Source: Bacilli bacterium (GTDB lineage Bacteria > Bacillota_I > Bacilli_A > RF39 > UBA660). From it: a stretch of 64,000 nt of DNA. Positions 1 to 64,000 of the stretch are shown here, one piece after another. Below the pieces are notes generated by a model. The model was given only the letters and a program-made list of their open reading frames with translations, had not been told where the DNA came from and made no database searches. The stretch's first letter is position 1, and the number at the start of each line of letters is the position of its first letter. Location of the stretch: assembly GCA_045627525.1 (NCBI GenBank), contig JAZQNW010000011.1, forward strand, positions 4,549 through 68,548, in the 5' to 3' direction. Position numbers and translations under genes: made by a program.

Positions 1-2
1 CA

Positions 3-299
3 GCTATTTTTGTCTCTAATAATTCTTATAGTGATATGATAGATTATGCTAAGGATTTTATAATTAATGGTAAAGTTATTGATACTGAAGTTAATTCATT
101 TTATATTAATGGTTATCAAAGTTTTGTTATTAATAAGAATCTTTATTATATAGATAATAATGATAATACTAATTTTTATATAATACTTGTTAATCTTAAT
201 GATAGTGTTTTGGTATATTCTTTTGAAGTTCCTAATAGAAATCATAATAGAGTATATAAAAATGTGTTAAAAGGGTTAAAAAAAATAAAGAAAAACTAG
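3..299 (+). CDS. 3' part of a hypothetical protein (frame stays open to the window edge upstream of ATG 36)
   Basis: No stop in frame from position 3 to TAG at 297-299; followed by hairpin aaaaactag/ctagttttt. Confidence 0.55.
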   Translation, partial: AIFVSNNSYSDMIDYAKDFIINGKVIDTEVNSFYINGYQSFVINKNLYYIDNNDNTNFYIILVNLNDSVLVYSFEVPNRNHNRVYKNVLKGLKKIKKN

Positions 300-317
300 A
301 AAAACTAGTTTTTTTGA

Positions 318-346
318 TTGCAAAAAATTAGATAATATGATATAAT
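318..346 (+). promoter_or_regulatory. Sigma-A promoter, extended -10
   Basis: TTGCAA(318-323)-17 nt-TATAAT(341-346) with TG at 338-339. Confidence 0.7.
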
Positions 347-379
347 TTGCATTGCCCGTAAAAAAGGGAGGTGCTTTTT

Positions 380-826
380 ATGTTTGGTTCTAATGTAATT
401 AAAGGAACTAGTTTTAACAAGTTAGATAGTAAATGTAGAATATTATTACCTAAGTTTACATATGCTGAAACAGGTGATAGTGTTGTACTTTGTCATGATG
501 AAAAAAATAGATTTATAGATGTTTTTTCTTCTGAATATTATGAAAGTAAATTAGAAAAATATACTTCTATTGCTGATAAGACTTTAATTGCTGATAATGC
601 TGAAAGAGTTTTGAAAATTAGAAATAAGATGCTTTCTGATTTTCAAAAAAAATCATCAGTAGATAAAAGACGCAGAATTAATATTGGATCACGTTTAGTT
701 GAAATGTTTGTTGAAGGAGAAACAGCTGTTATAGTTGGTATGACAAATCGTGTTAGAATTTTTGCAACAGAAAATGATTATAATCAATATATAAAAAAAT
801 TAATAAGAGAGGAAGATATTAAATGA
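380..826 (+). CDS. Divergent MraZ-like (duplicated SpoVT/AbrB) transcriptional regulator
   Basis: Two repeats KLDSKCRILLP and SVDKRRRINIG resembling MraZ DxxGR repeats; ~148 aa; RBS GGGAGG before ATG 380. Confidence 0.6.
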   Translation: MFGSNVIKGTSFNKLDSKCRILLPKFTYAETGDSVVLCHDEKNRFIDVFSSEYYESKLEKYTSIADKTLIADNAERVLKIRNKMLSDFQKKSSVDKRRRINIGSRLVEMFVEGETAVIVGMTNRVRIFATENDYNQYIKKLIREEDIK

Positions 827-1431
827 TAAAATATAATCAAGAAGAAATGGAAATGAACAATCCAGAATATGAATTAGTTATAAGTGAAGATAAATATAGT
901 AAATTTTATGGAGTTAAGGATAAAGATTTAGATGATCTTTCAAGAACTGCAAAAAAAATAGAAAAAGAATCATACGAGTGGGGCCCTGTTTTTAAATCTG
1001 AAATATTTGATTGGGCTAAGGATGATGATGAATTAGCAGAAGTTTTTGAATCTTATATTGAAAATGCCAAGGATATTTTAGGAGAAGATGCTCAATATGA
1101 TAGCATTATTTTAGAACCACAATTTGGTGTTTTTGTAGATCGTAATAATGATATTTTTAAATATATTTTAGCATTACGTATTCCAGATTTTAAATATAAA
1201 AATGGAGATTTTGAAAGTGGATCAATTAAATTTTCGGATGAAAAAAGAAGAGAAACATTTGTTACTAGCTATATAGATTTTAGAATAGGTGTAAGTATTG
1301 CTGAATCTAAGCTAGAAGGTTTGTATGATTTTGAAGATGTAGAAAAAAGTGCTTTATCAGATATACCTGTATGCAAAATAGTTAAAAGTAATCAACCTGT
1401 TAAAAATTATTGGAAAGTATCAGATAGATAA
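823..1431 (+). CDS. Hypothetical acidic protein, coupled to upstream gene
   Basis: 202 aa ORF, ATGA-type overlap, followed by terminator ataaaatgata-gaaa-tatcattttat-T-tract; no family recognised. Confidence 0.7.
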   Translation: MIKYNQEEMEMNNPEYELVISEDKYSKFYGVKDKDLDDLSRTAKKIEKESYEWGPVFKSEIFDWAKDDDELAEVFESYIENAKDILGEDAQYDSIILEPQFGVFVDRNNDIFKYILALRIPDFKYKNGDFESGSIKFSDEKRRETFVTSYIDFRIGVSIAESKLEGLYDFEDVEKSALSDIPVCKIVKSNQPVKNYWKVSDR

Positions 1432-1515
1432 AATGATAGAAATATCATTTTATTTTTTTGACAATTTTTAATAATAATTATTTTATTTATGTTATAATTA
1501 GTATGGAGTGATTAT

Positions 1516-2235
1516 ATGAAAATCAAGATAGATAATATTAATATCAATTACATACAATATGGTAAAGGCCCTGATGTATTATTGTTACATGGTTGGGGTC
1601 AAAATATTCAAATGATGAAACCTATAGGTGATGGTTTATGTAGTAATCATAGGATTACGATAATAGATTTTCCTGGTTTTGGTGAATCAGATGAATTACA
1701 AAGTCCTTGGGCAATATCAGATTATACTTTATTCTTAGAAAAATTAATTAATGAATTAAAAATAAAAAAACCTACTATTATGGGACATTCATTTGGTGGA
1801 AGAGTTGCGATTAGTTATTCTGCAGATCATCCTATTACTAAGCTTGTTTTATTTGGTAGTCCATGTATAAGAGTTACAAAAGATTTGCCTTTATATGTAA
1901 AGATTTTGAAAAAATTAAAAACTTTACCTGGTTTAGATAAATTTGGTGAATATATGAAAAAATATATAGGTTCACGTGATTATAAAGCTGCAAGTCCCGT
2001 AATGAGACAAACACTAGTTAATGTTGTTAATGAGGATTTGTCCTCTTGTGCTAGAAGGATTGAAGAGCCAACACTTTTAATATGGGGTGAAATGGATGAT
2101 GAAGCACCTTTATCTGAAGCAAAAGAATTAGAAAAAATTATGATTGATGCTGGGCTTATTATTTTACCAGGTACACATTATGCGTATTTGGAAAATTTAG
2201 GTCAAGTTATTAATATATTAAATAATTTTATTTAG
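1516..2235 (+). CDS. Alpha/beta fold hydrolase
   Basis: LLHGWG, DFPGFG, nucleophile GHSFGG, LIWGEMD, GTHY catalytic His. Confidence 0.9.
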   Translation: MKIKIDNININYIQYGKGPDVLLLHGWGQNIQMMKPIGDGLCSNHRITIIDFPGFGESDELQSPWAISDYTLFLEKLINELKIKKPTIMGHSFGGRVAISYSADHPITKLVLFGSPCIRVTKDLPLYVKILKKLKTLPGLDKFGEYMKKYIGSRDYKAASPVMRQTLVNVVNEDLSSCARRIEEPTLLIWGEMDDEAPLSEAKELEKIMIDAGLIILPGTHYAYLENLGQVINILNNFI

Positions 2236-2244
2236 GAGGATTTT

Positions 2245-3855
2245 ATGTTTGTAGCTTGTTTAGTAATTTTATCATTTATATATGTAGTTTTTTATAAATC
2301 TAAGAGATTTTTACATATGCTTCAACAAAATTTATATAATGAAAATAATAGATATATAAAATGGATAATTAAAAATAAGAGTGTTTTTGTTGATACTGAT
2401 TTGTTTATATTATTGGCTTCTTTAATTGGTTTTTTAGTGGCTTATAATATTAGTAAGGTAAGTATTTTTCTTAAAATAGTAATCATTATTTTGAATTTTT
2501 ATTTAGGTTACAAGTGGAAAAAGAGAATAGTTAATGATCAAAAAAAGAAACCATTAGTAGTTACTAAAAGAGTAAAAAGACTTATTTGTACAAATGTTAT
2601 TTTGTATTCATTACCTCTGGTTTTTGGAATGATTAATTATGAAAATAAATTTGTATGGCTAATGATATTAGTGCTTTCTATTATGTCTTATTTAAATATG
2701 ATAGTAGTATTTATTTGTAATATAATTAATTTTCCAATAGAAAGATTAGTATATTTACATTATAAACGAATGGCTCAAAGTAAACTTAAAAGTATGAGTA
2801 ATTTAAAAATTATTGGCATTACTGGTAGTTATGGTAAAACTAGTAGTAAAAATATTTTAAGTGAAATACTTAATATTAAATATAATTGTTTACCAACACC
2901 TAGAAATTTAAATACATATAATGGTTTAATTATGACTGTTAATAATAATTTAGATAAGTTTGATGATATTTTTATTGCTGAAATGGGAGCTTATGTTAAA
3001 GGGGAAATAAAAGGACTTTGTAATTTGGTTAAGCCTCATTATGGTATTTTAACTAAGATAGGTACAGCTCATTTAGAAAGTTTTGGTAGTGAAGAAAATA
3101 TTATTGAAGGAAAATTTGAACTTATTGAATCTTTACCTAAGGATGGATTTGGTATTTTAAATGGTGATGATCCAAAACAAGTTAATTATAAATTAAAAAA
3201 TAAGGTAAAAATTATTTGGGTTGGTATAGATAATAAAGATGTTGATGTTAGGGCTTCTAATATTAAATGCTCTTCTAAAGGAACAACTTTTGATGTTACT
3301 TTTAAGGGTGATAATAAAAAATATAAGTTTGAAACTAAATTGTTAGGTAAACATAATGTATATAATATTCTTGCTGGATTAGCATGTGGACAACAATTTG
3401 GTATTACACCTGATGAATTAATATCAGCAGTGAGCATGATAAAACCTGTTGAACATAGGTTGGAATTAAAGAAGCTAGGTAATTTTTATCAAATAGATGA
3501 TGCCTATAATTCAAATCCTGATGGGGCCCAAAGAGCTGTTGAAGTTCTTAATATGATGGATGGAATTAAAGTTGTTGTTACTCCAGGTATGATAGAATTA
3601 GGAGATAAAGAGGAATATTACAATAAAATATTTGGTGAACAAATATCAGAAGTTGCTGATTATGCTGTTTTGATTGGCAAGAATAGAACAAAGCCAATAT
3701 ATGATGGATTATTAGAAAAGGGATTTGACAAAGATAAAATTATAGTATTTAATGATGTTAGAGAGTCATTTAAATTTATAAATGGATTATGTGATGGAAA
3801 GAAAAATGTATTTGCGTTATTTGAAAATGATTTACCAGATACATATAATGAATAG
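2245..3855 (+). CDS. murF: MurF-family Mur ligase with N-terminal transmembrane region
   Basis: GITGSYGKTS P-loop, AEMGA, NGDD, EHRLE, DDAYNSNP motifs; ~150 aa hydrophobic N-terminus. Confidence 0.85.
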   Translation: MFVACLVILSFIYVVFYKSKRFLHMLQQNLYNENNRYIKWIIKNKSVFVDTDLFILLASLIGFLVAYNISKVSIFLKIVIIILNFYLGYKWKKRIVNDQKKKPLVVTKRVKRLICTNVILYSLPLVFGMINYENKFVWLMILVLSIMSYLNMIVVFICNIINFPIERLVYLHYKRMAQSKLKSMSNLKIIGITGSYGKTSSKNILSEILNIKYNCLPTPRNLNTYNGLIMTVNNNLDKFDDIFIAEMGAYVKGEIKGLCNLVKPHYGILTKIGTAHLESFGSEENIIEGKFELIESLPKDGFGILNGDDPKQVNYKLKNKVKIIWVGIDNKDVDVRASNIKCSSKGTTFDVTFKGDNKKYKFETKLLGKHNVYNILAGLACGQQFGITPDELISAVSMIKPVEHRLELKKLGNFYQIDDAYNSNPDGAQRAVEVLNMMDGIKVVVTPGMIELGDKEEYYNKIFGEQISEVADYAVLIGKNRTKPIYDGLLEKGFDKDKIIVFNDVRESFKFINGLCDGKKNVFALFENDLPDTYNE

Positions 3856-3867
3856 GAGGATAATTTT

Positions 3868-5082
3868 ATGAAGATTAAAGTAGGTGTAGTTTTTGGTGGT
3901 GAAACAGTTGAACATGAAGTAAGTATTATTTCAGCCATTCAAGCTATGAACAAAATGGATCAAGAAAAATATGAAATAGTTCCAATTTATATTACAAAGA
4001 ATAGAGAATGGTATACAGGAGATATGTTGAAAGATATTGATGTGTATCAAGATTTATCATTAATAAAAAAGTATGCTACTAATGTAGTGTTATATTATAA
4101 AAATGGTAGTTATGTATTACAAAAAAAGAGTTTCCCTAAAAGAGTAGTTAAGGAAATAGATATAGCTTTTCCAATTGTACATGGTACTAACGTTGAAGAT
4201 GGAGTTTTACAAGGTTATTTTCAAACAATTGGAATTCCATTTGTAGGTGGAAATGTTTATGCCTCAGTTGTAGGACAAGATAAGGCTTATATGAAAGATG
4301 TATGGGCAGAGAAAAATTTACCAATGACTAATTATGTATGGTTCTATGATGTTGATTATAAGAAAGATAAGGATGAAGTTCTTAAAGATGTTTCAAAATT
4401 AAAATATCCAGTTATTGTAAAACCAGCAACTACTGGATCTAGTGTTGGTATTAGTGTATGTGAAAATAAAGAAAAATTGATAGAAGGTATAGATGAAGCA
4501 ATTCAATATGACACTAAGATTGTTGTAGAGGAAGTAGTTAAAAACTTAAAAGAAGTTAATATTGCTGTTATGGGAAATTATGAACATCAAAAGGTTAGTG
4601 AAATTGAAGAGGTTTTATCTGGCAATAAATTCTTAACATATGCTGATAAATATATCGGTGGTGGAAAAGCAAAAGGTGCAAAGGTACCAGTTAAAGGTTC
4701 AAAAGGTATGGCATCTACTAATCGTAAATTACCTGCTGATTTAAGTGATAAAATGCGTAAAGAGGTTGAAGAAGTTGCTATAAAGGCATTCAAAGCTTTA
4801 GGTTCTGCTGGTAATTGTCGTATTGATTTTCTAATTGATGAGAAAGCTAAGAAAGTTTATATTAATGAAATAAATTCTATTCCAGGAAGTTTAGCTTTCT
4901 ATTTATGGGATGCTAAGGGAATTGACTTTACTAGTATGTTAGATGAAATGATTAATATTGGAATTAAGGACTATAAGAAAAGAGTTAGTAAAACTCATTC
5001 ATTTGATTCAAATATTTTAAAAGGTTTTGCTGCTAATGGTGGAGTTAAAGGAATGAAAGGTGCTAAAGGAAAACTAAGATAG
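3868..5082 (+). CDS. ddl: D-alanine--D-alanine ligase family ATP-grasp protein
   Basis: VFGGETVEHEVSIISA, HGTNVEDG, VKPATTGSSVG, RIDFL, NEINSIPG motifs. Confidence 0.88.
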   Translation: MKIKVGVVFGGETVEHEVSIISAIQAMNKMDQEKYEIVPIYITKNREWYTGDMLKDIDVYQDLSLIKKYATNVVLYYKNGSYVLQKKSFPKRVVKEIDIAFPIVHGTNVEDGVLQGYFQTIGIPFVGGNVYASVVGQDKAYMKDVWAEKNLPMTNYVWFYDVDYKKDKDEVLKDVSKLKYPVIVKPATTGSSVGISVCENKEKLIEGIDEAIQYDTKIVVEEVVKNLKEVNIAVMGNYEHQKVSEIEEVLSGNKFLTYADKYIGGGKAKGAKVPVKGSKGMASTNRKLPADLSDKMRKEVEEVAIKAFKALGSAGNCRIDFLIDEKAKKVYINEINSIPGSLAFYLWDAKGIDFTSMLDEMINIGIKDYKKRVSKTHSFDSNILKGFAANGGVKGMKGAKGKLR

Positions 5083-5125
5083 TTTTCCTTTTTTTGTGTA
5101 TATAAAAAGCTTCTTTTGAAGCTTT

Positions 5126-5836
5126 TTATAATTCTTCTGTATCATCTAATTCTTCATTTGTTTTCTTATATTCATAGCGTCGTATTTTGAATTCATCAAC
5201 AATAGTATTTACAAATTTATTTATTTTCTTTTCTGCTGCTTTTTTGATTATAATATCAAATTCTATTACATCATCATCAACTATATAGTTTGTTATTTCA
5301 ATGTTATTATCTTCTTCAGCATATTCATTTATTCTTTTTGTTATTTTATCTATTTCTCTTGCATTTAGTACAATATTAAATGTTTCAATTGTTGAATTTG
5401 ATACTGCTTTATTATTTACAAAGTGATTAACATATCGTAGAACAATATTAGCAAATAATACAAATAATGTTGCAATAATTGCTTCACCAATAAAACCACC
5501 TGCACATAATACACCTATAGCAGCATCACACCACATGGTTGCTGCGGTAGTTAATCCTTTTATTTTATTTTTATTATCTTTTATTATTACGCCGGCTCCA
5601 AAAAAACCGATTCCAGCAACTACTTGTGATGCAATTCTTGTTATGTCAAATCCTTCATAACCATAATTTTTTAATAGAAATGCGAAGCTAACAAACATGA
5701 ATGAACCCATTGATATTAAAATCATTGTTCTAAGTCCTAATGCTCTTCTGCGATATTGCCTTTCAATTCCCAGTATAAAGCTAAGTAAAAAACAAAATAA
5801 TAAATTTATTAAAAATCCACTATAACTAATTTCCAT
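5126..5836 (-). CDS. MgtC/SapB family membrane protein
   Basis: LGIERQ, GLRTM, RIASQVVAGIGFFGAG, GLTTAATMW, AAIG motifs. Confidence 0.92.
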   Translation of the reverse strand: MEISYSGFLINLLFCFLLSFILGIERQYRRRALGLRTMILISMGSFMFVSFAFLLKNYGYEGFDITRIASQVVAGIGFFGAGVIIKDNKNKIKGLTTAATMWCDAAIGVLCAGGFIGEAIIATLFVLFANIVLRYVNHFVNNKAVSNSTIETFNIVLNAREIDKITKRINEYAEEDNNIEITNYIVDDDVIEFDIIIKKAAEKKINKFVNTIVDEFKIRRYEYKKTNEELDDTEEL

Positions 5837-5956
5837 TTTATCCTCCTACTATATGATATTATATTATCATTTTTTTTTTACAATAACAAGATGTTATATT
5901 GAAATAAATATATTACCATGCTATTATATTTTTAATTTATTTTATTGGGGGATTAT

Positions 5957-6598
5957 ATGAGAATAGTAAAAAATTGTAGTATATATGATTTAAAAAATGA
6001 AGAAATAGGGAAGATACATCAAATAGCTTCTTGTGGTTATCCTAAGAAGATTTATAATGATTATTATTCTTCTTTAAATAGTCCAAGAGATTTTGAAGAT
6101 TTATTTAATAGTGATCATTTACTTGATTTATTTGTTACTCTGGGTGAAGATTGGTTTTTATTCTATGCTACTTCTGAGAGTGTTCCGGGAGTTATATTAA
6201 TTGATGACTGGGTTTCTACTTGTTCTAAGGAAGATATGCCATTACGTATTAAGGAAATGCTAGTGGCTTTTAAAGAATTACTTTTTAATAATAGAGATAG
6301 TTATATTTTGGCTAATTTAAGACACAATACGACTTTTAAATTATATACTAAAATGTTAGAAAAAGGTTATATTGAGCAAAATCCTCCATTTTTAAATATG
6401 GTTGATGTTCCTGATGATGCTATGGATGTAATTTGTACTAATGCAGAAAGATATCCTGGAATAGAAGATTATTTAGATTCTAAAGAATCATTTTTTGATC
6501 CAGCTACTAATTATGTTTTACATAGTGTTGATTTTAAATTTACAGATAATTTTTTTGAAAAGTTTGAGAAACATTATCAAAAAGAAATAAAAAAATAA
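5957..6598 (+). CDS. Hypothetical protein
   Basis: Long ORF with GGGGGA RBS, followed by hairpin aaaagcaac/gttgctttt; no family recognised. Confidence 0.7.
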   Translation: MRIVKNCSIYDLKNEEIGKIHQIASCGYPKKIYNDYYSSLNSPRDFEDLFNSDHLLDLFVTLGEDWFLFYATSESVPGVILIDDWVSTCSKEDMPLRIKEMLVAFKELLFNNRDSYILANLRHNTTFKLYTKMLEKGYIEQNPPFLNMVDVPDDAMDVICTNAERYPGIEDYLDSKESFFDPATNYVLHSVDFKFTDNFFEKFEKHYQKEIKK

Positions 6599-6629
6599 AA
6601 AGCAACATAAGTTGCTTTTGTTTTAATAT

Positions 6630-6705
6630 TGGTGGGCTGTTAGGGATTCGAACCCTAGACCCACTGATTAAGAGTCAGTTGCTCTACCAACTGAGCTAAC
6701 AGCCC
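6630..6705 (-). tRNA. tRNA-Lys(CTT)
   Basis: Reverse complement gives GGGCTGT acceptor, anticodon arm CTGAC-TCTTAA, TTCGAAT T-loop and encoded CCA. Confidence 0.95.
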
Positions 6706-6972
6706 GTAAAATTAATTTACTCGTTTAGTATAGCACAAAAAGTATTAAAAATAAATAGAAAATTTTAGTTTTTTAAATTTTTATATATATAAAGTTGAAA
6801 TAATAATAATTTTTTTAATAAAAGAAGGGTAAAATAATAAAAAACACTTGACTTTAATCCTTTTTTTATAGTATTCTATTATTGCAATTTGTGATATTTG
6901 TATTAAAAATGTAATTTTGGTATTGCAAATGCATAAGTTTTATTGTAAACTAGAGTAGTATTATGAATTTTT

Positions 6973-7049
<77 letters not shown>

Positions 7050-7054
7050 TATTT

Positions 7055-7131
7055 GCCTCAATAGCTCAGTTGGTTAGAGCACTTGACTGTTAATCAAGGG
7101 GTCCTAGGTTCAAGTCCTAGTTGGGGCGCCA
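7055..7131 (+). tRNA. tRNA-Asn(GTT)
   Basis: Anticodon arm cttga-ctGTTaa-tcaag, CCA end. Confidence 0.96.
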
Positions 7132-7140
7132 TTTTTATTT

Positions 7141-7217
7141 GGCGAGTTGGTGAAGTGGCTTAACACACTGCCCTTTCACGGCAGCATTCACGGATTCGAA
7201 TTCCGTACTCGTCACCA
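7141..7217 (+). tRNA. tRNA-Glu(TTC)
   Basis: Anticodon arm ctgcc-ctTTCac-ggcag, CCA end; followed by terminator aactcc-gtag-ggagtt-T-tract. Confidence 0.95.
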
Positions 7218-7291
7218 TTTGTTTATTAACTCCGTAGGGAGTTTTTTGTTTTGTTTTTTATGTAGCAGAGAAGTCTTTTTTTTATTAATAG

Positions 7292-7320
7292 TTGACATAT
7301 TTATATAAATAATGTAATAT
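7292..7320 (+). promoter_or_regulatory. Sigma-A promoter of tRNA-Ser
   Basis: TTGACA(7292-7297)-17 nt-TAATAT(7315-7320). Confidence 0.7.
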
Positions 7321-7347
7321 TGTATATGCGGACGCAATGTGAGTCAT

Positions 7348-7438
7348 GGAGTAGTACTCAAGAGGCTGAAGAGGCGCCCCTGCTAAGGGTGTAGGTCGGG
7401 CAACTGGCGCGAGAGTTCAAATCTCTCCTACTCCGCCA
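7348..7438 (+). tRNA. tRNA-Ser(GCT)
   Basis: Anticodon arm cgccc-ctGCTaa-gggtg, long variable arm, CCA end. Confidence 0.95.
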
Positions 7439-7514
7439 TTATAAAATTAACCTTGATTATCAAGGTTTTTTTGTGCATAAAATATGTTATAATAAATGTG
7501 TGAGTGTGATATTG

Positions 7515-8129
7515 ATGAAAAGGAAAAATAAAATCATTATAATTTTGATGTTAATTATCTTTTTTATAATGTTTGGCTTGGTTTTTTTTGACAAAAATAG
7601 AGTATTTGATGAAGGCATTTATAATTTTATTATTAACTTTAGATGTGCTTTTTTAGATAATTTTTTTAAAACCATTACTAAATTAGGAAATACTAGCTCT
7701 ATTTTAGTAGTCGTTATTGTTATATCTTTATTTTTTCATAATAAAAATAGTTTATTATTAATTATATCAGCGTTTGATTCAGCTCTTGTTAATTTTATAT
7801 TAAAACGTGTTATAAAAAGACCACGTCCAGCGCATTTAAGATTAATTTCTCAGGGAGGATATTCATTTCCAAGCGGACATGCAATGTTATCTATCTGTGT
7901 TTATGGATTTTTGTTGTATTTATCTTTTAAAATAAAAAATAAATATTTAAGATATTTGTTAATTTTTATTTTTAGTTTTATAATATTAGCAATTGGTATA
8001 AGTCGTATTTATGTAGGGGTACATTATCCAACTGATGTTATTGCGGGTTATGCACTAGCTATAATAGAAATAGTTTTTATAGATGAAGTTATTAGATTAT
8101 GGGGGAATGAAAAATGTATAATGCAGTAG
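7515..8129 (+). CDS. PAP2 family membrane phosphatase (undecaprenyl-pyrophosphate phosphatase-like)
   Basis: KRVIKRPRP, SFPSGH, SRIYVGVHYPTDV catalytic motifs; multiple TM segments. Confidence 0.92.
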   Translation: MKRKNKIIIILMLIIFFIMFGLVFFDKNRVFDEGIYNFIINFRCAFLDNFFKTITKLGNTSSILVVVIVISLFFHNKNSLLLIISAFDSALVNFILKRVIKRPRPAHLRLISQGGYSFPSGHAMLSICVYGFLLYLSFKIKNKYLRYLLIFIFSFIILAIGISRIYVGVHYPTDVIAGYALAIIEIVFIDEVIRLWGNEKCIMQ

Positions 8130-8842
8130 TTAGTTCTTTTGATGGTACACTAGTTGATAATTATGGTTCAATTGATGTATCAACAATATTGGAGATTGAT
8201 AGAATCAGAAGAAAAAAAATATTATTTATCATAGCAACAGGCAGAGATTTAAATTATGTATTAGAATATAATAGAGATTTTCCGTTTATAGATTATATTA
8301 TTTCTTTAAATGGTGCTTATGTATATAATGTTAATAAAAGAAAGGTTATATATAAAAAGAAAATAAGTATTACAGTAATAAGAAAGTTATTTAAAAAATT
8401 TAATAGTAATGTTATTTATGGATATGATGAATATAGTAAGTTTAGAATTTTAAATTTAGATAATTTAGATAATATTTATAAAATAGATATTATGAGTGAT
8501 AGGGATAATATAGATAATTTAATTGATGAAATTAGTAATTTAAATTTGAATATAACTTTTAATAAGCAATTTAGAGATGGCGATTATTTTGTTGAAATAA
8601 CTATGTTAGATACTAATAAATATACGGGATTATTAAAAATATGTAATAAAGAAAAAATAGATTCTAAAGAAGTAATTGCGATTGGTGATTATTATAATGA
8701 TATAGATCTTGTAAATAATGTTGGTTTGGGTGCTGCTGTAGAAAATGCAATTTCTGAAGTAAAAAAGAAAAAAATGAAAACAAGTTCTAATGAAGAAAAA
8801 GGTGTCGAATTATTATTAAAGAAAGTTTTTAAAGATAATTAA
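8114..8842 (+). CDS. Cof-type HAD-IIB hydrolase homologue with altered motif I
   Basis: SFDGTL (motif I, Asp to Ser), ATGR, LNGAYV, NK, IGDYYND motifs. Confidence 0.8.
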   Translation: MYNAVVSSFDGTLVDNYGSIDVSTILEIDRIRRKKILFIIATGRDLNYVLEYNRDFPFIDYIISLNGAYVYNVNKRKVIYKKKISITVIRKLFKKFNSNVIYGYDEYSKFRILNLDNLDNIYKIDIMSDRDNIDNLIDEISNLNLNITFNKQFRDGDYFVEITMLDTNKYTGLLKICNKEKIDSKEVIAIGDYYNDIDLVNNVGLGAAVENAISEVKKKKMKTSSNEEKGVELLLKKVFKDN

Positions 8843-8896
8843 TATCTTTTCTTTTTTTTAGTTAAGTTTTATAATATTAGTGGAAAGAGAGGTAGT

Positions 8897-9742
8897 ATGA
8901 AATTAAAAGTTAAACAAGATGGATATTTATTAGATTATTTATATAATAATTTAGATATGCCAAAAAAGAGAATAAAACAATATTTAACACATGGTTCAAT
9001 ATATGTTAACAATGTTAAGGTTACTAAGTATGATTATCGAGTGGTTACGGGAATGCTAATTGTTATTGATACTGATAATAAAAATAAAAAAGTATTACCT
9101 TTCGATATATTATTTGAAGATGATCAAATTATAGTAGTTAATAAACCTAGTGGATTGCTAACTATTTCAACAAATAAGGAAAAGGAAAAAACACTTTATC
9201 ACATTGTTTCCGATTATTTAAAAAGTACTAATAAATATGCTAAGGTGTTTATTGTTCATAGATTGGATAAAGATACTAGCGGAATTGTTATATTAGCAAA
9301 AAATGAGAAAATTAAGAATCAACTACAGGAAAATTGGAATGAATATGTTAGATTACGAGAATATGTTGCTATATGTCATGGGAAGTTTAAAGAAAAGACA
9401 GGTCGAATAGTTCAAAAATTAGCAGAAACAAAAACAAATTTAGTTTATGTTAGCAAAAAGAATGATGGAAAAGAAGCAATTACAAATTATAAGGTTGTTA
9501 AGGAAAATGATAAATATTCAATGCTTTCTATTGAAATAGAAACAGGAAGAAAAAATCAAATTAGAGTAGCGATGTCTACTTTAAAAAATCCAATTGTTGG
9601 TGATGATAAATACGGTTTTAAAGATAAAGAAAGTAGATTATATTTACATGCTAATCGTTTAAAAATATATTATCCAGTAATAAAAAAGGATATTTTGTTT
9701 GAAACATCTATACCTCAAGAGTTGAAAAAGAAAATGAATTAA
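8897..9742 (+). CDS. RluA/RluD family pseudouridine synthase
   Basis: N-terminal S4-like domain, VNKPSGL, HRLDKDTSG, GRKNQIR, LHA motifs. Confidence 0.93.
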   Translation: MKLKVKQDGYLLDYLYNNLDMPKKRIKQYLTHGSIYVNNVKVTKYDYRVVTGMLIVIDTDNKNKKVLPFDILFEDDQIIVVNKPSGLLTISTNKEKEKTLYHIVSDYLKSTNKYAKVFIVHRLDKDTSGIVILAKNEKIKNQLQENWNEYVRLREYVAICHGKFKEKTGRIVQKLAETKTNLVYVSKKNDGKEAITNYKVVKENDKYSMLSIEIETGRKNQIRVAMSTLKNPIVGDDKYGFKDKESRLYLHANRLKIYYPVIKKDILFETSIPQELKKKMN

Positions 9743-9755
9743 TATGGGGAAAGAT

Positions 9756-10922
9756 ATGAAAAAAATCAAAATAATTAAAATTGTTTTTTATTTTTTGTTA
9801 GTAGGATTAATTTTTTTTGTAGCTTATAATAAGATTAATTTTAAAAGTAATGGTGCTGTTAAAAAAGAGTATATTAGTCATGAATTATTCGGTAATTATT
9901 ATGATCAGGCTGACTTATTGCTAGAAAATATGTCATTGGAAGAAAAAGTGGGACAATTATTTTTAGTTGGTTATGATAGTGAATTAGCATCAAAACAAGT
10001 AAAAGAATATCATCCTGGGGGATTTATATTATTTGCTAAAGATTTTGAAAATCATACTAAGGATTCAATAAAAAGTGAATTGTCAAGTCTTCAAAAGAAT
10101 AGTAATATTCCACTTGCTTTGGGTGTTGATGAAGAAGGTGGTTATGTAGTAAGAGTTAGTAAATTTACTAATTTTAGGAATGAAAGATTTGAATCACCAA
10201 GAAATTATTATGATCAAGGTGGATATGAGCTTTTGGAAACGGTTGAAAAGGATAAAGCAAATTTATTGCTAAGTTTGGGTTTGAATTTAAATTTAGCACC
10301 TGTTGCTGACATATCTACAGATGAAAAAGATTTTATTTATAATAGAAGTTTTGGAATGGATGCTCATAATACGTCTTTATATATAAAAAATATGGTTAAA
10401 TATGCAAATGAATCTGGTATATCATCTACTTTAAAGCATTTTCCTGGATATGGAAATAATGTTGATACTCATACTGGAGTGGCTATTGATAACAGAAGTT
10501 ATGATGAATTTTTAACTAATGATTTTTTACCATTTGAAAGTGGAATAGAAGAAAAAGTTCCTGTGATATTAGTTTCTCATAATATTATTAATTGTATCGA
10601 TCAACAATATCCGGCGACTCTTAGTAAAAAAGTTATAGATATTTTAAGAAAAGATCTTAATTTTAGTGGGTTAGTTATTACTGATGATTTATCAATGGAT
10701 GCTGTTTCTAAATATGTAAATGATGGAACAGCAGCTGAATTAGCTATAAATGCTGGTAATGATATGATTATTACTTTCAATTTTGAAGAAATGTATTATA
10801 ATATATTAGAAGCGGTGCAAAATAAAAGCGTAGATATTGATGCTATTAATACAGCAGTTAGAAGAATATTAGCTTGGAAATTATCTTATGGAATTATGGA
10901 GGAGGTAAATTATGATTATTGA
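9756..10922 (+). CDS. GH3 beta-N-acetylhexosaminidase (NagZ-like), membrane anchored
   Basis: EEKVGQL, VDEEGG, NLAPVAD, KHFPG..DTH, ITDDLSM motifs; N-terminal TM. Confidence 0.88.
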   Translation: MKKIKIIKIVFYFLLVGLIFFVAYNKINFKSNGAVKKEYISHELFGNYYDQADLLLENMSLEEKVGQLFLVGYDSELASKQVKEYHPGGFILFAKDFENHTKDSIKSELSSLQKNSNIPLALGVDEEGGYVVRVSKFTNFRNERFESPRNYYDQGGYELLETVEKDKANLLLSLGLNLNLAPVADISTDEKDFIYNRSFGMDAHNTSLYIKNMVKYANESGISSTLKHFPGYGNNVDTHTGVAIDNRSYDEFLTNDFLPFESGIEEKVPVILVSHNIINCIDQQYPATLSKKVIDILRKDLNFSGLVITDDLSMDAVSKYVNDGTAAELAINAGNDMIITFNFEEMYYNILEAVQNKSVDIDAINTAVRRILAWKLSYGIMEEVNYDY

Positions 10923-12291
10923 TGTAAAAAAATTATATGAAGATATAGATAAATATATGGGTAAAGAAATTACTTTACAAGGATGGATTCGTAATCATCG
11001 TAAGCAAAAGGAATTTGGATTTATTGATTTTAATGATGGTACATTTTTTAAGACTACTCAAATAGTTTATGATGATAAATTAGAAGATTTTTCAGAAATA
11101 CAAAAATTAAAGATAGGTTCAGCTATTGAAGTTGTTGGAAATGTAATAGAATCACCAGCAAAAGGTCAAAAATTTGAACTACAAGCTGTTTCTGTAAAAT
11201 TATTAGGTGATTGTCCAGATGATTATCCTATTCAGCCTAAACGTCATACAAGGGAATTTTTAAGAGAGCAGGCATATCTTAGACCTAGAACTAATTTGTT
11301 TAGTGCAGTATTTAGAGTAAGAAGTGTTGCTGCTTATGCTATTCATAAATATTTTCAAGATAATGGATATGTTTATTTTCATGCACCTTTAATCACTGCT
11401 AGTGATTGTGAAGGAGCAGGTGAAATGTTTCAAGTAACTACTTTGGATTTGGAAAAAGTAGCTAAAAGTGGAAAAGTTGATTACAGTAAAGACTTTTTTG
11501 GAAAACAATCTGCTCTTACAGTTAGTGGACAGTTACAGGCTGAAACTTTTGCTTTATCATATAAGAAGACTTATACTTTTGGACCAACATTTAGAGCAGA
11601 AAATTCTAATACAAAAACTCATGCTAATGAATTCTGGATGATTGAACCAGAAATTGCTTTTTGTGATTTGGATGGCGATATGAAAATAATGGAGGAAATG
11701 TTAAAATATATAGTTAAATATGTGTTAGACAATTGTCCTGAAGAAATTGATTTCTTTGATAATTTTGTGGAAAAAGGATTAAAAGAAAAATTAAATAAAT
11801 TAGTAACAAGTGAGTTTGTTAGAATTGATCATAAAGATGTTATAAAAATATTAAAGGAAGCACCAGTAAAATGGGAATTTGAACCAGAATATGGTGAAGA
11901 TATAGCTAAAGAACATGAAAAATATATTACTGAATATTTTGGAGGACCTGTATTTATTAAAAATTGGCCAAAAGACATAAAAGCATTTTATATGAAATTA
12001 AATCCAGATGGAGAAACAGTTGCAGCAGTTGATTTGGAAGTTCCTGGAGCAGGTGAATTAATGGGTGGTTCTCAAAGAGAAGAAGATTATGAAAAATTGG
12101 TTAATCGAATGGATGAATTAAAGATGGATAAGTCTGGATTGGAATGGTATTTAAATTTACGTAAGTTCGGTGGATGCTATCATTCAGGATTTGGAATGGG
12201 CTTTGAAAGATTACTTATTTATTTAACTGGTGTTGAAAATATACGTGATGTTATACCTTTCCCTAGAACTCCTGGTAATTGTGACTTTTAA
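10912..12291 (+). CDS. asnS: Asparagine--tRNA ligase
   Basis: OB-fold N-terminus, LTVSGQL, FRAENSNT..HANEFWMIEPE, GFGMGFERL. Confidence 0.97.
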   Translation: MIIDVKKLYEDIDKYMGKEITLQGWIRNHRKQKEFGFIDFNDGTFFKTTQIVYDDKLEDFSEIQKLKIGSAIEVVGNVIESPAKGQKFELQAVSVKLLGDCPDDYPIQPKRHTREFLREQAYLRPRTNLFSAVFRVRSVAAYAIHKYFQDNGYVYFHAPLITASDCEGAGEMFQVTTLDLEKVAKSGKVDYSKDFFGKQSALTVSGQLQAETFALSYKKTYTFGPTFRAENSNTKTHANEFWMIEPEIAFCDLDGDMKIMEEMLKYIVKYVLDNCPEEIDFFDNFVEKGLKEKLNKLVTSEFVRIDHKDVIKILKEAPVKWEFEPEYGEDIAKEHEKYITEYFGGPVFIKNWPKDIKAFYMKLNPDGETVAAVDLEVPGAGELMGGSQREEDYEKLVNRMDELKMDKSGLEWYLNLRKFGGCYHSGFGMGFERLLIYLTGVENIRDVIPFPRTPGNCDF

Positions 12292-12367
12292 AATTACAAA
12301 TTAATTTTTGTAATTTTTTTTGTATAAAATTTATAGTTTTGTAAATGTTATTAATGGGAGGAATATT

Positions 12368-13003
12368 ATGAAAAAACTGTTAATTAGTTTATCTTTAGTT
12401 ATTATTTTACTTACTGGATGTGGAGTGAAAATGAATACTCCTACTGCCAAAGTAGAAGAGTTTTTTGGTAAATATCAATCAATGGATAGTTCTGTATTAG
12501 CTCAACTTGATAGTATTATTTCTAATGATGCGATGATGAATGATGAACAAAAAAATGACTATAAAGCAATTATGGAAAAACAGTATCAAAATATCTCATA
12601 TAAAATAAAAAATGAAGAAATAAATGGTGAAACAGCAACTGTTACTGCTGAAATAGAAGTTTTTGATTATGTTACGTCAATAAATGAATCAGAAAAATAT
12701 TATAATGAACATAAAGATGAGTTTATGAATAATAAGTCAGAAGAAAATGATTCTAAAAATGATGATACAAATACAAATGATAATGGTAATGACAAAGATG
12801 ATAATTCTATTGCTAACGAAGTTGGAGATTTGATTGATAGTAGTAGTAAATATATAGATTATAAAATTAAACAATTAAAAGATGTAACAAATAAGAAAAA
12901 ATATGACATTACGTTTTATTTAACTAAAGATAATGGTGAATGGATTTTAGAAAATATCAGTGATATTGATAGACAAAAAATACATGGATTATATGAAGAT
13001 TAA
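12368..13003 (+). CDS. Lipoprotein of unknown function
   Basis: Signal peptide with lipobox LLTGC; Asn/Asp-rich internal linker. Confidence 0.8.
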   Translation: MKKLLISLSLVIILLTGCGVKMNTPTAKVEEFFGKYQSMDSSVLAQLDSIISNDAMMNDEQKNDYKAIMEKQYQNISYKIKNEEINGETATVTAEIEVFDYVTSINESEKYYNEHKDEFMNNKSEENDSKNDDTNTNDNGNDKDDNSIANEVGDLIDSSSKYIDYKIKQLKDVTNKKKYDITFYLTKDNGEWILENISDIDRQKIHGLYED

Positions 13004-13127
13004 AAATACATTATGTATTTTTTTCTTTTTGTTAAAAAAACGTAAAATTTTTATTATTTAAATTAATATCTTTTAATTTGTTTTGTTTTTTGATATACTC
13101 GTTATAAGAGTAAAAGAGGGTGTTAAC

Positions 13128-14975
13128 ATGATAGGTAATATTATTGAAATAGTGGATAATAGAGTAACATTAAGCTTGGCTATTGATATTAATAAACAGC
13201 CTAATTTGGTTGGATTACATCTTGTTTTTGAAGATGGAGTTAAAAGAATAGCGGCTGAAATTGTTAATGTTACTAAAACAACTATGATTTCAAATGTCGT
13301 TGGAGAATTTACCAGTAACATGTTTATACCTGGTTCATCAAAAAGACCATCATTTAAATCTGTTGTTAGATTGATAAAATTAGATGAATTAGAATTAATG
13401 TTAGGTAATCAAAAAATAGGCCCTAATGAGACTAATTTTGGTACTAGTAATGTTTATGATGGTTATAAAATTAATGTTGATGTTAATGAGTTCTTTAGCA
13501 ATCATTTTTCTGTTCTTGGTAATAGTGGATCTGGAAAGAGCTGTACAGTTGCTTCAATTTTACAAAAATTATTTACTGGTCCTAGAACTCCTGTAAATTC
13601 TAATTTCTTTTTCTTTGATGCATATGGTGAATATAGTAATGCTTTTTCAGGATTACATAAAGCATCACCTAGTATAAACTATAAATCTTATACTACTAAT
13701 TTAGAAGCTACAGATGGAGAAATTTTAAAAATACCAGTTTGGTTACTTGATGTTGATGATATTGCTTTATTGTTAGATGCAGATAGTCCATCACAATTAC
13801 CAATAATTGAGAAAACATTAAAATTAGTTCCAATTCTTACTGGTAATTCTGATGCTGTAGTAAAAAGAAAAAATGATATTATAGCTAGAGCATTGCAGGA
13901 TATATTACTTAGTGGTAATGATTCTACAAAAATTAGAGATCAAGTTACAGCAGTTCTTACAAAATTTAATACTCCAGATCTTAATTTGGAAAGTACTATT
14001 GCACAGCCAGGATATGTTAGAAATTTAAAACAATGTTTATATATTGATAAGACTGGTAAAATGCAAGAAATGGAATTGGTTGTTGAATTTGTTAGAGGAT
14101 ATATTTTGGATGAGACAGAAGATATTCCTCCAGAGGACTTAAATCCATTTTATACTTTGGCTGATTTGGAATTGGCCATGGATTTTGCTCTTGTTAATGA
14201 AGGTATTTTGAAAAGTGAAAAAGTGTTTGATTATGCTAATATATTAAGTGTAAGATTACATACTTTAGTAAATAGTGATTATAAAACTTACTTTTCATAT
14301 CCTAATTTTGTTAATAGAGATCAGTTTATTCATGCTTTGTCTACTGACAGTGCAGGTAATAAGTGTCAAATTGTTAATTTTAATATAAATTATATAGATG
14401 ATAGATTGGCTAAAGTTATAACAAAGATTATTTCAAAAATGTTATTTAATAAAGCCAGTGTTACAATGCCTAGAGGAAGTAAAGCATTTCATATAGTAAT
14501 AGAGGAAGCTCATAGATATGTTATGAGAGATAGAGATGTTGATTTACTTGGATATAATATATTTGAACGTATTACTAAAGAAGGTCGTAAATATGGTATA
14601 TTCTTAGGATTAATCACTCAAAGACCTAGTGAACTTTCTGATACATGTATTTCACAATGTACTAATTTCGTTATTCTTAGAACACTTCATCCTAAGGATT
14701 TAGATTATATTAAAAATATGGTTCCTAATGTTTCTATGGAAATAGTACAGCAATTAAAAAATTTGAAACCTGGAAATTGTATAGCTTTTGGTAATGCATT
14801 TAAAGTTCCTGTTTCAATGTATATAGATTTACCAAATCCTCGCCCTATGAGTAATAATGTTGATATAGGTGCAGTTTGGTTTACACCTAACGTTAATACA
14901 TCTAATCAAGTTGTTCAAGCACCAACTACAAATAGATTTATTAATGTAAATAATGCTACACATGATGGAATTTAA
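13128..14975 (+). CDS. HerA-family ATPase (DUF87/FtsK-HerA superfamily)
   Basis: N-terminal HAS-barrel-like region, HFSVLGNSGSGKS Walker A, FDAYGEY, IEEAHRY Walker B, KEGRKYG arginine finger, TQRPSEL. Confidence 0.9.
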   Translation: MIGNIIEIVDNRVTLSLAIDINKQPNLVGLHLVFEDGVKRIAAEIVNVTKTTMISNVVGEFTSNMFIPGSSKRPSFKSVVRLIKLDELELMLGNQKIGPNETNFGTSNVYDGYKINVDVNEFFSNHFSVLGNSGSGKSCTVASILQKLFTGPRTPVNSNFFFFDAYGEYSNAFSGLHKASPSINYKSYTTNLEATDGEILKIPVWLLDVDDIALLLDADSPSQLPIIEKTLKLVPILTGNSDAVVKRKNDIIARALQDILLSGNDSTKIRDQVTAVLTKFNTPDLNLESTIAQPGYVRNLKQCLYIDKTGKMQEMELVVEFVRGYILDETEDIPPEDLNPFYTLADLELAMDFALVNEGILKSEKVFDYANILSVRLHTLVNSDYKTYFSYPNFVNRDQFIHALSTDSAGNKCQIVNFNINYIDDRLAKVITKIISKMLFNKASVTMPRGSKAFHIVIEEAHRYVMRDRDVDLLGYNIFERITKEGRKYGIFLGLITQRPSELSDTCISQCTNFVILRTLHPKDLDYIKNMVPNVSMEIVQQLKNLKPGNCIAFGNAFKVPVSMYIDLPNPRPMSNNVDIGAVWFTPNVNTSNQVVQAPTTNRFINVNNATHDGI

Positions 14976-15045
14976 ATAAAATACTTTTGTTTTTTTAATA
15001 AATATGATAGAATTGATTATTATAATCGATTAATTGGAGGTTAAT

Positions 15046-15483
15046 ATGGCTTTAAATAGATTTATTGATAAATTAGTAGGTGGAGAAGAAGAAACTGAGG
15101 TTACTCCTGAAGAAGAATTTTATTCTGTATCAAGAGAAGAATTTCAGTCAAAAAATGGTACAGGTAAAAGTAAAATGATGTTACTTGAACCTCGAGCTTT
15201 TTCTGAAAGTCAACAAATTGCTGATTATTTAAAAAGTAGAATATCAGTTGTTGTAAATTTAAAAAGGGTTACACCTGATCAAGCAAAAAGAATAGTAGAT
15301 TTTTTATCTGGTACTATTTATGCTATTGGCGGTAAAATGCAAAAATTAGGTGGAGGTATTTTCCTATGTGCACCTAATACTGTAAATATTGAGGGAGTTA
15401 TTAGTGATGAAAATCAAAATGCTAAGGCTTCAGCAAAATCTAAAAAAACTAGTACAAATGAAGAAGAAGACGATTTCTTTTAA
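15046..15483 (+). CDS. sepF: Cell division protein SepF
   Basis: [34 protein letters not shown] core motifs. Confidence 0.93.
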
Positions 15484-15511
15484 GAGTTAGTTTTATTCTG
15501 AGGTGATCATA

Positions 15512-15943
15512 ATGGAAAAATTTAGTTATGAAGCTAATGGATATAATCGTAATGAAGTTAATCAATTTATATCTGATGTGATTACTCAGACAGAGGGTAT
15601 TATTTCTAAATGTCATGAACAATCTTCAGAAATTGAAAGATTAAAAAGTCAATTGAATCGTTATAATTCAATGGAAGATACATTAAAAAATGCGGTTATG
15701 AGAGCTGAGACAACGGCGAATGATATTAAGCAAGTAGCAAATAGAGAAGCAGAAATGATTATTACTAACGCTAAGCATAATGCTAGTAGGATTGTTAATG
15801 AAGCTTTACTTAAGGCTAATCACATTGAAAATAAGACAGAAATTTTGAAAAATAATACCAAAATATTTAAACGTAAGCTAGAACTAATAATGGAACAACA
15901 AAAGGCTGTTGTAGAAGAAATAGAAGTTTTAGAATTAGATTAG
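15512..15943 (+). CDS. divIVA: DivIVA domain protein
   Basis: KFSYEANGYNRNEVNQFI DivIVA motif and coiled coil; follows sepF. Confidence 0.85.
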   Translation: MEKFSYEANGYNRNEVNQFISDVITQTEGIISKCHEQSSEIERLKSQLNRYNSMEDTLKNAVMRAETTANDIKQVANREAEMIITNAKHNASRIVNEALLKANHIENKTEILKNNTKIFKRKLELIMEQQKAVVEEIEVLELD

Positions 15944-16009
15944 TGAAAGACAATTTAGTCTTTCTTTTTTTGTAATATTATGATATAATATGCGCCAATA
16001 GGTGATGTT

Positions 16010-18109
16010 ATGGGGACTAAAGAATTATTGAGTTTTTATTTGAATGAAAAAAAGGATATTGGTTCTTCTTATGATTTAAGTGCTTTAGAAACTTTAAATC
16101 GAGTTTTAAACGATGATGAATATTCATGTAATATTGATGATGTTCGTAATTTATTGGATTTTATAAATTGTGAAGATGTTAAGTTTAATTTATCTGATTC
16201 AGAGTATGTTTCATTATTAAAAAATCTAAAAGGAAGATTTGAGAGTTATTTAAACTTTGCAGAAGATGATTCTAATTTAACTTTACTAGCAATTAGTGTA
16301 GGTCAAAAAAAGAATGAAATTGTTAATAAATTTTATCAATTTGAAAAATTTGAACAAACACTTGTTAATAGTTCTCAAAAGAAAAAAGCACTTTTAGTTT
16401 CTTTATGTTATAGATCATATGATAGGAGCTTTTTAGACCAATATGGTGATATTTCGGTAACTGCATATGATGTTTGTAGATTTGTTAATTCATATGAGAA
16501 AACAGGAAAAATATTGAGTGCCTCACAAATAAAAAATTTACTTGATGGTTTTAGGCAATATTACTTAGACAAAAATGAATTATTGAATGAAGAAAAAGAA
16601 ATGTCATCAAGAATAAGAGAAAAATATTTACAATTTAGAAAGAAAAATTATACTGCATCAGTAAATAGATTTATTGCAAGTATTAATTTGCAAACTAGAT
16701 GCTATAATTTTAAAGGCATTTATGAACCATTTAATTATAAAATGTTTGAGCAAATAATTAATGGTAATAATTTATATGGTTTTGAATGGTTAATTAATAC
16801 TAGGTCTTTTAAAAACTATAGTAACGTTACTGGTTATACTTTAGAAAGCTCAGAAAAAGCAAGCGAACGTTATAGAAGCTCTTCTATTCATAGAGCAGCA
16901 ATTTACAATAGATATTATAAAAAATTATCTGATTATGAAAAAAATACTGGAGAGACAATGCAATATTTTATAAGAGAAAATGTTAGTCCTTATGATATGG
17001 ATGATTTTATGGATATAATGCGTTGGTATGAAAATAGAGATGATTTTAATGGTTGGAATTTAAGTCCTGAAATTTATGAAGCAACGGCATGTAAATTACA
17101 AAAGGATTTATATGAGAAATTAAAAAAATGTCGATTTAAGGATAGAAAAAAAGTATTTGAAAAGTATCTATTATATATAAAAGAAGATGGTATTGATAGT
17201 TATGTAAGTTCATCTAATCTTGAATTGATACTTTCTAAATATGAAGAAGAATATATAGAAGAAAATAGTGAAAATTTGTTTGAAGCTATAAAGAAAAAAT
17301 ATGATAAATTTAAAAATTTATTGGATACTTTAGAATATTTAGGATTAGATAGTAATCATGTTGAAAAAATATTTGAATTAGTTTTAGAGAAAGATCCTAC
17401 TAAGGATTCTGCCGTGAGATTAATAAGGAAAGCATTAGAAGTTGATACTGATTTTGAAAAAAGTGAACTTTCTGATGAAGAAAGATCAAAATTATCTAGA
17501 AAGTATTTGAGAAAGTTTTTGGATGGTAATTATACATCTTTAACTGATTTTTATGTTAGGGAAGGAACAAAAGTGAAAGCTCTTTTTATTGATTCAATTG
17601 CATATGTTAAAGATAATGATCCTGATCTTTATCAAGAATTTGTTGATAAAAAAGAATCATTATTAAGTAAGAGTATGAGTGATGAAATTCCTAATTTAGA
17701 AAATATTGTTAATGGTATTTGTAATGGTGTAAAAACAAAAGATGGCCACACTAGAGATTTTACTTATTTAGATTATTGTTTGATGACAAGTATTTCGCTT
17801 AATACTTTTATGAAGCAAGGTGTAAAGTATGCAAAAGAGCATGAGATGAATACAACTGTACTTTTTAATTTTCAAGAAAAATACGATATGAAAAATCCGT
17901 TTAGTTTAAAAGGCATTTTTAAAGAAAATTTTGTTTTTAAGATTAATGGGGAAGATCATAGTGTAACAGAAGAAGAAAAAATTATAGCTCTTGATTATAT
18001 AAGAGATAAGGAGCTACCTAGAGAATATAGAATTTTTGGTGATGTCGTTAAGGCACATTTAAGTGGTGAATTGTCATATGATGGTAAAATAAAAGTAAAT
18101 ATCAAATAA
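16010..18109 (+). CDS. Large hypothetical soluble protein
   Basis: 699 aa ORF, own TGATATAAT promoter and AGGTGA RBS; no family recognised. Confidence 0.75.
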   Translation: MGTKELLSFYLNEKKDIGSSYDLSALETLNRVLNDDEYSCNIDDVRNLLDFINCEDVKFNLSDSEYVSLLKNLKGRFESYLNFAEDDSNLTLLAISVGQKKNEIVNKFYQFEKFEQTLVNSSQKKKALLVSLCYRSYDRSFLDQYGDISVTAYDVCRFVNSYEKTGKILSASQIKNLLDGFRQYYLDKNELLNEEKEMSSRIREKYLQFRKKNYTASVNRFIASINLQTRCYNFKGIYEPFNYKMFEQIINGNNLYGFEWLINTRSFKNYSNVTGYTLESSEKASERYRSSSIHRAAIYNRYYKKLSDYEKNTGETMQYFIRENVSPYDMDDFMDIMRWYENRDDFNGWNLSPEIYEATACKLQKDLYEKLKKCRFKDRKKVFEKYLLYIKEDGIDSYVSSSNLELILSKYEEEYIEENSENLFEAIKKKYDKFKNLLDTLEYLGLDSNHVEKIFELVLEKDPTKDSAVRLIRKALEVDTDFEKSELSDEERSKLSRKYLRKFLDGNYTSLTDFYVREGTKVKALFIDSIAYVKDNDPDLYQEFVDKKESLLSKSMSDEIPNLENIVNGICNGVKTKDGHTRDFTYLDYCLMTSISLNTFMKQGVKYAKEHEMNTTVLFNFQEKYDMKNPFSLKGIFKENFVFKINGEDHSVTEEEKIIALDYIRDKELPREYRIFGDVVKAHLSGELSYDGKIKVNIK

Positions 18110-18152
18110 ATCTTGTAAAATGATTTTATTTATGATATATTTCTATATAAAG

Positions 18153-18360
18153 CAAGTGCGAAAGACGTAATATTAATTAATTTGTAGAGAGCTTGTGGAT
18201 GGTGAAAACAAGTATGAAATTAATATTAAGATCACTTTCAAGTTGTGATTTATGGATAAGATAAATACGGTAACGCGTTATAGTTATAAGTGTATAAGTT
18301 TTCTTATAAATTAAGGTGGTACCGCGAACTATTCGTCCTTATAGGCGAGTAGTTTTTTTT
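18153..18360 (+). promoter_or_regulatory. T-box riboswitch (Ile) with canonical terminator
   Basis: AGAGA bulge and GGTG loop, specifier ATC at 18231-18233, T-box AAGGTGGTACCGCG 18313-18326, terminator ACTATTCGTC/GGCGAGTAGT plus T-tract. Confidence 0.93.
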
Positions 18361-18380
18361 GTTTAAGAAAAGGAGGGAAT

Positions 18381-19331
18381 ATGTTTTTAAATATAATTTT
18401 ATTAATAGTAGGATTTGTAATATTAATAAAAGGTGCTGATTGGTTTGTTGATGGAGCTTCAAATGTTGCGATTAATTTTAATTTATCTAAAATGTTGATT
18501 GGTTTAACAATTGTTTCATTTGGTACATCGGCTCCTGAATTAGCCGTTAGTATTAAGGCATTAATTTCTGGCAATGGTGATATAGTTTTAGGCAATGTTA
18601 TTGGTAGTAATGTATTGAATATATTATTAATATTAGGAGTTGCTTCAATGGTTCATCCATTGACAGTAAAAAATAATACAGTAAAAAAAGAATTACCAAT
18701 TACGGTATTAATTACAACATTATTTGCAGTACTTTTATCAGATAATATATTTGATAAAGGTGTTATTAATTCATTTACTAGAAGTGATGGAGTGATATTA
18801 ATATTATTTTTCTTAATATTTATTTATTATTTAATTACGTTGATGCGTAATAAAGTAGAGGATGATAATAATTCTGAAAAGATGCCAATGATAAAAGCTA
18901 TCGGTTTTACATTACTTGGTTTATTAGGAATTGTTCTTGGAAGTAACTTTGTTGTTGATTCAGCAAGTTATTTAGCAAAGGCAATAGGCGTTAGTGAAAG
19001 AATGATAGGTTTAACTATTGTTGCTTTAGGAACTTCGTTACCAGAATTAGTTACATCTGTTGTTGCTACACGTAAAGGAGAATATGATATAGCTATAGGT
19101 AATGTTGTAGGAAGTAATATATTTAATATAGGTATTGTTGTTGGTATTCCTGTTGCAATATTAGGCGGTATTAAGTCTATTACGTTTAGTTATATTGATT
19201 TAGTTGTTATGGTTATAGCAGCTGGATTATTATATATATTTTCCCGTAATGATTATAAGATAAGTAAAAAAGAGGGAATTACGTTTTTAATTTTATTTGT
19301 TATATATTATAGTTATGTTATTTTAGGTTAG
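18381..19331 (+). CDS. Calcium/sodium antiporter (CaCA, YrbG-like)
   Basis: Two alpha repeats GTSAPELAVS/GTSLPELVTS and GNVIGSN/GNVVGSN. Confidence 0.93.
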   Translation: MFLNIILLIVGFVILIKGADWFVDGASNVAINFNLSKMLIGLTIVSFGTSAPELAVSIKALISGNGDIVLGNVIGSNVLNILLILGVASMVHPLTVKNNTVKKELPITVLITTLFAVLLSDNIFDKGVINSFTRSDGVILILFFLIFIYYLITLMRNKVEDDNNSEKMPMIKAIGFTLLGLLGIVLGSNFVVDSASYLAKAIGVSERMIGLTIVALGTSLPELVTSVVATRKGEYDIAIGNVVGSNIFNIGIVVGIPVAILGGIKSITFSYIDLVVMVIAAGLLYIFSRNDYKISKKEGITFLILFVIYYSYVILG

Positions 19332-19341
19332 GAGGATGTTT

Positions 19342-22300
19342 ATGAAATTTAAAAAATTAGAAACAGGTACAAATGCAGAAGTAGAAGATGAATATGTAAA
19401 ATATTGGAATAAAGTAGATATTTTAAAAAGAAGTATTGAAACAAGAGAAGAAAATGATTTGTTTGTTTTCTATGATGGACCAGCAACAGCTAATGGTCAT
19501 CCTGGATTACATCATATGTTAGCTAAATTTTTGAAAGATACTTTTTGTAAATATAAAACCATGAAGGGATATCAAGTATACCGTAAAGTAGGTTGGGATA
19601 CTCATGGTTTACCAGTTGAATTACAAGTTGAAAAGGAATTAGGTTTTACTGGTAAAGGTGATATTGAAAAATATGGTATTTCAGAGTTTAATCAAAAATG
19701 TCGTGAAAATGTTTGGAAAAATGAAAAGTCTTTTTCAGATTTAACAGAAAAAATGGGTCAATTTATTGATTTAAAAAATCCATATGTTACTTATGATAAT
19801 AATTATATAGAAACTGAATGGTGGATTTTAAAGAAATTTTTTGACGAAGGACTATTCTATGAAGGAAGTAAAATTTTACCATATTGTCCTAGATGTGGTA
19901 CTGGTCTTGCTTCTCACGAAGTTGCTCAAGGATATAAAGAAATTCCTGTTAATTCAGTTTATGTTCCATTTAAAGCTAAGGGAATGGAAAATACATATTT
20001 CTTAGTATGGACTACAACTCCTTGGACATTAATTGCTAATTTAGCACTTTGTGTTAATCCTAATGAAAAATATATTAAGTGTTTATCTAAGGGATATAAT
20101 TTTATTGTTGCTGAAAGTTTAGCTAATGGTTTATTAGGTGATGACTATGAGGTTGTTGAAGAATATTTAGGTAAAGATTTAGAATATATGGAATATGAAC
20201 AATTTTTACCATTTATTAAAGTTAATAAAAAAGCATTTTATGTTACATGTGATAACTATGTAACAATGACTGATGGTACTGGTATTGTTCATATGGCTCC
20301 AGCATTTGGTGCTGATGATGCAGCTGTTTGTCAAAGATATGGTTTACCTTATTTAAATCCAGTAGGTGAAGATGGATGTTTTATGGAAGGTCCATGGAAA
20401 GGTAGACTTGTTGTTGATCCAGAACTTGAAATTGATATTGTTAAATATTTGGCAAAGAATGATTTGTTATTTAAAAAACAAAAAATAATGCATGATTATC
20501 CACATTGTTGGAGATGTAATACACCATTAATTTATTATTCAAAACCATCGTTCTATTTAGCTGTTACAAAAATTAAAGATACAATTGTTGAGGCTAATAA
20601 GAAAGTTAATTGGTATCCAGAATATGTTGGTGAAAAACGATTTGGTAACTGGCTAGATAATATGATTGATTGGGCTATTTCTAGAAGCCGTTATTGGGGT
20701 ACACCACTTCCTTTATGGAGATGTGAATGTGGTCATGATATTATGGTAGGATCTCGTGAAGAACTTTCTAAATTAGCAGAAGAAAAAGTAGATCCTAATA
20801 CTATTGATTTACATAGACCATATGTAGATGATATTCATATTAAATGTCCAAAATGTGGTAAATTAATGAACCGTGTTCCTGATGTAATTGATTGTTGGTT
20901 TGATTCTGGTTCTATGCCATTTGCACAATATCATTATCCATTTGAAAATCAAGATTTCTTTGAAAAACAATTCCCAGCTGATTTTATTTGTGAAGGCGTT
21001 GATCAAACTCGTGGTTGGTTCTATACATTACTTGTAATTTCTGCTTTTGTTAAAGGATGTAGTCCATATAAAAATGTATTAGTAAATGATTTGATACAAG
21101 ATGCTGAAGGTAAGAAGATGAGTAAATCTAAAGGTAATATTGTAGAACCATTTACAACAATAAAAAAATATGGAGCAGATGCAGTTAGATTTTATTTACC
21201 TTATGTTTCTCCAGTTTGGACACCTTTAAAGTTTGACGAAGAAGGTTTAAAAGAAATTTATTCTAAATATGTTTCAACATTTAAAAATGCATATTCATTC
21301 TTTGAAATGTATGCAAATGCTGATAATATTGATCCTAGAAAATATGATATTCCAGTAAAAGATAGAGAATTAATTGATAGATGGATGATATCTAAATTAA
21401 ATAAATTAGTTAAAAATGTAACAGTTGCTTATGAGGAATATGATTTAAATAAAGTTGCTAGAATGATAGTTCCATTCTTAAATGATGACTTATCTAATTG
21501 GTATATCCGTAGTAATAGAAGAAGATTCTGGGATAGTGAGTTGACAGAATCTAAGAAAGCTGTTTATTTGACTACATATGAAGTTTTATTAACATTATCT
21601 AAATTATGTGCTCCAATTACTCCTTTTATTACAGAAGAAATTTATCAAAAATTAACTGGTGAAGAATCAGTTCATTTAGCTGAATTCCCTGTAGAAGTTG
21701 AAGAATTAATAGATGAAGTTATTGAAGAAAGAATGGATTTAGTAAGAGATATTTGTTCTTTAGGTAGATTTGCTAGAGAAGAGGCTAATATTAAAGTACG
21801 TCAACCAATTAGTAGTTTAATTTTACCAAAGAGTGATGAGGCTGTTATTGGAGATTTGGTTGGTGTTATTAAAGAAGAATTAAATGTTAAAAATGTTGAA
21901 TTTAAGCAAGATATGAGTCAATATCTTGAATATACTGTAAAACCTAATTTTAAAGTTTTAGGTAAAACAATGGGTCCTAGAATTAAATTATTACAAGAAG
22001 TTCTTGCTGGTTTGAGTAGTAAGGATGTTAATAAGATTCAAGAAGAAGGTTTAGTTATTTCACTTGGTGGAGATGATTATACATTAACTGAAGATATGGT
22101 ATTAATTTCTTTAAAACAAAAAGAAGGCTATGCATCAAGTAGTAATAATCGTACTTGTGTAGTTTTAAATACAGAACTTACTGAAGATTTAATTTTAGAA
22201 GGGTTAGCAAGAGAATTTGTAAGAAAAGTTCAAAGTTTGAGAAAAGATAGTGATTTTGTAATTACTGATCATATTAAGGTTTATTATAAAGGTACTGATG

Positions 22301-22440
22301 CAATTAATAAAATGTTAAAAGTACATTATGATTATGTAATGGGTGAAATCCTTGGCGATGAATTGATAGAAGATGATTCGTTAACAGAAGAATATGAATT
22401 AAACGATGAAAAAGCTTATATTAAAGTTGAGAGAATTTAA
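19342..22440 (+). CDS. ileS: Isoleucine--tRNA ligase, type 2 (IleRS2)
   Basis: DGPATANG-HPGLHH, GWDTHGLP, WTTTPWTL, KMSKS; ~1030 aa with IleRS2-type C-terminus lacking the type-1 Zn motif. Confidence 0.96.
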   Translation: MKFKKLETGTNAEVEDEYVKYWNKVDILKRSIETREENDLFVFYDGPATANGHPGLHHMLAKFLKDTFCKYKTMKGYQVYRKVGWDTHGLPVELQVEKELGFTGKGDIEKYGISEFNQKCRENVWKNEKSFSDLTEKMGQFIDLKNPYVTYDNNYIETEWWILKKFFDEGLFYEGSKILPYCPRCGTGLASHEVAQGYKEIPVNSVYVPFKAKGMENTYFLVWTTTPWTLIANLALCVNPNEKYIKCLSKGYNFIVAESLANGLLGDDYEVVEEYLGKDLEYMEYEQFLPFIKVNKKAFYVTCDNYVTMTDGTGIVHMAPAFGADDAAVCQRYGLPYLNPVGEDGCFMEGPWKGRLVVDPELEIDIVKYLAKNDLLFKKQKIMHDYPHCWRCNTPLIYYSKPSFYLAVTKIKDTIVEANKKVNWYPEYVGEKRFGNWLDNMIDWAISRSRYWGTPLPLWRCECGHDIMVGSREELSKLAEEKVDPNTIDLHRPYVDDIHIKCPKCGKLMNRVPDVIDCWFDSGSMPFAQYHYPFENQDFFEKQFPADFICEGVDQTRGWFYTLLVISAFVKGCSPYKNVLVNDLIQDAEGKKMSKSKGNIVEPFTTIKKYGADAVRFYLPYVSPVWTPLKFDEEGLKEIYSKYVSTFKNAYSFFEMYANADNIDPRKYDIPVKDRELIDRWMISKLNKLVKNVTVAYEEYDLNKVARMIVPFLNDDLSNWYIRSNRRRFWDSELTESKKAVYLTTYEVLLTLSKLCAPITPFITEEIYQKLTGEESVHLAEFPVEVEELIDEVIEERMDLVRDICSLGRFAREEANIKVRQPISSLILPKSDEAVIGDLVGVIKEELNVKNVEFKQDMSQYLEYTVKPNFKVLGKTMGPRIKLLQEVLAGLSSKDVNKIQEEGLVISLGGDDYTLTEDMVLISLKQKEGYASSSNNRTCVVLNTELTEDLILEGLAREFVRKVQSLRKDSDFVITDHIKVYYKGTDAINKMLKVHYDYVMGEILGDELIEDDSLTEEYELNDEKAYIKVERI

Positions 22441-22514
22441 TTAAAATTCTCTCTTTTAATTTAGTAAATACTAGAATAAAAAAATTTTTTATAGTAAAAT
22501 ATAATTAATATAGG

Positions 22515-22955
22515 TTGGTGATAATAGTGAGAAATCCTGAGGTAATTGAATTTAGAAATAGAATATTATTATCGTTATTTTTAATATTAGTAATATCAAT
22601 AATAATTATTTTCTTTGTAATTAATCGATTTGGTGGTAATAAGTCAGATTTTTTGAAAGTTTTATATAATGATGATACAGCTCTTGTTTTACTATTAGAT
22701 TCAAAAAATTGTGATTATTGTAGCAATGTAAAAAAAATTTTAGATGAAAGAAATTTGAAATATATTATATATGATACTTATAAAGAACAAGATGAAGATG
22801 CTGTTTTTTTTAAATTAGAAATCAGTCAAAATAAGATATTGTTGCCAGCACTTATTTATGTTGAAAATGGTAAAATGAGGTATAGTATTGATAATATAAA
22901 TGATGATGAGATAGTTAATAATTTTTTGGATAGTTTAAGTTCAAATATAGAATAA
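22515..22955 (+). CDS. Membrane-anchored thioredoxin/glutaredoxin-like protein
   Basis: N-terminal TM, CDYC motif, cis-Pro LPAL; start may be GTG 22527. Confidence 0.7.
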   Translation: MVIIVRNPEVIEFRNRILLSLFLILVISIIIIFFVINRFGGNKSDFLKVLYNDDTALVLLLDSKNCDYCSNVKKILDERNLKYIIYDTYKEQDEDAVFFKLEISQNKILLPALIYVENGKMRYSIDNINDDEIVNNFLDSLSSNIE

Positions 22956-22968
22956 TGGAGTTGAGTTT

Positions 22969-23712
22969 ATGGGAAAATATGTAGCATTAGTAACAGGTAG
23001 TAATAGGGGAATAGGAAAAAGTATAGTAATAGAGTTAGCTAAAGCCGGTGTTAATGTTGTTATTAATTATTGTCATCATGAAGAAGAGGCTTTAGAACTT
23101 GAAAAATTTATTATAGATAATTATAATGTAGGAGTTATGTGTATTAAGTGTGATATTTCAAAAGAGGATGAAGTAGAAAATATGGTTAATAGTATTGTTG
23201 ATCATTTTGGAACTATTGATATTTTGATTAATAATGCTAGCGTGTGTAGAGATAATTTATTACTTGATAAATCTATAAAAGAATTTAAGAGAGTTTTGGA
23301 TGTTAATTTAATTGGAACGTATTTATGTAGTAGATATGTTGGAAAAGTCATGTTAGAAAATAAGAAGGGGAAGATAATTAATATTTCATCAACTAATGCT
23401 ATAGATACATATTATCCTGAAAGTTGTGATTATGATGCATCTAAAGCAGGTGTTATTTCATTAACTCATAATCTAGCAAGAGAATTTGCTCCTTTCATTA
23501 CAGTTAATTGTATTTGTCCAGGATGGGTTAAAACAGATATGAATAAAGATTTATCAATAGATCAGATAACAGAAGAGAGAAAAAAAATATTGTTAGGAAG
23601 ATTTGCTGAGCCAAAGGAAATAGCTAATGTAGTATTGTTTTTAGTTAGTTCTAAATCTAATTATATTAATGATTCTATAATTAGAGTAGATGGTGGAAAA
23701 TATAATAATTAG
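22969..23712 (+). CDS. SDR oxidoreductase (FabG-like)
   Basis: TGSNRGIG, NNAS, YDASK, VNCICPG, RVDGG. Confidence 0.92.
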   Translation: MGKYVALVTGSNRGIGKSIVIELAKAGVNVVINYCHHEEEALELEKFIIDNYNVGVMCIKCDISKEDEVENMVNSIVDHFGTIDILINNASVCRDNLLLDKSIKEFKRVLDVNLIGTYLCSRYVGKVMLENKKGKIINISSTNAIDTYYPESCDYDASKAGVISLTHNLAREFAPFITVNCICPGWVKTDMNKDLSIDQITEERKKILLGRFAEPKEIANVVLFLVSSKSNYINDSIIRVDGGKYNN

Positions 23713-23721
23713 GGTGATTTT

Positions 23722-24969
23722 ATGTATAATAATTTAGGAATTTCGAATGATGTAGTTGAATTGGTAGATAAGTGTGAAGTGGATTGTTTAGAAGAATTTG
23801 CTAAAATTGATGAAGCTTGTATGTATAATAGTTTAAAAGTTTTAACAAGTTTTCATAAAAATAAAATAAATGAGTCACATTTTAATATGACTACTGGATA
23901 TGGTTATAATGATATAGGAAGAGAAGCAATAGAAGATGTTTTTAAAGATGTTTTGGGAGCTGAAGATGCTTTGGTTAGAAATCAATTTATTTCAGGTAGT
24001 CATGCTTTAACAGTTTGTTTATTTGGTTTACTTAGACCTGGTGATTTATTACTTAGTATTAGTGGAAAACCATATGATACTTTGGATGAAGTAATAGGTA
24101 TAAAAGATAATCCAAGTTCTTTAAAAAGCTTTGGGGTAGAATATAAAGAAATTGATTTAGTTGATAATGATTTTGATTATGTAAATATTGAGAAGTATTT
24201 GCATAAACATAAAGTTAAAGTTATTGCTATTCAAAGAAGCAAAGGCTATTCAACTAGAAAAAGTTTAGATTTGGTTAAACTTGGTAAAGTAATTAAGATG
24301 ATTAAAAAAGTTGATAAAGACATTATTGTAATGGTCGATAATTGCTATTGTGAATTTGTTTCTGAAAGTGAACCGCTTAGTGTTGGTGCTGACATAATTG
24401 TTGGTTCTTTAATTAAAAATTTAGGTGGTGGAATTGCTCCAAATGGTGCTTATATTGCAGGACGTCATGATTTGGTAAAATTGTGTGCTGAAAGGTTAAC
24501 TGTTCCTGGGTGTGGTAAAGAAGTAGGTCCAACTCTTGGAATTAATAAACAAATATTACAAGGTATATATATGGCACCTTCTGTTGTAGCATCATCTTTA
24601 AAAGTTGCGGTATTAACTAGCAGAGTCTTGGAAGAATTAGGTTATGAAGTTGAACCCAAGTATGATGAAGGAAGAGTAGATATAGTTCAAAATATTGTTT
24701 TTAATGATGCTAATAAATTAATAGAATTTACTAGAGGTATTCAAGAGGCTTCAGCAATTGATTCAAACGCAGTAGTTGAACCTTCTGAAATGCCAGGATA
24801 TGATAATCAAATTATTATGGCTAGTGGTTCTTTTACTCAAGGGTCTTCGATAGAACTTTCATGTGATGGTCCAATAAGAGAACCATATATTGCATATATG
24901 CAGGGTTCATTAACTTATCCATATGGTAAACTTGGACTAATGAAAGCTGTAAGTAAAATTATTAAATAG
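23722..24969 (+). CDS. PLP-dependent YnbB / aluminium-resistance (methionine gamma-lyase family) protein
   Basis: TTGYGYND, SGSHA, DNCYCEF, GSLIKNLGGG (PLP Lys), FTQGSSIELSCDGP. Confidence 0.92.
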   Translation: MYNNLGISNDVVELVDKCEVDCLEEFAKIDEACMYNSLKVLTSFHKNKINESHFNMTTGYGYNDIGREAIEDVFKDVLGAEDALVRNQFISGSHALTVCLFGLLRPGDLLLSISGKPYDTLDEVIGIKDNPSSLKSFGVEYKEIDLVDNDFDYVNIEKYLHKHKVKVIAIQRSKGYSTRKSLDLVKLGKVIKMIKKVDKDIIVMVDNCYCEFVSESEPLSVGADIIVGSLIKNLGGGIAPNGAYIAGRHDLVKLCAERLTVPGCGKEVGPTLGINKQILQGIYMAPSVVASSLKVAVLTSRVLEELGYEVEPKYDEGRVDIVQNIVFNDANKLIEFTRGIQEASAIDSNAVVEPSEMPGYDNQIIMASGSFTQGSSIELSCDGPIREPYIAYMQGSLTYPYGKLGLMKAVSKIIK

Positions 24970-25028
24970 AATATTTTAGAATATTCTATTTTTTTTTTCA
25001 TATAGTTAATTAGAATAAGGAGGATGTT

Positions 25029-25523
25029 ATGAATAAGCAAAGTTTATGGTTTTTAACATTATTTAGTTTAATACTTGTACTTAGTGTCTATTATATTACT
25101 ATGCCTAATGATTTACTTAAATCCAGTGGAGAAGTTACAACAAAGCAAACTTTAACAAAAGAGAAAATTAAGGAGACATCTTCTTTAGTTGCTATGAGAG
25201 TCAGCTTAGAGGAAGAAAGACAGAGTAAAATGGATGCTATTCAAGAACAATTAACTAATAAGGATGTAAGTGGTGAAGAAAAAAATACATTATATGAACA
25301 ACTAAAATATTTAAATGAATTAGAAGGTAAAGAAGAAGGTATTGAAAAAAATATTAAAAAAGCTTATGGATTAGAATGTTTTGTAAAAATAGATAATAGT
25401 AATGTTAATGTTGTTTGTATTTCTAATAAACATGATGGAACTTTAGCTAATAATATAATGAGATTAGTTCAGCAAAATTATAAATCTAAAATGTATATAA
25501 CAGTTAAGTTTCAAAAAAGTTAG
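25029..25523 (+). CDS. spoIIIAH: SpoIIIAH-like engulfment protein
   Basis: N-terminus KQSLWFLTLFSLILVLSVYY typical of SpoIIIAH; coiled coil and C-terminal ring-building motif. Confidence 0.85.
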   Translation: MNKQSLWFLTLFSLILVLSVYYITMPNDLLKSSGEVTTKQTLTKEKIKETSSLVAMRVSLEEERQSKMDAIQEQLTNKDVSGEEKNTLYEQLKYLNELEGKEEGIEKNIKKAYGLECFVKIDNSNVNVVCISNKHDGTLANNIMRLVQQNYKSKMYITVKFQKS

Positions 25524-25581
25524 GTAAATATCTTTCAACAAATTAGCTATTTTTCATAGAATATCTTAGGTGATGATAAAA

Positions 25582-25788
25582 ATGGCTAATACAATATTAA
25601 CAGCTAGGGAGAGAAAAGTCTTTGAGCTTTTGATAAATAATAAAAGTACTAAAGAAATAGCTAATGAATTAGGAATTAGTGAAAAAACAGTAAGAAATCA
25701 TATCTCTAATGTTATGCAAAAACTTGGCGTAAATGGTAGAGCTGGTGCTGTAGTTGAATTATTAAAACTTAAAGAATTGTCATTATAA
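25582..25788 (+). CDS. gerE: Sporulation transcription factor GerE (stand-alone LuxR HTH)
   Basis: LTARERKVFELL..KSTKEIANELGISEKTVRNHISNVMQKLGV.GR..AVVELL closely matches GerE; adjacent to gerM. Confidence 0.88.
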   Translation: MANTILTARERKVFELLINNKSTKEIANELGISEKTVRNHISNVMQKLGVNGRAGAVVELLKLKELSL

Positions 25789-25835
25789 TCGTGCTAAATT
25801 AGCACGATTTTTCATATATATTTATAGGTGATAAA

Positions 25836-26780
25836 ATGTTAAGAACTAGAGCAATAAAAAAGATATTTAAAACTACTTTAATGATATTTATACTTATAGT
25901 TGCTGTTAGTTTTTATAATGTAGAAACTGTACCAGTATTAAAAACTGATTTAGAAATTGAAGAGATTAATAAATTGAATATTTCTAGTATTTATTTATTA
26001 AATAGTGATAATTATTTAGTAAAGAGTACTACATTAATAAAAGATGTTTCAAAGAAAGAAAATATAAATAATATCATAAATAGTTTAAAAGTTAATAGTA
26101 ATGATTTACCTAATGGATTAAAAGGCATAATTCCAGAAAAAACGGTTGTAAAAGAAATAATAATAGGTAATGATTTAATAACTATTGATTTTTCTAAGGA
26201 ATTACTAAATATTTCTTTAGAATTAGAAAAACAAATGATTCAGTCAATTGTTTATAGTATAATAGATTGTACAAATGCCAAGGGAGTTAGTATATTAGTA
26301 GAAGGTGAAAGCTTATTAAAATATCCAATAAGTGGAGAAAAATTAAATCCTGTTTTGGATAAAAGTATTGGAATAAATAATAGTTTTAATTTAACATCAA
26401 GGGATAATATTTCAAAAGTAGTTATATATTATTTAGAAGATATAAATAATAGTCTTTACTATGTTCCTGTTACTAAATATATTAATGATGATAGGGAAAA
26501 AATAAAGATAATAGTTGAAGAATTATCGTCTAGCTATATTTATGAGAGTAATTTGATGAGTTTTTTAAATAATAATGTTGAATTATTAAATTATAATGAG
26601 GAAAATGGTGTAATGATATTAAACTTTAATGACTATTTATTTGATGGTAATGATAAAGTATTAGAAGAGGTTATTTATAGTTTGGCTTATTCAGTATTTG
26701 ATAATTATGATGTATCTATGGTTATGTTTGAAGTTAATTCTAACAATATTAAATATGTTAAATTAGAAGACTTAGATTGA
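25836..26780 (+). CDS. gerM: GerMN-domain sporulation protein (GerM-like)
   Basis: N-terminal anchor, two GerMN repeats (YLLNSDNYLV, YYVPVT); upstream of tRNA-Arg as in Bacillus. Confidence 0.8.
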   Translation: MLRTRAIKKIFKTTLMIFILIVAVSFYNVETVPVLKTDLEIEEINKLNISSIYLLNSDNYLVKSTTLIKDVSKKENINNIINSLKVNSNDLPNGLKGIIPEKTVVKEIIIGNDLITIDFSKELLNISLELEKQMIQSIVYSIIDCTNAKGVSILVEGESLLKYPISGEKLNPVLDKSIGINNSFNLTSRDNISKVVIYYLEDINNSLYYVPVTKYINDDREKIKIIVEELSSSYIYESNLMSFLNNNVELLNYNEENGVMILNFNDYLFDGNDKVLEEVIYSLAYSVFDNYDVSMVMFEVNSNNIKYVKLEDLD

Positions 26781-26798
26781 AAAAATTTTAAAAAGCAC

Positions 26799-26827
26799 TT
26801 GCAAGAAAAGTGCTTTTATTGTATAAT
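26799..26827 (+). promoter_or_regulatory. Sigma-A promoter of tRNA-Arg, overlapping the gerM terminator hairpin
   Basis: TTGCAA(26799-26804)-17 nt-TATAAT(26822-26827); hairpin AAAAGCACTT/AAGTGCTTTT at 26791-26817. Confidence 0.7.
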
Positions 26828-26848
26828 CTTAGTTGTCAGTTGTGATAT

Positions 26849-26925
26849 GTCTGCGTAGCTCAGCTGGATAGAGCAATCGCCTTCTAAGCGATCGGTCAGG
26901 CGTTCAAGTCGCCTCGCGGACACCA
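26849..26925 (+). tRNA. tRNA-Arg(TCT)
   Basis: Anticodon arm atcgc-ctTCTaa-gcgat, CCA end. Confidence 0.95.
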
Positions 26926-27008
26926 TTTTGACATAGAAAAGAAACTAATTTAGTTTCTTTTTTGTTTTGTTTTGATATAATTAATGTATCTATAATAGGG
27001 AGTGTAAT

Positions 27009-27356
27009 ATGTTTTTTGTTATTGGAATTATATCTTTTTATTTGTCTTTAGTTGGTTTTGCTAGTAAAGCTGGGCATCCTTTTTGGTATGGATTAATTCC
27101 AATTTTTAATTTAGCTATTTTTTTCTATGATATTGAAATCAATCCTATTTTATTGGTTTTATTTGGATTGGGTTTAATTTTTCTTCCAGATCCTATGATA
27201 TTAGTAACATGTATATACATATTTATGCCATTTTTAGTTTCTGAAGCTTATGGTAAGGGAATAGGATGGGGTATTGTTGGATTGTTTATGCCTTTTATTA
27301 TTTACCCAGTTATTGCTTATTTTATAGGTGAATATGCGTATAGTGTGGAGGCATAA
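27009..27356 (+). CDS. Small multi-pass membrane protein (DUF5684-like)
   Basis: SKAGHPFWYGLIPIFN and AYGKGIGWGIVGLFMPFI motifs; hydrophobic. Confidence 0.75.
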   Translation: MFFVIGIISFYLSLVGFASKAGHPFWYGLIPIFNLAIFFYDIEINPILLVLFGLGLIFLPDPMILVTCIYIFMPFLVSEAYGKGIGWGIVGLFMPFIIYPVIAYFIGEYAYSVEA

Positions 27357-27357
27357 T

Positions 27358-28245
27358 ATGAGATTTTTTAAAAATAAAAAAATGCTAACAATTCTTTTAT
27401 TAGTTTTAACTATTTTTATTTATTTGAAATATACAAGGAAAATAGAAGGAAATAATTTAATTAATAAAAATGATAAATTATATGTAAATAATTTATATAT
27501 GTCTGATGGCAGAATTTATAATAACTATTTGTCAAAATCAGAAAAGAAAATGTATGATAGGTTTATGGAATATATAGCAAAACATAAAATTAATGTAGAA
27601 GGAAGCCCTGAATCTTTTGGATGTAAAGATTTTAATGATTGTTTTTCATTATTTAGTAAAGCACATTATGCTATTTTAATAGATCATCCTGAACTGGTTG
27701 TTTATTCTAGTTTTAGTGTTATTTATGATGAAAATTTAAAGTTACGTTTTCAATATGCACTACCATTTAATTTTATGGGAGATATAGGAGAAGCTAGAAT
27801 TAATAGAATTATTGATGATATTAAAAAGAAAACTAAAAATATGTCTGATAAAGATAAAATTAGATATGTATACAATTGGATGGGAAGCAATGCTAAATAT
27901 GATTTGACTTTTACATATAATTCAAAGAATCAATCACTATATACTGTGTTCATGCATGGTACAGCTGTATGTGCAGGATTTGCTAAAGCTAGTCAAATAA
28001 TATTACAAAATATTGGTATTAAGTCATATATAGCAGTTGGTTCTAGTACTGGACCCCATATGTGGAATATAGTTGAATATAATGGCAAATATTATTATTT
28101 TGATTCTACTGTTGCAACATGTATTAAAGATAAAAAAAGTAAATATTATTATGACGGATTAAATCAAGAATATATGAATACGTATACTTTGGATAATCCT
28201 AAATGGTATCCAAAAATAGAAAAAGATAATCTTTTTGAAAGTTAA
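27358..28245 (+). CDS. Membrane-anchored transglutaminase-like (Cys-His-Asp) protein
   Basis: N-terminal TM; VCAGFAK, PHMWN, YYFDST triad. Confidence 0.85.
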   Translation: MRFFKNKKMLTILLLVLTIFIYLKYTRKIEGNNLINKNDKLYVNNLYMSDGRIYNNYLSKSEKKMYDRFMEYIAKHKINVEGSPESFGCKDFNDCFSLFSKAHYAILIDHPELVVYSSFSVIYDENLKLRFQYALPFNFMGDIGEARINRIIDDIKKKTKNMSDKDKIRYVYNWMGSNAKYDLTFTYNSKNQSLYTVFMHGTAVCAGFAKASQIILQNIGIKSYIAVGSSTGPHMWNIVEYNGKYYYFDSTVATCIKDKKSKYYYDGLNQEYMNTYTLDNPKWYPKIEKDNLFES

Positions 28246-28294
28246 TGATAGTAAATCTATTGTTTACATTTAATTGCTGTGATATTATATATAT

Positions 28295-28408
28295 GTAGGA
28301 AGTATATTTTAATCAAATATTTATTTCTCATATTAAAATATATTTTTTTAGAATAACGCGATCTAATCATTAATTCCTACAGAAGAACTTGAAAAAGTTC
28401 TTTTTTTT
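28295..28408 (+). ncRNA. Candidate structured small RNA or attenuator leader
   Basis: Promoter-like TTTACA-17-TATATA upstream; GTAGGAA(28295-28301) pairs with TTCCTAC(28374-28380); internal 11-bp hairpin; terminator AAGAACTT-GAAA-AAGTTCTT plus T-tract. Confidence 0.4.
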
Positions 28409-28464
28409 GTGGGATGAGTAATTTTTTTTAGAATAATTAAATAGGAAGTGATGAAAATAAGTCT

Positions 28465-30540
28465 ATGAAAATTGTCTTACAAGATGGAATAAAAGATTGT
28501 GGTATTTGTTGTTTACTTTCAATAATTAGATTTTATGGTGGTGATGTATCTAAAGAATATTTGAGAGAAATTACTAATACTAATAAATCTGGTGTAACAG
28601 CTTATGATTTGATAGAAGGTTCTAAAAAGCTTGGGTTTATATCAGAAGGTGTGAGTGGTGACTTGACAAAAATAGAAAACAATAACTTACCTTGTATTGC
28701 TCATGTCGTTGTTAATAAAAGCTATAAACATTTTGTAGTAATTTATGATATAAATTTAAAAAGTAAAAGAGTTATAATAATGGATCCGGCTAAAGGAAAA
28801 AGAGTATTAAGTTTAGCTGAGTTTAAACTATTTTCAACTGGAAAATATATATTTTTAAAACCTATAAAGCAATTGCCTATAGTATTTAAAAAGAAAATCA
28901 TTAGTAAGGAAATTAAGAAATTTATTGTTTATAATAGAAAAAAATTATTATTTATTTTTATTTTAACGTTTGTATATTTTGTTTTTCATATCATACTTGC
29001 CTTTCATTTTAAATATCTTTTAGACTATTCAATTAACTATAATTTAACTAATCCAATATATTTTCTTAGTATTTGCTTATTAATAATATATATATTTAGA
29101 GAATTAGCAATTGTTTTTAGGAATTTTTTATTAAATAAATGTTTAAGCATATTAGATTATAATTTGACAATTAGAATATATAGACAGCTTTTATTACTTC
29201 CTTATTTATATTATCGTAATAGAACAACTGGAGAAATTATTTCAAGATTTAAAGATTTAAATATTATTAAAACTTTTCTTGTTCATTGCTTTCCTACTAT
29301 TGTTGATTTATTTGGTGTAATTGTATTTGGTATGATTATGTTTAAAATAAATAGCAAATTAGCTCTAGGTGTAATTATTATAGGAATTGTCATGATAGTG
29401 ATCCAATTTATTTTTAATGGTATAAAAGAGAAAAAGATAAAGATTATAAGTAATAATAGTGATAGAACTAACTCATATTTAATTGAATCTGTTTCTAATA
29501 TGGATACAATTAAAGGAAGTCATTTGGAAAAAAGATTTATTGATATATTTTCGTTAAAATATCAAAAGTTACTAGAAAATATTTATGATTATCAGTCTTT
29601 GAATGAATTGTTTATTTTTATAAAAAATATTTGTCATGATATTTTAATTATAATTATTTTAGGGTTGGGAAGCTATCTAGTAATTAAAAAGAGGTTATCA
29701 ATAGCTTTATTAGTAGTATTTCAAAGTGTATTTAGCTATTTTTTGGTTTGCTTAGATAATTTATTGGATTTGTTTAATGAATATGGAAAGTTTAAAATAG
29801 CACTTGGTCGAATTGAAGATATGTTCATGATAACTTGTGAAAATTTTGTGGGTTCTTCTTATTATTTATTTTATGATTTGAAAGGTAAAATTGTATTTAA
29901 TAATTTGTCTTATCAAGTTTCTAATAAAAAACTTTTTTCTGACTTAAGTATTTCTATAAATGATGGGGATAAAATTTTGATGATTGGAAGTAGTGGTTCA
30001 GGAAAGAGTACTTTAGTTAAAATGTTGATGAGATATTTTGAAGTTCCTTATGGAAAAATAAGTATTGGTGATATTGATATTAATCATTATCATTTGGAGG
30101 TTCTTAGAAATAACATAACTTATGTTGGTAATTTGGATTCTTTATTTACTGATACTGTTTATAATAATATAACTTTGAATAAAGAAGTTTCAGATGAATT
30201 ATTTAAGAAAGTTGCTGATATTACGATGGTATCTGAAATAGTTTTGGATGATATTCTAGGTTATCAAAAGATGATTGAAGAAAATGGCTATAATTTGAGT
30301 AATGGTGAAAGACAACGGATTATTTTAGCACGTGCATTACTTAGAAAAAGTAATATTTATATATTTGATGAGGCTTTTAGTCAGATTGATTATTATAGAA
30401 CTAGAAAAATATTGAAAAATATATTTAATTATTTAAGTGATAAGACCATAATAGTTATAAGTCATAGATATCAAAAAAAATTGTTTGAAAGAGTATTGAA
30501 ATTAGAAAATGGTAAAATATATGAAATTGAAAAAATATGA
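28465..30540 (+). CDS. Peptidase C39-containing ABC transporter (PCAT, bacteriocin/peptide exporter)
   Basis: QDGIKDCG catalytic Cys, AHV..HFVV His, TM domain, GSSGSGKST, LSNGERQR, FDEA. Confidence 0.93.
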   Translation: MKIVLQDGIKDCGICCLLSIIRFYGGDVSKEYLREITNTNKSGVTAYDLIEGSKKLGFISEGVSGDLTKIENNNLPCIAHVVVNKSYKHFVVIYDINLKSKRVIIMDPAKGKRVLSLAEFKLFSTGKYIFLKPIKQLPIVFKKKIISKEIKKFIVYNRKKLLFIFILTFVYFVFHIILAFHFKYLLDYSINYNLTNPIYFLSICLLIIYIFRELAIVFRNFLLNKCLSILDYNLTIRIYRQLLLLPYLYYRNRTTGEIISRFKDLNIIKTFLVHCFPTIVDLFGVIVFGMIMFKINSKLALGVIIIGIVMIVIQFIFNGIKEKKIKIISNNSDRTNSYLIESVSNMDTIKGSHLEKRFIDIFSLKYQKLLENIYDYQSLNELFIFIKNICHDILIIIILGLGSYLVIKKRLSIALLVVFQSVFSYFLVCLDNLLDLFNEYGKFKIALGRIEDMFMITCENFVGSSYYLFYDLKGKIVFNNLSYQVSNKKLFSDLSISINDGDKILMIGSSGSGKSTLVKMLMRYFEVPYGKISIGDIDINHYHLEVLRNNITYVGNLDSLFTDTVYNNITLNKEVSDELFKKVADITMVSEIVLDDILGYQKMIEENGYNLSNGERQRIILARALLRKSNIYIFDEAFSQIDYYRTRKILKNIFNYLSDKTIIVISHRYQKKLFERVLKLENGKIYEIEKI

Positions 30541-30931
30541 AAAGACTTTTCTTCTTTATTTTTTTATTTATTTGTTTTTAGCTGGAATTTTAATATTATT
30601 ATTTTATTGCTTTTCTGGAAAGTTTAATAATTATTATGCTATTAATGGAGTTGTTTTTGGTAATGATATAGTAGAAGTTATGGTAACTTCTAGTGAATTG
30701 AAAATTTTATACAAAAATGGATTTTTATATTTAGATGATAAAAAGAAAAATTACGATATAGTAAAAGTTAATAAAAATATTTTAAAAACTAAGAATAAAA
30801 AGTATCATGAAGTACTAATCAGTTTAGACGTTGATAATATGAAAGAAAATGATATTTTGCAGTTGGTTTTTTGTGATGAAAGGATTAAAATATTTGAAAT
30901 ATTTAAAAGTATTTGGAAGGAGGATAAGTGA
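30521..30931 (+). CDS. Short membrane-anchored accessory protein of the PCAT locus
   Basis: One N-terminal TM and ~100 aa beta-rich domain; overlaps PCAT stop and peptide start. Confidence 0.65.
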   Translation: MKLKKYEKTFLLYFFIYLFLAGILILLFYCFSGKFNNYYAINGVVFGNDIVEVMVTSSELKILYKNGFLYLDDKKKNYDIVKVNKNILKTKNKKYHEVLISLDVDNMKENDILQLVFCDERIKIFEIFKSIWKEDK

Positions 30932-31071
30932 GGTCTTTAGCTAATGATGAATTAAGAAATGTTACAGGTGGTTTTTCTGTACTTGGTGCTATATCAATAG
31001 CTGCAATAATTGTGTTTTTATCAGGTGTTCTTAATGGTTTTACTGATCCGGCGGTGGACAGTAGTGGATAA
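30928..31071 (+). CDS. Double-glycine leader peptide 1 (47 aa; not in ORF track)
   Basis: GGAGG RBS, GTG start; MRSLANDELRNVTGG / FSVLGAISIAAIIVFLSGVLNGFTDPAVDSSG. Confidence 0.85.
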   Translation: MRSLANDELRNVTGGFSVLGAISIAAIIVFLSGVLNGFTDPAVDSSG

Positions 31072-31231
31072 AAATAGCAATGAAGAACTAAAAAACATAA
31101 GTGGTGGTCAAACTATTAATGGACCAATTATATCAGCATGTACTGATTTTATTGAAATGTTATACAATGTAGGTAGAGGTGTAGGAATCGCTATAAGGCG
31201 AATTTATGAGAATAATTTGGGACCGTTATAA
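31064..31231 (+). CDS. Double-glycine leader peptide 2 (55 aa)
   Basis: GTG start overlapping the peptide 1 stop; MDKNSNEELKNISGG / QTINGPIISACTDFIEMLYNVGRGVGIAIRRIYENNLGPL. Confidence 0.85.
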   Translation: MDKNSNEELKNISGGQTINGPIISACTDFIEMLYNVGRGVGIAIRRIYENNLGPL

Positions 31232-31388
31232 TAGTTATTAATAAGTGATTTTTAACAATTTTTAGATAAAAATGACTAAATTTTGATAAAAATTATAAAA
31301 AAACACGAAAAATGTTGGAAAAGTTGTTGAAAAATAATATTTCTTTTGTTATAATTCTTTTTAGTTAAAAACGAAGGGAGGGATAATG

Positions 31389-31589
31389 ATGGCAACTAAA
31401 GTAACCGTTAGAGGAAATTTGGACCAAGCTCTAAGAAAGTTCAAACAAAAAGTCGCAAGAGATGGTGTCCCTTCAGAATGTAGAAAAAGAGAAGCTTATG
31501 ATAAGCCAGGGGTAAGAAGAAGAGCAGCTAAAAAAGAGGGAATTAAAAACTCTCAAAAGAGAAATCGTGCTAATAATAGAGACTATTAA
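31389..31589 (+). CDS. rpsU: 30S ribosomal protein S21
   Basis: LDQALRKFK, RKREAYDKPGVRRR. Confidence 0.93.
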   Translation: MATKVTVRGNLDQALRKFKQKVARDGVPSECRKREAYDKPGVRRRAAKKEGIKNSQKRNRANNRDY

Positions 31590-31656
31590 GATAGTCTCTA
31601 TTTTATTTTAAATATAAATATGTTATAATAAATAATAAATTAAAGGAGATGAGACA

Positions 31657-32094
31657 ATGGTAGAAAAATTAAAAAATGATATGATTGTTGCAATGAAAAA
31701 TAAGGAAAAAGAAAAATTAACAGTTATTCGTATGGTTAAAGCTGCTATGGATCAGGAACACATTGATCATAAGAAAGAAATTAATGATGATTTGTTAATA
31801 GATGTTGTTAACAAGCAAATAAAAATGAGAAGAGATTCTATTGTAGAATTTGAAAAAGGTAATAGAGAAGATTTAATTGAAAAAGTTAAAAGTGAAATAG
31901 AAATATTAATGACATATTTACCTGAGCAATTATCAATGGAAGATGTTATAAAAATAATTGATGAAATATTTGCTGAAGTTAAACCTGAAGGCCAAAGAGA
32001 TATGGGAAAAATTATGAAAGAAGCACAAGCTAAATTAAAAGGTAAAGCAGATATGAAATCTGTTAGTGAAATTATTAAAGGAAAATTACAATAG
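31657..32094 (+). CDS. yqeY: GatB/YqeY domain protein
   Basis: LKNDMIVAMK, KMRRDSI, YLPEQLS, MGKIMK, GKADM; follows rpsU. Confidence 0.92.
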   Translation: MVEKLKNDMIVAMKNKEKEKLTVIRMVKAAMDQEHIDHKKEINDDLLIDVVNKQIKMRRDSIVEFEKGNREDLIEKVKSEIEILMTYLPEQLSMEDVIKIIDEIFAEVKPEGQRDMGKIMKEAQAKLKGKADMKSVSEIIKGKLQ

Positions 32095-32152
32095 AAATGC
32101 AAAGTTTGCATTTCTTTTTTATTTTATTTCATATAATTTTATAGGTGATATT

Positions 32153-32392
32153 ATGATTGATAAAATAAAAAAATATATTAACGATAATGAATTTAAGTTA
32201 ATCTTGTTTTTAAACTGTGTTTATATTACTAATTATGATCAAATTCTTACATTAGATAATGATAGAATATCCTTAAGTGTAAGTAATAGATTGATAGTTA
32301 TTAAAGGTAATAATTTAGTTCTTAGTAGATTACTTGAAAAAGAAATATTAATTTCTGGTGAAATATTTAATATCGAGGAATTGTATGACTAG
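32153..32392 (+). CDS. yqfC: YabP/YqfC family sporulation protein
   Basis: ITNY..I, IVIKGNNL, ILISGEI pattern; upstream of yqfD. Confidence 0.75.
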   Translation: MIDKIKKYINDNEFKLILFLNCVYITNYDQILTLDNDRISLSVSNRLIVIKGNNLVLSRLLEKEILISGEIFNIEELYD

Positions 32393-33539
32393 TAAATATA
32401 AATTAAGAATTACTGGTAAAAGAGTAGAATATTTTATTGGTCAATTGATAAGTAATAAGATTAATATTTATAAAATAGAAAAAGATGATAATAGTTATAT
32501 TATAATAGTTGATGATTTAGGATTAGATAGTATTAGAAAAATGAAGACTAGTTATAAATTTAAAGTCATTGGTTATTATGGTATAGCAAGAATTAAATAT
32601 TTATTGAATAAATATAGTATGTTTTTGATATTTTGTTTTTTTGGAATATTATTAAATATATTTTTAAGTAATATTATTTTTGATGTGGAAGTTATTCATA
32701 ATAATTCATATATTAGAGATTTAGTTTATAATGATTTATCTAGTATGGGTATTAAAAAATATCATTTTAAAGTTAATTTTGATGAAAAAGAGAAAATTGA
32801 AAAAAGAATTTTAAATAAAGAAACTAATGATATAGAGTGGTTAGAAATTGAAGAAGTTGGTACTAAGTATATTGTAAAAGTTGAGCAAAGGAAAAAAAAT
32901 AAAGAGATAGATAATTGTAGTAGAAGAAATATTGTTGCGGCAAAAGATGCTATGATTCTTAAAATAAATGCTGTAGAAGGAGAAGTGGTTAAGAAAAAGT
33001 TTGATTATGTAAAAAAAGGTGATGTAATTATTAGTGGTATTATTCATAATAAAGAGGATATTGTATCTGTAAAGTGTGCTGATGGTATAGTTTATGGTGA
33101 AGTTTGGTATCAGGTTACTGTAGAATTACCTAAACAATATATAGAAGAAAATGTAACTGGAAAAGTAAAAAGACAATTGGAATTTAATTTATTAGATAAA
33201 GATTATACTTTATTTAATAAATTTAATACTTATAAAAAAGAGAGTATTAGTTTAATTAATTCTAATATATTACCAATAGGAATAAATTTTACAAATTATT
33301 TGGAAACTAATATAAAAAAGAAAAATTATAGTATTTATAATTCGGAAAACGATGCTTTAAAAATAGCAGAGGTGAAATTATTTAATAAGCTTCCTAAGAA
33401 AAGTAAGGTTATAACTAAAAAAGTTTTGAAAAAGTTTGATAAAAATAGTAAAATAATAATAGAAGTATTTATTAAAACTTATGAGGATATAACAGAAGTT
33501 AGTGATATTTTAGAACTAGATATTGAAACTAAGGAGTGA
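32385..33539 (+). CDS. yqfD: Sporulation protein YqfD (SpoIV)
   Basis: TM after N-terminal domain, IEWLEI, NIVAAKDAMI, KKGDVIISG, ADGIVYGEVWY. Confidence 0.88.
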   Translation: MTSKYKLRITGKRVEYFIGQLISNKINIYKIEKDDNSYIIIVDDLGLDSIRKMKTSYKFKVIGYYGIARIKYLLNKYSMFLIFCFFGILLNIFLSNIIFDVEVIHNNSYIRDLVYNDLSSMGIKKYHFKVNFDEKEKIEKRILNKETNDIEWLEIEEVGTKYIVKVEQRKKNKEIDNCSRRNIVAAKDAMILKINAVEGEVVKKKFDYVKKGDVIISGIIHNKEDIVSVKCADGIVYGEVWYQVTVELPKQYIEENVTGKVKRQLEFNLLDKDYTLFNKFNTYKKESISLINSNILPIGINFTNYLETNIKKKNYSIYNSENDALKIAEVKLFNKLPKKSKVITKKVLKKFDKNSKIIIEVFIKTYEDITEVSDILELDIETKE

Positions 33540-33545
33540 TATTTA

Positions 33546-34145
33546 ATGTTTGAGCCACTTTCAAATACAATTTTAGGTGTTGTTAGTTTTACTTGGCCAA
33601 TGGTAATTATTTCGTGTGTAGTTTTAATATCTTTACGCCTTAGTTATATAGTAAAAAATAAGATGCATTTTACTTTGTATAGGGAATTATTATTGCTTAG
33701 TTTTGTTATTTATATTATGTGTTTATTCCAAGTTGTTACTTTTCAAGATGATATTACATGGTCTACTAATAATTTTATTCCTTTTAAAGAAATATTGCGT
33801 TATAATATAACGGATCGATTATTTTATAAAAATGTTTTAGGTAATATGTTAATGTTTTTACCATATGGTTTTTTTGTAAGTTATTTACTTGATAATAAAA
33901 AATCGACTGTTCCATTGATACTTACAATTATAGCGTCTTGTTCAATTGAATTTGTTCAACTATCAATTGGGAGAGTATTTGACATTGATGATATTATCTT
34001 AAATATATGTGGTGGACTATTAGGATATTTTATTTATCATTTGTTGGATAGTATAGGGGATAAATTACCGAAGATATTTAAAGATGAGTGGTTCTTAAAT
34101 GCTATTTCAGTAATAATTTTAATAGGAATAATTTGTATGTTGTAG
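33546..34145 (+). CDS. VanZ family membrane protein
   Basis: NFIPFKEI, GNMLMFLPYGF, IEFVQL..GRVFDIDDIILN. Confidence 0.9.
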   Translation: MFEPLSNTILGVVSFTWPMVIISCVVLISLRLSYIVKNKMHFTLYRELLLLSFVIYIMCLFQVVTFQDDITWSTNNFIPFKEILRYNITDRLFYKNVLGNMLMFLPYGFFVSYLLDNKKSTVPLILTIIASCSIEFVQLSIGRVFDIDDIILNICGGLLGYFIYHLLDSIGDKLPKIFKDEWFLNAISVIILIGIICML

Positions 34146-34153
34146 GAGGATAA

Positions 34154-34603
34154 ATGAATAACGTAGAAATATTTAATCAAACGGAAATTAAAATAAAGGA
34201 GTTAGAAACAGTTTCAAAAGTTTTAGATAGTGCGATAGAAAAGGAAAAACTTGAGAATGTTACCTTTAATCTTATTATAGTTGATAATAATTTTATACAT
34301 GAGCTTAATAAAAATTATCGTAATATTGATAGAGAAACAGATGTTATAACATTTGCTTTAGAAGATGATGATACAATGATATTACCAGATGGAGTTAGAG
34401 TTTTAGGAGATATATATATTTCAATTGATAAGGCAAAATCTCAAGCTTTGGAATATAATCATTCTTTATTAAGAGAATTATCTTTTTTAGCAGTTCATGG
34501 ATTTTATCATTTATTAGGTTATGATCATATGACTAAAGAAGAAGAAAAGATAATGTTTACTAAACAAGAGGAGGTACTTGAAGCTTATGGGATTGTTCGG
34601 TAA
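34154..34603 (+). CDS. ybeY: rRNA maturation endoribonuclease YbeY
   Basis: LNKNYRNIDRETDVITF, LGDIYIS, HGFYHLLGYDH. Confidence 0.96.
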   Translation: MNNVEIFNQTEIKIKELETVSKVLDSAIEKEKLENVTFNLIIVDNNFIHELNKNYRNIDRETDVITFALEDDDTMILPDGVRVLGDIYISIDKAKSQALEYNHSLLRELSFLAVHGFYHLLGYDHMTKEEEKIMFTKQEEVLEAYGIVR

Positions 34604-35003
34604 AAAGAAAAATTTATATGTTAGGCCTGATTATAAAAGATTGACTAATAGTTTTAAATACGCATTTAAAGGTGTTAAGCAAGCTTATGATGGTGAACAA
34701 AATTTAAAGATTCATACTATCATGGCAGTAATTGTTATTATTAGTGGTTTTTTATTTAAGATAAGTTATGTTGAATGGTTAGTTTGTTTAATACTTATTG
34801 GTTTAGTAATAATGGCTGAATTTTTTAATACTGCTATTGAAAAAGTTGTTGATTTAGCATCTCCAGAAATTCATCCTCTAGCAAAAGCAGCTAAGGATAT
34901 ATCTTCATCAGGAGTATTAATTATGGCTATTATGTCAGCTATTATAGGATTAATAATATTTGTACCAAAAATAATTTTATTAGTAGGAGGAATTATATGT
35001 TAA
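34587..35003 (+). CDS. dgkA: Diacylglycerol/undecaprenol kinase
   Basis: SFKYAFKG, EQNLKIH, EFFNTAIEKVVD, AKAAKD. Confidence 0.92.
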   Translation: MGLFGKKKNLYVRPDYKRLTNSFKYAFKGVKQAYDGEQNLKIHTIMAVIVIISGFLFKISYVEWLVCLILIGLVIMAEFFNTAIEKVVDLASPEIHPLAKAAKDISSSGVLIMAIMSAIIGLIIFVPKIILLVGGIIC

Positions 35004-35386
35004 ATAGATTATTAGAATTACATAAAAATAGTTATGTTCCAATTTCTAACTATCCGGTTTCAGCTATAGTTGTAGCAAAAGATGGAAGAGAATTTCCAGG
35101 TGTAAATGTAGAAGATGCATCTACTAGAGCAGGTACTTGTGCTGAAAGAACAGCTATATTTTCAGCTTTAACAGCAGGTGTTAAAAAAGGTGAGTTTGAT
35201 TGTATCCATGTATTAACATCTTCAAGTGAGAGCATAGGAATGCCTTGTTTTGTATGTCGACAAATGATTTCAGAGTTATTTGATAAAGATTGCAAAATTA
35301 TTTGTTATAATACTAAAGGTGAAAGTATTACTCATACTGTTGAAGAGCTTTGTCCTTATCCTTTTGGAGAGGAAGATTTAAAATGA
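34997..35386 (+). CDS. cdd: Cytidine deaminase
   Basis: CAERTAI, PCFVCRQ zinc motifs. Confidence 0.94.
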   Translation: MLNRLLELHKNSYVPISNYPVSAIVVAKDGREFPGVNVEDASTRAGTCAERTAIFSALTAGVKKGEFDCIHVLTSSSESIGMPCFVCRQMISELFDKDCKIICYNTKGESITHTVEELCPYPFGEEDLK

Positions 35387-36273
35387 GATGCGGCTTTGTT
35401 AGTTTAGTTGGAAGACCAAATGTTGGAAAGAGCACTTTACTTAATAGTGTATTGGGAATGAAATTAGCTATTACTTCAGATGTTAGTGGTACTACAAGAA
35501 ATGTTATTCAGGGTATTTATAATGATGATTCTTCACAAATAGTATTTGTTGATACTCCAGGTATTCATAAGCCAACACATAAGTTAGGAAATTTAATGAA
35601 TAAGAAAGCTTATACATATACAGAAGGTGTTGATGTAATTTTATTTTTGATAGATATTTCTAAAGGATTTGGTAAAGGTGATGAATTTATTCTTAATAAA
35701 ATAAAAGATAGTGAAGTTCCCGTTTTTTTATTGCTAAATAAGATTGACCAAGTAAAAAATAAAGAATTATTATTAGAAAAAATAAATGAATTAAAAGATC
35801 TTTATAGTTTTTCTGAAATTATTCCAATTAGTGCAGCAAAAAAAGATAATATAAATGTTTTGATTGATTGTATAAAAAAATATATTCCTGAACAGGATGC
35901 TATATATTCTGAAGATGAATTAACTAATGTAACTACAAGATTTATAATGGCTGAGTTTGTAAGAGAAAAGATATTAGAACTTACTCATGATGAGATACCA
36001 CATACTGTTACTTGTTATGTGGAAAATTATGAAGAAGATGATGATAAAGTTCATATACAAGTATTGATTGTTGTTGATAGAGATAACTTAAAGAAAATTA
36101 TTATTGGAAAAAATGGCTCTATGTTAAAAGAAGTTGGAACTAGAGCAAGGATAGATATGGAGAAATTTTTAGGAAAAAAAGTATTTTTAGAGACTTATGT
36201 AAAAACATTAAAAAATTGGCGTGATCAAGAAAAATATTTCTTGGAATTAGGTTTAAAAGATGATGATGAATAA
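35383..36273 (+). CDS. era: GTPase Era
   Basis: GRPNVGKST, DTPG, NKID, KH domain GKNGSMLKEVG. Confidence 0.97.
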   Translation: MRCGFVSLVGRPNVGKSTLLNSVLGMKLAITSDVSGTTRNVIQGIYNDDSSQIVFVDTPGIHKPTHKLGNLMNKKAYTYTEGVDVILFLIDISKGFGKGDEFILNKIKDSEVPVFLLLNKIDQVKNKELLLEKINELKDLYSFSEIIPISAAKKDNINVLIDCIKKYIPEQDAIYSEDELTNVTTRFIMAEFVREKILELTHDEIPHTVTCYVENYEEDDDKVHIQVLIVVDRDNLKKIIIGKNGSMLKEVGTRARIDMEKFLGKKVFLETYVKTLKNWRDQEKYFLELGLKDDDE

Positions 36274-36314
36274 AAAATGATAAAAATCACCACTATATTA
36301 ATAGAGGTGATTTT

Positions 36315-36395
36315 ATGGCAGATATTTTATGGGATTTATTTAAAAAAACTGGGGATATAAAATATTATAATTTATTACAATTATTAAAGAAGTGA
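36315..36395 (+). CDS. yqzL: YqzL-like microprotein (26 aa; not in ORF track)
   Basis: MADILWDLFKKTGDIKYYNLLQLLKK; W.LF.KTG.I..Y pattern; syntenic between era and recO. Confidence 0.75.
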   Translation: MADILWDLFKKTGDIKYYNLLQLLKK

Positions 36396-36399
36396 TTAA

Positions 36400-37140
36400 A
36401 TGAAAATAGAAAATTTTGAAGGATTAGTATTAAGTGAAACTAATTATAGTGAATCAAGTAAAATTTTAAATGTTTTTACTAAGGAATATGGTCTTATTGG
36501 AATTATGTCTAAAGGTTGTCGTGGTGTAAAAAGTAAACTACGAGGTGTTAGCAGGAAACTCATTTATGGTAAATTTCATGTCTATTATAAGGAAAATGGT
36601 TTATCTACTTTAATTAGTGTTGATTTGATTAATTCTTATTCCAATACGTTAATGGATTTAGAAAGAGTTAGTTATGCTTCTTTTTTGATTGATTTAGTTC
36701 TTCAAGTGGTAAGACAAAATGCTAATTCCGAGATTTTTGATTTAATAATTAGTACCTTAGATAAAATAGATACTGGTCTTAGTCCTATTGCGTTATCAAA
36801 TATTTTAGAATTAAAATTACTAGATTATTTAGGAGTTAAACCCTGTATAGATTGTTGCAGTAAATGTGGAAGCGATAAAGCAATTGTTACTTTATCTAGT
36901 GATAGTGGCGGATACGTTTGTAAGAATTGTTATCAAAATGAGGGACTAGTTAGTGATAAAACAATAAAAATGATTAGAATGTATTATTATGTTGATATAA
37001 AAAATATTACTAAATTAGATGTTTCTTCAGAGGTTACAAAGGAAATAAATATGTTTTTAGATGATTATTATGAAAGATATACTGGACTATATTTAAAAAG
37101 TAAAAATTTTATTAAGAAAATTCAAAAATTATCTTCATAA
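36400..37140 (+). CDS. recO: DNA repair protein RecO
   Basis: NYSESSKIL..FTKEYG, C4 zinc finger CSKC/CKNC. Confidence 0.94.
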   Translation: MKIENFEGLVLSETNYSESSKILNVFTKEYGLIGIMSKGCRGVKSKLRGVSRKLIYGKFHVYYKENGLSTLISVDLINSYSNTLMDLERVSYASFLIDLVLQVVRQNANSEIFDLIISTLDKIDTGLSPIALSNILELKLLDYLGVKPCIDCCSKCGSDKAIVTLSSDSGGYVCKNCYQNEGLVSDKTIKMIRMYYYVDIKNITKLDVSSEVTKEINMFLDDYYERYTGLYLKSKNFIKKIQKLSS

Positions 37141-37153
37141 TATTATTTATGAC

Positions 37154-37181
37154 TTGACATAAAAATAATTAAAAGTATAAT
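37154..37181 (+). promoter_or_regulatory. Sigma-A promoter of glyQS leader
   Basis: TTGACA(37154-37159)-16 nt-TATAAT(37176-37181). Confidence 0.7.
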
Positions 37182-37189
37182 AATACTTA

Positions 37190-37318
37190 TATGTGTGATG
37201 ACTGAGGCGGAAACTCACGAGCAGTATAAAACAAAGATGATTCTTCTAGAATAAATAAGGTGGAACCGCGCAATAATATTTCGTCCTTACATATTCTAGA
37301 ATTTTTTTATTATAAGGA
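37190..37318 (+). promoter_or_regulatory. Atypical short T-box riboswitch (Gly)
   Basis: T-box AAGGTGGAACCGCG 37257-37270 with TTCGTCCTT partner; mini stem TGAG-GCGGAAA-CTCA containing Gly codons; upstream of glyQS. Confidence 0.8.
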
Positions 37319-37326
37319 GTGATAAT

Positions 37327-38697
37327 ATGGAAAAAATGACAATGGAAAAGTTAGTTAATTATTGTAAACAATATGGTTTTATATTTCAAGGAAGTGAAAT
37401 ATATGGTGGATTAGCAAATACTTGGGATTATGGACCATTAGGATCAAGATTAAAAAATAATATTAAAGATTCATGGAGAAAAAGGTTTATTCAAGAAAGA
37501 CCAAATGCTTATGAAGTAGATGCTGCCATCCTTATGCATCCTAGAGTATGGGAAGCTAGTGGTCATGTTGGTAGTTTTTCAGATCCTCTTGCTGATTGTA
37601 AGTCATGTAAAACAAGACATCGTATTGATAATTTAATAAATGATTTTTCTAATTCATCAATTGGTGATGCAATGAGTAATGAAGAAAGATATAAATATTT
37701 AATTGATAATAAAGTACCATGCCCAAATTGTGGAAAAACAGATTTTACTGAAATTAGAGAGTTTAATCTTATGTTTGAAACTCAAAGAGGTGTAGTAAAA
37801 GATGCTAAAAGTACAATCTATTTAAGACCAGAAAATGCTCAAGGTGAATATGTTAATTTCTTAAATGTTCAAAGAAGCATGAGAGCAAAGTTACCATTTT
37901 CAATAGGGCAAATTGGTAAAGCTTTTAGAAATGAAATTACTCCAGGAAATTTTACTTTTAGAACAATTGAATTTGAACAAATGGAATATCAAACTTTCTG
38001 TAAGGAAGGATCTGATAGTGATTTATATGATTATTTTAAAGAGTATGCTAAAAAATATTTTATGGATTTAGGTATAAGCGAAGAAAAGCTAAGATATCAT
38101 AATCATGAAAAATTAGCTCATTATGCAAAAGAAGCTTGTGATATTGAATATAAATTTAATTTTGGATGGGGCGAAATAAATGGTACTCATAATCGTACAA
38201 ATTACGATTTAAGTCGTCACCAAGAATTTTCTGGAACTTCTCAAGAATATTTAGATCCAGAAACAAATGAAAAATTTATACCATATATTATTGAATCTAC
38301 CGTAGGTTGTGATAGAGCAGTATTAGCAGTTCTTGACAATAGTTATTGTGAAGAAGAATTAGAAGATGGTACAACTCGTGAAGTTATGAAATTTCATCCA
38401 GCAATTGCACCATATAAGGTAACTGTATTACCATTAGCTAAAAAATATCATAGTGAAAAAGCAATGGAAATATATAATATGTTAAGCAAATATTTTATGG
38501 CAAGTTATGATGAAACTGGAAGTATTGGTAAACGTTATAGAAGAAGTGATGCTGTAGGAACACCATGGTGTATAACAATCGATGATGAAACTATTAATAA
38601 TAATACAGTAACAATTAGAGATAGAGATACAATGGAACAAGTTGTATTGAAAGTAGACGAATTAGTATCATATATCGAAAGTAAAATCAATTTTTAG
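37327..38697 (+). CDS. glyQS: Glycine--tRNA ligase (alpha2 type)
   Basis: YGGLANTWDYGPLG, YLRPENAQG, FRNEITP, GINGTHNRT-like motif 3 region, anticodon-binding domain SIGKRYRR. Confidence 0.96.
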   Translation: MEKMTMEKLVNYCKQYGFIFQGSEIYGGLANTWDYGPLGSRLKNNIKDSWRKRFIQERPNAYEVDAAILMHPRVWEASGHVGSFSDPLADCKSCKTRHRIDNLINDFSNSSIGDAMSNEERYKYLIDNKVPCPNCGKTDFTEIREFNLMFETQRGVVKDAKSTIYLRPENAQGEYVNFLNVQRSMRAKLPFSIGQIGKAFRNEITPGNFTFRTIEFEQMEYQTFCKEGSDSDLYDYFKEYAKKYFMDLGISEEKLRYHNHEKLAHYAKEACDIEYKFNFGWGEINGTHNRTNYDLSRHQEFSGTSQEYLDPETNEKFIPYIIESTVGCDRAVLAVLDNSYCEEELEDGTTREVMKFHPAIAPYKVTVLPLAKKYHSEKAMEIYNMLSKYFMASYDETGSIGKRYRRSDAVGTPWCITIDDETINNNTVTIRDRDTMEQVVLKVDELVSYIESKINF

Positions 38698-38792
38698 AGG
38701 CTAATTAAGTCTCTTTTTTTCGCGTTATATTGCAATTATATATTTAATATGTTATAATATCTAAGCATTTGTAATAAGGAGGAATTGATAAT

Positions 38793-39713
38793 ATGTTAGT
38801 TAATGGCATATCTTCAAAATGCAGTGGTTTTTTTATGAGTGATGAATTAAATCCCTCTATATTAAATAATAAAAGATATAAATCTATAGTTGAAAAAATA
38901 GAATCAATTATTACTGAACAATTTATTTCTTTAGATTTAACGGATATTAGTACTTTTTCTAATTTTGATGATATTTTTAGTAAAAAAATTAAAATAGATA
39001 TGGAAGAAGACGGTAATGGTTTTAAATTTGAATTTCAAAATAAGTCAAAAGAAGATGATTCATTAATTATAAATTATAAATCTATTAGAGTTAGACTTTT
39101 GAAAAATGGAGATATAGATTTTAAAGATTTACCAGATGATAGTTTAATGGTAACTGAAAAATCTGCTGATGCTAGTATTAGTGGCAATACTATTAAGTGT
39201 TCAATGCCAATAGTTGAAAAAACTATATTTGATAAAAATGGTAAACAATTAGATTTTGAAAAAAAGGTTTTATTTGATAAAACGGAAATATTAGATGATA
39301 CTTCATCTTCATATAGAAAATTGATAAGAATTTTAAGTGAAGAATTAGATAGAATTGATAATACAAAGGATGATGTTTGTGAACATATTTATCTTTATAG
39401 AAAAGATTCTGATACTAGTTGCGTAACATTTAATGGAGAAGATGGCAATATTTTAGAGAGAAGTTTTTCAATTAATCTAAATGATGCTGTTACTTCTAAG
39501 TATTTAGCTTCAGTTTGTTCTATCAGTGGTAGAAAGTTAGATTATAAAGATTTAACAAAGTTTTTAGTTAGTTTAGATGATGCACAAATTACTAGAGTTA
39601 TAAGTAATATGATAGATGAGAAATCAACATTTGCGTTTAATAGAGATCACAATGTACCATGTTATGGAACAAGAAATAGTTTTCAAAAGCAAAAAAATTC
39701 TAAAAATAACTAA
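38793..39713 (+). CDS. Hypothetical acidic protein
   Basis: 306 aa ORF with TGTTATAAT promoter and AAGGAGG RBS; no family recognised. Confidence 0.72.
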   Translation: MLVNGISSKCSGFFMSDELNPSILNNKRYKSIVEKIESIITEQFISLDLTDISTFSNFDDIFSKKIKIDMEEDGNGFKFEFQNKSKEDDSLIINYKSIRVRLLKNGDIDFKDLPDDSLMVTEKSADASISGNTIKCSMPIVEKTIFDKNGKQLDFEKKVLFDKTEILDDTSSSYRKLIRILSEELDRIDNTKDDVCEHIYLYRKDSDTSCVTFNGEDGNILERSFSINLNDAVTSKYLASVCSISGRKLDYKDLTKFLVSLDDAQITRVISNMIDEKSTFAFNRDHNVPCYGTRNSFQKQKNSKNN

Positions 39714-39729
39714 AAAAGTTAAAAAAATG

Positions 39730-39758
39730 TTGACAAATAAAGCTTAAATGCATATAAT
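39730..39758 (+). promoter_or_regulatory. Sigma-A promoter of infC operon
   Basis: TTGACA(39730-39735)-17 nt-TATAAT(39753-39758). Confidence 0.8.
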
Positions 39759-39764
39759 TGTACT

Positions 39765-39900
39765 AGTCGAGAGAAAAAGGAAAGAGATTTATATCCACCT
39801 GATCAGCGAATAGCGATAGGTCAAATGCCAATTAGAAATAATGCGATTAATTATTTAAAAGGTTTTTGAGTGGGTATAATGTTTATATCCGCTTTTTCTT
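39765..39900 (+). promoter_or_regulatory. Ribosomal protein L20 leader (autoregulatory RNA)
   Basis: CCACCTGATC..GATAGGTC core and GTGGGTATAA..TTATATCCGC-T-tract hairpin upstream of infC-rpmI-rplT. Confidence 0.65.
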
Positions 39901-39919
39901 ATTTATGGAGGTGTTAGGT

Positions 39920-40450
39920 ATCGCAAACAATAAAAATAACATGTTGATTAATGATCAAATTAAAGCTAGAGAGGTTCTAGTAATTGGCCCAAATGGTGAG
40001 CAAGTAGGAATTAAATCTATTCAGGATGCATTAACTTTAGCTAGTTATGCAGCATTAGATTTAGTGCTTATCAGTCCAAATGCTAACCCACCTGTTTGCA
40101 AAGTAATGGATTACAATAAATATCGTTATGAAAAGCAGAAAAAAGAAAAGGAAGCATTAAAAAGACAAAAGGCCAATATGTCTGAATTAAAGGAATATCG
40201 TTTATCACCAGTTATTGATGTGGGAGATTTCGAAACAAAACTTAGAAATGCTACTAAGTATTTAGAAAAAGGCGATAGAATTAAACTTACAATTCGTTTT
40301 AAGGGAAGACAACTTGCACATACAGAATTAGGTAAGGAAGTTCTAGAACGTTTTGCATCTCGAGTTTCAGATTATGCGGATATAGAGCAAAAGCCTAAGT
40401 TAGACGGAAAAACTATGACTATGTTATTAGTACCAAAGAAAGATAAATAA
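39920..40450 (+). CDS. infC: Translation initiation factor IF-3, non-canonical ATC start
   Basis: GGAGG 39907-39911 followed 8 nt later by in-frame ATC; INDQIKAREV, PPVCKVMDY, IRFKGRQ. Confidence 0.95.
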   Translation: MANNKNNMLINDQIKAREVLVIGPNGEQVGIKSIQDALTLASYAALDLVLISPNANPPVCKVMDYNKYRYEKQKKEKEALKRQKANMSELKEYRLSPVIDVGDFETKLRNATKYLEKGDRIKLTIRFKGRQLAHTELGKEVLERFASRVSDYADIEQKPKLDGKTMTMLLVPKKDK

Positions 40451-40465
40451 TAGGAGGAGTTAAAT

Positions 40466-40651
40466 ATGCCAAAAATTAAAACACATAAGGGAACAGCAAA
40501 AGTTTTAACAGTACGTAAAAATGATTGCAAAATTGGAAAACCAGGAAGTCGTCATAACACTGGTTCAAAATCAACATCTTTTAATAGAAGTTGTAGAAAG
40601 GGATCAAGCCTTAGTAAAGCTGATCAAAATAGATTAAAAAATATAATCTAA
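40466..40651 (+). CDS. rpmI: 50S ribosomal protein L35
   Basis: MPKIKTHKGTAK; lies between infC and rplT. Confidence 0.9.
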   Translation: MPKIKTHKGTAKVLTVRKNDCKIGKPGSRHNTGSKSTSFNRSCRKGSSLSKADQNRLKNII

Positions 40652-40670
40652 GTATTAAGGAGGAAGAATC

Positions 40671-41264
40671 ATGGCAAGAGTTAAGAATGGAGCAGTTACA
40701 AAAGCTCGTCATAAAAAAGTATTAAAAGCTGCTAAAGGTTACTTTGGTAGTAAACATAGACTTTATAAGTCAGCTAAAGAACAATTAATGCATTCAGGAC
40801 AATATGCATTCAGAGATAGAAAACAAAAGAAGAGAGATTTTAGAAAATTATGGATTACAAGAATCAATGCTGCATGTCGTCAAAATGATATTAGTTATTC
40901 TAGATTTATTGAAGGTTTAAATAAAGCTGGTGTTGAAGTTAACCGTAAAATGTTATCAGAAATAGCTATCAACGATCCTAAAATGTTTAGTGAATTTGTA
41001 AAAGTAGCTAAAGATGGTAAAGCTGGAAAAATAACTAAGGCTACAGAAGTTGCTGGAAAAGAAGTTACAATAAATGCTTCAAAAACTGCAAAAGCTCCAG
41101 CAAAAAAAGCTGAAGTAAAAGAAGAAAAAAAGACAGCTACTAAAGCAGAAAAAGTTGACTATTCTAAAATGACAGTAGCTGAATTAAAAGAAGTAGCAGC
41201 TAAGAAAAAAGTTGATGTTGCTGGTATGAAAAAAGCTGAAATTATTGCAGCTTTAGAAAAATAA
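40671..41264 (+). CDS. rplT: 50S ribosomal protein L20 with C-terminal Rho_N-like extension
   Basis: [32 protein letters not shown]; ~80 aa extra tail. Confidence 0.96.
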
Positions 41265-41355
41265 ACATATTAGTGAATTTACTAATCTAGTGCCTTAATG
41301 GTGATTAGTTTTAGAAACTAATAGAAGATTAAAAAACGAAGGAGAAAATTAAATT

Positions 41356-42306
41356 ATGACAATAGTATCAATGAATTATTTATTAGAAGCTGGTGTTCAT
41401 TTTGGACATCAAAAAAGAAGATGGAATCCAAAAATGAAGGAATACATCTATACTACAAGAGATGATATTTATATTATCGATTTACAAAAAACAGTAAAAA
41501 AATTAGAAGAAGCATATGCAGCTATGAAAGAAATAGCTGAAGCAGGTGGAAAAGTTTTATTTGTAGGAACTAAGAAGCAAGCTCAAGAAGCAGCTGAAGA
41601 ATCTGCTGTTAGAACTAACATGTATTTCGTTAATGAAAGATGGTTAGGTGGAACTTTAACTAACTTTAAAACTATTCGTTCAAGAGTTAGAAGAATGGAA
41701 GAAATTGAAAACATGGAAAAAGACGGTGTTTTTGAAATGCTTCCAAAAAAAGAAGTTATTCAAATTAGAAAAGAATATGAAAAATTAAACAAAAACTTAA
41801 GAGGAATTAGAGATATGAAGAAAATGCCTCAAGCATTAGTAATCGTTGATCCTCGCAAAGAAGAAATAGCTATAAAAGAAGCTCATATATTAGGAATTCC
41901 AGTATTTGGTATAGTAGATACTAACTGTGATCCAGATGTTGTTGATTATGTAATTCCTGGTAACGATGATGCTGTACGTTCAGTTAAACTTTTAATCGGA
42001 GTTTTAACAAATGCAATTGCTGAAGTTAATAATAATGAAGTGTTAGACTTTATTACTGAAGATGATAAAGCAAAAGCTGAAAAGAAAATGGCAAAAAAAG
42101 AAGCAAAAGAAGAAAATAAAAAAGAAGAAGTTGTAGAAACTAAAAAAGAAGTTGAAGTTAAAGAAGAAAAAGTTGAGTCAAAAAAAGAAGAAAAAGATTT
42201 AGCTAGTTTAACATTAACTGAATTAAAGACTATGGCTAAAGAAGCTGGAGTTAAAGGTTATTCTGCAATGAAAAAAGCTGAAATCATTGAAGCTTTAACA
42301 AAATAA
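41356..42306 (+). CDS. rpsB: 30S ribosomal protein S2 with C-terminal Rho_N-like extension
   Basis: [35 protein letters not shown]; ~85 aa extra tail. Confidence 0.96.
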
Positions 42307-42328
42307 TTTGATAATTATGTTTTTTAGG

Positions 42329-42355
42329 AGGGTGGATGGGATTCACCCTTTTTTA
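42329..42355 (+). terminator. Intrinsic terminator between rpsB and tsf
   Basis: GGGTGGAT-GGG-ATTCACCC followed by T-tract. Confidence 0.7.
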
Positions 42356-42389
42356 TTTTAAATAAGTTAGTTAAAGAGGAGGATTTTAA

Positions 42390-43277
42390 ATGTTTAGTGC
42401 AAAAGATGTAAAAGAATTAAGAGAAAAGACTGGAGCTGGTATGCTTGATTGCAAAAAAGCATTGGAAGCTACAGAAGGAAAAATGGAACAAGCTATAGAT
42501 TGGCTAAGAGAAAAAGGTATAGCAAAAGCAGCTAAGAAAGAAAGCAGAATAGCAGCTGAAGGATTATGCCAAATCGTTGTAAAAGAAAATAAAGCAGTTA
42601 TTCTTGAAGTTAATTCAGAAACTGATTTCGTTGCTAAAAATGAAGAATTTACAAATTTCGTTGATTATTTAGCAGAAGTAATATTAAATGAAGAAGTAGA
42701 AACAGTTGATGATGTTTTAGCTGTAAAAGATGGTAATGAAACAATTGGAGATAAATTAGTAGCATTAGTAGCTAAAATAGGTGAAAAAATTAGTTTTAGA
42801 CGTTTTGAAAAAATAACTAAAAATGATGATGAAATTTTTGGTACATACAAGCATATGGGTGGAAAAATCGGTACTGTTGTAGTAGTAAAAGGATCAAATG
42901 AAGAAGTTGCTAAAGATGTTGCAATGCAAGCTTGTGCAATGAATCCAACTGCATTAAATAGAGATGGTGTTCCTGCTGATATGGTTGAACATGAAAAAGA
43001 AGTTATTAAGGCAGAAATTAAAAATGATGAAAAGAATGCTGGTAAGCCAGATGAAATCATTGAAAAAATGTCTATTGGTAGATTAAATAAATTTTATAAA
43101 GAAATTTGTTTAGAAGAACAAGACTTTATTAAGGAAAATAAATTAACTGTAAAAGATTATGTAAAGAATAATGGCGGAGAAATTATTTCTATGGTTAGAA
43201 TAGCTGTTGGTGAAGGTATTGAAAAGAAAGAAGAAAACTTTGCTGATGAAGTAATGAGCCAAATTAATAATGCATAG
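42390..43277 (+). CDS. tsf: Elongation factor Ts
   Basis: VKELREKTGAGMLDCKKAL, EVNSETDFVA. Confidence 0.97.
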   Translation: MFSAKDVKELREKTGAGMLDCKKALEATEGKMEQAIDWLREKGIAKAAKKESRIAAEGLCQIVVKENKAVILEVNSETDFVAKNEEFTNFVDYLAEVILNEEVETVDDVLAVKDGNETIGDKLVALVAKIGEKISFRRFEKITKNDDEIFGTYKHMGGKIGTVVVVKGSNEEVAKDVAMQACAMNPTALNRDGVPADMVEHEKEVIKAEIKNDEKNAGKPDEIIEKMSIGRLNKFYKEICLEEQDFIKENKLTVKDYVKNNGGEIISMVRIAVGEGIEKKEENFADEVMSQINNA

Positions 43278-43415
43278 TTTTAATTAGATATTTATATGAA
43301 AGAATGTATTTTTTAGTACATTCTTTTATTCAATTATTTTCTTGATTACTTTTGTTTATATAATAATAGAATTTTTTATGATAATATTATTATAATTAAT
43401 TAAGGAGAAATAAAT

Positions 43416-43765
43416 ATGATTTGTAAAAATTGTAAAAAGAAAATTAATGATACTGCGGTTTTTTGTGAATATTGTGGAATGAGAGTTTTTAGTGAAGATA
43501 GTAGTAAAGAATATAAGACACATAATATTGATGAAGATAAATTTGATTTAATTATTTTAAAAATTTTAAAATACTTTTTTTAGTGTTAGCTATTGTATTA
43601 TTTTTCAAAAGTTTTATATGGGTTATGTTAGTAGGAATTTTTAGTTTATTTGCAATTCCTAAAATACTTAATTTATTATTTGTGGTTTTTATTTTATTTG
43701 GATTAATTTGTGGTCTACCATTAGCATTATTTTTCTTTTTTAGACATTTAATTAATAAGAAATAA
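43416..43765 (+). pseudogene. Zinc-ribbon membrane protein split by a frameshift in a T7 run
   Basis: ATG 43416 MICKNCKKKINDTAVFCEYCG ends at TAG 43581; one extra T at 43575-43581 would fuse it to the hydrophobic ORF 43583-43765. Confidence 0.65.
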
Positions 43766-43821
43766 TACTTTATTTTAGGTAATATTTATAATATAATATT
43801 TTTAAGGAGAGATTGATTACA

Positions 43822-44370
43822 ATGGACATAGAAATGATTATGTTAGAATTTAGTGAAAAATTAGATAAGGCTTTAGAAAATTTAGAAAAGCGTTTTACTA
43901 CAGTTAGAGCTGGGAGAGCAAATCCTTCTAGTTTGGATGGTATTATGGTTGAATATTATGGTAGTATGACACCATTGAAACAACTTGCTACTATTTCTGT
44001 ACCTGAAGCTAGACAATTACTGATTAAGCCTTTTGATAAGAGTTGTTTAAAAGATATTGAAAAAGCAATTTTGACCTCTAATTTAGGTTATAATCCAGGT
44101 AATGATGGAGAGACTATTAGAATTGTTATTCCAGAACTTACTGAAGAAAGAAGAAAGGAACTTGTAAAGCAAGTTAAGGCTTTGTCAGAAGAAGCTAAAG
44201 TATCTGTTAGAAATGTTAGACATGATACTTTGGAAAATTTGAAGAAGTTAGAACTTTCTGAAGATGAAGAAAAAGCTTATGAAAAAGATATTCAAGATGA
44301 AATTAATGAATATAACAAAAAAATAGAAGGTTTATTAAAAGAAAAAGAACAAGAATTGCTTACTGTATAG
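43822..44370 (+). CDS. frr: Ribosome recycling factor
   Basis: VRAGRANP, LATISVPEAR, PELTEERRKELVK, VRNVR. Confidence 0.96.
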   Translation: MDIEMIMLEFSEKLDKALENLEKRFTTVRAGRANPSSLDGIMVEYYGSMTPLKQLATISVPEARQLLIKPFDKSCLKDIEKAILTSNLGYNPGNDGETIRIVIPELTEERRKELVKQVKALSEEAKVSVRNVRHDTLENLKKLELSEDEEKAYEKDIQDEINEYNKKIEGLLKEKEQELLTV

Positions 44371-44402
44371 TAAGCATTTTTCTTTTTTGAGGGGGTAGTA
44401 TT

Positions 44403-44933
44403 ATGAATAATGTTAAGAATACTTTTGACAAAGGAGTTTTTGGTGAACTTAGAGCTTTATGTAATGACAGTAAAGCTAGTGATATTATTAAAAAATGGAA
44501 AGAAGAAAAAGTACTTACAAGTTTGGAATATCAAGAATTATTAAATTATATATATGAAGATGCCAATAAAAAAGCGACTACCTTTTCAACTTTTGATTTA
44601 AATAATAAATCTAAAAATAGAGAAGTTTCAAAAATGTCAAATTTAATTATTGATAATTATCAAAGGGTTTGTGAAGGGGTAAATATAACAAGACAAAATA
44701 TGACTTATCATAATATTACTATATTGGTTGATCAAATTAGTCAATCTGATAAATATTTTAGCTGTTTTATAAATTTTTGTGCTTTATTGAAGTTAAGGTT
44801 AGATGAAAAAAGCTTTATACCTGATATTATGACTATGAATTATTGCAGAAATCAAATTGAATGTGCTAGTAAACAATATAAGTCATTTCTTAGGAATGGA
44901 AAAAGGCATCATCTAGTAAAAAAAACAGTTTAA
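44403..44933 (+). CDS. Hypothetical protein
   Basis: 176 aa ORF with GAGGGG RBS; no family recognised. Confidence 0.65.
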   Translation: MNNVKNTFDKGVFGELRALCNDSKASDIIKKWKEEKVLTSLEYQELLNYIYEDANKKATTFSTFDLNNKSKNREVSKMSNLIIDNYQRVCEGVNITRQNMTYHNITILVDQISQSDKYFSCFINFCALLKLRLDEKSFIPDIMTMNYCRNQIECASKQYKSFLRNGKRHHLVKKTV

Positions 44934-44964
44934 TATTTTTAATTTTTATGTTATAATACCGTTA

Positions 44965-45174
44965 TCGATGTTGATTAAGGAGTAGTAGTAATTGATGCTT
45001 CTAAAGAGAGCTTGTGGTTGGTGCAAACAAGTGAAGATAAATTATGAATTCGCCTTAGGAGTTCTTATTAATAGTAAGCGTAGCTCGCGTTAAGAGTTTT
45101 AAGTGTATAGTAATAACTATAAAATAAGGTGGTACCGCGAATATTCGTCCTTATATTTATAGTTATTTTTTTTT
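44965..45174 (+). promoter_or_regulatory. T-box riboswitch (Phe)
   Basis: AGAGAG/GGTG stem I motifs, specifier TTC 45049-45051, T-box AAGGTGGTACCGCG 45126-45139. Confidence 0.92.
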
Positions 45175-45186
45175 AAGGTGGTGACT

Positions 45187-45813
45187 ATGGATAAATTTAT
45201 TTTTGATTTAGATGGAACTTTATTAAATGCGGATTTTTCATTTGAAATTGATTATTTTGCTTCTGTTTTAGATAAAGGTGTTGCTAAAGAATTTGATTTA
45301 ATTAGATTTCCATTATTAACTGAATATGAGAACAGTCATTATAAATATGATATTATGGAACTCAGTGAATTTTTTTATTCAAAATCTGGAATTAATATTA
45401 CACCTTTAATGATTAAGGAATGGATTAGAAGAGGTGCTAATTGTTCTGATACTATTATTGATGGTGTAGAAGAGGTTTTAAAATATTTAAAATCTAAAAA
45501 TAAAAAAATAGTATTATTAACTAATTGGTTTAGTGAATGCCAATTATCTAGATTAAAAAGAGCTGGTATTTATGATTATTTTGATGAATTTTATTGTGGA
45601 GATAGTTGTTTAAAACCAAATTTAGATAGTTATAAATTAGCTTGTGGTAATACGCCATATGATAGATGTGTAATCATAGGTGATACATTTAAAAACGATG
45701 TTTTGGCTCCTAGTGAATTAGGAATAACTGCAATATATTTTTGTCCTAATGGTGATGGTATAGAGTTTGAAAATAAGATAGATAAATTAATTAAAATAAA
45801 GGAGATGTTTTAA
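45187..45813 (+). CDS. HAD-IA family hydrolase
   Basis: FDLDGTL, LLTN, LKP, IIGDTFKNDV motifs. Confidence 0.9.
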   Translation: MDKFIFDLDGTLLNADFSFEIDYFASVLDKGVAKEFDLIRFPLLTEYENSHYKYDIMELSEFFYSKSGINITPLMIKEWIRRGANCSDTIIDGVEEVLKYLKSKNKKIVLLTNWFSECQLSRLKRAGIYDYFDEFYCGDSCLKPNLDSYKLACGNTPYDRCVIIGDTFKNDVLAPSELGITAIYFCPNGDGIEFENKIDKLIKIKEMF

Positions 45814-46851
45814 GTGAAGTTAGAAGATGTAAAAGAATTATTAGAAAATGATTTGAAAAAGAATTATACAATTAATGAATTAAATGATTTAAAAGTAAAA
45901 TATTTAGGAAAAAAGGGATTGATTACAGAATTAAATCAAGAAATAAAAAATATTCCAAATGAGAGAAAAAAAGAATTTGGTCAAAAAGTTAATGAACTTA
46001 GAAATGACTTTAATCTTTTTTATGACTCTGCTAAAAAGAAAATGGAAGCTGATATTTTAAATGAAAAATTGAGTAAAGAAGCTATTGATATTAGTTTACC
46101 TTCTATAAAAATTAATAATGGTGCTCCTAATATTTTGGAAAAAGTAATAGAAGAGGTAGAAGAAATCTTTATGTCTATGGGCTTTGATGTTGTAGACGGG
46201 CCTGAAGTAGAAGAAGATAAATTTAATTTTGAAATGTTAAATATTCCTAAAGGTCATCCAGCTAGAGATGCACAAGATACTTTTTACATTGAAGGTGAAG
46301 AAACTTTGCTTCGTAGTCAAACTTCTCCTGTTCAAGTTAGAACAATGTTAGATGGAAATGGCGTTTCACCTATTAGAATGATTTGCCCTGGTAAGACATA
46401 TCGTCGTGATGATGATGATGCTACTCATTCACATCAGTTTATGCAAATTGAAGGATTACTTATTGATAAAGAGGTTAGCCTTTCAGATTTAAAAGGAATA
46501 ATTGATATATTAGTTAAAAAATTATTTGGTGAAAAAGTTCAAACTCGTTTTAGACCAAGTTATTATCAGTTTACAGAGCCTTCTGTTGAAATAGATATAA
46601 GCTGTTTTAATTGTCATGGAGATGGTTGCTCATTATGTAAGCATACAGGATGGATTACAATAGCTGGAGCTGGAATTGTTCATCCTAATGTTCTTAGAAT
46701 GAGTGGATATGATCCTAATATTTGGAGTGGATTTGCTTTTGGATTTGGTGCTGAAAGAGTAGCAATGTTGAAATATGATATTAATGATATTAGAGTATTT
46801 TATAATACAGATTTAAGAGAAAATAGAGTATTTGATAGGAGGGATGATTAA
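45814..46851 (+). CDS. pheS: Phenylalanine--tRNA ligase alpha subunit
   Basis: HPARDAQDTFY, LLRSQTS, ATHSHQFMQIEG, FAFGFGAER. Confidence 0.97.
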   Translation: MKLEDVKELLENDLKKNYTINELNDLKVKYLGKKGLITELNQEIKNIPNERKKEFGQKVNELRNDFNLFYDSAKKKMEADILNEKLSKEAIDISLPSIKINNGAPNILEKVIEEVEEIFMSMGFDVVDGPEVEEDKFNFEMLNIPKGHPARDAQDTFYIEGEETLLRSQTSPVQVRTMLDGNGVSPIRMICPGKTYRRDDDDATHSHQFMQIEGLLIDKEVSLSDLKGIIDILVKKLFGEKVQTRFRPSYYQFTEPSVEIDISCFNCHGDGCSLCKHTGWITIAGAGIVHPNVLRMSGYDPNIWSGFAFGFGAERVAMLKYDINDIRVFYNTDLRENRVFDRRDD

Positions 46852-46853
46852 TT

Positions 46854-49226
46854 ATGATTAGTTTAGAATGGGTTAAAGATTATATTGATATTGATGATCA
46901 AGATTTAAAAGATTTGGCTGTTAAGATTACACAAGCAGGAATTAATGTTGAAAAAGTAATTTCTAATCATATTGATAATCTAGTTATTGGAAAAGTTGTT
47001 GAATGCAGTAATCATCCTGATAGTGATCATTTACATGTTTGTCAAGTTGATATAGGACAAGAAGATTCGCTACAAATTGTTTGTGGTGCTTCTAATGTTC
47101 GTAATGGAATAAAAGTAATAGTTGCATTACCGGGTGCTATTTTGCCAGGAAATTTCGAAATAAAGAAAAGTAAAATTAGAGGTGTTGACTCTAATGGTAT
47201 GATTTGTGCTTTATTTGAAATAGGTTTAGAAGAAAAAAATGATGATACTTATGCTAAAGGAATTTGTGAACTTGATGATGATGCACCAGTAGGTGATGAT
47301 CCATTTAGTTATTTAAAAATGGATGATACATTATATGAATTAGATATACATAAGCATCGTAATAATGACTGCTATTATCATATAGGATTTGCTTATGAAA
47401 TTGCAGCTATATTAAATAGAAAAGTAACTTTACCAGATGCTATATATAAAGAAGATTCAGATGATGTAAATAATCATTTTGACTTGGATGTAGAAACAGA
47501 AAAATGTCCTTATTATTTAGCTAAAATGGTTAAAAATGTAAAAATAGGGGAATCACCTGAATTTATTAAAAGACGTCTTATTGCAGCAGGAATGAGACCA
47601 ATAAATAATGTTGTAGATATTTCTAATTATGTAATGCTTGAATATGGACAACCTCTTCATTTCTTTGATAAGGATAAGCTAGGTAGTTATGTTTTAGTTA
47701 GAGATGCTAAAGATGGTGAAGAAATAGTTACACTTGATGGTAAAAAAAGGACTTTAAAACACAGTGATATTGTTATTACTAATGGTGATGAAGTTGTTTG
47801 TGTTGCTGGTGTTATGGGTGGAGAAAATACAGAAGTCACTGAAGAAACTCATAATATTTTAATTGAAAGTGCTATTTTTGATTCTGTAAGTATTAGATAT
47901 ACAGCAAGTAATTTGGATTTAAGAAGTGAAGCATCTATTAGATATGGTAAGGGTTTAAATTATGAATATACAAAAAAAGCCATTGATAGGGCTTGTAGTT
48001 TATTAGAAAAGTACGCCTCAGCAACAGTACTTAGTGGAACTGTTTGCCATGATAAGATTGATAAATCACCTAAAATAGTTGAATTTTATCCAACTGATGT
48101 TGATAAAATTTTAGGTATTACAATTAGTGAAGAAGATATGAAAGTTGAATTAGGTCGATTGGATTTTCCATATGAGTTGAATGATGGTAAATTTAAAGTT
48201 ACAATTCCAAGAAGAAGACTAGATATTGATCCTAATGTTAATGATATAGCAGAAGAAATAGGGCGTTTATATGGATATCAAAATTTAATTTCCACAGTTC
48301 CTGTTACTCCAATTAGAAGGGGTCAATATGTTGGAGCTGTTAAATATCGTAAACTTATTTCTAGGAGACTTAGAAGTTTAGGCCTTAATGAGTCAAAAAC
48401 ATATACTTTAACATCACCAGCTATGGCTCAAACATTTGATTATGATCAAAAGGATAAAATAATTTTACCTAATCCAATGAGCATTGATAAAAGTGTAGTT
48501 AGAACTAGTATTATTCCATCTTTGTTAAATGTTTATGAATATAATAAAGCTCGTAAAGTAAAAGATGTATTGTTATATGAAGTTAGTAATACTTATGATA
48601 AATATTATAATGAATATCCAAAAGTAGCAGGTTTACTTTCTGGTAATTATTTATCTAGTGATTGGACTAAGCCTGTAAAAGTAGATTTTTATTTAGTTAA
48701 AGGAATTGTTGAAAATTTACTTAATTATATGGGATTTGAGTCTAGATATAGTTTTGAAGTTGGTAATATTGCTGATTTACATCCAGGCATTAGTGCTAAT
48801 ATTTTAATTGATAAAAAAGTTGTAGGTATTATTGGAAAAGTTCATCCTAATATTTCTAAAGATGATATTTATGTATTTGAACTAGATATTAATAGTTTAA
48901 TGATTAATACAAGGACATTAAAATACAAAGAAGCACCTAAATTCCCAGGAATGGAAAAAGATATGGCTTTTGTTGTTGATAAAAGTGTAGAAGCTGGTAA
49001 TATTATTTCTACTATTCATCGTACTGCTGGTAAAATTGTTGATAATATATCTGTTTTTGATGTATATACCGGTGATAATGTTGGCGAAAATGAAAAGTCT
49101 TTAGCTTTTAAGTTACATTTTTCTGATCCTACTAGAACATTAACCGATGAAGAAGTTATGAAAGTGTTTAATAAAGTTATTGAACAAGTAGAAAATGTTC
49201 ATAAAGCAAAATTAAGAGATAAATAA
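46854..49226 (+). CDS. pheT: Phenylalanine--tRNA ligase beta subunit
   Basis: tRNA-binding HPDSDHL/IVCGA, PINNVVDISNY, GQPLHFFD, C-terminal FDX-ACB KSLAF. Confidence 0.97.
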   Translation: MISLEWVKDYIDIDDQDLKDLAVKITQAGINVEKVISNHIDNLVIGKVVECSNHPDSDHLHVCQVDIGQEDSLQIVCGASNVRNGIKVIVALPGAILPGNFEIKKSKIRGVDSNGMICALFEIGLEEKNDDTYAKGICELDDDAPVGDDPFSYLKMDDTLYELDIHKHRNNDCYYHIGFAYEIAAILNRKVTLPDAIYKEDSDDVNNHFDLDVETEKCPYYLAKMVKNVKIGESPEFIKRRLIAAGMRPINNVVDISNYVMLEYGQPLHFFDKDKLGSYVLVRDAKDGEEIVTLDGKKRTLKHSDIVITNGDEVVCVAGVMGGENTEVTEETHNILIESAIFDSVSIRYTASNLDLRSEASIRYGKGLNYEYTKKAIDRACSLLEKYASATVLSGTVCHDKIDKSPKIVEFYPTDVDKILGITISEEDMKVELGRLDFPYELNDGKFKVTIPRRRLDIDPNVNDIAEEIGRLYGYQNLISTVPVTPIRRGQYVGAVKYRKLISRRLRSLGLNESKTYTLTSPAMAQTFDYDQKDKIILPNPMSIDKSVVRTSIIPSLLNVYEYNKARKVKDVLLYEVSNTYDKYYNEYPKVAGLLSGNYLSSDWTKPVKVDFYLVKGIVENLLNYMGFESRYSFEVGNIADLHPGISANILIDKKVVGIIGKVHPNISKDDIYVFELDINSLMINTRTLKYKEAPKFPGMEKDMAFVVDKSVEAGNIISTIHRTAGKIVDNISVFDVYTGDNVGENEKSLAFKLHFSDPTRTLTDEEVMKVFNKVIEQVENVHKAKLRDK

Positions 49227-49231
49227 AAGGA

Positions 49232-49459
49232 TTAGCTGTTTTCAGCTAGTCCTTTTTCAACTCTTTTTTGAATTATTTCGATAATTTTATTTTTTAGTTC
49301 TTGATCGGCATTTTCCCAAACTAATTCAAAAAATACTCCTAATCCAGGTAAAGTTACTTCATCATTTGATTCTACCGATTCATCAATAGCATTTTTTAAA
49401 GTTTCATAATTATCACCTTTGAAGTTATTAATAATATGTTCTCTAATACTCATTTCCAT
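49232..49459 (-). CDS. sspI: Small acid-soluble spore protein SspI
   Basis: SIREHII, DEVTLPGLGVFFELVWE matches the SspI LPGLGV.FE..W motif; near pheST/trmH as in Bacillus. Confidence 0.88.
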   Translation of the reverse strand: MEMSIREHIINNFKGDNYETLKNAIDESVESNDEVTLPGLGVFFELVWENADQELKNKIIEIIQKRVEKGLAENS

Positions 49460-49559
49460 AGTTTTCCTCCTCATATATATATTGGGTTAAAATAAATGAT
49501 TTTATACGCCAAACTTTTCTTTTTGGTTATTTTAGTGTAAAATATTTTTTGGTGATATA

Positions 49560-50198
49560 ATGCAATTAGAAGTAGATGGAAAATCATATGATATTGTTAT
49601 AGAAAAAAAGCCTAGTACTAAAAATACTTATATTAGAGTAAAGAAAGATTTGAAAATACATGTTACTACTAATACATTTACAAGTAATAGATTTATTAAA
49701 AATCTGATAAAAGAAAATTATGATAATTTAGTTAAGATGATTGATACGCAACTAAAGAAAAAAGAAAATAATTCGGGATTTTTCTATTTAGGTAAAAAAT
49801 ATGATATTGTTTATGTTGAGAATGATGATATTTTCTTTGGTGATGATAAAGTATTTATAAGTAAGGATTTTGATATAGATAAATGGTATAAAAAGCAAGC
49901 TAAAAAAATATTTAAGGAACATCTAGATATTCAATATAATAAATTTACAAAGAAGATACCGTATCCAGATTTAAAAATACGAAAAATGACCAGTAGATGG
50001 GGAGTTTGTAATTTTGTTTATTATATAGTTACTTTGAATTTAGAATTGATAAAAAGAGATACTAAATATTTAGATTATGTAATAGTGCATGAGCTTTCAC
50101 ATTTAATACATGCTGATCATTCGCCTGACTTTTGGGAACTAGTAGAAGAAAATATGCCTGATTATAAAAAATATAGGAAGGAGATGAAAGATTTTTAA
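49560..50198 (+). CDS. YgjP/SprT-like zinc metallopeptidase (DUF45)
   Basis: MTSRWGVC, YVIVHELSH..HADHSPDFW. Confidence 0.9.
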   Translation: MQLEVDGKSYDIVIEKKPSTKNTYIRVKKDLKIHVTTNTFTSNRFIKNLIKENYDNLVKMIDTQLKKKENNSGFFYLGKKYDIVYVENDDIFFGDDKVFISKDFDIDKWYKKQAKKIFKEHLDIQYNKFTKKIPYPDLKIRKMTSRWGVCNFVYYIVTLNLELIKRDTKYLDYVIVHELSHLIHADHSPDFWELVEENMPDYKKYRKEMKDF

Positions 50199-50932
50199 TG
50201 GTTGTTACAAGTTTAGAAAATGAAAAAGTAAAAAAATTCAAAAAATTACAGAAAAAAAAATATAGGGATCAGTATGGAGAATTTATTATTGAGGGTGAAC
50301 ACTTAATTTATGAAGCTTTTAAGAAAGGTTTACTTATAGAATTGATTTTAGAAGAAGGAGTTTCCTTATCACTTCCAGTTCCATATACTTATTATACAAA
50401 GGAAGTTATGAGTAAAATATCAACTATGGATACTCCTAGCTCAATTATGGGATTGTGTAGAAAAAGGGATGATGATGATTTTTTAGGAGATAGAATATTA
50501 ATATTAGATGAAATACAGGATCCTGGTAATTTAGGAACTATTATTAGGAGTGCAGTAGCATTTAACGTTGATACAATTGTTTTATCTGAAAATACAGTAG
50601 ATTTATATAATCCTAAAGTTTTAAGAGCTACACAAGGAATGTTATTTCATATAAATATTATTAATAGAATGTCAAATGATATAATTCCTATCTTAAAGAA
50701 TATGAATATTCCTATTTATGGTACTAATGTTCATGGTGGTATTGAAGTTAAAAATTTGAGTAGTGATGAAAAAAAGAAAATTGCTATAGTTATGGGGAAT
50801 GAAGGCAATGGTGTCAGAAAAAATGTTCTTGATATGTGTGATAAATATTTATATATAAATATGAATGAAGATGTTGAAAGTTTAAATGTTGCTGTTGCAA
50901 CTAGTATCATATTATATGAATTGGAGCGATAA
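50198..50932 (+). CDS. TrmH/SpoU family RNA methyltransferase
   Basis: IQDPGNLGTIIRS, MGNEGNG, ESLNVAVA. Confidence 0.93.
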   Translation: MVVTSLENEKVKKFKKLQKKKYRDQYGEFIIEGEHLIYEAFKKGLLIELILEEGVSLSLPVPYTYYTKEVMSKISTMDTPSSIMGLCRKRDDDDFLGDRILILDEIQDPGNLGTIIRSAVAFNVDTIVLSENTVDLYNPKVLRATQGMLFHINIINRMSNDIIPILKNMNIPIYGTNVHGGIEVKNLSSDEKKKIAIVMGNEGNGVRKNVLDMCDKYLYINMNEDVESLNVAVATSIILYELER

Positions 50933-50933
50933 A

Positions 50934-51410
50934 ATGGTATATGTAGGTAAAATTGTTTCTACGCATGGAATTAAAGGTGAAATTAGAATACTTAGTGATT
51001 TTGAATATAAGGACAAAGTATTTAAAATAGGAAAAAAAATAATAGTAGATGATAAAGTATATAATATAAAAAGCTATCGTCATCATAAAAATTTTGAAAT
51101 GGTTACACTTGATGATTATCATGATATAAATGATGTTATGTTTTTAATGAAAAAGAAAGTTTATATTAATGAAGAAGAATTAGATTTAGATGATAATGAA
51201 ATATTAGATGAAGAACTTATAAATTATAATGTGTTGACTGTTTCGGGTAAATGTGGCATTATAAAGGAAATATTTTTTGGTGGACCAGGAAATAAAATAA
51301 TTAGAGTTATGTTTGATAGAGAAATTTTGATTCCAATCGATTCACCAATGGTTAAGGAGATATCAAAAAAAGATAAGAAGATAGTAGTAGATATTATAGA
51401 AGGAATGTAG
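50934..51410 (+). CDS. rimM: Ribosome maturation factor RimM
   Basis: VGKIVSTHGIKGE; precedes trmD. Confidence 0.93.
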   Translation: MVYVGKIVSTHGIKGEIRILSDFEYKDKVFKIGKKIIVDDKVYNIKSYRHHKNFEMVTLDDYHDINDVMFLMKKKVYINEEELDLDDNEILDEELINYNVLTVSGKCGIIKEIFFGGPGNKIIRVMFDREILIPIDSPMVKEISKKDKKIVVDIIEGM

Positions 51411-51419
51411 GGGATAAAT

Positions 51420-52082
51420 ATGAAAATTGATATTTTAACATTGTTTCCAGATATGTATAAGGGAATATTTGATGAATCAATAATAAAAAGAGCAATAGAT
51501 AGTTCTAAAGTTGAAATAAATCTTCACAACTTTCGCGATTATTCTAAAGATTTGCATCATAAAGTTGATGATACACCATATGGTGGTGGTGCAGGAATGG
51601 TTCTTACTTGTCAGCCAATTTTTGATTGTGTAAGATCATTAAAAACAGCTAATACTAAAGTTATATTATTAACTCCTGATGGTGAAGTTTATAAACAAAA
51701 ATATGCTTATGATTTATCTAAGGAGCAACATATAATATTAATATGTGGTCATTATGAAGGCTTTGATGATAGAATTAGAAGTATATGTGATTTAGAAATT
51801 AGTATAGGTGATTATGTTTTAACTGGTGGTGAAATTGCTAGTATGGTAATAGTTGATTCTATTGTTAGATTATTACCCGGAGTTATTTCAGATCAATCAC
51901 ATTTGAATGATTCATTTAATAATAATTTATTAGATTATCCAACTTATACAAAACCACGTGTATATGAAGGAATGGAAGTCCCTGAAGTTTTGGTTTCTGG
52001 TGATCATAAAAAAATAGAAGAATACCGTTATCAAGAAAGTTTAAATAAAACAAAATTACGTAGACCAGATTTATTAGATTAG
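51420..52082 (+). CDS. trmD: tRNA (guanine37-N1)-methyltransferase
   Basis: VDDTPYGGGAGMV, CGHYEG, SIGDYVLTGGE. Confidence 0.97.
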   Translation: MKIDILTLFPDMYKGIFDESIIKRAIDSSKVEINLHNFRDYSKDLHHKVDDTPYGGGAGMVLTCQPIFDCVRSLKTANTKVILLTPDGEVYKQKYAYDLSKEQHIILICGHYEGFDDRIRSICDLEISIGDYVLTGGEIASMVIVDSIVRLLPGVISDQSHLNDSFNNNLLDYPTYTKPRVYEGMEVPEVLVSGDHKKIEEYRYQESLNKTKLRRPDLLD

Positions 52083-52094
52083 TAGGTGAAGTAT

Positions 52095-52547
52095 ATGTAT
52101 TCTGTTAATAAGAAAAAAGTAGTTAAGAAAAAATGGAAATTTAAAGATTTTTCAGATATAGAAAATATTTCAGGTTTTTTGATGCCAAGTAGAAAAGCTT
52201 TTATAATTGGTGATGATAAAATTAGTAATGTAGTTGTTGTGTCAAAAAAATTGGCTCAGCCTATTGTTTCGACAGTTGTTTCTAAAAAATATAAAAAACT
52301 TATTAATGAATTAACAGATTTATTATTAACAGATGATACAGATGATGGTGACTGCTATAGAGAAGCTCTTAATCAAATTGAAAGATTTAGAATGATAGTA
52401 AAAAATAAATACAGAGATTTTTTATTAGACGAAGAGTTAAAAATTATGGCTAAGCAGTTAAAATTATTACAAAAAGAAGCTAAATTACAGTTTGCAGAAA
52501 TACAAAATAGTATGATTATGTATAATGAAAATTATAGGAGTAGGTAG
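52095..52547 (+). CDS. Hypothetical protein
   Basis: ORF directly after trmD with AGGTGA RBS; helical C-terminus. Confidence 0.65.
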   Translation: MYSVNKKKVVKKKWKFKDFSDIENISGFLMPSRKAFIIGDDKISNVVVVSKKLAQPIVSTVVSKKYKKLINELTDLLLTDDTDDGDCYREALNQIERFRMIVKNKYRDFLLDEELKIMAKQLKLLQKEAKLQFAEIQNSMIMYNENYRSR

Positions 52548-52627
52548 GAATTATTAAATTAATTCCTTTTTTACTTGTTAATTTTTTGTTTTTGCGTTAT
52601 TCTATCTTACTAAGAAGAGGCATTATT

Positions 52628-53398
52628 ATGAAAAAGAAGAAGTTTATAATATTAATGATTATTTTATTTTTTATGGTTATAGAATTTATTTTTATAATTA
52701 ATTTTAGTAGTGATGATGCTATTTTATATATTGATAATAATAATGCTAATTATAAAGTTTATTTAAATAATGGTGATATATATAGTTCTAATAATAAAAA
52801 TGGTGCTTTTAATGGAAAATCGATAGATAGGATAAAAATAGATTTTAATTATATTACTACATATAAAGAAAGAGCTAGCTATAATGGTAATTATTATTTA
52901 AAATCAAGATTTAAAATATTAAATGATGAAGATAAAGTATTATATACCAAAGAAGAAAATTTAACAGAAAAAAAGTCTATTGATAATGTTGATGAAATTA
53001 TAAGTACTAGTATTAATTATAAAGAATATTTAAGTAATTATAAGAAAAAAATGGAAAAATATAACGGTATAGCTTTAGTTGATATTGTAATGTGTATTGA
53101 TACTAATGGGGTTACAAAAGATGTTTCGGCTGTTACTATTCCCCTTACTGATAATTTAATAGTTATTAATTACAATGCTATGGGAAATTTCATAAATAAT
53201 AGAGCTGGTAATTTTAATTATTTCTATTTTGCATTTTTAATAGTAGGAATTGTATGTATATTAATTAATTTAAATCCAAAGGAAGAAGATATAGAAATAT
53301 TAGATGTTTTTTCACCAGTTCAGTTGTCATTTATGGATGTGTTTGGAGATTTGAATGAAAAAACTATTGATACAGAAGAAGAACTTGAAATTATATAG
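52628..53398 (+). CDS. Hypothetical membrane protein (TM at both ends of an extracellular domain)
   Basis: Basic N-terminus plus TM, second TM near C-terminus. Confidence 0.65.
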   Translation: MKKKKFIILMIILFFMVIEFIFIINFSSDDAILYIDNNNANYKVYLNNGDIYSSNNKNGAFNGKSIDRIKIDFNYITTYKERASYNGNYYLKSRFKILNDEDKVLYTKEENLTEKKSIDNVDEIISTSINYKEYLSNYKKKMEKYNGIALVDIVMCIDTNGVTKDVSAVTIPLTDNLIVINYNAMGNFINNRAGNFNYFYFAFLIVGIVCILINLNPKEEDIEILDVFSPVQLSFMDVFGDLNEKTIDTEEELEII

Positions 53399-53406
53399 TT
53401 AAAGTG

Positions 53407-53500
53407 TTGATTTTTAATACTTCTTGTGATATAATCTTGGTTGTCAGTTGAGATGATCCGCTTTTCTTATGATTATGATCATTGGTAAATATATTTTGAG
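53407..53500 (+). promoter_or_regulatory. rplS promoter and L19 leader
   Basis: TTGATT-17-TATAAT(53430-53435); GATGATCCGCT..ATGATCATT pairing typical of the L19 leader. Confidence 0.6.
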
Positions 53501-53513
53501 AGGAGAACTTAAT

Positions 53514-53861
53514 ATGAGTAATATTATTGACAAGATTAATGCTAAACAAATTAATCCTAATGTTCCTGAATTCCGTGTTGGTGATACTGTTAGAGTTGAT
53601 GTTAAGATCATCGAAGGTAAAAGAGAAAGAATCCAAGCTTTCGAAGGTGTTGTAGTTGCTCGTAAAGGTGGAAGTGTTTCAGAAACATTTACAGTACGTA
53701 AAGTATCAAGTGGTGTTGGAGTAGAAAGAACTTTTCCAATTCATTCACCAAAATTAGCTGGAATCACAGTTGTACGTACTGGTAAAGTTAGACGTGCTAA
53801 ACTTAACTTCCTTAAAGACAGAGTTGGCGGATATCGTATTAAAGAAAGAGGACAACAATAA
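53514..53861 (+). CDS. rplS: 50S ribosomal protein L19
   Basis: [34 protein letters not shown]. Confidence 0.97.
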
Positions 53862-53903
53862 TAAAATAAGGCCAATGCCTTATTTTTTGTTTAGGTGATA
53901 TTT

Positions 53904-54407
53904 ATGGATGAGAATAAAAAAGGTTATATAAAAGAATATTTATCATATTTTATAGTTATAATTGTAGTTATTTTAATAAAAATATTTATTGTTACTCCAA
54001 TTAGAGTTAATGGTCCTTCGATGAATAATACTTTAAAAAATAATGATATTATGATTTTGAATGAGATTAGTTACAAGTTTAATGGATTAAATAGATTTGA
54101 TATAGTAGTAGTACGATATAATGATGAACATTTAATTAAAAGAGTTATTGGTTTGCCTGGTGATACAATAAAATATGAAAATGATGTTTTATATGTAAAT
54201 GGAAAAAAAGTTAAAGAAAATTTTGATCATGCTGAAACTGCTGATGTAGAAGAGATTAAAATTCCAGAAGGTGAATATTATGTTATGGGAGATAACAGAG
54301 TTAATTCAACTGATAGTAGAATTATAGGTACAATTAAGTTAAAAGATATTAAAGGTACTACAAAATATACAATTTTTCCATTTAAAAGGTTTGGTAATAA
54401 AAATTAG
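53904..54407 (+). CDS. lepB: Signal peptidase I
   Basis: GPSMNNT Ser, LIKRVIGLPGD Lys, GDNRVNSTDSR. Confidence 0.95.
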   Translation: MDENKKGYIKEYLSYFIVIIVVILIKIFIVTPIRVNGPSMNNTLKNNDIMILNEISYKFNGLNRFDIVVVRYNDEHLIKRVIGLPGDTIKYENDVLYVNGKKVKENFDHAETADVEEIKIPEGEYYVMGDNRVNSTDSRIIGTIKLKDIKGTTKYTIFPFKRFGNKN

Positions 54408-54511
54408 ACACATTATAGTGTCTTTTTTTTTCTATTTAATTATAAAATATATTAAAATTTATATGAAACATTGATATTTAATGTTATAATTTTAATAGTA
54501 GAGGTGATTAT

Positions 54512-56119
54512 GTGGGTAATATTAAAAGTTATATAAAAATTCCTATTGTTTTTAGTGCTATTATACTTAGTATTTTTATATTTTTTGTCTTTGACATTAT
54601 TTTCAGACTAGTTAATGAATATACTGATAGTCAAGTGCTTACGATTTTATCTTCATATGAAAATAAAGTTGTTGAAGATGAAGTTAAAGCTTATGCAAAA
54701 AGCATTGATAAAAAAGTAGAATTTGAATATATGAGTGATTTAGATATAGTTGATGAGTTGAATAGTCATAGTCATTATTATGATGCTGTGTGGATATCTA
54801 ATTCTATGTGGTTATATATGCTTGATAATTCTTATTTAACTAGTGATTCAAAATCTATAAGTATTAGTCCTATTGTATTTGGTATTAAAAAAAGTAAAGC
54901 CCAAGAATTGGGATTAGTGAATAATGATAATATAACAAATACTACAATTCTTAATTTGATACGTGAAAAGAAAATAAAATATGTAATGAATTCTGTTACA
55001 CAAACTAATTCTGGTGCTACGGCGTATTTAGGATTTTTATCATCCCTAGCTGGTAATCCAGAGGTTTTAACTAAAGAGATGTTAGATGACGATAATTTGA
55101 TTTCTAATATGATTGATGTTTTCTCTGGAGTTGAAAGAGTTAGTGGTGATGAAGGGTATCTTCAAGAGATGTTTTTAAATGATAGTAGTTATGAAGCTGT
55201 TATTGCATCTGAAGTGACATTAATTGATATTAATAAAGCATTAAAAAATAAAGGTGAAGAACAACTATATTTAATTTATCCTACTGATGGTGTAGCGATA
55301 AATGATTCAACATTTGCTTTTATTAATAATGACAGAGAAGGTATGAAAGAGACATTTTTAGATATTCAAGAATATTTATTAAGTGATAAAGGGCAAAAAA
55401 TTCTTGAAAATAGTGGTCAGCGTACTTGGTATGGTGGTATAAGTGATAAAAGCAATTCTAAAGTATTTGATAAAAATTTAGGTATTGATACTACTAAGTA
55501 TTTAAATGTAACTAAATTCCCTTCAAAAGATGTTATTACTTATGCTTTGAATTTATATATTGATAAATTAAGAAAACCAACTCATGTAGTCTTTTGTTTA
55601 GATTATTCTGGTTCTATGGAAGGCAGTGGAGTATCAGATTTGAAAGATGCTATGAATTATATTTTAAATTATAATGAAGCATCTATTGATAATTTGCAAT
55701 TTTCTGAAAAGGATAAAATAACTGTTATTACATTTAGTAGCAAGGTTAACAATGTGTGGTCAACTGATAATGGACATGATACTGAACAGTTAATAAATAA
55801 TATTGAGAACGAATCTCCAAATGGCGCTACAAATTTATATGATGCTACAATTAAAGGGCTTAATATTTTGAGTAAAGATGATGATACATATACTAAAACT
55901 GTTATTGCTATGACAGATGGTGAAATTAATATGGGATCGTTTGATGATTTAAAATCTACTTATAGAAAATTAAAAAATCCAATACCAATTTATAGTATTA
56001 TGTTTGGTCAAGCTAATGAATCACAACTTGAAAATATTGCTGCACTTTCTAATGCAAAAGTATTTAATGGTAAGTCAGGATTGTTAGAAGCTTTTAAAGA
56101 AGTAAGAGGATATAATTAA
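54512..56119 (+). CDS. Membrane-anchored solute-binding-fold plus vWA domain protein
   Basis: N-terminal TM; SBP-like YDAVWISNS, SPIVFG, TNSG, YP; C-terminal vWA MIDAS DYSGS, GATNLY, MTDG. Confidence 0.85.
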   Translation: MGNIKSYIKIPIVFSAIILSIFIFFVFDIIFRLVNEYTDSQVLTILSSYENKVVEDEVKAYAKSIDKKVEFEYMSDLDIVDELNSHSHYYDAVWISNSMWLYMLDNSYLTSDSKSISISPIVFGIKKSKAQELGLVNNDNITNTTILNLIREKKIKYVMNSVTQTNSGATAYLGFLSSLAGNPEVLTKEMLDDDNLISNMIDVFSGVERVSGDEGYLQEMFLNDSSYEAVIASEVTLIDINKALKNKGEEQLYLIYPTDGVAINDSTFAFINNDREGMKETFLDIQEYLLSDKGQKILENSGQRTWYGGISDKSNSKVFDKNLGIDTTKYLNVTKFPSKDVITYALNLYIDKLRKPTHVVFCLDYSGSMEGSGVSDLKDAMNYILNYNEASIDNLQFSEKDKITVITFSSKVNNVWSTDNGHDTEQLINNIENESPNGATNLYDATIKGLNILSKDDDTYTKTVIAMTDGEINMGSFDDLKSTYRKLKNPIPIYSIMFGQANESQLENIAALSNAKVFNGKSGLLEAFKEVRGYN

Positions 56120-56128
56120 GGTGATGTT

Positions 56129-56752
56129 ATGAAAAATAGTGAAGTAGTATCAGCAGTAATTGGTGGAACATTTTTTGCGGTACCATATTTGGCATTAGCT
56201 GTTCCTATCGTGCCATCATTAGCTATGGGTGCAGCAGCTTTTGCAGCAGGAGAATTAGTATTTAAAAAAAATGTTATTCCGGAATTAAAAGAAAGTAATT
56301 TTAATTTGTATCAGACGTTAGAAAATGCAAAAAAACAAAATAATCATATTCTTGATATGATTCCAATGATTGAAGATGAAAATATAAGAAAAGATCTTAA
56401 TGAAATAAATGATACAGTTACTAAAATAGTTAAGACTATTGAAAAAAATCCTGATAGAGAGAAAAAGATAAAGAACTTTTTTGATTATTATTTACCAGTA
56501 ACAGTAAAATTAGTTGATAGGTTTGATGAAATAGAAAATCAAAAAATAAGTTCTAAAGAAAGTAAAAAATTTTATGAGTCAACAAGTAAAACTATAAAGG
56601 AAATAAATGATGTTTTTAAACAATTTTTAAATAATTTATATGAATCAGATATGATTGATACTAATGTAGAAATAAAAGTTCTTAATTCAATGCTAAAATC
56701 TGATGGTTTAGATAAAAATAATTTAAAAGTAGAGGAGGATAATCATGAATAA
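56129..56752 (+). CDS. XpaC-like (5-bromo-4-chloroindolyl phosphate hydrolysis family) membrane protein
   Basis: N-terminal TM hairpin, FFDYYLP, NLYESDMID..VEIKVL; lies in a telA cluster. Confidence 0.8.
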   Translation: MKNSEVVSAVIGGTFFAVPYLALAVPIVPSLAMGAAAFAAGELVFKKNVIPELKESNFNLYQTLENAKKQNNHILDMIPMIEDENIRKDLNEINDTVTKIVKTIEKNPDREKKIKNFFDYYLPVTVKLVDRFDEIENQKISSKESKKFYESTSKTIKEINDVFKQFLNNLYESDMIDTNVEIKVLNSMLKSDGLDKNNLKVEEDNHE

Positions 56753-57947
56753 GAAAAAGATAGTTGGTATTTCAATATTTGTTGCTTTAGTTTTAATAAT
56801 TATTTTAATTAAAGTATTTGGTAATGGTAATACTAATGGTAAAATTTCACATAAAAATTTAAAAGATGTATATGTAGCAACAGGTGGTGGAAAAGAAAAT
56901 TTCTTAGCTGATGAAAGAGTAAATGAGATTTTAAATGATAAATATGGAATTAATGCTGTATTTGATTCTTGGAGTAATGGTAAAACAGTTGTTAAACCAT
57001 TAATTCGTGAATCGATAGGGCAAGGTGATTCATATATTGCAGAACAACTTAATAATGGTGATAGCAGTATTGGTATAAATTCTGATGGCGTTTCTAAGTA
57101 TGATGCTTTGTTTACCTCAGATCAACGTTTTTATGATTATTATAAATTAGCTCCAAATAGATCTTTGGGTGAGGCTGAACGTTATACTGTTTTAGAGGGT
57201 GGACTTACACTAAATACACCTATAGTTATTTATTCATGGAAAGGTGTTGCTGAAAAATTAATTAGTGAAGAGATAGTTACTCAAACTGATGGTGTTTATT
57301 ATATTACTAATATGGATAAACTTATTGATTATATCTTAAATGGTAAAACATGGAACGATATTGGACTTACTGATTTATATGGTAATGTTAATATAGCATC
57401 AACTGATCCAGTTACATCTTCACCAGGAGCAACTTATTATGGATTATTATTATCTATTTTAGGTAAGGGTCAAATATCAGATGAAAATTTAGATTCTGAT
57501 CTTTCAAAATTAAAACAATTTTATCAAAAATCTGGGTATATGAATAATACACCTGCTGATTTATTTGAAAGATATTTAAAAACAGGAATGGGTGGAGAAC
57601 CTATGATTGTAGATTATGAAAAAAGTTTGATTGATTTTATTAATTCTAATCCTAATGGATTTAAGCAAGTAAAAGATGATATTGTTGTTTTATATCCAAA
57701 ACCAACTATTTGGAATTCACATTGCTTTGCTGCATTTAGTGATAATGGTAAGGAATTGTATAAAGCATTACAAGATCCAGAAATTCAACAAATTGCTTGG
57801 GAAAAATATGGATTTAGAACTGGTATAACTGGTGGAAACTATGATGTTTCATCAATAGGTATTGCTATACCAAAAACAATAAATAGTACTGTTAGTAGTC
57901 TTAAAATGGACTATTACAATAAATTGATAGGTTATTTAAGTGAATAG
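56745..57947 (+). CDS. Membrane-anchored solute-binding-fold protein
   Basis: N-terminal TM; TPIVIYSW, STDPVTSSPG, IVDYE, VVLYPKPTIWNSH, KYGFR. Confidence 0.75.
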   Translation: MNKKKIVGISIFVALVLIIILIKVFGNGNTNGKISHKNLKDVYVATGGGKENFLADERVNEILNDKYGINAVFDSWSNGKTVVKPLIRESIGQGDSYIAEQLNNGDSSIGINSDGVSKYDALFTSDQRFYDYYKLAPNRSLGEAERYTVLEGGLTLNTPIVIYSWKGVAEKLISEEIVTQTDGVYYITNMDKLIDYILNGKTWNDIGLTDLYGNVNIASTDPVTSSPGATYYGLLLSILGKGQISDENLDSDLSKLKQFYQKSGYMNNTPADLFERYLKTGMGGEPMIVDYEKSLIDFINSNPNGFKQVKDDIVVLYPKPTIWNSHCFAAFSDNGKELYKALQDPEIQQIAWEKYGFRTGITGGNYDVSSIGIAIPKTINSTVSSLKMDYYNKLIGYLSE

Positions 57948-57957
57948 GAGGTATTAA

Positions 57958-59100
57958 ATGGCTGCATTAGAATTAAAAGTAGAAGAAAAAGATGAAAAGG
58001 TAACAAAATTAGTAGAGGGTGAAGAAAAATTAACAGAGGAAAAAATAGAAAAGTCGCTTAATTATGATGAATTAAGTGCCACTGAAAAGAAAGCAGTAGA
58101 TGAGTTTAATGAAAAAATAGATGTTTTCGATTCAACTCAAATATTACAATATGGTTCTGCTGCTCAAAATAAAATTTCAGAATTTTCTGATTCTATTTTG
58201 AAAGATGTAAAAACAAAAAATACTGGTGATACAGGTGAATTGTTAGCTAATTTGGTTGCACAAATTAAAAGTTTTGATACATCAGTTGGAAGTGAACCAA
58301 AAGGTTTATCCAAATTATTCCATAGTGTTAAAAGAGAATTCGATACTATACTTGCTAAGTATAATAAAATAGAAAATAATATTGATACAATTGAAAAAGG
58401 ACTTGATAATAATAAAATTCAATTATTGAAAGATATTAGTATTTTTGATGAAATGTATCAAAAAAATTTAGATTTCTTTAAGGAAATATCTTTATATATT
58501 ATTGCTGGTGAAAGAAAATTAGATGAATTAAAAAATAAAACATTACCAGAGTTGAAGAAAAAAGCAGAAGAAACTAATGAACAATTAGATATTCAAAAAG
58601 TTCAAGATATGGAAGCTCAAATTAATAGATTTGAAAAGAAGATTTATGATTTAAAGACTACACGAATTATTTCTATTCAAATGGCTCCACAAATAAGATT
58701 ATTACAAAATAATGATGCTGAACTTGTTGAAAAAATCCAAAGTTCTATTACTAATACTATTCCATTATGGAAAAATCAAATGGTTTTAGCTTTAGGTATA
58801 AGTGATTCTAAACGTGCTTTAAAACAACAACAAGCTGTTTCAAATTTAACTAATGAGATGTTACAAAAGAATAGTGAAACATTAAAACAAGGTGCTTTAG
58901 AAGTTGCTAAGGAAAGTGAGAGAGCTATAGTTGATGTAGAAACACTTAGAAAAACTAATAAAGATTTAATCGATACTTTAGATGGTGTTATTAAAATACA
59001 TGAAGAAGGTCGTGCTAAGAGAGCTGCTGCTGAAGAAGAACTAAAGAGTATTGAAAAAGAATTAAAAGATAAAATATTAGAGATAAATGTAGAAAAATAA
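57958..59100 (+). CDS. telA: Toxic anion resistance protein TelA/KlaA
   Basis: QYGSAAQ, Q.APQIRLLQNN, NTIPLWKNQM, LKQGA, DVETL motifs. Confidence 0.92.
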   Translation: MAALELKVEEKDEKVTKLVEGEEKLTEEKIEKSLNYDELSATEKKAVDEFNEKIDVFDSTQILQYGSAAQNKISEFSDSILKDVKTKNTGDTGELLANLVAQIKSFDTSVGSEPKGLSKLFHSVKREFDTILAKYNKIENNIDTIEKGLDNNKIQLLKDISIFDEMYQKNLDFFKEISLYIIAGERKLDELKNKTLPELKKKAEETNEQLDIQKVQDMEAQINRFEKKIYDLKTTRIISIQMAPQIRLLQNNDAELVEKIQSSITNTIPLWKNQMVLALGISDSKRALKQQQAVSNLTNEMLQKNSETLKQGALEVAKESERAIVDVETLRKTNKDLIDTLDGVIKIHEEGRAKRAAAEEELKSIEKELKDKILEINVEK

Positions 59101-59104
59101 AAAT

Positions 59105-59129
59105 AAAGCATTATTTTAATGCTTTTTTT
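59105..59129 (+). terminator. Terminator-like hairpin after telA
   Basis: AAAGCATTA-TTT-TAATGCTTT plus T-tract. Confidence 0.55.
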
Positions 59130-59139
59130 AGGAGGTTTT

Positions 59140-60741
59140 ATGGACAATAATCAAACTTTGAAAGATATATATAAAGATTTCTTTGGTGGTAGTTTAAGTG
59201 ATTTTTCTACTAATTCAGATAGTGATTTTAAAGTAGATGAAGAGATAGTAGAAAATGATGAAATTAATTATATAGATAAAATAGATGAATTATTTATCAG
59301 TGATGAGTCTAAAATATTATTAAAGAAAATTATTAGTTATATGGAAAAGTATGATAAAAAGGAAGAAACTAATTATATTAGTTTTAATATTTCTTTAGAA
59401 ACAGATGATAATAATTTGAATAAAGAAATTTCTGATATATTAAATTATTATGCTAAAAAGTATAATTATGTTGATGGAAATAGTATCACTAATGTTACTT
59501 TATATAAATTAGAAAAGCCTGATGCTTTAACTGAATTTTATAATAAAAACTCTTTAATTAATATAACGGATTTAGATGCTCTTGAAATGAATGATGTTAA
59601 TTTTAAAAAGAAGTTTTTCTATATTTTAAAAGAATCTATAGGTTTGAAAAAGATTACTATTGTTACAGGCAAAAAAGAAATATTAAAATCTTTTTTACAA
59701 AACGATGATAGATTGTCTGATAGTTTTTGCTTTAATTTATTTGGTAGTATTCCAACTAATAATGATGTTTATAATGATATTTTAGATAAGATTGATAACA
59801 TGAACTTTGATAAAGAATTTAATATAAAACTATTAGATTATATTACTAATACTTATTCTAAAAGTAATTTGGATTATAGTAGTTATGTTAATGATTTATA
59901 TAAATATATTTCATTTAATAAAGATCTTCCTAAAGTAGAAGAGGTTAAGTCAGTTGATGAAGTATTTAAAGATCTTAATGAATTAGTTGGTCTTGAAAAA
60001 GTTAAAAAGACTTTATATGATTTAGTAGATTTAATTACTTTAAAAAATAAAACGCATGATGATTTGAAAATTAATAATGTTAATTTACATATGGTGTTTT
60101 TAGGTAATCCAGGTACTGGTAAGACTACTGTTGCTAGAATGATTTCAGAAATACTTTATGATTTGAAATATATTAAGCAAAATAAATTGATAGAAGTTAG
60201 TTCTAAAGATTTAGTTGCTGAGTATGTAGGCCAAACAGCAGTTAAAACAATGAATGTAGTAGAAAAAGCACTTGGAGGTATTTTATTTGTAGATGAAGCA
60301 TATGCATTAGCTGATAAGAATGGTGAAAATACTTATAATGGTGAGGCAATAGCAACTCTTATAAAAGCTATGGAAGATTATCGCGATAATTTAGTTGTTA
60401 TTTTTGCCGGTTATACTAAAGAAATGCAAGATTTTTTAGATTCAAATTCGGGAATTGTTTCTAGAATAGGTTATACCTTAGAATTTGATGATTATACTAA
60501 TCAGGAATTAATTGATATATTTAAAGGTATGGTTACAAAAGCTGGATTTATATTAGAAGATGGTGCTTTAGATGAAGTTAATAAATTAATAGATGAACAT
60601 AGGATTGATAAGAATTTTGGTAATGCAAGATTTATTAGAAATGTATATGAAAAGTCAATTATTAATCATGCTTCAAATACCAAAAATAATAAGAGTAAAA
60701 AAATTCTTAAAACAATTACAAAAAAGGACATTAAATATTAA
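59140..60741 (+). CDS. CbbX/SpoVK-like AAA+ ATPase with long N-terminal extension
   Basis: HMVFLGNPGTGKTTVAR, GILFVDEAY, IFAGY, FGNAR. Confidence 0.88.
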   Translation: MDNNQTLKDIYKDFFGGSLSDFSTNSDSDFKVDEEIVENDEINYIDKIDELFISDESKILLKKIISYMEKYDKKEETNYISFNISLETDDNNLNKEISDILNYYAKKYNYVDGNSITNVTLYKLEKPDALTEFYNKNSLINITDLDALEMNDVNFKKKFFYILKESIGLKKITIVTGKKEILKSFLQNDDRLSDSFCFNLFGSIPTNNDVYNDILDKIDNMNFDKEFNIKLLDYITNTYSKSNLDYSSYVNDLYKYISFNKDLPKVEEVKSVDEVFKDLNELVGLEKVKKTLYDLVDLITLKNKTHDDLKINNVNLHMVFLGNPGTGKTTVARMISEILYDLKYIKQNKLIEVSSKDLVAEYVGQTAVKTMNVVEKALGGILFVDEAYALADKNGENTYNGEAIATLIKAMEDYRDNLVVIFAGYTKEMQDFLDSNSGIVSRIGYTLEFDDYTNQELIDIFKGMVTKAGFILEDGALDEVNKLIDEHRIDKNFGNARFIRNVYEKSIINHASNTKNNKSKKILKTITKKDIKY

Positions 60742-60780
60742 TGTTCTTTTATGTTATAATTTAGTTAGGGAGATAAAAAT

Positions 60781-61323
60781 ATGAAAATTATTTATGAAAA
60801 AGCGAAAATAGAAGATGCTTATGATTTTGAAGAGGTTGTTGCTAATTCATGGAAAGAAACTTATGCTTCATTATTACCTGATGAATATTTAGAAGAAAGG
60901 GTTAATAATGTAGCTTTAAGAGTTCCTAAGTATGAAAAAAATTTTTTTGATACTAGAATAAAATCTTTTGTAGCAAGAGATAAAGAAAAAATTGTTGGTA
61001 TTTTAAAATATGGTATTTCAGATAATAGTAAATATAATGATTATGGTTATATTCAAGCTTTGTACGTTTTAAAAGAATATCAAGGATATGGTATTGGTAA
61101 AGAATTATTTAAAATGGCAATTTTAGGACTTAAAGAATTGGGTTATACTAAAATAATGTTGGAGTGTATGTGTGGTAATGAGACAATTAACTTTTATAAA
61201 AAATATTTAGGTAAAGTAGTTGAAACTATTGATTTTTCTATTAATAGAGTTGGAAATGTAAGAGCAGATGTTTTGATATTTACGGATTTAGATGAAACAT
61301 TAAAAAAAATATCGTTTAAATAG
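60781..61323 (+). CDS. GNAT family N-acetyltransferase
   Basis: SWKETY, LYVLKEYQGYGIGKEL, FYKK. Confidence 0.9.
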   Translation: MKIIYEKAKIEDAYDFEEVVANSWKETYASLLPDEYLEERVNNVALRVPKYEKNFFDTRIKSFVARDKEKIVGILKYGISDNSKYNDYGYIQALYVLKEYQGYGIGKELFKMAILGLKELGYTKIMLECMCGNETINFYKKYLGKVVETIDFSINRVGNVRADVLIFTDLDETLKKISFK

Positions 61324-61331
61324 CGATATTT

Positions 61332-61925
61332 TTATTTTTGATTATCAAAGTCGATATTAATTAATAGGTTTTGGGTTACTGCTTCTCTTTCATTTTTTAT
61401 TTCACTAAAATTATAAATAAATAAGTCACAAGCTTCCCAAATAGAGAAAGAAAATATAAAACTAAATACTTCACGAATAAATGCTGCCTCTTGAATTCCA
61501 TATATTTGAATGTAACAAATTACTAGAAATAATCCTAAGCATAGAAGTGTTATTATTTTATTTCGGCATTTAATATAAGCTTTTTCAATTTTATATAATT
61601 CAATAGCATAGTGTTGTTTTACTATTTGCCTTATCAAATTTTGTTTATCTATATTTATTGAAATTCCTTTTATATGTAATTTTATTTGAATATCATTTTC
61701 TAGCATTGATGTTTTTCTTTCTATATAATCATATATTTCTGGATTTAAATCAGTTTGTTTATTTGAAGTTTTTGGGTCAATTAATTCATTTATATTGTCT
61801 ACTGTTAAGTATATATCAGCAATATTAGAAGTTGATAAAAATTCTTTTTTTATGTAGTTATCTAGATATTCTCTTTTAGAATATTGTTTTATCTTTTCAT
61901 TCATTTTCTTTTTAAACTCATTCAT
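61332..61925 (-). CDS. Hypothetical membrane protein
   Basis: 197 aa, two C-terminal TM segments. Confidence 0.7.
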   Translation of the reverse strand: MNEFKKKMNEKIKQYSKREYLDNYIKKEFLSTSNIADIYLTVDNINELIDPKTSNKQTDLNPEIYDYIERKTSMLENDIQIKLHIKGISINIDKQNLIRQIVKQHYAIELYKIEKAYIKCRNKIITLLCLGLFLVICYIQIYGIQEAAFIREVFSFIFSFSIWEACDLFIYNFSEIKNEREAVTQNLLINIDFDNQK

Positions 61926-62099
61926 ATATAATCACCTACTATGTTGATTATAATATAAAATATATAAAAATAAAATTATTATTTTAATGATTTAATTTTT
62001 TTACAATTCATTTACTTATAATATGTTAATTATAGAAATTTTTTTTACTGACAAATTAATGAGCATTTATTATAATAGTTATATAAAGTTGGTGATATT

Positions 62100-62843
62100 A
62101 TGAAAAAATTAAAATGGATTATAATAATATTTTTAGTAGTGGTAATTACGTTATCGTATTTGTATGGAAGAAATTTTTATGAAGCAAAACCTATTTGTGA
62201 TAAATATTTACAATCTACTGATAAGATTAATGTTATAGAGGAAAAAAAATATATATTTTTCGATAGTGAAGAGGCAAATAGAGCATTGATTTTTTATCCT
62301 GATTCACGAGTTGAAGCTAAGAGCTATGCTAAATTAATGCATAAATTTGCTCAAAAAGGATTTGATGTTTTCTTATTAAAGTTTCCATGTAGAATGCCAT
62401 CATTAGGAACTAATTATCCTAATAAAATAATTAGCAAATATAATTATGATGAAGTATATTTAGGTGGACATTCAAATGGTGGAGTAGTTGCAGCTAATTA
62501 TTTATTTAAAACAAATAAAAATATTAATGGAATAATATTTTTAGCTTCCTATTCTAATTATAAGATAAAAAATGATATAAAAATAATATCAATATATGGT
62601 GAAAATGATAGAGTACTAGATATAGAAAAATATAATGAATTAAAGAATAATTATAATGATAATTTTAAGGAATTTATAATAAAGGGAGGAAATCATTCTG
62701 GTTTTGCTAATTACGGAAGATATAAAAAAGATGGTTATGCATCTATTACTAGTAATTGGCAACAAAATAGAACTGTAAAACTTGTTAATAAAACAATTGG
62801 TAATAAAACCAGTAAAATTAAAATTATTAATAGAAAAAATTAA
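62100..62843 (+). CDS. Membrane-anchored alpha/beta hydrolase
   Basis: IFYP, GGHSNGG nucleophile, GENDRV, GGNHSGF. Confidence 0.85.
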   Translation: MKKLKWIIIIFLVVVITLSYLYGRNFYEAKPICDKYLQSTDKINVIEEKKYIFFDSEEANRALIFYPDSRVEAKSYAKLMHKFAQKGFDVFLLKFPCRMPSLGTNYPNKIISKYNYDEVYLGGHSNGGVVAANYLFKTNKNINGIIFLASYSNYKIKNDIKIISIYGENDRVLDIEKYNELKNNYNDNFKEFIIKGGNHSGFANYGRYKKDGYASITSNWQQNRTVKLVNKTIGNKTSKIKIINRKN

Positions 62844-62996
62844 AATAGTTATATTTTAAAAAGACATTGTTTCTTTTAAACTGCGGGGACTAAAAATATA
62901 AGCATATTAGATATCAATCCATATACTCGATTTTATTTTTCCTTTATTGTGAATTAAATTTTTAATTTTATCCATACTAATGGTGAGGAGGAATTT

Positions 62997-63188
62997 ATGA
63001 CACAAAAAGAATTATCATATATGGAAGATGCTATTGGTCATGAAGATAATATTGTTAAAATAATATCTGATATGATAGAAAAAATAGACGATCAAAATGT
63101 AATAACTTTTTTAAATAATGAACAAAGTAAGCATAGTACAATTAGAGAAAATTTAGTTTCTAAATTGAGAGGAAAATTGAATGAATAA
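62997..63188 (+). CDS. Small spore coat (Coat F-like) protein
   Basis: MTQKELSYMEDAI.HE helical ferritin-like pattern; AGGAGG RBS. Confidence 0.65.
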   Translation: MTQKELSYMEDAIGHEDNIVKIISDMIEKIDDQNVITFLNNEQSKHSTIRENLVSKLRGKLNE

Positions 63189-63429
63189 TCAAATTGTATT
63201 AGATGAGTATTTGCTTATTTTAAAAAGTACAGTTGAAGTTTATGTTCATGGTACGCTAGAAAGTTCAAATAAAGATATAAAAGAGTTATTACAAAATAGT
63301 TTGGTGGATATTTTAAAAAGTCAAGAAGATACATATAATATGATGGTATCTTATGGATACTATAATGTTAAGAATGTAGATAATAGTATAATTAAAACTA
63401 CATTAGATGAAATTGAAAATAAAAATTAG
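63181..63429 (+). CDS. Spore coat (Coat F domain) protein
   Basis: YVHGTLESSN, Q..TYNMMVSYGYY matches Coat F pattern. Confidence 0.7.
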   Translation: MNNQIVLDEYLLILKSTVEVYVHGTLESSNKDIKELLQNSLVDILKSQEDTYNMMVSYGYYNVKNVDNSIIKTTLDEIENKN

Positions 63430-63538
63430 AGTATTACTTTTATTTAATGAAAAGCATATTAGTTTAAAATATGCTTTTTTTATGTTATATTAATATTATA
63501 TTTTTATTTATAAAAATTTTTTGAAAGTGGTGCTTTTT

Positions 63539-64000
63539 ATGAATATACCTAAAGTTAATTTTAAAAAGATGTCTTTGGATGAAAATATAGAAACAATTAA
63601 ATGGGCTTTTTTTGAAGATGGTGAAGATTTGGACGTTCATAATTTTACTATTCAATATTTTCCCGAATTAAAAGATATAGATACAAATTTATCAACGGAT
63701 GAAATTAATATAAGAATAGCTGAAGTCGTTGCTAATGATTATTATCAATATGAAAAAAGAATTGAATCTGAAGTTGAAAGATATAATAAATTATGGGAAT
63801 CTTTTAACGATAAATATTTTGAAACTTTATTTGATTTTTTTGATTGTACTTTTCCTAGTGATATTAATGAAATAGAGGCATCTGTTGGATTAATTCCCGT
63901 TTTTCCAAGATACTTGGATACTTTAACTTTTTCTGTATCAACAGGTATTGATGATGATAAATTAGTTGAAATAGTAGCACATGAGACACTTCATTTTATA
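63539..64000 (+). CDS. 5' part of a putative zinc metallopeptidase-like protein (truncated by window end)
   Basis: ATG 63539, open to the end; terminal AHETLHF HExxH motif; not in ORF track. Confidence 0.65.
   Translation, partial: MNIPKVNFKKMSLDENIETIKWAFFEDGEDLDVHNFTIQYFPELKDIDTNLSTDEINIRIAEVVANDYYQYEKRIESEVERYNKLWESFNDKYFETLFDFFDCTFPSDINEIEASVGLIPVFPRYLDTLTFSVSTGIDDDKLVEIVAHETLHFI

Follow-up and report, generated by a model that had tools for sequence, protein, structure and literature searches.

A family-wide glycine T-box leader with an ultrashort Stem I and a predicted terminator in small-genome uncultured Bacilli

In current models of T-box riboswitches (2020 and 2024 reviews), the terminator type needs a long Stem I, and a short Stem I needs Stem II together with a pseudoknot. 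According to the reviews, transcriptional T-boxes require the IDTM or long Stem I for fast tRNA capture. Ultrashort Stem I's belong to translational T-boxes, and a truncated Stem I shows hardly any tRNA binding unless Stem II is present (PMC7583486). The ultrashort type is that of actinobacterial ileS leaders (Sherwood et al. 2015, as cited in PMC7583486), in which, according to a 2024 paper, Stem II together with Stem IIA/B makes up for the missing elbow contact. In glycine T-boxes, Stem II can be dispensable, which has been explained by the strong pairing of GGC with GCC (PMC7583486). A 2024 survey of glycyl T-boxes reported no truncated Stem I. A conserved, covarying leader that lacks both a long Stem I and Stem II with its pseudoknot puts to the test how small a sensor of uncharged tRNA can be.

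Here, we describe such a leader upstream of glyS in a window of 64,000 nt from a Bacilli bacterium (the window is the whole stretch of contig JAZQNW010000011.1 that was analyzed, and all positions are counted from its first letter). A sequence-only reading of the window had proposed an ultrashort Stem I with an apical Gly specifier at this locus, and the element proved to be real, conserved, and covarying. The leader is a family-wide, strongly constrained T-box variant whose decoding domain is cut to a K-turn hairpin. A small hairpin displays the Gly codon at its tip, and neither of the known tRNA-holding parts (the long Stem I platform and Stem II) is present. Judging from sequence, the leader is probably a functional glycine T-box riboswitch that attenuates transcription, and its decoding domain would be the smallest yet seen on a T-box of the terminator type. 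Our literature search, with several key T-box papers beyond its reach, returned no prior description of this variant.

Architecture of the glyS leader

The glyS leader RNA is about 120 nt long in total. The locus reads recO, promoter, K-turn hairpin, linker, Stem III, T-box, terminator, Shine-Dalgarno sequence (SD), and glyS, with the upstream neighbor recO (RecO_N and RecO_C domains) ending at 37140. Its features are listed below with the basis of each in parentheses. Counts out of 57 here and below refer to distinct sequences from relatives, the window's own included.

37154-37181, + strand: sigma-70-type promoter, TTGACA (37154-59), 16-nt spacer, TATAAT (37176-81) (12/12 match)
37187-37229, + strand: whole ultrashort Stem I, 43 nt, with outer A-U helix, K-turn, upper helix, and apical specifier loop (fold and covariation)
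37187-37192, + strand: 5' strand of the outer helix, pairing with 37224-37229; G37193 is bulged (fold)
37194-37201, + strand: bulged strand of the K-turn, with C-stem UGU 37194-96, bulge GAU 37197-99, and GA 37200-01 (GAUGA in 55/57)
37203-37206, + strand: 5' strand of the upper helix, UGAG, pairing with CUCA 37214-37217 (covariation)
37207-37213, + strand: 7-nt apical specifier loop GCGGAAA, with specifier GGA 37209-37211 and next purine A37212 (conservation)
37214-37223, + strand: 3' strand of the upper helix, CUCA, then C37218, K-turn GA 37219-20, and C-stem GCA 37221-23 (fold, covariation)
37230-37239, + strand: single-stranded linker of 10 nt, ending in the purine string AGAUG (RRRxG motif) 37235-37239 (RRRxG-like in relatives)
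37240-37252, + strand: Stem III hairpin AUUCU-UCU-AGAAU, then AA 37253-54 (99% paired, helix 4)
37256-37289, + strand: antiterminator, with A1 37256-60 pairing with 37285-89, bulge UGGAACC 37261-67, and A2 GCG 37268-70 pairing with CGU 37282-84 (Rfam alignment)
37292-37308, + strand: predicted terminator 3' arm 37292-37301, pairing with 37244-37253 (Stem III region), then U-tract 37302-37308 (fold)
37314-37319, + strand: Shine-Dalgarno sequence AAGGAG (sequence)
37327-38697, + strand: glyS open reading frame, dimeric glycine--tRNA ligase (NCBIfam NF003211, 622 bits)

The positions that the sequence-only reading gave for the parts of the leader all held on re-inspection, apart from an alternative GGC specifier that is discussed below. 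Its spacing between the -10 box and the T-box came out the same, with 75 nt between TATAAT (37176-37181) and the T-box sequence AAGGUGGAACCGCG (37257-37270), over which the Rfam alignment has high posterior probability. The mini hairpin that it had drawn (UGAG 37203-06, loop 37207-13, CUCA 37214-17) was confirmed, and all four pairs of this upper helix are altered on both sides, in 15 to 25 sequences each. Below the hairpin, the tandem G-A pairs of the K-turn join 37200-01 with 37219-20, and the C-stem, which pairs 37194-96 with 37221-23, covaries from U-A to A-U in 14 sequences. By sequence, the base of Stem I thus carries the K-turn (GA motif) of T-boxes, and an apical specifier loop on a short K-turn stem is the arrangement of the actinobacterial ultrashort type. 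The A-U-rich outer helix (helix 1), at the predicted 5' end of the transcript, is the least well supported of the helices, with 81% of cells paired. The leader has no long Stem I: the AG bulge and distal loop that make up the IDTM elbow platform are missing, and neither AGAGA nor GGUGxAA occurs in it. The genome (94.4% complete) gave no match to the L7Ae family of K-turn proteins (Pfam Ribosomal_L7Ae, PF01248), and yet the glyS leader, at least, depends on a conserved K-turn.

Where Stem II with its S-turn, along with the pseudoknot of Stem IIA/B, might be expected, only 10 nt (37230-39) run from Stem I to Stem III. The distance from the C-stem to Stem III is 14 to 17 nt in 54 of the 57 sequences, too short for Stem II or Stem IIA/B. 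Apart from the modeled helices, an all-against-all scan of column pairs in the 57-sequence alignment returned only terminator pairs and one additional pair that extends A1. It found no extra covarying helix or pseudoknot, and a hidden Stem II or pseudoknot was rejected. The discriminator is canonical. Its RRRxG motif (as defined in the T-box literature; PMC7583486), Stem III, and AA occupy 37235-37254 (AGAUG ... AA) and are conserved in relatives, with AA after Stem III in 56/57. The predicted energy of Stem III alone is -1.2 kcal/mol. Between A1 and A2, which covary, lies the 7-nt UGGNACC bulge of T-boxes in the form UGGAACC, invariant in 57/57.

The predicted terminator is a helix of 10 bp, A-U rich and followed by U7, and the U-tract follows the helix in relatives. 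Predicted energies were -17.8 kcal/mol for the terminator form and -6.8 kcal/mol for the antiterminator form (a difference of about 11), and a terminator that encloses the antiterminator was the MFE topology in 55 of the 57 sequences. In the canonical platform, the 5' strand of the terminator comes from the 3' strands of A1/A2. Here, no complement of those strands (37279-37289) was found downstream, and the sole helix adjacent to the U-tract encloses an intact A1-bulge-A2. In the modeled folds, mutual exclusion is between the terminator and Stem III instead of between the terminator and A1/A2. Such a terminator would be workable as a switch, since Stem III and its purine string are required for the discriminator to bind tRNA (PMC7583486). 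We found no SD-sequestering platform, as the helix and U7 (37292-37308) end before the SD (37314-19). Sequestration of the SD by UCCUUA (37284-89) was also considered but given no weight, as every A1 3' strand looks like an anti-SD and the terminator stops short of the SD. Elsewhere in the window, the Phe leader (45106-45180) is wired in the same way: its terminator joins the Stem III region to the stretch preceding the U-tract, with the antiterminator enclosed. The Ile leader (18315-18360) has a canonical competing terminator, so both wirings coexist in one genome.

Conservation and distribution of the short leader

We collected glyS loci from relatives and built a covariance model (R1) from 27 short leaders, taken from the AT-rich pattern matches described below. 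A covariance-model comparison was the check that the sequence-only reading had suggested, and the window leader scored 120.7 bits with R1 (E = 1e-25 in the genome). The window's family, a group of small-genome uncultured Bacilli, was sampled with 151 genomes from 86 genera, and R1 matched about 110 of these genomes with at least 65 bits; this and the other distribution figures apply to the sampled groups. The short leader is a trait of the whole family and not a peculiarity of one genome. In the covariation alignment (60 sequences, 57 distinct rows), which was fitted to our own model, standard pairs filled 95.1% of cells, and 19 of 26 pairs were altered on both sides. None of 500 shuffles reached the observed covariation, a statistic that related sequences inflate, and partners slid out of register were paired in 37 to 51%.

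We also scanned species genomes for a short K-turn hairpin followed by GGUGGAACCGC. Leaving the window's own genome aside, the exact pattern occurred in 15 of 49 family genomes and in none of 351 genomes from 30 other families of the class, and a reversed-pattern control gave no matches in 401 and 301 genomes. At least 100 of the matches listed in the scan of species genomes lie in GC-rich stretches (GC content of at least 0.45) and are mostly apparent chance matches in coding sequence. Many AT-rich ones among the matches listed have the same architecture as the window's leader; they come from MAGs labeled "Bacilli bacterium," "Mycoplasma sp. CAG:472," and "uncultured Erysipelotrichaceae."

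Five family members (L199 to L203) lacked a model match and had no T-box within 1.3 kb upstream of glyS, which indicates that the leader was repeatedly lost within the family; in L199, glyS directly follows recO. Another genome (G174) carries two full-length short Gly leaders (C2:479-598 and C5:7510-7629; 104.7 and 96.7 bits). The position relative to glyS also varies. In the window's genome, the leader stands immediately before glyS (37309-37327) with no intervening open reading frame. In most relatives of the same genus (L002, L003, L023, and L062), it lies 0.6 to 0.9 kb upstream, and an extra open reading frame comes first. This frame encodes either a protein of about 250 amino acids with no Pfam match (MKIIGIKYLNE...) or a 176-amino-acid LOG/"Lysine_decarbox" protein (PF03641).

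With the Rfam T-box model (RF00230), a permissive scan gave the glyS leader 33.9 bits against a gathering score of 93. The alignment covered Stem III and the T-box only, with 87 Stem I model positions deleted. None of 17 short-leader loci reached the gathering score, compared with 102.5 bits for a long-stem glyS leader (L011) from a sister family. The contrast that the sequence-only reading had drawn with the window's Ile and Phe leaders was borne out: these scored 97.6 and 127.7 bits and contain the AGAGA and GGUGxAA motifs that the glyS leader lacks. Throughout the 1.15-Mb genome, AG-bulge-like and distal-loop-like motifs lie 87 to 135 nt upstream of each of the eight other T-box cores, and the glyS leader has none. 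In building TBDB, sequences under 100 nt were removed, and the class II model was run on Actinobacteria and on class I matches with a truncated Stem I. If the leader is responsive to tRNA-Gly, standard searches (RF00230 gathering score, TBDB length filter, and Actinobacteria-only class II model) miss a group of T-boxes in uncultured gut bacteria.

Specifier, predicted mechanism, and alternative explanations

The central triplet of the apical loop was GGA in 48 and GGC in 9 of the 57 distinct sequences, and no other triplet occurred there. The sequence-only reading had offered GGA at 37209-37211 as the Gly codon, and this choice agrees with all 57. Its alternative, GGC at 37206-08, was rejected, as G37206 is paired and the columns vary among relatives. 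The base before the specifier is U in 56/57 and the base after it a purine in 57/57. The single exception at the former position is the window's own copy, with C37208, which may bind tRNA-Gly more weakly if the -1 U pairs with A37. The codon lies 6 to 8 nt after the 5' K-turn G-A pair and 6 to 7 nt before the 3' G-A pair (7 +/- 1 nt). As in other T-boxes, the specifier is followed by a purine and agrees with the regulated gene, here a glycine--tRNA ligase.

The genome has two tRNA-Gly genes, with anticodons UCC and GCC. Both have U73 (end ...CCGC-U-CCA), the discriminator base that complements the UGGA bulge. GGA, which is among the two most used Gly codons in this genome, exactly matches tRNA-Gly(UCC), and GGC exactly matches tRNA-Gly(GCC), the change from A to C at the third position being synonymous. 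The agreement extends to the neighboring bases: the anticodon loop of tRNA-Gly(UCC), CUUCCAA, is complementary to UGGAA and that of tRNA-Gly(GCC), UUGCCAA, to UGGCA. In most relatives, UGGAA could form five pairs with U33-A37 rather than three.

From what is known of T-boxes, we infer a transcript start, a mode of termination, and a response to tRNA for this leader as follows. The apical loop would pair with the anticodon of tRNA-Gly(UCC) in a loop-loop contact that resembles one between anticodon stem-loops and that may reach 5 bp (UGGAA with U33-A37) in most relatives. The K-turn and the linker of 14 to 17 nt would aim the discriminator (RRRxG, Stem III, AA, A1, UGGAACC, and A2) at the acceptor end. 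The 3'-UCCA of an uncharged tRNA would then pair with UGGA and lock Stem III and the purines onto the heteroduplex. The arm at 37292-37301 would thereby be kept from invading Stem III, and RNA polymerase would read into glyS. With charged tRNA or none, the terminator, predicted to be more stable by about 11 kcal/mol, would win. All of this would take place without an elbow (IDTM) contact and without support from Stem II. Given the published requirement for the IDTM, and for Stem II when Stem I is truncated, the leader should bind tRNA weakly unless this is compensated. The GGA:UCC pair is also weaker than the GGC:GCC pair that has been invoked for glycine T-boxes without Stem II, which counts against our best explanation, as do the A-U-rich terminator helix, the C before the codon in the window's own copy, and the fitting of the covariation alignment to our own model. 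On balance, we still lean toward the view that a co-transcriptional T-box needs only a kissing contact with the anticodon loop (possibly of 5 bp: U-1:A37, GGA:UCC, and A+1:U33) and the contact between acceptor end and discriminator, that the elbow platform and Stem II are dispensable for glycine, and that the reduction arose more than once.

The sequence-only reading itself had noted that its proposal would fall if transcription started further upstream and supplied a full Stem I. Read-through from recO could produce such a transcript, as there is no terminator-like site between recO and the leader and read-through transcripts may exist. A full-length Stem I from upstream sequence is scarcely credible all the same and was rejected. 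The promoter ends 15 nt upstream of the K-turn, and transcription is predicted to start at about 37188-37189, roughly 8 nt before the K-turn; only 48 nt separate this position from the stop of recO at 37140, which leaves no room for a full Stem I. Neither the Rfam alignment nor the motif comparison found AG-bulge or distal-loop motifs upstream of the leader. Of the 57 sequences, 48 retain a promoter that agrees at 10 or more of the 12 positions, and in 34 of these 48, the -10 box ends 14 to 15 nt before the K-turn, a spacing that persists while the upstream genes vary. It is also quite improbable that the hairpin is a 5' stabilizer or plain K-turn hairpin with a structural loop that reads no anticodon, leaving only the discriminator to sense tRNA 3' ends. 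Hairpins protect mRNAs at their 5' ends, and this one does lie at the extreme 5' end of the predicted transcript; GGAA closed by U-A fits a GNRA tetraloop. Nine of the 57 loops, however, have GGC followed by A or G, which is not GNRA and is still a Gly codon, and no other third base occurs; a change from A to C at that position is barred in GNRA, and this removes the tetraloop alternative. The constant position of the codon relative to the K-turn and the collinear alignment of the loop with the specifier in glyS T-boxes of the long-stem type also argue against a structural role, and UGGA on its own would accept any tRNA with U73.

A T-box in decay is another reading that the evidence makes highly improbable. 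The genome is small and reduced, and five members of the family have no T-box before glyS, as might be expected if the leader were the relic of a full glyS T-box that had lost regulation and left a leaky terminator. Yet the leader persists across the 86 genera sampled, where every helix shows compensatory changes and the functional nucleotides do not vary, and a relic would not retain covariation. We regard it as rather unlikely that the T-box works through an unseen factor, such as a K-turn- or tRNA-binding protein or a slow or pausing RNA polymerase, that replaces the elbow and Stem II contacts where the RNA alone is insufficient. The strict conservation of the K-turn and the barely detectable tRNA binding of short Stem I alone in the literature speak for such a factor. 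The lack of an L7Ae-family protein in the 94.4% complete genome and of a conserved partner gene beside the leader, whose flanking genes vary among relatives, speaks against it, though only as absence of evidence. If the leader responds to tRNA-Gly, it defines a minimal natural tRNA sensor of about 100 to 120 nt, a small and tractable RNA for kinetics, structure, and engineered tRNA-responsive switches.

Origin and comparison with known T-boxes

Long-stem glyS T-boxes occur in sister families of the class (L011, L029, and L030). In a local alignment, L011 and a short leader are collinear from the specifier (GGAAC...GAGC) via the linker, Stem III, and T-box to the terminator. As the collinearity begins at the codon, the short form looks like a long glyS T-box that lacks the specifier loop's 5' side and all that lies distal to it. 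The sequences point to an origin that is most likely a loss of distal Stem I, independent of the actinobacterial ileS leaders; this origin is drawn from distribution and collinearity and not from a tree. It favors the independent evolution of a minimal T-box that the sequence-only reading had proposed. In support of this proposal, the leader is collinear with the long-stem glyS T-box of one sister family, the pattern turned up in the window's family alone out of 31 families of the class, and, unlike the actinobacterial type, the leader has no Stem II or pseudoknot and a terminator in place of an SD-sequestering helix.

Short K-turn hairpins with U-GGC-purine loops also precede glyS in at least two Clostridia MAGs (L073/L204, 1163-1286; L206), where they are followed by canonical terminators. 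These may be independent reductions, and with them, reduction appears to be recurrent for glycine. Two further Clostridia pattern matches (L208 and L211) were rejected, as both are long-stem leaders in which the pattern fell on the specifier loop's 3' side.

The glyQS, glyQ, and glyS T-boxes of Bacillus subtilis, Geobacillus kaustophilus, and Oceanobacillus iheyensis (RF00230) share with the short leader a Gly specifier followed by a purine, a K-turn at the base of Stem I, a short linker without Stem II or Stem IIA/B, the RRRxG-Stem III-AA arrangement, UGGA for U73, and an intrinsic terminator. They differ from it in several respects. The codon of the short leader lies in a 7-nt hairpin loop. 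Its specifier is mostly GGA, for tRNA-Gly(UCC), whereas theirs is GGC. Its predicted terminator recruits the Stem III region for pairing, with A1/A2 enclosed, whereas theirs uses the A1/A2 3' strands. The translational ileS T-boxes of Actinobacteria (Mycobacterium smegmatis, Mycobacterium tuberculosis, and Nocardia farcinica) resemble the short leader in having a short K-turn Stem I with an apical specifier and no IDTM. Those leaders, from another phylum, bind tRNA in dependence on Stem II as well as on the pseudoknot of Stem IIA/B, sequester the SD, and read tRNA-Ile with AUC, whereas the leader described here has a 10-nt linker in place of Stem II, a terminator with a U-tract, and a specifier for glycine.

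Outside T-boxes, tRNAs with complementary anticodons form anticodon-anticodon (loop-loop) complexes. The apical loop resembles an anticodon loop in its 7 nt and in the three stacked bases that follow a U and precede a purine, a likeness that is one of resemblance only. In the leader, unlike in such complexes, one partner would be an mRNA hairpin set on a K-turn, and the contact would be coupled to the sensing of the acceptor end.

Follow-up and report, generated by a model that had tools for sequence, protein, structure and literature searches.

A glycine T-box leader of small-genome gut Bacilli with an ultrashort Stem I and a putative terminator that encloses the antiterminator element

Introduction

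The terminator of a textbook T-box takes up the 3′ strands of the antiterminator. Structural work has only recently assigned Stem III and its purine latch to the aminoacylation sensor. In the ON platforms of other riboswitches, for example those of adenine-responsive leaders, the 5′ strand of the terminator is held in a helix that the ligand stabilises.

The canonical glyQS T-box (Bacillus subtilis and Geobacillus kaustophilus; RF00230) lies upstream of glyQS, is specific for glycine and, as in other glycine T-boxes, has no Stem II. It combines a K-turn-like Stem I base, a latch of the form RRRxG-Stem III-AA and an A1/UGGA bulge/A2 element with a G·U sensor. Its U-tract terminator is energetically favoured over the antiterminator fold, and tRNA is required for the ON state. 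The purine motif 5′-RRRxG-Stem III-AA-3′ is part of the discriminator that senses aminoacylation, and the antiterminator binds tRNA poorly when Stem III is missing (PMC7583486). The NCCA/bulge duplex and A2 receive the purine string in their minor grooves, and aminoacylation may block the annealing of A1 and A2, the engagement of the purine string, or both (PMC7583486). An ultrashort Stem I with neither an elbow platform nor Stem II is described as unusual among transcriptional T-boxes (PMC7583486). The actinobacterial ileS T-boxes, which act on translation ('class II' of TBDB; PMC7583486, PMC7778990), have no distal platform, place the specifier in the terminal loop and conserve the discriminator core. 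They also carry a Stem II S-turn and a Stem IIA/B pseudoknot and sequester the Shine-Dalgarno (SD) sequence.

Here we describe a leader upstream of glyQS that shares all the listed features of the canonical glyQS T-box and is a T-box by its sensor, but departs from the canonical family in the Stem I platform and in the competing terminator. Its Stem I lacks the elbow platform and is reduced to the K-turn and a 4-bp helix, the terminal loop of which holds the specifier. Its terminator encloses A1 and A2 and consumes Stem III, whereas the canonical terminator reuses the 3′ strands of A1 and A2. The leader resembles the actinobacterial ileS T-boxes in the absence of a distal platform, the position of the specifier and the conserved discriminator core; unlike them, it has neither Stem II nor a conserved sequestrator, and it carries a conserved hairpin followed by a U tract. 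As in ON riboswitches, the ligand would lock a weak helix, here Stem III with the latch, that shares nucleotides with the terminator. In contrast to them, the ligand is a tRNA that would be sensed through a tertiary latch, and the main ligand-binding helices lie inside the terminator hairpin. No description of a terminator enclosing the antiterminator was found in PMC7583486, in TBDB (PMC7778990), in the survey of glycyl T-boxes (PMC11404447), in a comparative study (PMC2494555) or in searches of the full-text literature, which does not prove that an earlier account is lacking.

Results

The glycine leader and its tRNA-sensing parts

The window (the whole stretch of 64,000 nucleotides analysed here) belongs to a genome of 1.15 Mb in 18 contigs, which is 94% complete and contains 33 tRNA genes and 13 T-boxes besides the Gly leader. 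The G+C content of the region examined is ~24-28%. The leader lies downstream of era and recO and is preceded by a sigma-70-type promoter (Table 1); the transcript probably starts near position 37188. It is followed by an open reading frame for a single-chain glycyl-tRNA synthetase (GlyRS) of the glyQS type, the product of which is 77-83% identical to the GlyRS of 80 gut Bacilli metagenome-assembled genomes (MAGs). The 80 GlyRS loci of these uncultured gut Bacilli yielded 63 non-identical leaders of the same type, located ahead of glyQS itself or of a short operon in which glyQS is the last gene. A second set of 37 further non-redundant leaders was taken from other genomes of the same family.

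Table 1. Positions of the features of the Gly T-box locus in the window and of the T-boxes with bulge-capturing wiring
Feature	Position	Strand	Remarks
era	35350-36273		upstream of the Gly T-box leader
recO	36400-37140		between era and the leader; stop at 37140
Sigma-70-type promoter	37154-37181	+	TTGACA-16-TATAAT; 12/12 consensus positions matched; 3′ of the recO stop
Ultrashort Stem I	37194-37223	+	K-turn-like base GUGAUGA ... GAGC; 4-bp helix 37203-37206/37214-37217; 7-nt terminal loop GCGGAAA
Specifier codon GGA (Gly)	37209-37211	+	followed by the conserved purine A37212
5′ purine string RRRxG of the discriminator latch	37235-37239	+	AGAUG; alignment consensus AAAGnG before GAUUC
Stem III	37240-37252	+	AUUCU 37240-37244 / loop UCU / AGAAU 37248-37252; -1.2 kcal/mol alone; proposed true anti-terminator element
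AA 3′ of Stem III	37253-37254	+	3′ part of the purine latch; invariant columns A67 and A68; 63/63 leaders
Terminator base helix, 5′ strand	37244-37253	+	UUCUAGAAUA; shares nucleotides with the Stem III loop and 3′ half and includes the first latch A
Antiterminator-type element	37256-37289	+	present in both conformers; A1 37256-37260/37285-37289; bulge UGGAACC 37261-37267; A2 GCG 37268-37270 / CGU 37282-37284
Terminator base helix, 3′ strand	37292-37301	+	UAUUCUAGAA; exact complement of UUCUAGAAUA; duplex -9.5 kcal/mol
U7 tract	37302-37308	+	abuts the end of the base helix at 37301
SD region of glyQS	37313-37319	+	UAAGGAG; matches UCCUUA 37284-37289 by complementarity, unconserved
glyQS-type single-chain glycyl-tRNA synthetase gene	37327-38697	+	ORF with start codon ATG at 37327; Pfam tRNA-synt_2b and HGTP_anticodon
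Bulge-capturing wiring	C14:13382-13640		window's genome; also seen in L142, L162 and L166
Bulge-capturing wiring	C1:117259-117431	-	window's genome
Bulge-capturing wiring	C1:218455-218636	-	window's genome

The Rfam T-box model (RF00230) scores the leader at 33.9 bits (E 3.7e-6) against a gathering score of 93, and the matched part comprises Stem III and the T-box/antiterminator only. The leader is also missing from the genome-wide Rfam list at E <= 0.01. With a score under the Rfam threshold, it is overlooked by ordinary annotation. Stem I is 30 nt long; the Rfam alignment deletes model positions 15-101, and the distal platform that would receive the tRNA elbow (AG bulge and distal loop) is absent. 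RNAalifold and pair counts over the 63 leaders showed double-sided changes both in the Stem I base (GYGAUGA...GAGC, K-turn-like) and in the helix of 3-4 bp above it. Stem II is absent, the S-turn and the Stem IIA/B pseudoknot are lacking, and ~16 nt separate Stem I from Stem III.

The specifier loop reads UGGAA in most of the 63 leaders and UUGGCAA in seven, a change from GGA to GGC that alters the third codon position alone, and thus this site behaves like a specifier. The genome encodes tRNA-Gly(UCC) and tRNA-Gly(GCC), both with a UCCA end (U73). GGC was considered as the specifier of the window's leader and ruled out, as the aligned position is GGA in most relatives. Specifier loops of the forms YUUGGAAA and UUGGCAA (window 37207-37213; columns 31-40 of alignment A1), found in many leaders, show complementarity to 6-7 nt in the anticodon loops of tRNA-Gly(UCC) (CUUCCAA) and tRNA-Gly(GCC) (UUGCCAA). 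The loop of the window's own leader, GCGGAAA, can form just 4 such pairs. Judging from these sequences, an extended loop-loop contact may compensate for the absent Stem I platform.

The aminoacylation-sensing parts are well preserved. The Rfam alignment has high posterior probability over A1, the bulge and A2, and both A1 and A2 covary (RNAalifold and pair counts), with A-U replaced by G-C at one A1 pair in 25 sequences. The bulge UGGAACC occurs in 61/63 leaders, and its UGGA complements the UCCA of the tRNA-Gly genes. The wobble pair G37268·U37284 at the base of A2, the aminoacylation sensor, is G·U in 54/63 leaders. The mini Stem III noted in the initial annotation is present as described there. 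Among relatives Stem III takes the forms AUUCUC/GAGGAU, AUUUCUC/GAGAAAU and AUC/GAU. Its AUUC/GAAU is nearly invariant in the first 63 leaders, so that the covariation support for Stem III itself comes from a minority of sequences. As the elements that contact tRNA are all retained across the leaders, the element is identified as a T-box by its sensor.

A putative terminator that encloses the antiterminator element

The 3′ side of the leader is not arranged as in a canonical T-box. The initial annotation had pointed out that the CGUCC strand has no downstream complement, and indeed none occurs between the T-box and the glyQS start codon. No complement of CGUCCUUA precedes the U tract, and a canonical terminator using the 3′ strands of A1 and A2 is absent from the leader. 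Likewise, no canonical terminator downstream of CGUCC was found in the window or in the relatives inspected. The long helix suggested in its place, in which UUCUAGAAUA pairs with UAUUCUAGAA and UAAGG with CCUUA ahead of a T7 run, was found at the positions originally given. The base helix encloses the intact A1, bulge and A2, and the resulting hairpin is the only one that abuts U7.

In RNAfold, the leader adopts the long hairpin as its fold of lowest energy. The platform alone (37233-37308) has a folding energy of -17.0 kcal/mol (z = -2.97), and only 1/200 shuffled sequences folds as well; for the whole 145-nt leader the z score against shuffles is only -0.95. The terminator conformer has an energy of -20.4 kcal/mol (lowest-energy fold -23.8), compared with -9.4 for the conformer with Stem III, A1 and A2. 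Stem III and the terminator base helix are mutually exclusive because they share nucleotides, and A37253 of the latch is base-paired in the terminator form. A simple consensus scan for terminators calls no site at the hairpin preceding U7. The scan is silent owing to its G-C and loop rules: the base helix has 2 G-C pairs in 10, and the 'loop' is a structured element of 38 nt. The two TTCTAGAA copies were also considered as a DNA operator, a reading ruled out as relatives preserve complementarity rather than identity (e.g. CTCTAAAGAG / CTCTTTAGAG in L013).

A leader that scores far under the Rfam threshold, has neither a Stem I platform nor Stem II and lacks the competing terminator strand could be a degenerate T-box, the remnant of which would serve as a constitutive leaky attenuator or as a stabilising 5′ hairpin with no response to tRNA. 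However, retention of the UGGA bulge that fits U73, the G·U sensor, the purine latch and the exclusively glycine-coding specifier changes across leaders from many genera is not what a remnant would show. An unregulated terminator of -20 kcal/mol before an essential single-copy synthetase gene would also be costly. Degeneration is thus quite unlikely.

Conservation and covariation of the enclosing helix

Each leader was folded up to its U run, and an enclosing base helix of at least 7 bp was taken as the criterion. Such a helix is present in 60/63 leaders of the first set and 37/37 of the second, that is, in 97/100 non-redundant leaders, all from one family of small-genome gut Bacilli. The three exceptions among the 63 look like sequences cut short by the automatic call of the U tract. 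The enclosing helix has a median length of 15 bp, including pairs between purines and the U tract. In every leader it uses nucleotides of Stem III, with a median overlap of 9 nt. The pairing register varies: most leaders use the loop and 3′ half of Stem III (UUCUAGAAUA), and others use RRRxG and the 5′ half (e.g. AGAGAUUCU / AGAAUCUCU). Complementarity survives changes of sequence, as in CUCUAAAGAG / CUCUUUAGAG, GAUUCUAUUAG / CUAAUAGGAUC and GGGAUUCC / GGGGAAUCU.

RNAalifold on the MAFFT alignment returned the antiterminator form only. As the 3′ strand pairs in differing registers, the terminator form is missed by this method; therefore, per-sequence folds, a comparison of own and crossed duplexes, and pair counts on the named structure were used. 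In the 63-leader set, the 5′ and 3′ strands of the same leader pair with -14.9 kcal/mol, compared with -11.9 for strands swapped between leaders (permutation p < 1e-4) and -5.5 for shuffled 3′ strands. The second set of 37 leaders, in which Stem III is variable in sequence and length, gave -14.5 kcal/mol for own strands and -9.6 after swapping. In the MAFFT alignment, built without reference to any structure, 90.8% of the cells of the nested structure are paired, compared with 43-52% when the partner columns are slid by 1-3. Double-sided changes occur in this alignment at each of the five pairs closest to the U tract, and a U run (U5-8) lies 3′ of the helix in all aligned relatives. The initial annotation had called for a check of covariation within the clade; the energies of own against swapped strands and the double-sided changes uphold the enclosing helix.

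That annotation had left two readings side by side, a switch based on the refolding of Stem III into a long terminator around the T-box bulge and translational control by sequestration of the SD sequence. The comparative data support the first, since the alternative helix is conserved, covaries and is followed by a U run; they do not support the second as a conserved mechanism. Under the second reading, the A1 3′ strand UCCUUA would pair with UAAGGA of the SD sequence (37313-37318) in the absence of tRNA and block ribosomes, as in the actinobacterial ileS T-boxes. The complementarity of 6 nt (-6.3 kcal/mol) is present as the annotation had it, and the ultrashort Stem I is like that of translational T-boxes (PMC7583486). 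However, the match arises because CCUU in the T-box and AGGAGG in the SD are each conserved independently of the other, and the two do not covary: A1 occurs as UAAGG, UAGGG, UAAAG and UAGAG (3′ strands CCCUA, CUUUA and CUCUA) with no matching change in the SD, a generic AGGAGG throughout. Spacing between U tract and SD varies among the leaders (8 to 51 nt), and in ~25 loci a gene other than glyQS comes first after the leader. A sequestrator would not need the conserved U5-8 run after the helix, and the enclosing hairpin, by far the more stable structure, does not occupy the SD. Only a very slim chance is left to translational control.

Two leaders, L057:1347-1482 and L061:1365-1500, no longer possess the Stem III loop and 3′ half (GAGAUUCU is directly followed by AAGUAGGG) and retain the enclosing helix GAGAUUCUA/UAGAAUCUC with the U tract. 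An alternative 5-bp hairpin, ACUUA...UAAGU, might replace Stem III in their sequences. These two leaders have no simple explanation under a model of competition between Stem III and the terminator.

They bear on a further possibility, namely that the leader responds to tRNA at the level of transcription through a coupling other than Stem III. A tRNA on the bulge of the closed hairpin could distort or peel the AU-rich base helix, or the 5′ strand could be held by tRNA contacts or by another hairpin. The retention of the enclosing helix in L057 and L061 without the 3′ half of Stem III speaks for such a coupling, as the ACUUA...UAAGU hairpin could hold the 5′ strand in its loop, and the closed form could in principle bind tRNA with A1, bulge and A2 present in both states. 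On the other hand, 98/100 leaders have Stem III with flanking latch purines overlapping the base helix, and an antiterminator without Stem III binds tRNA poorly (PMC7583486). A coupling that bypasses Stem III is judged unlikely.

Distribution and other terminator wirings

A sample of 301 genomes from the same order, spanning 127 genera, was searched with a covariance model built from the Gly leader, and at least 150 of them gave full-length hits above 100 bits. The genomes with hits belong nearly all to one family, the genomes of which measure 0.6-1.6 Mb. The 65 genomes sampled from other families of the class gave a single weaker hit (L116), which has a long Stem I and a terminator overlapping A1. 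Within the family, L013, L021, L059 and L117 have a long Stem I together with the enclosing terminator, showing that the two peculiarities are separable.

The 14 T-boxes of the window's genome are wired in several ways. Seven have canonical terminators, including the Ile leader in the window (18147-18343). The enclosing type comprises the Gly leader, the Phe leader, the T-box at C1:264625 and probably that at C6:71280. In the Phe T-box (window 44962-45175; 127.7 bits, full-length Stem I), AUAACUAUAAAAUA of the Stem III 3′ half and linker pairs with UAUUUAUAGUUAU located 3′ of A1, and U9 follows. As this T-box has a full-length Stem I, the enclosing wiring is not tied to the ultrashort Stem I. 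Three further T-boxes show a third, bulge-capturing wiring, in which the A1 5′ strand and the T-box bulge are both base-paired to the sequence preceding the U tract (e.g. AAGGAUGGUACC with GGUAUCAUUCUU; Table 1).

Outside this genome, ~75 T-boxes from 20 other Bacilli genomes were typed by eye; the automatic topology classifier was noisy, and its non-canonical calls were re-read. Around 55-58 of them are canonical, 4 are of the enclosing type that invades Stem III, 3 have an extended A1 and 3 are bulge-capturing. The 4 enclosing T-boxes (L093, L167, L151 and L159) come from two reduced Bacilli genomes of 0.9 and 1.5 Mb, and none of this type occurs in the sampled genomes of at least 2 Mb. In the Phe leader, at C1:264625 and in these four T-boxes, as in the Gly leader, a sequence downstream of A1 forms base pairs with Stem III plus linker ahead of a U tract, and A1, bulge and A2 stay intact. 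They differ from the Gly leader in that Stem I has its full length, the Rfam threshold is reached and the specificity differs; the Gly leader unites the enclosing terminator with an ultrashort Stem I. In L082, L089 and L172, from other Bacilli families, A1 is lengthened by 3-4 pairs (AACU/AGUU) that run directly into the U tract, with no separate terminator hairpin.

Discussion

Taken on its sequence features, the ~115-nt leader is likely to be a functional glycine-specific T-box that controls glyQS by transcription attenuation, with the terminator coupled through Stem III. In the proposed switch, Stem III and A1/A2 would fold first. Docking of uncharged tRNA-Gly would then lock the purine latch and Stem III onto the NCCA/bulge duplex; locked in this way, Stem III would block invasion by the terminator 3′ strand, and RNA polymerase would pass the U tract. 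When the tRNA is charged or absent, the latch would remain unengaged, and the 3′ strand would zip down from A1 and displace Stem III. The unfolding of Stem III would bury the latch A's and part of the purine string, and the closed hairpin (-20 vs. -9 kcal/mol) would terminate transcription at the U7 tract. The tRNA would thus relieve termination by locking Stem III rather than by shielding A1 and A2. Since the 3′ strands of A1 and A2 are never released in this scheme, the decision must fall at Stem III and the purine latch; with A1 and A2 annealed in both states, only the engagement of the purine string could carry the charging signal. The ultrashort Stem I and the absence of a platform and of Stem II mean that fast co-transcriptional capture of the tRNA is not assured.

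A broader proposal, quite possible but more tentative, is that such leaders form a third class of T-box expression platform that naturally separates the two coupling routes proposed for aminoacylation sensing. Within that proposal, the Gly version would be the smallest natural transcriptional T-box (~115 nt, with neither an elbow platform nor Stem II) and may make up for its size by the extended loop-loop contact. If the model holds, the leader offers a natural minimal system in which to ask whether engagement of the latch alone turns the charging state of a tRNA into a transcription decision, and its ~115 nt, without an elbow clamp or Stem II, are a convenient experimental size. Annotation by the Rfam threshold overlooks a T-box carried by most of the genomes sampled from a large gut-bacterial family. 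Among the genomes sampled, the non-canonical terminator wirings occur only in small ones (0.9-1.5 Mb), which is relevant to riboswitch surveys and to ideas for T-box-targeted antibacterials.

The genes next to the leader vary among relatives. In the window, glyQS is immediately followed by an ORF of 306 aa (38793-39713) with no Pfam match at E <= 0.01. In many relatives (L002:967-1497, also L014, L029 and similar loci), the gene for a LOG-family protein of 176 aa (Pfam PF03641, 'possible lysine decarboxylase') separates the Gly T-box from glyQS; from this gene order, it would be co-regulated by the charging of tRNA-Gly. Loci of the L038 type have a 272-aa ORF in place of the LOG-family gene. 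In L039:1330-1500 and L060:1400-1500, an extra SD and a short ORF (~25-30 codons, hydrophobic in L039) lie between the Gly T-box terminator and glyQS, which has a second SD of its own; the additional SD and ORF may be a small peptide gene or a leftover duplication.

What the first reader, a model, noticed from the sequence alone, without database searches (positions are those of the whole stretch)
41025..42306. Two ribosomal proteins (bL20 and uS2) carry the same tethered Rho_N/HeH-like domain
Seen: L20 ends [35 protein letters not shown] and S2 ends [36 protein letters not shown], each after a 40-50 aa Lys/Glu/Ala linker. The last 39 nt match at 35 positions (41226-41264 vs 42268-42306), and the two genes are adjacent. 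Known: this pattern resembles the Rho N-terminal helix-extension-helix domain, a nucleic-acid/protein-binding module not part of canonical L20 or S2; S2 lies near the mRNA channel. Inference: a ribosome decorated on both subunits with flexible HeH arms, possibly for mRNA capture, subunit bridging or hibernation, RNA polymerase or nuclease recruitment, or nucleoid tethering. This is the strongest candidate for an undescribed system here.
Basis: partly seen in the sequence, partly recalled or inferred. Interest (0 to 1): 0.82.

Follow-up and report, generated by a model that had tools for sequence, protein, structure and literature searches.

The report
Rho-N/SAP tails on ribosomal L20, S2
In this uncultured gut bacterium, ribosomal proteins L20 and S2 (and the membrane protease FtsH elsewhere in the genome) each end in the same small two-helix nucleic-acid-binding-type domain on a floppy linker; the feature is real, old, lineage-wide and listed in databases, but what the tail binds has never been tested.

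Summary
rplT (40671-41264) and rpsB (41356-42306) are adjacent. Each encodes a normal core, a 45-52 aa low-complexity linker and a 36-aa C-terminal helix-extended-helix (HeH) domain of the Rho_N/SAP type. The tail alone folds with pLDDT 94, and its best structural matches are the Rho N-terminal domain and SAP domains.

The 35/39 nt match is real. Shared residues and codon bias mostly explain it (P about 0.05), so it does not show a recent duplication here.

New here:
- FtsH of the same genome carries a third copy.
- Half of 150 sampled genomes of the class (57 of 114 genera) carry the tail, on L20 in at least 8 families and on S2 in at least 6.
- It also occurs on bS1 and on several membrane-anchored proteins.
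- In relatives the L20 and S2 tails overwrite each other by gene conversion, in sharply bounded tracts.
- In five relatives the L20 HeH is replaced by a histone-H1-like basic tail.
- Rho is absent from the family. bS1 coexists with the S2 tail in other families. Long HPF is present.

Best reading (about 0.55): a generic nucleic-acid-binding module on a leash, RNA favoured, shared by ribosomes and membrane machines. The architecture is in Pfam and NCBIfam, I found no functional study, and no solved ribosome carries it. New variant of a known kind; interest 0.55.

The parts
40671..41015 (+). rplT, canonical bL20 core (aa 1-115)
   Evidence: Pfam Ribosomal_L20 160.7 bits at residues 3-108. TIGR01032 165.5 bits at 1-114. 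PDB L20 chains align to residues 1-116 only.
41016..41153 (+). bL20 linker (aa 116-161), Lys/Ala/Thr-rich and basic, low complexity
   Evidence: Read directly from the sequence. Length and sequence vary among relatives.
41154..41264 (+). bL20 C-terminal HeH domain (aa 162-197) plus stop; short-loop '[12 protein letters not shown]' type
   Evidence: SAP 26.7 bits (over cut-off) and Rho_N 20.8 bits. The own-genome tail HMM gives 63.3 bits. Conserved in the genus and family.
41265..41355 (+). 91-nt rplT-rpsB spacer with the rpsB ribosome-binding site (GAAGGAG)
   Evidence: Sequence. No Rfam family matches here.
41356..42039 (+). rpsB, canonical uS2 core (aa 1-228)
   Evidence: Pfam Ribosomal_S2 332.9 bits at 9-223. 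TIGR01011 340.7 bits. AF2 pLDDT is about 90.
42040..42195 (+). uS2 linker (aa 229-280), Lys/Glu-rich; the first half is predicted as a low-confidence long helix and the rest is disordered
   Evidence: AF2 gives pLDDT below 50 for 251-279 and a helix at 235-263 with falling confidence. The linker is full of insertions and deletions in the alignment of 28 S2 homologues.
42196..42306 (+). uS2 C-terminal HeH domain (aa 281-316) plus stop; long-loop 'G-Y-S-x-MKKAE' type
   Evidence: Rho_N 39.8 bits, over the cut-off. AF2 of the tail alone gives pLDDT 94.4 with helices 7-17 and 27-35. Foldseek's best match is the Rho N-terminal domain 1a8v_B, TM 0.82, rmsd 0.8 A. Many columns are invariant.
39866..40651 (+). 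Upstream genes of the operon: infC (IF3; true start uncertain) and rpmI (bL35, 40466-40651)
   Evidence: Pfam IF3_N, IF3_C and Ribosomal_L35p.
42390..43277 (+). tsf (EF-Ts), downstream of rpsB
   Evidence: Pfam EF_TS 234.5 bits.

Best explanation
The region encodes the normal ribosomal proteins bL20 (50S) and uS2 (30S). Each is extended by a disordered, length-variable linker that ends in a 36-residue Rho_N/SAP-type helix-extended-helix (HeH) domain. The FtsH protease of the same genome, on another contig, ends in a third copy.

I read the HeH as a low-specificity nucleic-acid-binding module on a leash. Single-stranded RNA (mRNA or rRNA) is the favoured ligand and AT-rich DNA is possible. On this reading the tail raises the local concentration of that polymer at the ribosome surface. 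Because membrane proteins carry the same tag, it would also keep ribosomes and membrane machines such as FtsH on the same polymer.

Shown here:
- The fold.
- Purifying selection on the domain but not on the linker.
- The class-wide distribution.
- The range of carrier proteins.
- Interchangeability of the L20 and S2 tails through gene conversion in relatives.
- Replacement of the L20 HeH by a polycationic, histone-H1-like tail in some relatives.

Inferred only: the ligand and the cellular consequence.
For: Fold:
- Pfam Rho_N or SAP scores over their cut-offs.
- AF2 of the tail alone gives pLDDT 94.4 with two helices.
- The best Foldseek matches are the Rho N-terminal domain, the FAN1, Tho1 and Hcc-1 SAP domains, and the C-terminal SAP-like domains of CDNF/MANF.
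- A sequence profile of the tail hits the Ku70 SAP domain (3.7e-10) and Rho (7e-8) in the PDB.

Tether:
- S2 residues 251-279 have pLDDT below 50, while the tail has about 80-84.
- The linker is riddled with insertions and deletions, and the tail has many invariant columns.

Conservation:
- 37 of 41 relatives match. Genus and family genomes nearly always have three hits, in frames of about 200, 320 and 660 aa.
- 75 of 150 genomes of the class, in 57 of 114 genera, match.
- I checked carriers by sequence in many families.

Common ligand rather than carrier-specific docking:
- Own-genome S2 and L20 tail identity is bimodal, 43-49% or 75-97% (permutation P < 1e-4).
- In L019 the two tails share 104 of 108 nt, and identity falls to 14/36 just upstream.
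- S2 genes carrying the L20-type short loop show transfer from L20 to S2.

Nucleic-acid ligand:
- Five relatives keep the S2 HeH but have an L20 tail of KKTTTKK/AKKAAPKK type instead of a HeH.
- The conserved exposed residues are lysines or arginines: K/R11, K15, K26 and K27.
- The isolated C-terminal 40-aa Rho-N motif of Arabidopsis RHON1 binds single-stranded RNA, including 16S and 23S fragments, in gel shifts (PMC3458557).

Other carriers are bS1 and membrane-anchored proteins.
Against: - No binding data exist for any of these tails.
- HeH/SAP-like folds can also bind proteins. CDNF's SAP-like domain is solved in complex with the BiP ATPase domain, and that structure is among the fold matches. 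From general knowledge, LEM domains bind BAF.
- In Rho itself the OB fold, not the N-terminal helices, makes the main RNA contacts (general knowledge).
- Foldseek E-values are not significant, because 36 residues are too few.
- Net charge of the domain is only about +1 to +2.
- The S2 and FtsH linkers are neutral or acidic, which does not help polyanion binding.
- My evidence cannot separate RNA from DNA. A 26% G+C genome would suit the AT-rich DNA preference that SAP domains are known for.
Confidence: 0.55

Rival explanations
1. The tail is specifically a double-stranded-DNA (nucleoid) tether. On this reading the HeH tails bind the AT-rich chromosome as eukaryotic SAP and HeH domains do. They would hold ribosomes, FtsH and other membrane proteins at the nucleoid surface, a bacterial counterpart of the HeH/LEM inner-nuclear-membrane tethers.
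For: - The L20 tail passes the SAP cut-off.
- The tail profile hits the Ku70 SAP domain best in the PDB.
- The FAN1 and Tho1 SAP domains, which bind DNA, are among the fold matches.
- The genome has 26% G+C.
- Several carriers are integral or peripheral membrane proteins with cytoplasmic HeH tails.
- H1-like tails replace the L20 HeH in five relatives.
Against: - Most tails score higher against Rho_N than against SAP.
- The only isolated C-terminal Rho-N module that has been tested binds single-stranded RNA.
- Translating ribosomes are generally excluded from the nucleoid (general knowledge).
- Nothing was tested directly.
Confidence: 0.2
2. The tail is a protein-protein docking tag. On this reading the HeH recruits one common partner, such as an RNA polymerase or NusA surface, an RNase, a chaperone or an adaptor, to ribosomes and to FtsH.
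For: - SAP-like domains that bind proteins are among the fold matches, including the CDNF C-terminal domain solved with the BiP ATPase domain.
- From general knowledge, the Rho N-terminal domain contacts RNA polymerase and NusA in pre-termination complexes.
- The same tag on unrelated machines fits an address label.
Against: - I identified no candidate partner.
- The L20 HeH can be replaced by a low-complexity polycationic tail, which is hard to reconcile with a specific protein interface.
- The conserved exposed residues are mainly lysines.
Confidence: 0.15
3. The tail is a ribosome-pairing, hibernation or subunit-bridging device, through HeH-HeH or HeH-ribosome contacts between particles.
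For: There is one tail on each subunit. From general knowledge, uS2 lies near the 30S-30S contact of Firmicute 100S particles.
Against: - A long HPF (183-aa frame, 90.7 bits) is present in this genome and in 37 of the 41 genomes searched (this genome and 40 relatives), so the canonical dimerising factor is not missing.
- FtsH and other membrane proteins carry the same tail.
- Some relatives lack the L20 HeH but keep the S2 one.
Confidence: 0.04
4. The tail is a nearly neutral passenger. On this reading it is a promiscuous mobile module that spreads by gene conversion and recombination and persists because it does no harm, or only helps solubility.
For: - The profile finds 11,720 representative proteins with very diverse contexts.
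- Gene conversion occurs between the neighbouring genes.
- The L20 HeH has been lost sporadically.
Against: - The domain sequence is under strong purifying selection while the adjoining linker drifts freely.
- In 1-Mb reduced genomes it is retained on three proteins across a family, and on L20 and S2 across many families.
Confidence: 0.06

Closest known systems
N-terminal helical subdomain of transcription termination factor Rho (Pfam Rho_N, PF07498; e.g. PDB 1a8v, 7oqh, 8hsj)
   Same: Same 36-residue HeH fold and sequence signature (L..L...EL...A...G..G.S.M.K.ELI.AL). The Pfam score is over the cut-off for the S2 and FtsH tails. It is the best Foldseek match (TM 0.82, rmsd 0.8 A), and the profile hits Rho chains in the PDB.
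   Different: The tail is C-terminal and stands alone on a disordered linker, not N-terminal and packed against an OB fold and a RecA ATPase. Rho itself is absent from this genome and its whole family, so the tails are not fragments of a resident rho gene.
Arabidopsis RHON1, a chloroplast RNase E partner with a C-terminal Rho-N motif (PMC3458557)
   Same: A Rho-N HeH motif moved to the extreme C-terminus, which in RHON1 follows a stretch of highly negatively charged residues. The isolated 40-aa motif binds single-stranded RNA, including 16S and 23S rRNA fragments. This is the closest tested functional analogue.
   Different: It belongs to a eukaryotic organelle and its carrier is not a ribosomal protein. 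I did not compare the sequences directly, and homology beyond the shared Pfam family was not tested.
Eukaryotic SAP and HeH/LEM domains (PF02037, PF12949; Ku70, Tho1, FAN1, Hcc-1)
   Same: Same fold. The L20 tail passes the SAP cut-off. In the census, 94 of 140 profile hits also match SAP and 30 match HeH/LEM. There are fold matches. HeH tails on membrane proteins of sister families recall the inner-nuclear-membrane HeH proteins.
   Different: These are bacterial, sit on ribosomal proteins and a protease, and score higher against Rho_N than against SAP in most cases. DNA binding was not shown.
NCBIfam NF011109 (PRK14537), '50S ribosomal protein L20/unknown domain fusion protein'
   Same: It models an L20 core plus linker plus a C-terminal domain. 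All three tails of this genome align to its positions 182-225, and the full L20 scores 172.3 bits. The L20 fusion is therefore already catalogued.
   Different: The score is below the curated cut-off of 187, so this L20 is a near miss rather than a called member. The model says nothing about S2, FtsH or function.
NCBIfam NF051450 and NF051451, 'sunset domain variants' of L20 and of S2
   Same: The same two ribosomal proteins are curated as carrying one shared extra C-terminal domain. This is a parallel case of L20 and S2 being decorated alike.
   Different: The proteins here match only the core and linker part of those models (positions 1-162 of 219 and 1-271 of 382) and score far below the cut-offs. 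None of the 150 genomes of the class reaches E <= 1e-100, and the only control genome that rings is Corynebacterium glutamicum. It is therefore a different tail, probably from another phylum. I found no literature on it.

Membership tests
Pfam Rho_N (PF07498) | HMM score at or above the gathering cut-off (24.9 bits) | tested here: met
   S2 tail 39.8 bits and 42.5 bits in the genome scan; FtsH tail 34.9 bits. The L20 tail alone falls short at 20.8-23.7 bits.
Pfam Rho_N (PF07498) | Helix-extended-helix fold | tested here: met
   AF2 pLDDT 94.4 with helices 7-17 and 27-35. Rho N-terminal domain 1a8v_B matches at TM 0.82, rmsd 0.8 A, probability 0.96. The E-values are not significant because the query has only 36 aa.
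Transcription termination factor Rho (TIGR00767) | Rho_N followed by the OB-fold RNA-binding domain and the RecA-type ATPase | tested here: not met
   No match to TIGR00767 in this genome or in any of the 25 other genomes of its family and order that were sampled. The tails are C-terminal on L20, S2 and FtsH.
Pfam SAP (PF02037) | HMM score at or above the gathering cut-off (23.9 bits) | tested here: inconclusive
   The L20 tail scores 26.7 bits and passes. SAP is not reported for the S2 tail at E <= 0.1. In the census, 94 of 140 related proteins also match SAP.
bL20 (TIGR01032) and uS2 (TIGR01011) | Equivalog HMM over its cut-off across the full core | tested here: met
   165.5 bits against a cut-off of 65.65, and 340.7 bits against 76.3.
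NCBIfam NF011109, L20/unknown domain fusion protein | Whole-protein score at or above 187 bits | tested here: not met
   172.3 bits, a near miss. The tail aligns to model positions 182-225.
NCBIfam NF051450 / NF051451, sunset domain variants | Whole-protein score over the cut-off (375 and 710 bits), including the C-terminal 'sunset' part | tested here: not met
   138.7 and 296.8 bits. The alignments stop at model positions 162 of 219 and 271 of 382. No genome of the class reaches E <= 1e-100.
RHON1-like C-terminal Rho-N RNA-binding module | The isolated motif binds single-stranded RNA | not testable with these tools
   This needs gel shifts or anisotropy with recombinant tails. Only the plant precedent is available.

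The most novel reading that the evidence does not exclude
The HeH tail may be a shared address tag. The carriers are both ribosomal subunits (and bS1 in some lineages), the FtsH protease, a conserved multi-pass membrane protein and small membrane-anchored proteins. All would be leashed to one common polymer, either mRNA or the AT-rich nucleoid. That would create membrane-proximal zones of translation and quality control in these reduced Bacilli, which in the window's own family also lack Rho and bS1. It would be a bacterial counterpart, and a possible evolutionary source, of the eukaryotic HeH/LEM membrane-chromatin tethers.
Probability: 0.15. Interest if true: 0.8.

Novelty: new variant of a known kind. 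Interest (0 to 1): 0.55.

Why it matters
Ribosomal proteins seldom gain folded extra domains. Here one protein of each subunit carries the same one, and so does the membrane protease that removes failed membrane proteins. The trait is held across a large group of uncultured gut Bacilli with 1-Mb genomes. Nature has already swapped the tails between L20 and S2, and has replaced the L20 tail with a polycationic one. Both point to a common, probably nucleic-acid, ligand. If so, this would be a simple and so far undescribed way of organising translation in space, by leashing ribosomes and membrane machines to the same RNA or DNA. It is directly testable with a 36-residue peptide. It also bears on the bacterial origin of the SAP/HeH/LEM modules.

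Tried and rejected
1. Recent duplication or gene conversion in this window. The 35/39 nt match is only marginally above the codon-bias expectation, and the two tails here are of different loop types.

2. S2 tail as a substitute for the missing bS1. bS1 (TIGR00717) is absent from families f1 and f7. It is present in f13, f16, f19 and f20, whose S2 proteins I confirmed by sequence to carry the tail. In G084 bS1 itself carries the tail.

3. Tail as a substitute for a hibernation factor. Long HPF is present.

4. Tails as remnants of, or compensation for, Rho. Rho is absent from the family, but G027 has both Rho and a tailed L20, so there is no exclusive relation.

5. 'Sunset domain' identity. Not met, and I found no literature on it.

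6. Census of single-copy carriers with the exhaustive profile search. The best 150 of 11,720 hits are multi-copy Rho_N/SAP arrays, which say little about carriers. I used genome scans instead.

7. Literature searches for HeH or Rho_N on ribosomal proteins found no study.

I could not check transcription or read support, and the tools here hold no proteomic data to show whether the tail is kept on the mature proteins.

9. The 654-aa frame hit in G056 (family f3) was not confirmed as FtsH.
Full report
WHAT IS THERE

The window carries infC, rpmI, rplT, rpsB and tsf on the + strand.

rplT (40671-41264) encodes 197 aa:
- a full bL20 core (Pfam 3-108; TIGR01032 1-114);
- a basic Lys/Ala/Thr-rich stretch of about 46 aa;
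- a 36-aa end that passes the Pfam SAP cut-off (26.7 bits) and nearly passes Rho_N (20.8 bits).

rpsB (41356-42306) encodes 316 aa:
- a full uS2 core (Pfam 9-223; TIGR01011);
- a Lys/Glu-rich stretch of about 52 aa;
- a 36-aa end that passes Rho_N (39.8 bits).

The two ends align at 17/36 residues (E = 1e-6).

IS THE DNA MATCH MEANINGFUL?

Over all 36 codons the two tails are 65% identical in DNA. The L20 tail has a loop one residue shorter. With this genome's codon usage, the 10 shared residues of the last 12 codons should give 6.2 identical codons and give 9 (P = 0.047). For the whole tail the count is 13 of 17 against 10.35 expected (P = 0.12). In this genome, shared residues and codon bias explain most of the nucleotide match. 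It is not evidence for a recent copy.

FOLD

AlphaFold2 on an alignment of 39 tails gives pLDDT 94.4 with helices at 7-17 and 27-35. Foldseek against the PDB puts the Rho N-terminal domain first (1a8v_B, TM 0.82, rmsd 0.8 A, probability 0.96). The SAP domains of FAN1, Tho1 and Hcc-1 and the SAP-like domains of CDNF/MANF follow. The E-values are not significant, because 36 residues are too few. A sequence profile of the tail hits the Ku70 SAP domain and Rho chains in the PDB.

In the full-length S2 model the core has pLDDT about 90. Residues 251-279 fall below 50, and the tail recovers to about 80-84. In an alignment of 28 S2 homologues the linker is full of insertions and deletions, while the tail has many invariant columns. 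This is a folded HeH domain on a flexible leash.

A THIRD COPY, AND NO RHO

A scan of the 1.15-Mb, 26% G+C genome found exactly three copies. I used both PF07498 and a tail HMM of my own. The copies are on S2, on L20 and on the C-terminus of FtsH (contig C1:251562-253550, minus strand; TIGR01241 824 bits).

Rho is absent from this genome and from all sampled members of its family and order.

WHO HAS IT

Contig titles place the organism among uncultured gut Bacilli. Close relatives are labelled 'uncultured Tenericutes bacterium', Clostridium sp. CAG:1193, Acholeplasma sp. CAG:878, Candidatus Coprosoma and Candidatus Fimihabitans. I take this to be the RF39 group, as earlier notes of this scan also say; the titles themselves do not name it.

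- More than 100 protein clusters of S2 already carry the precomputed Pfam pair PF07498+PF00318.
- 329 proteins match the FtsH tail, and the best 120 listed are all FtsH.
- In 40 relatives, 37 of 41 genomes match. Genus and family genomes almost always have three hits, in frames of about 200, 320 and 660 aa.
- In an even sample of the class, 75 of 150 genomes (57 of 114 genera) match.
- By frame size, L20-sized carriers occur in 13 families and S2-sized ones in 7-9. FtsH-sized ones occur only in f1 and f7, with one unconfirmed case in f3.

I confirmed carriers by sequence:
- L20+HeH in f4, f5, f6, f9, f11, f14 and f24.
- S2+HeH in f13, f16, f17 (a 0.6-Mb genome that reads TGA as a sense codon), f19 and f20.

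The L20 fusion is the most widespread, the S2 fusion is also old, and the FtsH fusion belongs to the window's own family and its neighbour. No solved ribosome contains a tailed L20 or S2.

OTHER CARRIERS IN THE CLASS

- bS1 (G084).
- A conserved multi-pass membrane protein (L089, L095-L098).
- Small proteins with an N-terminal 'MSFWSKLFGKKKK'-type segment, an acidic linker and a HeH (L088, L100, L101). The N-terminal segment looks like an amphipathic membrane anchor, which is my reading and was not tested.
- A membrane protein of 565 aa (L091) that I take to be a signalling protein with an EAL-like domain. This reading comes from the sequence alone and was not checked against Pfam.
- A further membrane protein with a coiled coil (L114).

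Carriers therefore fall into two groups, ribosomal proteins and membrane-anchored proteins.

Across all public proteins the tail profile finds 11,720 cluster representatives. The top hits are multi-copy Rho_N/SAP/HeH arrays. The module is promiscuous.

NATURAL EXPERIMENTS

In 26 genomes where rplT and rpsB are adjacent, the identity between a genome's own S2 and L20 tails is bimodal.
- It is 43-49% in this window and its closest relatives, which have two distinct types. One is a long-loop 'GYSxMKKAE' type, which is also the type seen on L20 in other families. The other is a derived short-loop '[12 protein letters not shown]' type.
- It is 75-97% in the other genomes (permutation P < 1e-4).

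In L019 the two tails share 104 of 108 nt, and identity drops to background immediately upstream. S2 genes carrying the short-loop L20 type (L016, L021, L023, L025, L026, L028, L029) show transfer from L20 to S2.

So the tails are functionally interchangeable between a 50S and a 30S protein. That argues for a common ligand and against docking to a carrier-specific site.

In five relatives (L007, L018, L020, L024, L027), L20 has no HeH. It ends instead in a KKTTTKK/AKKAAPKK-type polycationic tail like that of histone H1, while S2 keeps its HeH. That points to a polyanionic, nucleic-acid ligand.

HYPOTHESES TESTED

- S2 tail as a replacement for bS1: rejected. bS1 is absent from f1 and f7, but it coexists with tailed S2 in f13, f16, f19 and f20, and sometimes carries the tail itself.
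- Hibernation substitute: weakened, because long HPF is present.
- Rho remnant or compensation: no exclusive relation.

MECHANISM

The best-supported reading is a low-specificity nucleic-acid-binding module on a leash. The conserved exposed residues are lysines or arginines (K/R11, K15, K26, K27).

The only isolated C-terminal Rho-N motif tested so far is the last 40 aa of Arabidopsis RHON1. It binds single-stranded RNA, including 16S and 23S fragments (PMC3458557). I therefore favour RNA. AT-rich DNA binding, as in SAP domains, is the main rival, and a protein partner cannot be excluded.

From general knowledge, not tested here:
- uS2 sits on the solvent side of the 30S subunit between head and body, where bS1 and NusA dock.
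- The globular part of bL20 sits on the 50S solvent surface next to bL21.
- Leashes of 45 aa or more could sweep many nanometres around these points.

COMPARISON WITH WHAT IS KNOWN, AND NOVELTY

The domain family is known. The fusions are visible in Pfam annotation and, for L20, in NCBIfam NF011109. This L20 scores 172.3 bits against that model, just under its cut-off of 187.

NCBIfam also holds 'sunset domain variant' models of the same two proteins. Those describe a different tail, evidently from another phylum.

I found no paper on HeH-tailed ribosomal proteins. Earlier notes of this scan on sister genomes report the same tails on L20, S2 and FtsH, gene conversion between them, and the H1-like swap. 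I re-derived each of these here.

VERDICT

This is a real, conserved, catalogued but functionally unstudied feature. It is a new variant of a known kind. Interest is 0.55.

LIMITS

- There are no binding, expression or proteomic data.
- Family counts by frame size are proxies, checked only in part.

Noticed in passing
genome contig C1:251562-253550 (minus strand), outside the window: FtsH (stop-to-stop frame 663 aa; called protein 655 aa) ends in the same 36-aa HeH tail (NLESMSVTKLKELAKEKGVKNYSKMSKAELLKELDV). In total 329 proteins match this tail, and the best 120 listed are all FtsH.
   Followed up: yes
L007, L018, L020, L024, L027 (rplT just upstream of rpsB): In five relatives L20 lacks the HeH. 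It ends instead in a Lys/Ala/Thr-rich tail like that of histone H1 (KKTTTKK, AKKAAPKK), while S2 keeps its HeH.
   Followed up: partly
L019, L016, L028, L008, L023 and others (3' ends of rplT and rpsB): Sharply bounded gene-conversion tracts cover exactly the 36 tail codons of the two neighbouring genes (for example 104 of 108 nt in L019). S2 genes with the short-loop L20-type tail prove transfer from L20 to S2. Transfer in the other direction cannot be told apart from retention of the ancestral long-loop type.
   Followed up: yes
L089, L095-L098; L088, L100, L101; L090; L091 (other families of the class): The same HeH tail sits on a conserved multi-pass membrane protein, on bS1, on a 565-aa membrane protein that looks like an EAL-type signalling protein (not checked against Pfam), and on small proteins with an 'MSFWSKLFGKKKK'-type N-terminus and an acidic linker.
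   Followed up: partly
whole genome and family f1: Rho and multi-domain bS1 are absent from the whole family. The Rho search also gave none of the weak hits seen in other families, which I take to be F-type ATPase subunits, so the family may lack an F-ATPase.
   Followed up: partly
NCBIfam NF051450 / NF051451: NCBI curates 'sunset domain variants' of exactly the same two proteins, L20 and S2. These are not found in this class. Among the control genomes only Corynebacterium glutamicum rings, and I found no literature. It looks like a parallel case of L20 and S2 sharing an added C-terminal domain.
   Followed up: partly
window 44962-45155 and 18147-18343 (+): Two T-box leaders (127.7 and 97.6 bits). 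The first lies upstream of the 45178-45813 ORF and the phenylalanyl-tRNA-synthetase-like ORF at 45814.
   Followed up: no
window 38793-39713 (+) and 44403-44933 (+): Two ORFs of 306 and 176 aa flank the translation genes and were not examined. The first lies between the glycyl-tRNA-synthetase-like gene and infC.
   Followed up: no
G040 (locus L113): A 0.6-Mb genome of the same class that reads TGA as a sense codon also has an S2 with a long Lys/Glu/Pro linker and the HeH tail. The trait therefore reaches Mycoplasma-like lineages.
   Followed up: partly

Follow-up and report, generated by a model that had tools for sequence, protein, structure and literature searches.

A tRNA-Phe T-box leader with a probably rewired expression platform, in which a candidate nested terminator is opposed to Stem III

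Among RNA-sensing riboswitches, T-boxes are the best understood, and they serve as targets for antibiotics. Until 2019, Stem III of their leaders was treated as belonging to a variable linker. In the canonical class I arrangement, the terminator borrows the 3' strands of the antiterminator helices A1 and A2 as its 5' strand, and neither helix survives the switch to OFF (PMC7583486). According to the accepted model, the aminoacyl group of charged tRNA shears A1 and thereby gives way to the terminator, while uncharged tRNA stacks on A1 and stabilizes it (PMC7583486). Stem III and its purine string, which dock on the tRNA-bulge heteroduplex only, are indispensable for binding of the tRNA 3' end, and an antiterminator deprived of Stem III hardly binds tRNA (PMC7583486). 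In TBDB, terminators are predicted with RNALfold and their topology receives no comment. Throughout the T-box literature searched, of which the comparative surveys of 2008 and 2009 form no part, only the canonical exchange was encountered and no description of the nested wiring considered below was found.

Here, the leader of a phenylalanyl-tRNA synthetase operon was analyzed in the window, that is, the whole stretch of 64,000 nucleotides under study, belonging to a genome of 1.15 Mb with 26% G+C. Judging from sequence comparison, it is quite likely that this leader is a tRNA-Phe T-box with a rewired expression platform, in which a nested terminator competes with Stem III. The elements of the leader and of the operon are as follows.

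44930-44957, + strand: promoter-like site TTAATA-16-TATAAT with a TG-extended -10 (10 of 12 matches, consensus scan only)
44962-45155, + strand: T-box leader, comprising Stem I (AG bulge, distal loop), Stem II, Stem IIA/B (CGUUA F-box), Stem III and the antiterminator
45049-45051, + strand: specifier codon UUC (Phe) in the cmscan alignment, with GAA (45046-45048) before it and the purine G45052 after it
45101-45123, + strand: AAGUG-Stem III-AA, the purine flanks around Stem III (RRRxG/AA motif as defined in PMC7583486)
45112-45129, + strand: 5' strand of the putative nested terminator, AATAACTATAAAATAAGG, made up of Stem III loop, Stem III 3' strand, AA-containing linker and A1 5' strand
45126-45152, + strand: antiterminator, with A1 formed by AAGG (45126-45129) and CCUU (45149-45152)
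45130-45136, + strand: T-box bulge UGGUACC, 7 nt, flanked by A1 and A2
within 45137-45148, + strand: A2, GCGA/UCGU, with the basal wobble G45137-U45148
45149-45167, + strand: 3' strand of the putative nested terminator, CCTTATATTTATAGTTATT, made up of the A1 3' strand and 15 downstream bases, with A45155 bulged
45166-45174, + strand: U9 run flush with the terminator stem (2 nt overlap)
45175-45189, + strand: Shine-Dalgarno sequence AAGGUGG (45175-45181) and ATG (45187-45189) of the first gene
45187-45813, + strand: gene of a HAD-family hydrolase, first of the operon (PF13419, E 7e-15)
45814-46851, + strand: pheS (tRNA-synt_2d, 1e-95)
46854-49226, + strand: pheT (B3_4, tRNA_synthFbeta, FDX-ACB)

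The region 44962-45155 is matched by Rfam RF00230 over the full model (1-219) with 127.7 bits against a cut-off of 93 (E 5e-28), and on the strength of sequence it is a genuine tRNA-Phe-type T-box upstream of the phenylalanyl-tRNA synthetase operon. A tRNA-Phe with the anticodon GAA and the 3' end ...GCC-A-CCA is encoded in the genome; it matches the UUC specifier, and its discriminator base A73 is complementary to U45133 in the UGGUACC bulge. The promoter-like site at 44930-44957 would place the start of the transcript just 5' of the leader. In all but its wiring, the leader is a full-length textbook T-box. The HAD gene lies between leader and pheS here and in many relatives, while in others pheS directly follows the leader (loci L017 and L018 were among those compared); as the gene is absent from some relatives, expression of the HAD protein would be tied to uncharged tRNA-Phe in part of the genus only. 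In one congener (L019/L059), a spacer of ~150 nt, in which no ORF was found, separates the nested Phe terminator from pheS.

The preliminary description of this DNA had proposed an 18-bp pairing with one bulge between 45112-45129 and 45149-45167, and exactly that helix is returned by RNAfold as the MFE structure. It has a free energy of -16.9 kcal/mol (z = -2.4 versus dinucleotide shuffles) and contains 18 pairs, by which the A2 hairpin and the 7-nt UGGUACC bulge are enclosed; A1, bulge and A2 are thus not dismantled in this fold. The alternative Stem III that had been described, TATAGT-AATA-ACTATA at 45106-45121, was confirmed at -3.2 kcal/mol, and Stem III together with the antiterminator amounts to -6.9 kcal/mol, compared with -16.9 kcal/mol for the nested (OFF) fold. 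The run of nine T placed after the helix is present at 45166-45174, but the stem extends over its first two positions, so that 7 unpaired U follow. A helix ending at 45167 and a U9 run at 45166-45174 represent the feature by which class I intrinsic terminators are recognized. Only one G-C pair is held by the 12 pairs proximal to the U-run, and the efficiency of termination is therefore uncertain.

A canonical terminator was sought 3' of A2 and none was observed, in agreement with the earlier reading: the stretch that begins with A2 and leads up to the U-run yields no more than the A2 hairpin (-1.8 kcal/mol), and the Phe leader contains no downstream complement to UUCGUCCUUA. Since this segment forms no hairpin beyond A2, a canonical terminator, the 5' strand of which would consist of the A1/A2 3' strands, is absent by sequence. 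A simple terminator scan of the window returned nothing at the Phe leader; its loop and G-C criteria exclude a nested hairpin, so that the blank result is not evidence against one.

From these elements, we infer a terminating hairpin, its prevention by tRNA-Phe and a coupling of the two through Stem III acting as a latch. A1, A2 and the UGGUACC bulge would be present in the ON and OFF states alike. In the ON state, Stem III would stay folded, the ACCA end of uncharged tRNA-Phe would pair with UGGU of the bulge, and the AA-containing flanks of Stem III would dock on the minor groove of tRNA, bulge and A2. Such docking would stabilize the weak Stem III (-3.2 kcal/mol) and would also hide the single-stranded AA linker, a potential toehold contiguous with A1. 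With Stem III docked, RNA polymerase would clear the U-run before the downstream strand could invade. In the presence of charged tRNA, or of none, the latch would fail; the downstream strand would then zip from the pre-formed A1 and branch-migrate through Stem III. In the resulting OFF state, the strand 45153-45167 would extend A1 outwards by pairing with 45112-45125, which covers the AA linker, the Stem III 3' strand and part of the loop. With four further pairs gained in the Stem III loop, the hairpin would become flush with the U-run and transcription would stop, the hairpin that ends at the U9 run serving as an intrinsic terminator. Since A1 would be retained in the OFF state, unlike in the A1-shearing model, coupling through Stem III is an extrapolation from that model.

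The pairing was compared among related leaders. In a MAFFT alignment of 24 leaders, the nested helix was paired to 88.9%, versus ~50% when the partners were slid, with compensatory changes at 10 pairs, and none of 500 shuffles reached the observed values. When 86 leaders were aligned under the guidance of a CM, the proportion of paired cells reached 97.1%, as opposed to 36-54% with partners slid, a figure that is partly circular because these leaders had been preselected as nested and fitted to the model; compensatory changes occur here at 15 of the 18 pairs of the nested helix, and again 0 of 500 shuffles attained the observed values. Less biased supports are the 24-leader MAFFT alignment, a set of leaders selected by PheS (described below) and a test of cognate against non-cognate strands. 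For the latter, 57 non-redundant leaders were used: cognate strands bind with -10.1 ± 2.4 kcal/mol compared with -4.3 ± 2.6 kcal/mol for non-cognate ones, and in 54% of cases the cognate partner strand is the best binder among the 57. Of 69 non-redundant nested leaders, 62 possess Stem III, whose stability averages -2.9 kcal/mol; of the flanks in these 69, AAGUG or GAGUG is found in 43 and AA in 51. Furthermore, RNAalifold applied to the MAFFT alignment recovered Stem III and A1/A2, with compensatory changes in Stem III.

As both Stem III and the nested helix covary, two mutually exclusive helices are both conserved and under selection. In the alignments, the Stem III 3' strand is the element shared by the two alternative helices, and it covaries jointly with its Stem III 5' partner and with the post-antiterminator strand; such three-way covariation is the signature of a two-state switch. 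The preliminary description had argued for selection on the pairing and had suggested testing across the clade whether the Stem III 3' strand covaries with the strand that follows the antiterminator. The first is borne out by compensatory changes, cognate-strand binding and recurrence in other leaders; the second gave a positive result, and Stem III itself covaries too.

Two further T-boxes located in the window allow a comparison within the same genome.

37185-37312 / 37140-37291, + strand: Gly T-box leader with nested wiring, in which 37244-37260 pairs with 37285-37301, followed by T7 at 37302-37308
18147-18360, + strand: Ile T-box with a canonical terminator, serving as internal contrast (Rfam part 18147-18343; 18326-18337 pairs with 18344-18355, then a U-run)

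In the Gly leader, TTCTAGAATAAATAAGG (37244-37260) pairs with CCTTACATATTCTAGAA (37285-37301), and the T7 run follows; it shares the pairing logic of the Phe leader, as had been proposed, while its Stem III sequence is unrelated to that of Phe. The canonical pairing of the Ile leader, 18326-18337 with 18344-18355 and a U-run, likewise stands as a contrast. The gene following the Ile-specifier T-box (window 18147-18400) encodes a membrane protein similar to Ca2+/Na+ antiporters (MFLNIILLIVGFVILIKGADWFVDGA...), and the same order of Ile T-box and antiporter-like gene is also observed in sister genomes (L198, L214, L215). The Gly T-box scores just 33.9 bits in Rfam, where the cut-off is 93, and several other leaders of the genome, at 50.9-88.6 bits, fall below it as well; such scores imply that standard annotation under-counts the T-boxes of this lineage.

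The T-boxes of the genome consist of 13 Rfam matches and the Gly leader. By fold, nested wiring is present in the Phe, Met, Gly and Ala leaders, whose Stem III sequences differ; seven further leaders of the genome are canonical, and a third wiring characterizes the His, Ser and Pro leaders. In this third wiring, the A1 5' strand and the T-box bulge together supply the 5' strand of the terminator, leaving the A2 hairpin and the 3' strand of A1 in the loop. It was observed at L010 (1501-1669 +100 nt), L012, L013, L228 and L096; in one example, AAGGAUGGUACC pairs over 12 bp with GGUAUCAUCCUU, and a U-run comes next. As the 5' strand here includes the T-box bulge, the terminator strand would compete directly with the CCA end of the tRNA. 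The third wiring accounts for 8 of 67 pheS leaders and for 11 of 60 T-boxes of six sister genomes.

A BLAST search with the leader in 60 relatives yielded many leaders that combine the nested helix with different Stem III sequences, preceding pheS, metS, leuS, ileS, hisS, valS and genes for membrane proteins. Among 67 pheS-linked T-boxes of related uncultured Bacilli, which were picked by PheS protein similarity alone and are therefore unbiased for terminator type, the nested wiring prevails with 49, followed by 10 canonical leaders and 8 of the third type. In six sister genomes, the 60 Rfam-detected T-boxes divide into ~35 canonical, ~15 nested (about a quarter) and ~11 of the third type; classification was by MFE folds, by which at least one metS leader (L192) was misfiled. 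Scores of the covariance model R1 are 95 bits for Phe and 79 bits for Met, compared with at most 56 bits for canonical leaders, and just 45 bits for the nested Gly leader, on account of which leaders were classed by fold and not by score. A covariance model of the nested platform, applied to genomes of the same class only, detected sporadic examples, confirmed by their folds, in a further six families of that class, upstream of valS, leuS, tyrS, alaS and one uncharacterised ORF (family f29). One nested leuS leader resides in a complete genome of 3.2 Mb and has a G+C-rich stem base. Overall, nested leaders represent nine or more amino-acid classes (Phe, Met, Gly, Ala, Leu, Ile, His, Val, Tyr) and seven or more families, and a U5-U10 run lies flush with the helix in every nested leader.

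On the PheS tree (L044-L123), the three wirings are clustered but interconverting, with ~10 changes, at least three of which are forced by well-supported branches; within the 34-leaf PheS clade that contains the window, 33 of the 34 leaders are nested. Orthologous Phe leaders with nested, canonical and T-box-strand terminators represent natural matched sets for studying the evolution of expression platforms. The chances are about even that nested-terminator T-boxes constitute a distinct and widespread third expression platform, in which A1, bulge and A2 are constitutive and the read-out proceeds only via docking of Stem III and the purine string. If so, shearing of A1, the deciding event in the current model, would not be required for T-box switching. 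Should the wiring work as proposed, the purine latch of Stem III alone could carry the regulatory decision, and full-length natural leaders would provide a clean system for the energetic contribution of that latch. In addition, annotation tools that seek terminators only 3' of the antiterminator will mis-annotate nested leaders.

Other explanations of the long helix were weighed against these data. In a genome of 26% G+C, where the single sequence reaches a z of just -2.4, AT-rich complementarity might arise by chance or as a functionless by-product of a duplicated Stem III strand; to this reading hardly any probability can be assigned, since 10-15 of the 18 pairs carry compensatory changes, the wiring recurs in nine or more amino-acid classes and seven or more families, and cognate strands outbind non-cognate ones, so that chance pairing is excluded by the comparison of sequences. 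A conserved helix whose main role lies elsewhere is harder to dismiss, though still unlikely: it could be a leaky constitutive attenuator, or an element for RNase III or transcript stability, with the T-box part working otherwise or being vestigial. The helix comprises ~22 stacked pairs including A1, which is near the length required by RNase III, and RNase III cuts the long T-box terminator in the S. aureus met leader (PMC7913692); moreover, the AU-rich base of the stem may terminate weakly. Yet the elements that contact tRNA are all strongly conserved, and a structural or RNase III role leaves the flush U-run and the covarying, competing Stem III unexplained. Orthologous Phe leaders, furthermore, swap the nested helix for canonical T-box terminators, implying the same function. 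An RNase III or structural role is conceivable as an add-on to regulated termination.

A translational switch comparable with the actinobacterial class II leaders, in which the Shine-Dalgarno/start region is captured by the 3' strand of A1 or by that of the terminator and tRNA gates the access of ribosomes, was also considered and appears very improbable. At this locus, 45154-45167 can indeed pair with 45179-45192 (14 pairs including G-U, -10.6 kcal/mol), and CCUUA is complementary to UAAGG of the Shine-Dalgarno sequence. Across 49 orthologous nested leaders, however, pairing with the start region is at the level of shuffled sequences (mean z -0.05; 2 of 49 below -2), and the distance from the U-run to the start codon varies from 18 to 150 nt. 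A sequestrator, moreover, has no need of the U-run that is flush in every nested leader. The pairing of 45154-45167 with 45179-45192 is thus probably fortuitous, being without conservation in orthologues. Of the two mechanisms put forward in the preliminary description, competition between Stem III and an extended terminator is upheld by covariation, while occlusion of the Shine-Dalgarno sequence through CCTTA/TAAGG found no support in the conservation of those 49 leaders.

With regulated termination through a nested hairpin retained as the preferred reading, the Phe leader can be placed among the known T-boxes. It resembles class I leaders such as B. subtilis tyrS and glyQS in Stem I with specifier and elbow-binding motifs, Stem II, Stem IIA/B, the RRRxG/AA motif of Stem III, the A1-UGGNACC-A2 arrangement with its G-U wobble, the U-run terminator and the aminoacyl-tRNA synthetase operon downstream. 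Unlike class I, it would keep A1/A2; the terminator 5' strand is predicted to be the Stem III 3' strand with the linker, and Stem III is what would be exchanged. With class II of Actinobacteria (Mycobacterium/Nocardia ileS) it has in common the discriminator core, a two-state logic and the recruitment of a discriminator-adjacent strand into the alternative helix. Class II leaders, by contrast, sequester the Shine-Dalgarno sequence, have no U-run and often possess a short Stem I, while the Phe leader carries a U9 run. The defining combination of that class, a conserved helix sequestering the Shine-Dalgarno/start region and no U-run, does not describe the Phe leader, since a U-run is always present in the nested leaders and the pairing in question is not conserved among orthologues. 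The stem Sa of S. aureus glyS and the 23-bp terminator of the met leader are likewise cases of lineage-specific remodelling of the 3' domain with long helices (PMC9177973, PMC7913692). Those S. aureus leaders keep the canonical exchange, the T-box sequence being the ON-state partner of the 5' strand of the terminator, whereas the Phe leader differs in topology, its candidate terminator being built around the antiterminator and opposed to Stem III.
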